The notes under the pieces were generated by a model that saw nothing but the letters and a program-made list of their open reading frames with translations, did no database searches and had not been told where the DNA came from. Below are positions 1-10,199 of a DNA stretch of 10,199 bases, one piece after another. The translations under genes were made by a program, and so were the position numbers. The DNA is from Candidatus Iainarchaeum sp. (GTDB lineage Archaea; Iainarchaeota; Iainarchaeia; Iainarchaeales; CSSED10-239), in contig JAQVRT010000025.1 of NCBI GenBank assembly GCA_028700905.1, forward strand, positions 1-10,199, written 5' to 3'. Positions within the stretch are counted from its first letter, which is position 1. Every line of letters starts with the position of its first letter.

Positions 1-1
1 T

Positions 2-1078
2 AAATTAACTGAAACAAAAGAGCATGTAGATAAAGAGCTTTCAAGCCTTTCTTTAAACCTAAATAATTCTTTAGAAAAAATAAAAGAAAAAGAAGAACAA
101 TTAAATCTTTTAAAAATAAAAGAAAAAACTTTGGAAAAAAATTCCTTAATTGAAAAGCAAATTGAACAATTAAATAAACTTCTTTTAGAAAATACTTCTT
201 TAAAAGAAAAGTCCCTAACTGAAATTAATTCTCTAGATAAAATAGAAGATCTCTCATCTTTAGAAAAAGAAATTTTAAAAGAAAAAGAAACCCTTTCTCT
301 TAAAAAAGAACTTTTAAAAATTTCTGAAAAAATAAAAGAAGTTTCTGAAAAATTAGTCTTACAAAAAGAAGAACTTTCAAAAATAAACTTTTCTCAAGAA
401 GAATATCTAAATCTTTTAACAGATTATAAAGCTTTAGAAAATAATTTTATGCAAATAAAAGAATCCTTAACAAACTATAAATCCTTAAAAGAAACTTTAA
501 AAAAGCAATTAGAAAACCTAACCTCTCTTTCAAAACAAAAAGAAGAAGTTAATCTTTCTTTTACAAAAATAAATAGAAAAAAACAAGATCTTTCTTATTT
601 TTTAAAAGCCATTGATAATAGTCAACTGCAGTTAAGAAAAGTTTTAATAGATAACATAAATCAAGCTCTTTCAATCATCTGGCCAAAAGTATATCCTTAC
701 AAAGATTATTTGTCAGCAAGATTAAATGCAGATAACGATTATATCTTAGAAGTTTTAACTTTAAAAAATAACTGGATAAGGGTTGAAGGTTTATTAAGTG
801 GAGGAGAAAGGGCTTGTGCTTCTCTTTCCATAAGGATTGCAATTTCTTTAATCTTAACTAAAAAATTAGGTCTTTTAATTCTTGATGAACCTACACATAA
901 TTTAGATGAAAAATCAATAGAGGCTTTATCAAATGTTTTAGAAGAAGAGCTTCCTGACCTTGTAGAACAAATATTTATTGTAACTCATGATAACAAGCTT
1001 CTTGAAACTGTTAATGCAACTAAGTTTATAATTGAGAGAGATAAAGAAAACGATTCTGCTTCAAAAGTTAATTTTTAA
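2..1078 (+). CDS. rad50: Rad50 DNA double-strand break repair ATPase, C-terminal part (5'-partial; the reading frame is open from position 2, so the TTG at 131 in the ORF track is not the real start)
   Basis: The frame is open from the window edge. A long K/E/L-rich heptad-like coiled-coil region is followed by the C-terminal ABC ATPase lobe. That lobe has the signature motif LSGGE (794-808), Walker B LLILDE (872-889), D-loop PTHNLD and H-loop VTHD. It stops at TAA 1076-1078. No CxxC zinc hook is visible, so it is presumably upstream of the window. Confidence 0.9.
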   Translation, partial: KLTETKEHVDKELSSLSLNLNNSLEKIKEKEEQLNLLKIKEKTLEKNSLIEKQIEQLNKLLLENTSLKEKSLTEINSLDKIEDLSSLEKEILKEKETLSLKKELLKISEKIKEVSEKLVLQKEELSKINFSQEEYLNLLTDYKALENNFMQIKESLTNYKSLKETLKKQLENLTSLSKQKEEVNLSFTKINRKKQDLSYFLKAIDNSQLQLRKVLIDNINQALSIIWPKVYPYKDYLSARLNADNDYILEVLTLKNNWIRVEGLLSGGERACASLSIRIAISLILTKKLGLLILDEPTHNLDEKSIEALSNVLEEELPDLVEQIFIVTHDNKLLETVNATKFIIERDKENDSASKVNF

Positions 1079-1101
1079 AGATTTTATTAAAAATAACCTC
1101 A

Positions 1102-1109
1102 TTTTTAAA
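1102..1109 (+). promoter_or_regulatory. Candidate archaeal TATA box for a leaderless priS transcript
   Basis: TTTTTAAA is centred about 27 nt upstream of the priS ATG (1132), and no Shine-Dalgarno motif lies in the 53-nt gap. Caveat: TATA-like strings are frequent in DNA this AT-rich. Confidence 0.3.
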
Positions 1110-1131
1110 CATTTTTATCTATATATTATTT

Positions 1132-2382
1132 ATGTCTTATATCCCTGATTTTCATAAGATTAAATACTTTACAGAAAAGTTTAAAGAATACTATCAAAAT
1201 AATTATATCTCTTGTATATTGGATGTTTCAAAAAGAGAGTTTGGGATAGGAACTATACAATCTAAAATTAGTCAAAGACATTTATCTTTTGTATCTTTAG
1301 AAGATTTTAATAATTATTTAAGAATTACTCCTCCTTTTTATGTTTCTTATTCAACTAGTTATTTTAAATATCCAGATAGAAGACCAATGGATAATAAAAT
1401 ATGGGAAGGTTCAGACATTGTCTATGAGTTTGATTCTGATGATTATGATCTGCCATGCCATGATAGACATAATACCTGGCAATGTACAAGTGAAGAATGT
1501 AATGAATGGGGTTATGGAAACTTAGTAGAATGCCCTAAATGTTTTTCAAAAACCAAGATTACAGAATGGACTTGTGATGAATGTTTAGGAAAAGCAAAAG
1601 AAGATACCTTAAGATTAGTTGATTTTTTAGAAAAAGAATTTAAATTAAATCCAGCAAGCTTTATTATTAGTTTTTCAGGTGCTAAAGGGTATCATGTAAG
1701 AATAACTGATAGAACAATAATTTCTTTATCTAAACCTGCAAGACTACAGATGATGAACTATATTTTAGCAAATGATTTAGAGCTTGAAAAATTAGGTTTT
1801 ATAAAACAGAAAAAACTTTGGAAAATACCGCCTGTAAAAGAAGCAGCTGGATGGTCTAAAAAAATTATAATGGGTATTATTGATGTGTTTTCTTATGATG
1901 AAAAAAAGCTTATTAATTTATTTGGACTTTCTCCAAAAAAAGCAAAACTTTTAAAGGATACAAAAGAAGATATTTTAAATAAGATGTATCATAATAATAT
2001 ATTAGTTGCTGATTTTTCTTCAAGTGATAAATTTTTTGAAGATGTTATAAATCATGTAATAAATAAAACAAGACTTAAAATAGACCCTCAATCATCTTCA
2101 GATATTTTTAAGATAATGAGGGTTCCAGATACTATTCATGGTGGTACTGGTTTTTTATCTACATATATTAAGACAAAAGAAGATTTAATAAATTTTGATC
2201 CTTTTAAAGATCCTGTTGTTTTAGGTAACATGGATTTAAAAAAAATAAAATTATTAAAACCAACACCTAAATTTAGAATAATTGACCAATATTATGGTCC
2301 TTATAATAAAGATGAGGTTTTAAAACTTCCAGAAAAAGTATCAATGTTTTTAGTTCTTAAAGGGGTGGCAAATTTTGAGTGA
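1132..2382 (+). CDS. priS: DNA primase small (catalytic) subunit PriS
   Basis: Archaeo-eukaryotic primase motifs are present: catalytic acidic motif YEFDSDD (DSD at 1432-1440), a Cys/His zinc-knuckle region (1456-1584), SFSGAKGYHVRI, and RVPDTIHGGTGF. The length of 416 aa is plausible for PriS with its helical insertion domain. Confidence 0.93.
   Translation: MSYIPDFHKIKYFTEKFKEYYQNNYISCILDVSKREFGIGTIQSKISQRHLSFVSLEDFNNYLRITPPFYVSYSTSYFKYPDRRPMDNKIWEGSDIVYEFDSDDYDLPCHDRHNTWQCTSEECNEWGYGNLVECPKCFSKTKITEWTCDECLGKAKEDTLRLVDFLEKEFKLNPASFIISFSGAKGYHVRITDRTIISLSKPARLQMMNYILANDLELEKLGFIKQKKLWKIPPVKEAAGWSKKIIMGIIDVFSYDEKKLINLFGLSPKKAKLLKDTKEDILNKMYHNNILVADFSSSDKFFEDVINHVINKTRLKIDPQSSSDIFKIMRVPDTIHGGTGFLSTYIKTKEDLINFDPFKDPVVLGNMDLKKIKLLKPTPKFRIIDQYYGPYNKDEVLKLPEKVSMFLVLKGVANFE
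2362..2368 (+). promoter_or_regulatory. Shine-Dalgarno-like motif (GGGGTGG) for the GINS gene
   Basis: It matches the GGTG core complementary to the archaeal 16S 3' end and lies 6 nt upstream of the TTG start at 2375, inside the 3' end of priS. Confidence 0.45.
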
Positions 2383-2941
2383 AGATTATAGTTTAGATTA
2401 CGATGAATTAAGAAAAATTTATAGACTTGAAACAAAGTCTCCCAAACTTACAAAATTAAATACTGATTTTTATAAGGAGCTTAAAAAATTTCTTTCAGAT
2501 GAAAGAAAAAAATATACTTCAGAGATTGAAGAGTCTTTTTCTCATGCAACTATAAAAAAGTTTGAAACTTTAAAAAAAATGGTTGAAAAAATAAGAGAAA
2601 TAAGAATGAAAAAATGTCTTAACCTTTGTTTAATGTATAGTAGAACAAATGATTTTGAAGAAGAAGGTTTAATTGATTTTGAAATTGATTTTGCAAAAGG
2701 TGTGATTAAATTAATTGATAAACAAACAGAATTTTCTCAAAATATTTTTGGAGTTTCTAAAAAGACTAAAAAGATTGAAAATCAAAATCTTTGTAAAGTA
2801 AAATTTTTAGAAGAAGTTCCTACATTTATAGGTGCTGATTTAAAGGAATATGGTCCTTTTGAAAAAGAACAGGTTTGTGAGATTCCTGAAGATATGATTA
2901 AAATATTAGAATCAAAAAATCTTATTAAAAAAATAGATTAA
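2375..2941 (+). CDS. gins51: GINS complex subunit, Gins51 (Gins15) type
   Basis: It overlaps the priS stop by 8 nt (TTG start). The N-terminal half is helical with the typical L..L...E......L..L...FY..L..FL pattern. The small C-terminal domain KVKFLEEVPTFIGADLKEYGPFEKEQVCEIPEDMIKILESKNLI resembles the Gins51 B-domain. The A-then-B domain order and the ~188-aa size fit Gins51, and the priS-gins15 gene pair is a known conserved archaeal linkage. The call rests on remembered motif patterns, not a computed alignment. Confidence 0.7.
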   Translation: MSEDYSLDYDELRKIYRLETKSPKLTKLNTDFYKELKKFLSDERKKYTSEIEESFSHATIKKFETLKKMVEKIREIRMKKCLNLCLMYSRTNDFEEEGLIDFEIDFAKGVIKLIDKQTEFSQNIFGVSKKTKKIENQNLCKVKFLEEVPTFIGADLKEYGPFEKEQVCEIPEDMIKILESKNLIKKID

Positions 2942-2958
2942 AAAAGAGTTGATAATTA

Positions 2959-3723
2959 ATGGTTGATTTTCCAAATATAAACGATGTTGTAATTTGTAAA
3001 GTTACAAAAATAACTGATTTTGGTGTTTTTGCAGAGCTTTTAGAGTATGATAATATGGAAGGTTTTGTACACATTTCACAAATTTCATCTACTTGGATTA
3101 AAAACATTCATAATCATGTAAAACAAAATCAAATAAGAGCTGCTAAAGTTTTAAAAGTTGATGAAGAAAAAAAACATATTGATATATCTTTCAGTAGAAT
3201 TACAGATGCTGATGAAAAAAGAAAAATTTCTGAATATAGATTATTTTTAAGAGCTCAAAGTCTTTTAGGGGTAATAGCTCAAGAGATTGGAGAATCACAA
3301 GAAAAAATTTGGGAAGAAGTTGCAGATCCAATTATTGAAGAAGAAAATTCTTTATATAAAGGATTTTTAAATATTTTAAAGCATGGAGGAGATTATTATT
3401 CTCAAATTGATCCTAAATATCATAAAGTTTTATTTGAGATTTTAGATAAAAATATTACTTTAAAAGACAAAGATATTTTAGGGATAATGACAATTACTTC
3501 AAGTAATTCTAGTGGTTTTGAAAATATTAAAAAAGTACTTTCTGAGGTAACAGATAAATATCCTGACTGTAGAATACTTTATTTAGGCCCTGGTAAATAT
3601 GAACTTAAAGTAACTTCTAAAGAATTTAAAACTTCTGCAAAAAAATTTGATTTAATTGTGGATGAAATTTCTAAAGGATTAAAAAAACATGCTTCTTTTG
3701 AAGTTGTTAAAAAAGATTCTTAA
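2959..3723 (+). CDS. eif2a: Translation initiation factor aIF2 alpha subunit
   Basis: The N-terminal S1/OB domain reads FPNINDVVICKVTKITDFGVFAELLEYDNMEGFVHISQISSTWIKNIHNHVKQNQIRAAKVLKVDEEKKHIDISFSRI. It is followed by the helical and alpha-beta C-terminal domains. The 254-aa length is typical. Confidence 0.93.
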   Translation: MVDFPNINDVVICKVTKITDFGVFAELLEYDNMEGFVHISQISSTWIKNIHNHVKQNQIRAAKVLKVDEEKKHIDISFSRITDADEKRKISEYRLFLRAQSLLGVIAQEIGESQEKIWEEVADPIIEEENSLYKGFLNILKHGGDYYSQIDPKYHKVLFEILDKNITLKDKDILGIMTITSSNSSGFENIKKVLSEVTDKYPDCRILYLGPGKYELKVTSKEFKTSAKKFDLIVDEISKGLKKHASFEVVKKDS

Positions 3724-3736
3724 ATGTTTATATAAA

Positions 3737-3741
3737 GGTGA
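3737..3741 (+). promoter_or_regulatory. Shine-Dalgarno motif GGTGA for the PAC2-family gene
   Basis: GGTGA lies 8 nt upstream of ATG 3750. The GTG start at 3738 in the ORF track lies inside this motif, which argues for the ATG. A TTTATATA string at 3727-3734 is also present but is only ~20 nt from the ATG. Confidence 0.5.
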
Positions 3742-3749
3742 GTTGTAAT

Positions 3750-4556
3750 ATGGTTACTGAAATAAAATTAATTAAAAATATAAAAACTTTAAAAAATCCA
3801 GTTCTTTTTGTAGGGCTTCCTGGAATCGGTTTAGTTGGAAAAATATCTGTGGATTATTTAATTAAAGAATTATCTCCAAAACCAACATTGATTGGAAAAA
3901 TATTTTCTGATTCTTTTCCTCCTGCAGTTCATGAAAAGAATTCTGTTTTAGAACTTATCTATGATGAAATTTATTTATATAAAACAAAAACAAAAGATTT
4001 TTTATTCATCGCAGGCCCAGTTCAACCTCCTTTAACAAATACAATTAATAGCGATCAACATTATGAATTTTCAGAAAAAATTGCATTATTTGCAAAAAAG
4101 CATAAAATTAAAGAGATATATACTTTTGCAGGTCTTAATATAGGGGATAAAAGAATAACTTCTAAACCAAAAGTTATTTGTGTATCTACAGACTTAAAAA
4201 CTAAAGAAAATATTTTAAAAAAGAAAATTTCAAACCTTCATTTTCAAGATAAAGGACAAGATGCTTTAATCTCTGGAGTTGCAGGTTTACTATTAGGTAT
4301 TTCTTATGAGTCTTATAAAATCCCTGGTTGTTGTTTAATGGGAGAGACAAATAGTAAATTAACCTATGGAGACCCTTCTTCTGCAAAACAAGTTTTAGAA
4401 GTTGTTGATTCTATATTTAAATTAAAAATTAATTTAAAAAAGATAGATGAAAGTGCAAAAAAGATAGAAAAATCTTTTAGTGAAATTTCTAAAAATCTAG
4501 AGGAAATTTCTCAAAAGCAAGAAGGTCCGTCAACTCAATCTAACTATATAAGATAA
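3750..4556 (+). CDS. PAC2-family proteasome assembly chaperone (archaeal PbaA/PbaB-like; formerly 'ATP-grasp superfamily' COG1938/COG2047)
   Basis: It carries the characteristic N-terminal motif LFVGLPGIGLVGKISVDYLIKEL, has a typical ~270-aa length, and ends in an acidic/K-rich helical tail. ATG 3750 is preferred over GTG 3738 because of the Shine-Dalgarno spacing. Confidence 0.85.
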   Translation: MVTEIKLIKNIKTLKNPVLFVGLPGIGLVGKISVDYLIKELSPKPTLIGKIFSDSFPPAVHEKNSVLELIYDEIYLYKTKTKDFLFIAGPVQPPLTNTINSDQHYEFSEKIALFAKKHKIKEIYTFAGLNIGDKRITSKPKVICVSTDLKTKENILKKKISNLHFQDKGQDALISGVAGLLLGISYESYKIPGCCLMGETNSKLTYGDPSSAKQVLEVVDSIFKLKINLKKIDESAKKIEKSFSEISKNLEEISQKQEGPSTQSNYIR

Positions 4557-4564
4557 TTTTTAAT

Positions 4565-4569
4565 GGTGA
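4565..4569 (+). promoter_or_regulatory. Shine-Dalgarno motif GGTGA for herA
   Basis: GGTGA lies 9 nt upstream of ATG 4579 in a 22-nt intergenic gap. Confidence 0.5.
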
Positions 4570-4578
4570 AAAATAAAT

Positions 4579-6126
4579 ATGGTCTTTAAAGAAAATGAAC
4601 TTGGAATTGTTGTTTCAACAATGGATTCTCCTTCAACTTCAAAGATCACTTTTGTGTGTACCAAAAAAGTTTATAAAGGACAATATGTTCAAATAGATTA
4701 TTCTCAAGGTAGTTTAATTGGGCTTGTAACAGATGTATCTTCTCAAAATAGGTATTTTGAAAATAATGAGTCTGTAAAAGAATTTGAAAGTTCTGATTAT
4801 AATATCAATGATCAATTTCCAACAAGTGATTGGGAATTTTTACTTGCAAATATAAAGCCTTTAGGAGTTCTTTCAAAAGAAAATTTTTTTGTAAGATCAA
4901 CACTTCCAGTATCTCCTGGATCTAAAGTTTCAATTTGTGAAAAAGAAGTTTTATTTAAATTTCTTCATTTAAAAAAGAACGGGCTTAATCTTGGACAAAT
5001 TGAATTCCCTACTCTTCCTGTTACTTTTTGTATGGATAGACTTTTACAAAAACATTTAGCAATTTTAGCACAATCTGGGGCAGGAAAAAGTTATTTAACT
5101 TCTGTTGTTTTAGAAGAACTTTTAGACAGAACTAAAGAAGATGGTCAAGTTGCAGTTTTATTATTTGATGTTCATGGAGAGTATTCTCATTTTTCACATC
5201 CAGTAAAAGATTCTTCTGAATATAAAGATTATTCTTCAAAGACAATAAAGATTAATTCTTTTGAAATAAAGATTGGTGTTTCTACTCTCTCTTTAAATTT
5301 CTTTTCTTCTCTTTTACCGTCTCTTAGTTCTGCACAAAAACGTGAACTTGGAAGTGTTTTAAAAAAATTAACTGAAGATAAAAAAAATGGTTTAGGTCCT
5401 TTTGATCTAAAAGACATTATTAAAGAAATAGAAAGACAAGAAGTTAAAGAAAATGTTTCAAAACCTTTAATTAATGCTTTAGGTGAACTTTTAGATTATA
5501 ATCTTTTTGCAAAAATTGATTCTCCTTCAATTTTTGATATTGTAAAACCTGGAAAATTAACAATTATTGATTTATCCAGAGAAATAAATCTTAAAAAGAA
5601 ACAATTAATACTTTATTATTTTGCACATAAACTTTTTTATTCAAGAACCAATCCTTCTTTAAATGTACCTCCATTTCTTTTAGTTGTTGAAGAAGCTCAT
5701 CAATTTGCTCCTGAAAGTGCAAGTAAAGATAGAGCTATGGCAAAATCAATCTTAGAGACTATTGCAAGAGAAGGGCGAAAGTTTGGATCTTGTCTTTGTT
5801 TAATTTCTCAAAGACCAGTTAAATTATCTACAACTGTTCTTTCACAAGCAAATACCCATATAATTTTAAGAATAACTAATCCTTATGACTTAAAGCATAT
5901 AGGAGAATCATCTGAAGGACTTGATTCTAAATCTGTAGAAATGATAAGTTCTTTAAGAGTTGGAGAAGCATTAGTTGTTGGTGAAGCTTCATCTTATCCT
6001 GTGTTTTTTAAAGTTAGAAAAAAATATTCTCAAGATTCTCATTTAGATGTTTCTCTTTCAGGTCTTGCTAAAAATTATTTAAAAAATTCTTCTAATCAAG
6101 ATAAAGATATTGAAGGTTTTTTATAG
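4579..6126 (+). CDS. herA: HerA-type hexameric DNA helicase/translocase (FtsK-HerA superfamily, DUF87)
   Basis: The N-terminal HAS-barrel-like segment is GIVVSTMDSPSTSKITFVCTKKVYKGQYVQIDYSQGSLIGLVTDV. Walker A is AQSGAGKS (5068-5091), Walker B is LLVVEEAHQFAP, and the conserved REGRKFG...LISQRP region is present. The 515-aa length is typical of archaeal HerA. It stops at TAG. Confidence 0.85.
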   Translation: MVFKENELGIVVSTMDSPSTSKITFVCTKKVYKGQYVQIDYSQGSLIGLVTDVSSQNRYFENNESVKEFESSDYNINDQFPTSDWEFLLANIKPLGVLSKENFFVRSTLPVSPGSKVSICEKEVLFKFLHLKKNGLNLGQIEFPTLPVTFCMDRLLQKHLAILAQSGAGKSYLTSVVLEELLDRTKEDGQVAVLLFDVHGEYSHFSHPVKDSSEYKDYSSKTIKINSFEIKIGVSTLSLNFFSSLLPSLSSAQKRELGSVLKKLTEDKKNGLGPFDLKDIIKEIERQEVKENVSKPLINALGELLDYNLFAKIDSPSIFDIVKPGKLTIIDLSREINLKKKQLILYYFAHKLFYSRTNPSLNVPPFLLVVEEAHQFAPESASKDRAMAKSILETIAREGRKFGSCLCLISQRPVKLSTTVLSQANTHIILRITNPYDLKHIGESSEGLDSKSVEMISSLRVGEALVVGEASSYPVFFKVRKKYSQDSHLDVSLSGLAKNYLKNSSNQDKDIEGFL

Positions 6127-6134
6127 CAAAGATG

Positions 6135-6145
6135 TTTTTATATAT
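6135..6145 (+). promoter_or_regulatory. Candidate TATA box for a leaderless phosphoribosyltransferase transcript
   Basis: TTTTTATATAT (core TTTATATA at 6137-6144) is centred ~28 nt upstream of ATG 6169. The 42-nt gap has no Shine-Dalgarno motif. The same AT-richness caveat applies. Confidence 0.35.
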
Positions 6146-6168
6146 CTTATGATATAATATTATATAGT

Positions 6169-6636
6169 ATGTACAAAGTATCGTGGACAGAGTTTGAAAG
6201 TCTAGCAATTGATCTTACTAAAAAGATTAAATCTTCAAATAAAAACTTTTCATTTATAGTTGGTGTTAGTAGAGGTGGTCTTTTATTATCAAGATTATTA
6301 TCTTCAACTTTAGATCTTCCAATGGGCGTTATTGCTGCAAAACATGTTGATGGAGTTTACCACGTTGATAATTATATTTCAACAATATATGATGTTGAAG
6401 GAGATATTCTTTTAGTTGATGATGTAATGGACCAAGCTTCTGTTAATGTAATTTCAAAAATTAATAAAAATTATAAAAATATAAATTCTATAACTTCGGC
6501 ATGTGTTTTTTATAAAGGTAAAGAAAAAAGTTTTAAACCAGATTTTTTTACAAGTAAAGTTGATGAATTTATAACCATTGTTTTTCCTTATCAAGAGAAA
6601 ACAATTTTAAAAAATTTTGAAAACTCTGAGGATTAA
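6169..6636 (+). CDS. Type I phosphoribosyltransferase, Gpt/purine-PRT-like
   Basis: It follows the E. coli Gpt-like layout: VSWTEFESLA...IVGVSRGGLLLSRLL, then the hydrophobic-DD PRPP motif ILLVDDVMD, then a C-terminal D.FI..VFPYQ. The 155-aa size fits the small Gpt family. The loop after the DD motif is atypical (see findings). Confidence 0.75.
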   Translation: MYKVSWTEFESLAIDLTKKIKSSNKNFSFIVGVSRGGLLLSRLLSSTLDLPMGVIAAKHVDGVYHVDNYISTIYDVEGDILLVDDVMDQASVNVISKINKNYKNINSITSACVFYKGKEKSFKPDFFTSKVDEFITIVFPYQEKTILKNFENSED

Positions 6637-6644
6637 GATAATTT

Positions 6645-7097
6645 ATGAAAAAAAAAGTATCAAATAAACAAAATTTAATAATAGCTTTATTAATTATTCT
6701 AATTATTTTAGTAATATTTTTTATTGCTATATTTTCTGCAAATATTTTATATAGTAATATAAAAGAAAATAATATAGATTATAACTTGACAATTTCACAA
6801 CTTGATCAAAATTCAGATGTTGTTGTAAATATGGGTAATGATGTTAATTTTTCTGAATTAAATGAATTTACTTTACCTGAAAGTGAACTTGTTAATGAAT
6901 ATTTAATCTCAAGTGAAAATATTTCAAATTTAAAAAATATATATTCTTTTTTATTTGATGAAGCCTTAGTTTCTTCTTATGGTTATCTTCAAACTGAAGA
7001 AGGCGATTATATTTTAGAATATAAAGATTATATTTTAGTTTTTAATAAAGATGAAAATCAAACTAAAAGTATTTGGAGAGTACAAAATTTAGAATAA
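6645..7097 (+). CDS. Hypothetical membrane-anchored protein (single N-terminal TM helix)
   Basis: The ORF starts 8 nt after the preceding stop. Its basic N-terminus MKKKVSNKQ is followed by a ~23-residue hydrophobic helix LIIALLIILIILVIFFIAIFSA, then an acidic N/S/E-rich ~110-aa domain. I recognise no family. Confidence 0.6.
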   Translation: MKKKVSNKQNLIIALLIILIILVIFFIAIFSANILYSNIKENNIDYNLTISQLDQNSDVVVNMGNDVNFSELNEFTLPESELVNEYLISSENISNLKNIYSFLFDEALVSSYGYLQTEEGDYILEYKDYILVFNKDENQTKSIWRVQNLE

Positions 7098-7113
7098 TTT
7101 TAATTTTTTAAAA

Positions 7114-9663
7114 ATGTGTTTTTTTATGGATGATGCAAATTTAATGCTTTTAAAAAAAAAAGTAAAAGCTATAAAACAATATAAAGGTCAAGGGACTCAG
7201 CTTATAAGTCTTTATCTTCCACCTGATGCAGATAGAAGCTCTGCAACTAAACAATTAACTGATGAAATGAGTCAATCTTCAAATATTAAGAGTGCTCAAA
7301 CCAGAAAAAATGTTCAAGCTGCTTTAAAAAGAATTATAAATTATCTAAAACAAATTGATTTTAAACTTCCAGAAACAGGTTTAGTATTATTTTCAGGAGA
7401 TGTTTCAACTAACCCTTCTAAATCAGATGTAATTTTACTTGCAATTGTTCCACCAGTAAGACTTACAACTAAACTTTATTGGTGTGATTCAACTTTTCAT
7501 ATTGCTCCTTTAGAAGATATGGCTCAAACAGATGATGTTTATGGCCTTGTTGTAATGGATAAACGAGAAGCAACAGTTGCAATTTTAAGAGGTAAATCTA
7601 AAGAAATTTTATTTAGTGAAAGTTCAAATGTTCCTGGTAAAACAAAAGCCGGAGGGCAATGTTTAAAAGAGGCTTTTATTTCTCTTTCTAATGGAGATTT
7701 AATAGATATTTCTAATATTTCTTCCAAAACTTCTTTAACTTCTGTTAATTTTAATAAAGATAAAATAGTTAATTCAAAAATTACAAAAAAATGGTCAGTT
7801 ACAAAAAACAAAACTTACATTATTAAAACCAAAGCTCCTGGTATGGAAATTAAAGCAAGTGAAGACCATATTTTTTTTGTCTTAACACCAGATGGAATTA
7901 TTCAAAAAATTTCAAAAGAATTAACTTTAAAAGATTATTTATTATTTCCTGAAAAATTATCTTATAAAAATAAATCTTATTCTTTCAATACTAAAAAGTA
8001 TATATCTAAACTAAATAAACCTTCTATTAAAATACCTTCAAAACTAGATAATAACTTTTCTCAGTTTTTAGGTTATCTTTTAGGTGATGGTTCTATTGAA
8101 ACTGATAGATTAACTTTTTATGAATCTAGAAAAGATGTTATTTTAGAGTATAAAAAGTTATTTGATAAATATTTTAATATAAATTCTTCTTTAACTTTTA
8201 GAGATTCTAAAAATTATTATCAATTAAGGGTAACTTCAACTGCTCTTGTAAGATTAATTAAAGAAGAGTTTAAGGAAATTAAAAAAGCAAGAGATTCTTT
8301 AATCCCTTCTAAAATATTAACTTCTTCAGATAAAGTTTTATCTTATTTTTTAAAAGGTCTTTATGATGCTGAAGGATATGTTAATTTTTCTAAAAAATCA
8401 ATAGATATTGGAATTAATAATAAACAACTTGCTTTACAAATACAGCTTGTTCTTTTTAGATTTTCAATTATTGGCTCTCTTCAAGAGTATGATAATAAAC
8501 AAAATCCATATACTGATAACCATCGTTTTGTAATTTCAATTTCAGATAAAGAATCATTAGCTTCTTTTGAAAAAAATATTAATTTTACATCTCTTGAAAA
8601 ACAAAAAAAGATTAAAGCTTTTCAAAAAATAAAAACAAAAAAAAGTTTTTCAAGAACTCTTCCTGTATATGGAAGAAAGGTAAGGGAAGTTATTCAATCA
8701 CATGGCTATAACTTAGAACTTTTTCCAAAGGTAAGTAGTTTTTTTAATAATAACAGGATGATTAGTAAATCAGTATTTAAAACATCTATTTTAGATTATG
8801 TTAAAGATAAATCTCTTTTAAAAGATTTAAATAAATTTTATATTATGCCTTATTTTTGTGCAAAAATAAATTCAATAAATATTGAAAATAAAAAAACCAC
8901 AATGACAGATATTTCTGTTATAAACAAATCTTTTATTGCAAATGGTTTAATTGTTCATAATTCTGCACATCGTTTTGAAAGATTAAGAGATAAGTATGAA
9001 GAAGAATTTTATAAAAGAGTAGGTGAAAAAGTAAATACTGCTTTTGTAAATCTTGAAAATTTTAAAGGTATGATTGTTGGTGGTCCTGGGCTTACTAAAA
9101 ATGAATTTTTAGAGATAGGAGATTTAGATCATAGAATTAAAGATAAAATTTTAGGAACTGTTGATACTTCTTACACAGATGAATCAGGTATAAAAGAAAT
9201 TCTAGATAAATCTGAAGATATTTTAAAAGAAACTGGTTTAGTTCATGAAAGAAAACTAATTAATAAATTTTTTGAAAATTTAGCAAAAACAGGTCTTGCA
9301 AATTATGGTTTTCAAGATGTAATTGATGCCTTAAATATAGGTAAAGCTTCAACTGTTTTAGTTTCAGAAGGATTAGAGTGGACTGTTTTAATTTTTAAAT
9401 GTTTATCAGATAAATCTAGATTTATTAAAATTGTTAAAAATAAAGATGAAGTTTCAGATGCAATTTCTAAATTTGAAAATTCACAAGATGATTGTATGCA
9501 AGGAAAAGCAGAGCTTGTTGAAGAAGTTGATATTTATGATTATTTTATTGATATTTCTAAAAATACAAGTGCAAAGGTAGAACTTATATCTGTTGAAACT
9601 TTGGAAGGAAAACAATTTTTTGAAACTTTTGGAGGGCTTGCAGCTTTCTTAAGATATAGATAA
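7114..9663 (+). CDS. prf1: Archaeal peptide chain release factor aRF1, intein-containing precursor (182-aa N-extein + 434-aa intein + 233-aa C-extein)
   Basis: The exteins carry all aRF1 hallmarks. These are GQGTQLISLYLPP, the NIKS stop-codon recognition motif (7282-7293), YxCxxxF (YWCDSTF), GGQ (7651-7659) continuing after the insert as SAHRFERLR, then GGPGLTKNEF and the C-terminal domain. The spliced length of 415 aa is typical. An alternative start at ATG 7126 (MDDANL...) is equally plausible. Confidence 0.95.
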   Translation: MCFFMDDANLMLLKKKVKAIKQYKGQGTQLISLYLPPDADRSSATKQLTDEMSQSSNIKSAQTRKNVQAALKRIINYLKQIDFKLPETGLVLFSGDVSTNPSKSDVILLAIVPPVRLTTKLYWCDSTFHIAPLEDMAQTDDVYGLVVMDKREATVAILRGKSKEILFSESSNVPGKTKAGGQCLKEAFISLSNGDLIDISNISSKTSLTSVNFNKDKIVNSKITKKWSVTKNKTYIIKTKAPGMEIKASEDHIFFVLTPDGIIQKISKELTLKDYLLFPEKLSYKNKSYSFNTKKYISKLNKPSIKIPSKLDNNFSQFLGYLLGDGSIETDRLTFYESRKDVILEYKKLFDKYFNINSSLTFRDSKNYYQLRVTSTALVRLIKEEFKEIKKARDSLIPSKILTSSDKVLSYFLKGLYDAEGYVNFSKKSIDIGINNKQLALQIQLVLFRFSIIGSLQEYDNKQNPYTDNHRFVISISDKESLASFEKNINFTSLEKQKKIKAFQKIKTKKSFSRTLPVYGRKVREVIQSHGYNLELFPKVSSFFNNNRMISKSVFKTSILDYVKDKSLLKDLNKFYIMPYFCAKINSINIENKKTTMTDISVINKSFIANGLIVHNSAHRFERLRDKYEEEFYKRVGEKVNTAFVNLENFKGMIVGGPGLTKNEFLEIGDLDHRIKDKILGTVDTSYTDESGIKEILDKSEDILKETGLVHERKLINKFFENLAKTGLANYGFQDVIDALNIGKASTVLVSEGLEWTVLIFKCLSDKSRFIKIVKNKDEVSDAISKFENSQDDCMQGKAELVEEVDIYDYFIDISKNTSAKVELISVETLEGKQFFETFGGLAAFLRYR
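7660..8961 (+). mobile_element. Full-length class-1 intein with LAGLIDADG homing endonuclease, inserted after the Gln of the aRF1 GGQ motif
   Basis: Block A is CLKEAFISLSNGD (Cys1 at 7660-7662) and block B is GMEIKASEDHIFFV. LAGLIDADG motif 1 is FLGYLLGDGSI (8065-8097). A block D-like RDSLIPSKI follows. LAGLIDADG motif 2 is FLKGLYDAEGYV (8347-8382), block F is TDISVINKSFIANG, and block G is LIVHN (ends 8961) followed by the +1 Ser (8962-8964). The insert is in frame with no stops, 1302 nt = 434 aa. Confidence 0.9.
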
Positions 9664-9667
9664 GGTG
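9663..9667 (+). promoter_or_regulatory. Shine-Dalgarno-like motif AGGTG for the ORF downstream of aRF1
   Basis: AGGTG overlaps the aRF1 stop codon and lies 7 nt upstream of TTG 9675, suggesting co-transcription and coupling with aRF1. Confidence 0.45.
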
Positions 9668-9674
9668 TTATTTT

Positions 9675-10181
9675 TTGATAAAAACATTAAAAGCAAGAAA
9701 AATTACAAAAACTAATATTGGTTCTAAATTAGGGGTTGTAGATATTCGTAAAAGAATCATAGAAAATAAAACCTATTCTCTTTCCTACACAATAAAAGGT
9801 AAGTCTTTAGAGCTTAATTTTTTAATAAAATATAAAAAATCTAATCTTAGTGATTTTAAAAAAATTTATTCTGATCTTTTAAATATTGCAAAAGAAAAAA
9901 AAATTAAAAAAATATATACTTCTTCATGGGTATTTTCTGAAACAAAAGGTTTATCTGAAAGACTTGGCTTTAAGCTTGTTAAAGGAACTGATAAAAAACT
10001 AAACTTAATTAAAGAAAAATATCCTGATTATAAAATTATTGGTATTGAACAAAGATTTTCTACAGATCCAAGAAATTATGGTTTAACTCCTTGTTTAGTT
10101 TTAGAAAATAAATCTTTGAAAAAAGAAGTTGTAATTAATATGGATAAAAATATGCTTCCAATATATGTAAAGGAACTTTAA
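9675..10181 (+). CDS. Hypothetical protein (168 aa, basic, K-rich)
   Basis: The ORF has a Shine-Dalgarno-supported TTG start 11 nt after the aRF1 stop, and its codon usage looks like its neighbours. I recognise no family. A segment KKIYTSSWVFSETKGLSERLGFKLV faintly recalls the C-terminal part of GNAT folds, but no acetyl-CoA motif (Q/RxxGxG/A) is visible. Confidence 0.55.
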   Translation: MIKTLKARKITKTNIGSKLGVVDIRKRIIENKTYSLSYTIKGKSLELNFLIKYKKSNLSDFKKIYSDLLNIAKEKKIKKIYTSSWVFSETKGLSERLGFKLVKGTDKKLNLIKEKYPDYKIIGIEQRFSTDPRNYGLTPCLVLENKSLKKEVVINMDKNMLPIYVKEL

Positions 10182-10199
10182 ATTATGGATTATAGATAT

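Follow-up and report, generated by a model that had tools for sequence, protein, structure and literature searches.

A probable class-1 intein with a nested LAGLIDADG homing endonuclease in the GGQ loop of the release factor aRF1 of a DPANN archaeon

The aRF1 locus and its insert

The window, i.e., the whole 10,199-nt contig analysed here, comes from a Candidatus Iainarchaeum MAG and carries, in this order, genes for HerA and a PRTase, an unknown ORF, the gene for the archaeal release factor aRF1 and a 168-aa ORF. The same gene order is found in contig L001 of a close relative. The aRF1 gene is the sole release-factor gene visible on the contig. Its ORF (positions 7114–9663, forward strand, as are all features of the gene given below) opens at ATG 7114 and encodes 849 aa. 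The true N-terminus of the protein is probably M5 of this ORF, since both the NCBI protein and the relatives start at ATG 7126. The precursor gene counted from this probable start (7126–9663, with the stop codon at 9661–9663) encodes 845 aa, and the product is identical to NCBI MDD4049939.1. When the window was scanned for RNA features no Rfam family and no tRNA was found, and an antisense ORF of 90 aa (7539–7811) was rejected as spurious because it lies on the opposite strand of the conserved aRF1/intein junction.

Pfam searches with the 849-aa ORF recovered eRF1_1, eRF1_2 (in two stretches) and eRF1_3. The N-extein (7126–7659) comprises domain N of aRF1 and the beginning of domain M, including the NIKS (7282–7293) and YxCxxxF (7477–7497) motifs, and ends with the GGQ motif (7651–7659). 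The C-extein (8962–9660) begins with the +1 Ser (8962–8964), which is the S of GGQS, and comprises the rest of domain M and domain C. In-silico removal of the 434-aa insert between them (7660–8961) yields a protein of 415 aa (411 aa from ATG 7126), which aligns without a gap through VPGKTKAGGQSAHRFERLR with Halobacterium aRF1 (4af1, 1.5e-78) and with eRF1 structures. The aRF1 equivalog model TIGR03676 (cut-off 234.7 bits) scores the precursor at 413 bits and the spliced product at 444 bits. The three eRF1 domains, the NIKS, YxCxxxF and GGQ motifs and an equivalog-level HMM score are thus all found in the protein, and its exteins are those of an ordinary aRF1 with three domains, like 4af1, Aeropyrum aRF1 (3agk/3vmf) and human eRF1 (1dt9). 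Unlike the aRF1 described here, no solved or characterised aRF1 or eRF1 has an intein. The preliminary description, which was made from the letters of the window, had proposed both this insert and the restored GGQ loop, and the translation and the alignment to the aRF1 structure bear it out.

The insert is flanked by ...NVPGKTKAGGQ on one side and SAHRFERLRDKY... on the other, so that the insertion point is exactly between Q and S of the catalytic GGQS loop. Its translation starts with CLKEAF and ends with LIVHN. Two Pfam families were detected inside it, namely Intein_splicing (PF14890; E 1.3e-16, 61 bits against a cut-off of 35.8) and LAGLIDADG_3 (PF14528; E 2.8e-17, in two stretches). As matches of sequence to profile, both are far beyond chance. 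All the splicing blocks that had been named earlier could be located. Block A (CLKEAFISLSNGD, 7660–7698) contains Cys1 (7660–7662), the presumed nucleophile for the N-S acyl shift, and block B (GMEIKASEDHIFFV, 7840–7881) has the SxxH signature as S67-E-D-H70. Block F (MTDISVINKSFIANG, 8902–8946) carries the conserved Asp417, while block G (LIVHN, 8947–8961) provides the penultimate His433 and the terminal Asn434.

Conservation of these residues was assessed in an alignment of 51 diverse intein-bearing aRF1 precursors (A1). Cys1, the block-B His (H248 in precursor numbering), the block-F Asp (D595), H611, N612 and the +1 Ser are invariant in all 51. Among the homologues, the N-terminal junction is GGQ/C in 117 of 120 and the C-terminal junction is HN/S in 104 of the 106 that were parsed, the other two being false matches within the intein.

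The putative endonuclease module, together with a C-terminal helical region, occupies positions 7975–8856 (intein residues ~106–399). Its limits were taken from an alignment with five mini-inteins (P0096, P0106, P0113, P0117 and P0120), in which this segment is absent. LAGLIDADG motif 1 (block C, FSQFLGYLLGDGSIE, 8056–8100) reads LGYLLGDGS and contains the catalytic Asp143, whereas motif 2 (block E, VLSYFLKGLYDAEGYV, 8335–8382) reads LKGLYDAEGY and contains the catalytic Glu238. Both motifs thus have their catalytic acidic residue. In A1, Asp143 (D321 in precursor numbering) is conserved in at least 90% of the precursors; in motif 2, conservation is complete for D414 and A415 and reaches at least 90% for E416. 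The profile and the fold agree with a LAGLIDADG endonuclease, and the Foldseek matches include I-Tsp061I (2dch).

Taken together, the insert has the residues of blocks A, B and F/G, the +1 Ser, an in-frame removable architecture and a Hint fold. We consider it very probable (roughly 0.92) that a genuine class-1 intein, in which a LAGLIDADG homing endonuclease is nested, lies here in frame and splits the GGQS of aRF1. Two features count against this reading. Block B has Ser at the position where Thr is commoner; Ser is, however, a substitution known in active inteins. The difference in GC content between the intein (21.7%) and the exteins (28.1%) is only modest.

Distribution of the insert and the state of its endonuclease

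The syntenic aRF1 locus of L001, which is 87% identical to the window at the nucleotide level, has an empty site. In blastn alignments L001 positions 2441–3212 correspond to window positions 6882–7660 and L001 positions 3212–4444 to window positions 8962–10199, i.e., the alignment stops exactly at 7660/8962. This intein-free allele fixes the boundaries of the insertion to the nucleotide. Across the junction the vacant site of L001 reads AAAACAAAAGCTGGTGGTCAA followed directly by TCAGCACATCGTTTTGAAAGA.

The preliminary description had suggested a search for aRF1 ORFs longer than 600 aa, and such ORFs with GGQ/C...HN/S junctions turned out to be abundant in DPANN archaea. An intein occupies the GGQ/S site in no fewer than 170 protein clusters, which derive from separate NCBI, JGI, ENA and Logan assemblies, and it is distributed over six DPANN lineages (Iainarchaeota, Woesearchaeota, Nanoarchaeota, Nanohaloarchaea, Micrarchaeota and Aenigmatarchaeota). 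It occurs in full-size, HTH-bearing, degenerate (271 aa) and mini (133–141 aa) forms. In the tree of the exteins, intein-bearing and intein-free alleles are interleaved. As judged from these sequences, the mixture of forms and the interleaved vacant alleles is the pattern of the classic homing cycle.

Substitution rates were compared between the window and three intein-bearing relatives; the values come from the simple Nei-Gojobori method, applied to DNA very rich in AT. The dN/dS ratios were 0.23–0.30 for the N-terminal splicing region of the intein, 0.21–0.23 for the endonuclease core (intein residues 119–330), 0.20–0.38 for intein residues 331–395 and 0.07–0.18 for the exteins. On these estimates both the splicing and the endonuclease parts are under purifying selection. 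Identity of the intein to the three relatives (79, 79 and 74%) does not track that of the extein (96, 85 and 76%).

It is possible, albeit rather unlikely in our view, that splicing is intact and the endonuclease inactive, in which case the intein would be a fixed, vertically inherited passenger and not mobile. Many intein endonucleases are dead despite intact motifs. In addition, a 434-aa intein is kept in all of nine clusters of 75–100% identity, which could reflect vertical inheritance, and IMG/VR contigs scanned with the intein gave no match, so that no relatives were seen on these viral contigs. However, the endonuclease retains its two catalytic acidic residues, which are conserved, and the dN/dS of the endonuclease core is not above that of the N-terminal splicing region. 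Furthermore, two vacant alleles (P0121 and P0122) nest among the intein-bearing P0001–P0008 within a shallow clade of the extein tree, and between the window and L004 the dS of the intein exceeds that of the extein (0.60 vs 0.41). These observations count, if indirectly, against an inactive endonuclease.

Proposed splicing mechanism and relation to known inteins

The mechanism that we propose for the aRF1 intein is ordinary class-1 protein splicing combined with homing, and as such it is wholly conventional. Translation would give the 845-aa precursor, in which a domain of ~50 kDa interrupts the GGQ loop that lies at the domain M tip. With its GGQ loop split by the intein, the precursor should not catalyse peptidyl-tRNA hydrolysis. 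Cys1 would then attack the carbonyl of Gln(-1) in an N-S acyl shift assisted by the block-B His, and in the following trans-esterification the N-extein would pass to Ser+1. Cyclisation of Asn434, assisted by His433, would free the intein, and an O-N shift would produce a native Gln-Ser peptide bond. This would leave a 411-aa aRF1, its GGQS loop intact, and a released intein of 434 aa. On DNA, aRF1 alleles lacking the intein would be cleaved by the endonuclease across the GGQ/S codons, and repair templated by the occupied allele would then insert a copy of the intein.

The AF2 model of the precursor has a mean pLDDT of 87, with most of the intein above 90. In Foldseek searches this model matched 4af1 (5e-26) and the TliVMA intein 7qss (1.5e-24, TMt 0.77), as well as PI-PfuI, PI-TkoII and PI-SceI. 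When the intein sequence was searched against the PDB, the VMA inteins 7qsu/7qss were closest (1e-13), followed by PI-PfuI (4e-9). TliVMA and PhoVMA are inteins of the V-ATPase subunit A of Thermococcales (7qss, 7qsu and 7qst; Beyer et al., 2022; PMC8966425). They are the best matches of the aRF1 intein in structure as well as in sequence, and like it they have Cys1, the terminal HN and a Hint domain into which a LAGLIDADG endonuclease with two motifs is set, whereas sequence identity is only ~17–25%. The hosts also differ, being the catalytic subunit of an ATPase (P-loop region) in the former and a translation factor in the latter, and so do the organisms, hyperthermophilic Euryarchaeota in one case and a DPANN archaeon with 25% GC in the other.

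Similarly, PI-PfuI (the RNR intein of P. furiosus, 1dq3), PI-TkoII (2cw7) and PI-SceI (yeast VMA1, 1vde/1lws) are class-1 inteins with LAGLIDADG endonucleases, and it is from these three that the proposed mechanism is known. Their hosts and insertion sites, however, are different from those of the aRF1 intein. PI-PfuI and PI-SceI have additional DNA-recognition or 'stirrup' regions; residues ~331–399 of the aRF1 intein are helical.

Among archaeal translation factors, EF-2 is an intein host in InBase. Another such host, aIF2/IF-2, appears in the table of the survey by Novikova (2016; PMC4760082). Inteins in aIF2/IF-2 and EF-2 resemble the aRF1 intein in that they interrupt a highly conserved motif of a translation factor that is essential. 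Their sites are P-loop GTPase motifs, whereas the site in aRF1 is the loop for peptidyl-tRNA hydrolysis. The NCBIfam model for intein-containing IF-2 weakly matches the intein part of aRF1.

The location of the intein raises the question of regulation. Conditional protein splicing has been documented for the archaeal RadA intein (PMC5790916, PMC5238726, PMC11409957), and the aRF1 intein might likewise have been co-opted as a post-translational gate, with splicing that depends, for instance, on redox state (via Cys1), temperature or a partner setting the supply of active aRF1 and hence the efficiency of termination. An insertion in the catalytic loop of a factor that is essential and presumably present only once would suit such a role, and the intein has been kept across many DPANN lineages, including as mini-inteins without mobility. 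Nevertheless, the sequence carries nothing specific to regulation, and no second Cys was identified in a position to form a trap disulfide with Cys1. Intein-free alleles are also frequent in sister lineages, which indicates that the intein is dispensable. A regulatory role is improbable.

It is still harder to believe that the aRF1 gene is disrupted or non-functional, as a splicing-dead copy or a pseudogene, and that a second copy elsewhere does the work. With only 10 kb of the genome visible a second copy could exist, but the ORF is intact over 2.5 kb, the splicing residues are all invariant, the extein dN/dS is low (see above) and the gene lies where, by synteny, relatives have their intein-free aRF1. 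Finally, the contig comes from a metagenome assembly and the NCBI name of the protein is just 'LAGLIDADG family homing endonuclease', yet an assembly chimera or gene-calling artefact fusing a free-standing endonuclease gene into aRF1 can be practically dismissed. The in-frame architecture is seen again, with identical junction residues, in more than 170 clusters whose assemblies are independent, and the endonuclease is enclosed by Hint blocks A/B and F/G in the fashion of a true intein.

Novelty, annotation and variants of the GGQ motif

The preliminary description was cautious about novelty, and that caution proved to be justified on both counts. The allele is already present in sequence databases (well over 100 clusters), while no description of an aRF1 or eRF1 intein at GGQ was found among the full-text papers searched. 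Two papers, on Bodo saltans virus and on an Anaeramoeba intein, were checked and turned out to be irrelevant. The main text of the Novikova survey (2016; PMC4760082) has no release factor among the intein hosts. What appears to be new here is the host protein and the insertion site, whereas the allele itself is common in public DPANN metagenomes. A class-I release factor, occupied at the GGQ loop that acts in the peptidyl-transferase centre, would thereby join the intein hosts, and the termination machinery is not among the known targets. GGQ is among the most conserved tripeptides in biology, in keeping with the view that homing endonucleases persist because the sequences they target are ones that the host is unable to mutate. 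Since vacant, full, HTH-augmented, degenerate and mini forms exist at one site, and with them all stages of homing, the locus offers a favourable natural setting in which to study intein dynamics in uncultured archaea with reduced genomes. The mini-inteins of 133–141 aa with a Ser+1 junction could, in addition, serve as tools.

Annotation of these genes deserves attention. The NCBI pipeline calls them 'LAGLIDADG family homing endonuclease' or 'helix-turn-helix domain-containing protein', and because of this aRF1 can seem to be missing from DPANN MAG annotations. The JGI pipeline names some members 'eRF1/intein/homing endonuclease'. Un-spliced aRF1 sequences can also distort marker-gene alignments.

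A separate observation concerns the residue preceding the intein. In 15 related intein-bearing precursor clusters the -1 residue is Trp, Met, Phe or Ser, and five of the 15 were placed in Aenigmatarchaeota via near-identical GTDB loci. A different insertion site was considered for homologues lacking 'GGQC', and BLAST placed the intein at the same site with another -1 residue. The aRF1 of a large clade of Aenigmatarchaeota has GGW, or else GGM or GGF, where the 'universal' GGQ would stand, and this is more surprising than the finding of the intein itself. GGW is fixed in a large clade of Aenigmatarchaeota that is free of the intein. No description of GGW aRF1 was found in the full-text literature on GGQ/GGW with aRF1 or Aenigmarchaeota. 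If the GGW protein is truly the sole release factor of its genomes, the assumption that the catalytic Gln is universal would be called into question.

One may speculate, with little confidence, that long occupation of the GGQ/S site has shaped the release factor itself, through selection on the -1 residue for splicing or through escape from the endonuclease, and that in the lineage of the window the rate of splicing gates the supply of active release factor.

Three other accounts of the GGW-type alleles were considered. For the alleles with GGX/C...HN/SQ junctions, where X is Trp, Phe or Met, an intein starting one residue earlier and replacement of the lost Gln by Q+2 were both rejected, as the lengths match canonical aRF1 position for position and as GGW alleles free of the intein exist, some of which have no Q at +2. 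Finally, a GGW paralogue residing beside a GGQ copy is not supported by the scanned sequences of 26 GTDB genomes, which gave one match per genome. The GGW loci L029 and L031 moreover have an upstream aaRS gene in common with GGQ loci, which likewise counts against a paralogue.

An intein in the catalytic loop of aRF1

The ORF at 7114-9663 on the plus strand of the window, a complete metagenomic contig of 10,199 bp with a GC content of 25%, encodes 849 aa, and its second Met (ATG at 7126, 845 aa) is the start found in homologues and in the NCBI record of the precursor, MDD4049939.1 (7126-9663). Nucleotides 7660-8961 translate to 434 aa (CLKEAF...LIVHN) flanked by ...NVPGKTKAGGQ and SAHRFERLRDKY.... 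Pfam searches recognized eRF1_1, eRF1_2 (split) and eRF1_3 in the ORF and, as expected for an intein, both Intein_splicing (E 1.3e-16) and LAGLIDADG_3 (E 2.8e-17) inside the 434-aa segment. The preliminary description had placed an intein in the GGQ motif of aRF1, and ORF translation and Pfam bore out all of its coordinates, lengths and motifs. The product spliced in silico was likewise found to be a contiguous aRF1: its whole length can be aligned with Halobacterium aRF1 (4af1, E 1.5e-78) as well as with eukaryotic eRF1s, and the junction is gap-free (vpgktkaggqsahrferlr opposite VPGKQRKGGQSAQRFARLR of 4af1). On TIGR03676, the NCBI aRF1 equivalog (cut-off 235), the spliced product scored 444 bits and the precursor 413 bits.

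The 434-aa segment alone is closest to the homing-endonuclease-associated VMA inteins 7qsu/7qss (1e-13), and PI-PfuI was also matched (4e-9). It comprises block A (Cys1), block B (S67xxH70), two LAGLIDADG motifs (LGYLLGDGS with Asp143 and LKGLYDAEGY with Glu238), block F (MTDISVINKSFIANG) and block G (LIVHN), and is followed by Ser at +1. An alignment of 51 sequences shows no variation at Cys1, the block-B His, the block-F Asp, His-Asn or Ser+1, and conservation of at least 90% at both acidic residues of the endonuclease. The precursor was modelled with AlphaFold2 from 51 homologues; the model had a mean pLDDT of 87, with the intein mostly above 90 and values below 50 only at residues 173-176, directly before GGQ. 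Foldseek matched this model to aRF1/eRF1 (4af1, 5e-26) and to inteins (TliVMA, 1.5e-24, TMt 0.77; also PI-PfuI, PI-TkoII and PI-SceI). In architecture and chemistry the aRF1 insert is a textbook intein; its presence at GGQ|S is confirmed, and its interpretation as an intein of conventional mechanism is supported.

Searches with the spliced sequence retrieved intein-free aRF1s of 92, 87, 81, 79, 78 and 75% identity (P0121-P0126). The contig encoding P0121, L001, is syntenic with the window, the common order being HerA-like ATPase, phosphoribosyltransferase, small unknown ORF, aRF1 and 168-aa ORF. In blastn, L001 2441-3212 corresponds to window 6882-7660 and L001 3212-4444 to window 8962-10199; the window therefore carries a precise 1302-bp insertion, the boundaries of which are exactly those first read from the sequence. 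Compared with the vacant site of L001 (AAAACAAAAGCTGGTGGTCAA|TCAGCACATCGTTTTGAAAGA), the occupied flanks show synonymous differences only.

The full-text literature search found no mention of an intein in aRF1 or eRF1. An archaeal survey names aIF2 among the translation-related intein hosts and reports few inteins in core transcription and translation proteins (PMC4760082). As far as the literature search goes, both the host and the insertion site are new, and the allele, though visible in databases, is apparently undescribed.

Distribution, and proposed homing and splicing

The insertion recurs in further aRF1 ORFs: the precursor search returned 123 clusters at 90% identity, and nearly all of the best 120 of these were aRF1 with an intein, GGQ|C being found in 117 and HN|S at 104 parsed C-junctions. 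An exhaustive HMMER search of 1.8 billion representatives with the intein only gave 61 matches at E <=1e-30, again nearly all in aRF1 at GGQ|S; weaker matches were proteins of 1000-2400 aa, presumably other intein hosts. By source name, the carriers belong to Iainarchaeota/Diapherotrites, Woesearchaeota, Nanoarchaeota, Nanohaloarchaea/Nanohalobium and Micrarchaeota, to which a GTDB scan added Aenigmatarchaeota. Two proteins (P0310, 1187 aa; P0313, 1452 aa) have two inteins each, one at GGQ|S and one interrupting YxCxxxF, the motif that recognizes stop codons (...TYLYM|C(intein)...FLVHN|CDDHYH...), where the +1 nucleophile is the motif's own Cys.

The inteins fall into several size classes. Those of 419-439 aa include that of the window, which is without HTH_3, and those of 493-510 aa have an extra HTH_3 domain (XRE-type, PF01381) of about 72 aa after the N-terminal Hint lobe and ahead of the first LAGLIDADG motif, an unusual domain addition because of which several precursors are named 'helix-turn-helix domain-containing protein' by NCBI. 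Outside the clade of the window, most of the inteins in aRF1 are of this HTH_3 kind (P0010-P0013, P0016, P0020-P0067 and others). GGQ|S is also occupied by an intein of 271 aa whose endonuclease has decayed (P0023) and by mini-inteins of 133-141 aa (P0096, P0106, P0113-P0120); all of them have intact blocks A, B, F and G and have lost the endonuclease in part or entirely. Such alleles represent the homing cycle at a late stage and could be of use in engineering as compact inteins with Ser at +1. When the exteins are placed in a neighbour-joining tree, intein-bearing and intein-free alleles are intermixed down to shallow nodes. Against three intein-bearing relatives (L004, L006 and L007), dN/dS was 0.21-0.23 in the endonuclease core and 0.07-0.18 in the exteins, and intein identity (79, 79 and 74%) does not track extein identity (96, 85 and 76%). 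A dead insertion fits the distribution, tree and dN/dS poorly; taken together, size classes, interleaved tree, dN/dS and identities point to a homing cycle that is active now or was so recently.

The analysis established the identity of the domains, the catalytic residues, the exact limits of the insert, the existence of vacant alleles and the selective constraint, and the class-1 intein pathway is established for PI-SceI, PI-PfuI and VMA inteins. By this pathway, an N-S acyl shift at Cys1 would be followed by trans-esterification onto Ser+1, cyclisation of Asn434 and an O-N shift remaking Gln-Ser, yielding an aRF1 of 411 aa plus the endonuclease in free form, whose cut in vacant alleles would run across the codons for GGQ|S. 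The precursor should be inactive, because the tip of the GGQ loop carries an insert of about 50 kDa, yet the loop must reach the peptidyl-transferase centre. If the window's aRF1 is the sole copy, splicing would be obligatory. Conditional splicing with a regulatory role is possible and has a precedent in archaeal RadA inteins (PMC5790916, PMC11409957); none of the present findings supports it specifically.

Release factors without the catalytic Gln

In 15 intein-bearing representatives (P0258, P0270, P0272, P0273, P0280-P0282, P0284, P0289, P0293-P0296, P0110 and P0111) a residue other than Gln stands at -1, the junction being KGG[W/F/M/S]|C...HN|SQxRY; NIKS was present in 11/15 and YxCxxxF in all 15. 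At the sequence level, this shows that varied -1 residues can be tolerated by the intein. F, W, M and S are each one nucleotide step from the Leu codon TTG, an adjacency that hints at a GGL intermediate before GG[FWMS].

The GTDB scan with P0272 gave one aRF1 hit in each of 26 Aenigmatarchaeota genomes: 13 have GGQ (three with the intein) and 13 have GGW or GGM, two with the intein and 11 intein-free (GGW at L015-L023 and L031, GGM at L029). GGW together with the intein was seen at L008, L010 and L011. In a large Aenigmatarchaeota clade GGW, rarely GGM or GGF, replaces GGQ (e.g. VPGKTDKGGWSQARYARIRE). The intein-free GGW gene of L016 lies on a 1.1-Mb contig; its protein scored 474 bits on TIGR03676, and 119 of its 120 closest clusters, down to 58% identity (P0398-P0517), have GGW. 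Among 13 inspected GTDB loci, YxCxxxF was found in all and NIKS in 12. Since an upstream class-I aminoacyl-tRNA-synthetase gene is common to L029, L031 and the GGQ-type loci, L029 and L031 appear positionally orthologous and look like orthologues rather than paralogues of GGQ-type aRF1. With one hit per genome, the GGW protein is apparently the only aRF1 of these genomes. The catalytic Gln is regarded as universally conserved, and a conserved Trp in its place in a sole aRF1 would be remarkable. No paper on a GGW aRF1 was found in the full-text search, and these release factors merit separate study.

Annotation and gene neighbourhood

The precursor bears the NCBI title 'MAG: LAGLIDADG family homing endonuclease [Candidatus ainarchaeum sp.]', although it passes the aRF1 equivalog cut-off, and given such names aRF1 may seem missing from DPANN MAG annotations. 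The NCBIfam intein-containing 'exception' models matching the precursor were GyrA and Tes, with none for aRF1, which is probably why the PGAP names mislead. The JGI pipeline names some members 'peptide subunit release factor 1 (eRF1)/intein/homing endonuclease'. A 90-aa antisense ORF across the aRF1/intein N-junction (7539-7811, minus strand) is in all likelihood spurious, the AT-rich strand opposite conserved coding sequence simply having an open frame there.

Replication, repair and translation genes are clustered on one strand at 131-6636: the C-terminal part of a Rad50/SMC-like ATPase (131-1078), the primase small subunit PriS (1132-2382), the C-terminus of which weakly matches Gins51_C, a GINS51-like protein (2375-2941, overlapping PriS by 8 nt), aIF2-alpha (2959-3723), a PAC2-family protein (3738-4556), a HerA-like ATPase (4579-6126) and a phosphoribosyltransferase (6169-6636). 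From PriS on, this order is kept in L004 and L005. The ORFs on either side of aRF1 had no Pfam match; that at 6645-7097 (150 aa) has a hydrophobic N-terminal segment, and that at 9675-10181 (168 aa) has a conserved counterpart at this position in L001, L004 and L005. In L002, L006 and L007, TruD directly follows aRF1 instead of the 168-aa ORF.

Follow-up and report, generated by a model that had tools for sequence, protein, structure and literature searches.

A predicted class-1 intein at the GGQ motif of archaeal release factor aRF1 in Candidatus Iainarchaeum

In a Candidatus Iainarchaeum genome (GCA_028700905.1), the sole class-I release factor identified is encoded by a gene that is interrupted exactly between its catalytic GGQ motif and the following serine codon, the boundary at which the archaeal release factor gene is most conserved. 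We consider it probable (roughly 0.85) that the insert is an ordinary mobile intein of the LAGLIDADG type, whose self-removal would leave a normal aRF1. The gene lies in a 10,199-nucleotide stretch of contig JAQVRT010000025.1 (hereafter the window; a slash denotes an insertion or splice junction throughout), which has a GC content of ~25% and carries a series of archaeal housekeeping genes, its plus strand encoding, besides aRF1, a Rad50-like C-terminus, PriS, a Gins51 C-terminal-domain protein, aIF2-alpha, a PAC2-family protein, HerA, a phosphoribosyltransferase and two unnamed ORFs. Neither of the ORFs flanking aRF1, at 6645-7097 (150 aa, with an N-terminal hydrophobic stretch) and 9675-10181 (168 aa), has a Pfam match.

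The interrupted gene and its insert

The frame at 7114-9663 on the plus strand is open for 849 codons, uninterrupted across the whole gene, and scores 413.4 bits against the aRF1_eRF1 model TIGR03676 (cut-off 234.7). Pfam eRF1_1, eRF1_2, eRF1_3, Intein_splicing and LAGLIDADG_3 each match it above their own cut-offs; intein-bearing NCBIfam models match it too. Translation probably starts at 7126 (MDDAN), a start that is conserved in congeners, rather than at 7114, giving a precursor of 845 aa which matches the length of the database record. With its NIKS, YxCxxxF and GGQ motifs the ORF is a canonical aRF1 (Table 1), and motif mapping confirmed the earlier proposal that the first two lie intact in the extein with 434 residues inserted at GGQ. 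In HMMER alignments to the Halobacterium aRF1 structure 4af1, the extein halves cover residues 17-188 and 188-412 and abut at GGQ/S, so that removal of the insert would restore a seamless GGQ-S loop.

Table 1. Features of the interrupted aRF1 gene, in positions of the window
Feature	Position	Strand	Supporting observation
N-extein: domain N and beginning of domain M, with GGQ at its end	7126..7659	+	TIGR03676 positions 3-174 = 7144-7662
NIKS, stop-codon recognition motif (residues 57-60 of the 849-aa frame)	7282..7293	+	
YxCxxxF motif, YWCDSTF (residues 122-128)	7477..7497	+	
GGQ catalytic motif (residues 180-182); Gln is the intein -1 residue	7651..7659	+	
Predicted class-1 intein with LAGLIDADG homing endonuclease domain, 434 aa (residues 183-616)	7660..8961	+	Pfam Intein_splicing, LAGLIDADG_3
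Cys1, predicted first splicing nucleophile	7660..7662	+	Invariant in 111/111 aligned alleles
Block B S-x-x-H (SEDH), intein residues 67-70	7858..7869	+	S67, H70 invariant in 111/111
First LAGLIDADG motif, intein residues 136-145, with Asp143	8065..8094	+	Asp in 107/111 alleles
Second LAGLIDADG motif, intein residues 230-240, with Asp236 and Glu238	8347..8379	+	Asp in 111/111, Glu in 100/111
Blocks F and G, intein residues 417-434: Asp417, terminal His433-Asn434	8908..8961	+	D417, H433, N434 invariant in 111/111
C-extein: Ser+1, remainder of domain M, domain C, TAA stop	8962..9663	+	TIGR03676 positions 174-402 = 8962-9660

The insert begins with Cys and ends with His-Asn, and every residue that defines a class-1 intein is present (Cys1, S67-x-x-H70, D417, H433-N434 and Ser+1), as are two LAGLIDADG motifs, each with an acidic residue, and an endonuclease profile match, indicative of a class-1 intein with a nested LAGLIDADG endonuclease. 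Profile scores are 59.3 bits for PF14890 Intein_splicing (cut-off 35.8), 24.8 for TIGR01445 (cut-off 24.5) and 60.9 for PF14528 LAGLIDADG_3, and the insert also matches solved structures of V-ATPase inteins (7qsu, 7qss) and of the endonuclease PI-PfuI (1dq3). Its DNA has a GC content of 21.7%, compared with 28.1% for the exteins.

Translation would give the 845-aa precursor, from which the intein is expected to leave by the standard class-1 route suggested by its motifs: an N-S acyl shift at Gln-Cys1, movement of the thioester to the hydroxyl of Ser+1, cyclisation of Asn434, and an O-N shift producing a native GGQ-S peptide bond. Conservation of the residues concerned likewise points to an insert that is active in splicing. 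The product would be a normal aRF1 of ~411 aa reading TAA, TAG and TGA, and its motifs, its sole-copy status and the use of all three stops suggest that it releases peptides at each of them. The intein and Ser+1 are made 233 codons ahead of the stop, so splicing may start on the ribosome. Since ~50 kDa would sit on a GGQ loop that must reach the peptidyl-transferase centre, the precursor is presumably inactive, and selection would therefore be expected to hold splicing fast and constitutive.

Release factor complement and genetic code

Profile searches (TIGR03676 and PF03464) of the source genome (781 kb in 88 contigs, 83.7% complete, 1.1% contamination) identified one aRF1, matched as two halves in one frame. 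The single further eRF1-like gene, on contig 44, is pelota (181.7 bits on the pelota model, cut-off 177.65), and no bacterial-type release factor (PF00472, RF-1 domain) was found in this 84% complete assembly. Congeners G002 (a single contig of 839,632 bp, 94% complete) and G034 (two contigs) likewise contain only an intein-bearing aRF1 and pelota. More broadly, a second aRF1 is absent from all 22 intein-bearing genomes of the order in a sample of 81. The second, uninterrupted aRF1 that the sequence-only reading had named as a finding against it was therefore sought in the source genome, G002, G034 and the 22 intein-bearing genomes and found in none; its presence in the missing ~16% of the source genome is unlikely. 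The contig bearing pelota also carries, ~6 kb from that gene at 11332-11862 on the minus strand (locus L016), a gene for an archaeal HemK-related methyltransferase (TIGR00537, 122.9 bits, cut-off 87). We take this family to be the one that methylates the GGQ glutamine, making the protein a candidate GGQ-glutamine methylase.

Within the window the terminators are TGA for priS, TAG for herA and TAA for aRF1; from this usage and the canonical extein motifs, the sequence-only reading had seen no sign of codon reassignment. Stops across the whole genome bear this out, with TAA terminating 468, TAG 122 and TGA 102 of 692 non-overlapping ORFs of at least 100 aa, and the standard code with TAA, TAG and TGA as genome-wide stops applies. 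Reassignment was also considered directly and rejected: from a starting value of 0.79, coding density reaches only 0.80-0.81 when TGA, TAG or both are read as sense, and each of the three stops is in use.

Homologous alleles, distribution and probable homing

A search of a large protein collection returned 411 proteins at E <= 0.001. Domain content was taken from the best 120 of these, all of which combine eRF1 and intein domains. Their sources are numerous independent assemblies, and those with a taxon name, the nearest named homologs among them, are labelled Woesearchaeota, Nanoarchaeota, Diapherotrites or Ainarchaeum. Certain JGI entries already bear the name 'eRF1/intein/homing endonuclease'. 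The GGQ/C junction is present in 120 of the 121 proteins retrieved, and the +1 residue is Ser at 117 of the 120 junctions parsed by regular expression. We aligned 111 inteins, namely those from database proteins with a cleanly parsed in-frame GGQ/C...HN/S junction, and found C1, S67, H70, D417, H433 and N434 to be invariant, with the acidic residues of the endonuclease retained in 100 to 111 of the alleles. The aRF1 GGQ-site inteins of other DPANN archaea thus share insertion site and splicing residues with the source allele. Most of them are ~500 aa long and carry a 68-aa HTH_3 (XRE-type) module after intein position 114, separating the N-terminal HINT part from the first LAGLIDADG motif, whereas the source allele belongs to a clade of 434-aa alleles without this module. 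The aRF1 GGQ intein is abundant in public data and in part automatically annotated, and the present allele is an ordinary example within DPANN-type archaea.

Within the order, an intein at position 174 of the aRF1 model occurs in 22 of the 79 genomes with an aRF1 match, spread over 12 of 32 families, and its presence is polymorphic within families and within genera. It is missing from ~70% of genomes, one congener included; ~55 genomes of the 81 sampled have an uninterrupted aRF1, and none has both forms. The intein-free congener G051 (locus L008, G051:C13:3800-6000), with an extein 81% identical to that of the source, has a precise empty site (…GGACAA/TCCGCG…), as does G075. G025, a member of the same order with 58% GC (locus L011, G025:C1:136400-139000), has a 144-aa mini-intein at the identical GGQ/S site, which has no endonuclease domain and retains its splicing residues intact. 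Empty site, full-length intein and mini-intein correspond to the stages of a homing cycle.

Comparison of the source with G002 gave dN/dS ratios of 0.07 (extein), 0.26 (intein) and 0.22 (endonuclease part of the intein), showing that the splicing and endonuclease parts are both under purifying selection within the genus. The dS values of the extein/intein comparison are similar (0.40 vs 0.46), which indicates vertical descent within the genus, the intein having co-diverged with its host gene, rather than a recent invasion. Between families, the patchy distribution suggests horizontal transfer. Conservation of the endonuclease suggests that homing continues in the source lineage; the enzyme would cleave intein-free aRF1 alleles and so spread the element further through the population. 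Patchy occurrence, absence from a congener, a mini-intein elsewhere and the retention of endonuclease motifs together make up the profile expected of a selfish homing element.

The element has the hallmarks of the archaeal LAGLIDADG inteins found in aIF2, RNA polymerase, RFC, the V-ATPase A subunit and ribonucleotide reductase (PI-PfuI), with which it shares the class-1 HINT fold signature (Cys1, block B x-x-H, His-Asn end), the nested LAGLIDADG endonuclease, a patchy phyletic distribution and insertion into an essential single-copy gene at a highly conserved catalytic motif. It differs from them in its host, aRF1, and its site, GGQ/S; in block B it has Ser where Thr is usual. Inteins in comparably essential archaeal proteins (aIF2, RNA polymerase, V-ATPase) are documented, and the Novikova 2015 survey states that inteins are few in core translation components and in its main text does not mention release factors (PMC4760082). 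Our literature search, combining intein with aRF1, eRF1, release factor, GGQ and DPANN, found no description of an aRF1 intein.

The source genome (G000) contains at least three further inteins. An 842-aa frame on contig 75 (507-3035, plus strand; locus L013) carries a LAGLIDADG intein (Intein_splicing 105.8 bits) directly after a P-loop-like motif, GKRGGGK/C, in a host protein without a Pfam name. On contig 56 (362-3979, minus strand; locus L014) a 1205-aa enzyme of the PEP synthase/pyruvate phosphate dikinase type, classical among archaeal intein hosts, carries a LAGLIDADG intein at approximately residues 434-816, in the region of the PEP-utilizers mobile domain. A contig-end fragment on contig 3 (14379-14987, minus strand; locus L015) shows an intein C-terminus (…VVHN/T) followed by a TPP-enzyme C-terminal domain, and represents a fourth intein in this 0.78-Mb genome.

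Probable splicing dependence and alternative readings

The proposal that translation termination in this organism relies on protein splicing is probably correct, as no second aRF1 was found in the source genome, in congeners G002 and G034 or in the other intein-bearing genomes sampled from the order. Such dependence is common to every intein in an essential gene. The sequence-only reading had further stressed a self-referential element, in that release of each new precursor from the ribosome needs aRF1 that has already been spliced. This is true as far as it goes and is not special to the present case, since every release factor needs existing release factor for its own release; the self-reference adds nothing because splicing is autocatalytic without a cofactor and daughter cells inherit spliced aRF1.

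It had also been suggested that the Cys1-dependent reaction responds to redox state or temperature and thereby throttles all translation termination. Conditional splicing is known for other archaeal inteins, RadA for example (PMC5790916, PMC4513877, PMC11409957). The nucleophile of the aRF1 intein would be Cys1, any thiol is oxidisable, and with aRF1 as the sole release factor a block would be global. We nevertheless regard such a switch as very improbable, having found no evidence for it. No conserved redox partner for Cys1 was identified in the eight N-extein residues preceding the junction, at +1 or within the intein across the 111 alleles: the N-extein ends in KTKAGGQ without a Cys, the +1 residue is Ser, and Cys400, the sole other Cys of the intein, is replaced by Pro in 99 of the 111. 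No known redox-trap feature is therefore present. A needed regulator, moreover, would not be dispensable to so much of the order, down to a congener, and the mini-intein and HTH-bearing variants at the same site are more in keeping with a mobile element than with a finely tuned sensor. The conditionally splicing inteins of Pyrococcus/Thermococcus RadA, of mycobacterial SufB, DnaB and RecA and of Pyrococcus MoaA (a redox trap) do share with the aRF1 intein an essential host that needs splicing and a Cys1 nucleophile; the aRF1 intein, which is known here from sequence, differs in having neither a disulfide partner nor a conserved sensor feature. A related scenario, which we consider very improbable, is that stress such as Cys1 oxidation slows splicing in intein-bearing DPANN archaea. 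The precursor keeps its domains for stop-codon reading and GTPase binding; acting as a dominant negative, it could then compete with the mature protein and so impose a post-translational, genome-wide brake on termination or increase read-through.

Decay of the interrupted gene, with termination performed by some other factor that is unassembled or was not recognised, would be compatible with a source genome that is only 84% complete. We judge it highly improbable, however, as purifying selection on the extein is strong (dN/dS 0.07), its NIKS, YxCxxxF and GGQ motifs are retained, the frame is open through the whole gene, the splicing residues are invariant in the 111 alleles, the single-contig congener has only an intein-bearing aRF1 and pelota, and the source genome contains no bacterial RF-1 domain. 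Nothing was found in favour of an assembly or binning artefact, which has a negligible likelihood given that the same in-frame GGQ/C...HN/S arrangement recurs in 111 cleanly parsed database proteins, whose assemblies and sources are independent, as well as in the genomes of 22 species of the order.

The aRF1 intein thus reveals no new mechanism, and nothing found here suggests a regulatory switch. As a mobile LAGLIDADG intein it is a clean natural illustration of the rule that inteins insert where essential genes are most conserved, and it brings under that rule a translation factor and a site not covered in the intein literature searched. It may also provide a model for asking whether ribosome-binding factors still carrying an intein exert dominant-negative effects. 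A selfish element of 50 kDa can reside even in the universally conserved GGQ loop of a cell's only release factor, placing translation termination, across whole lineages of small-genome archaea, one autocatalytic step from failure.
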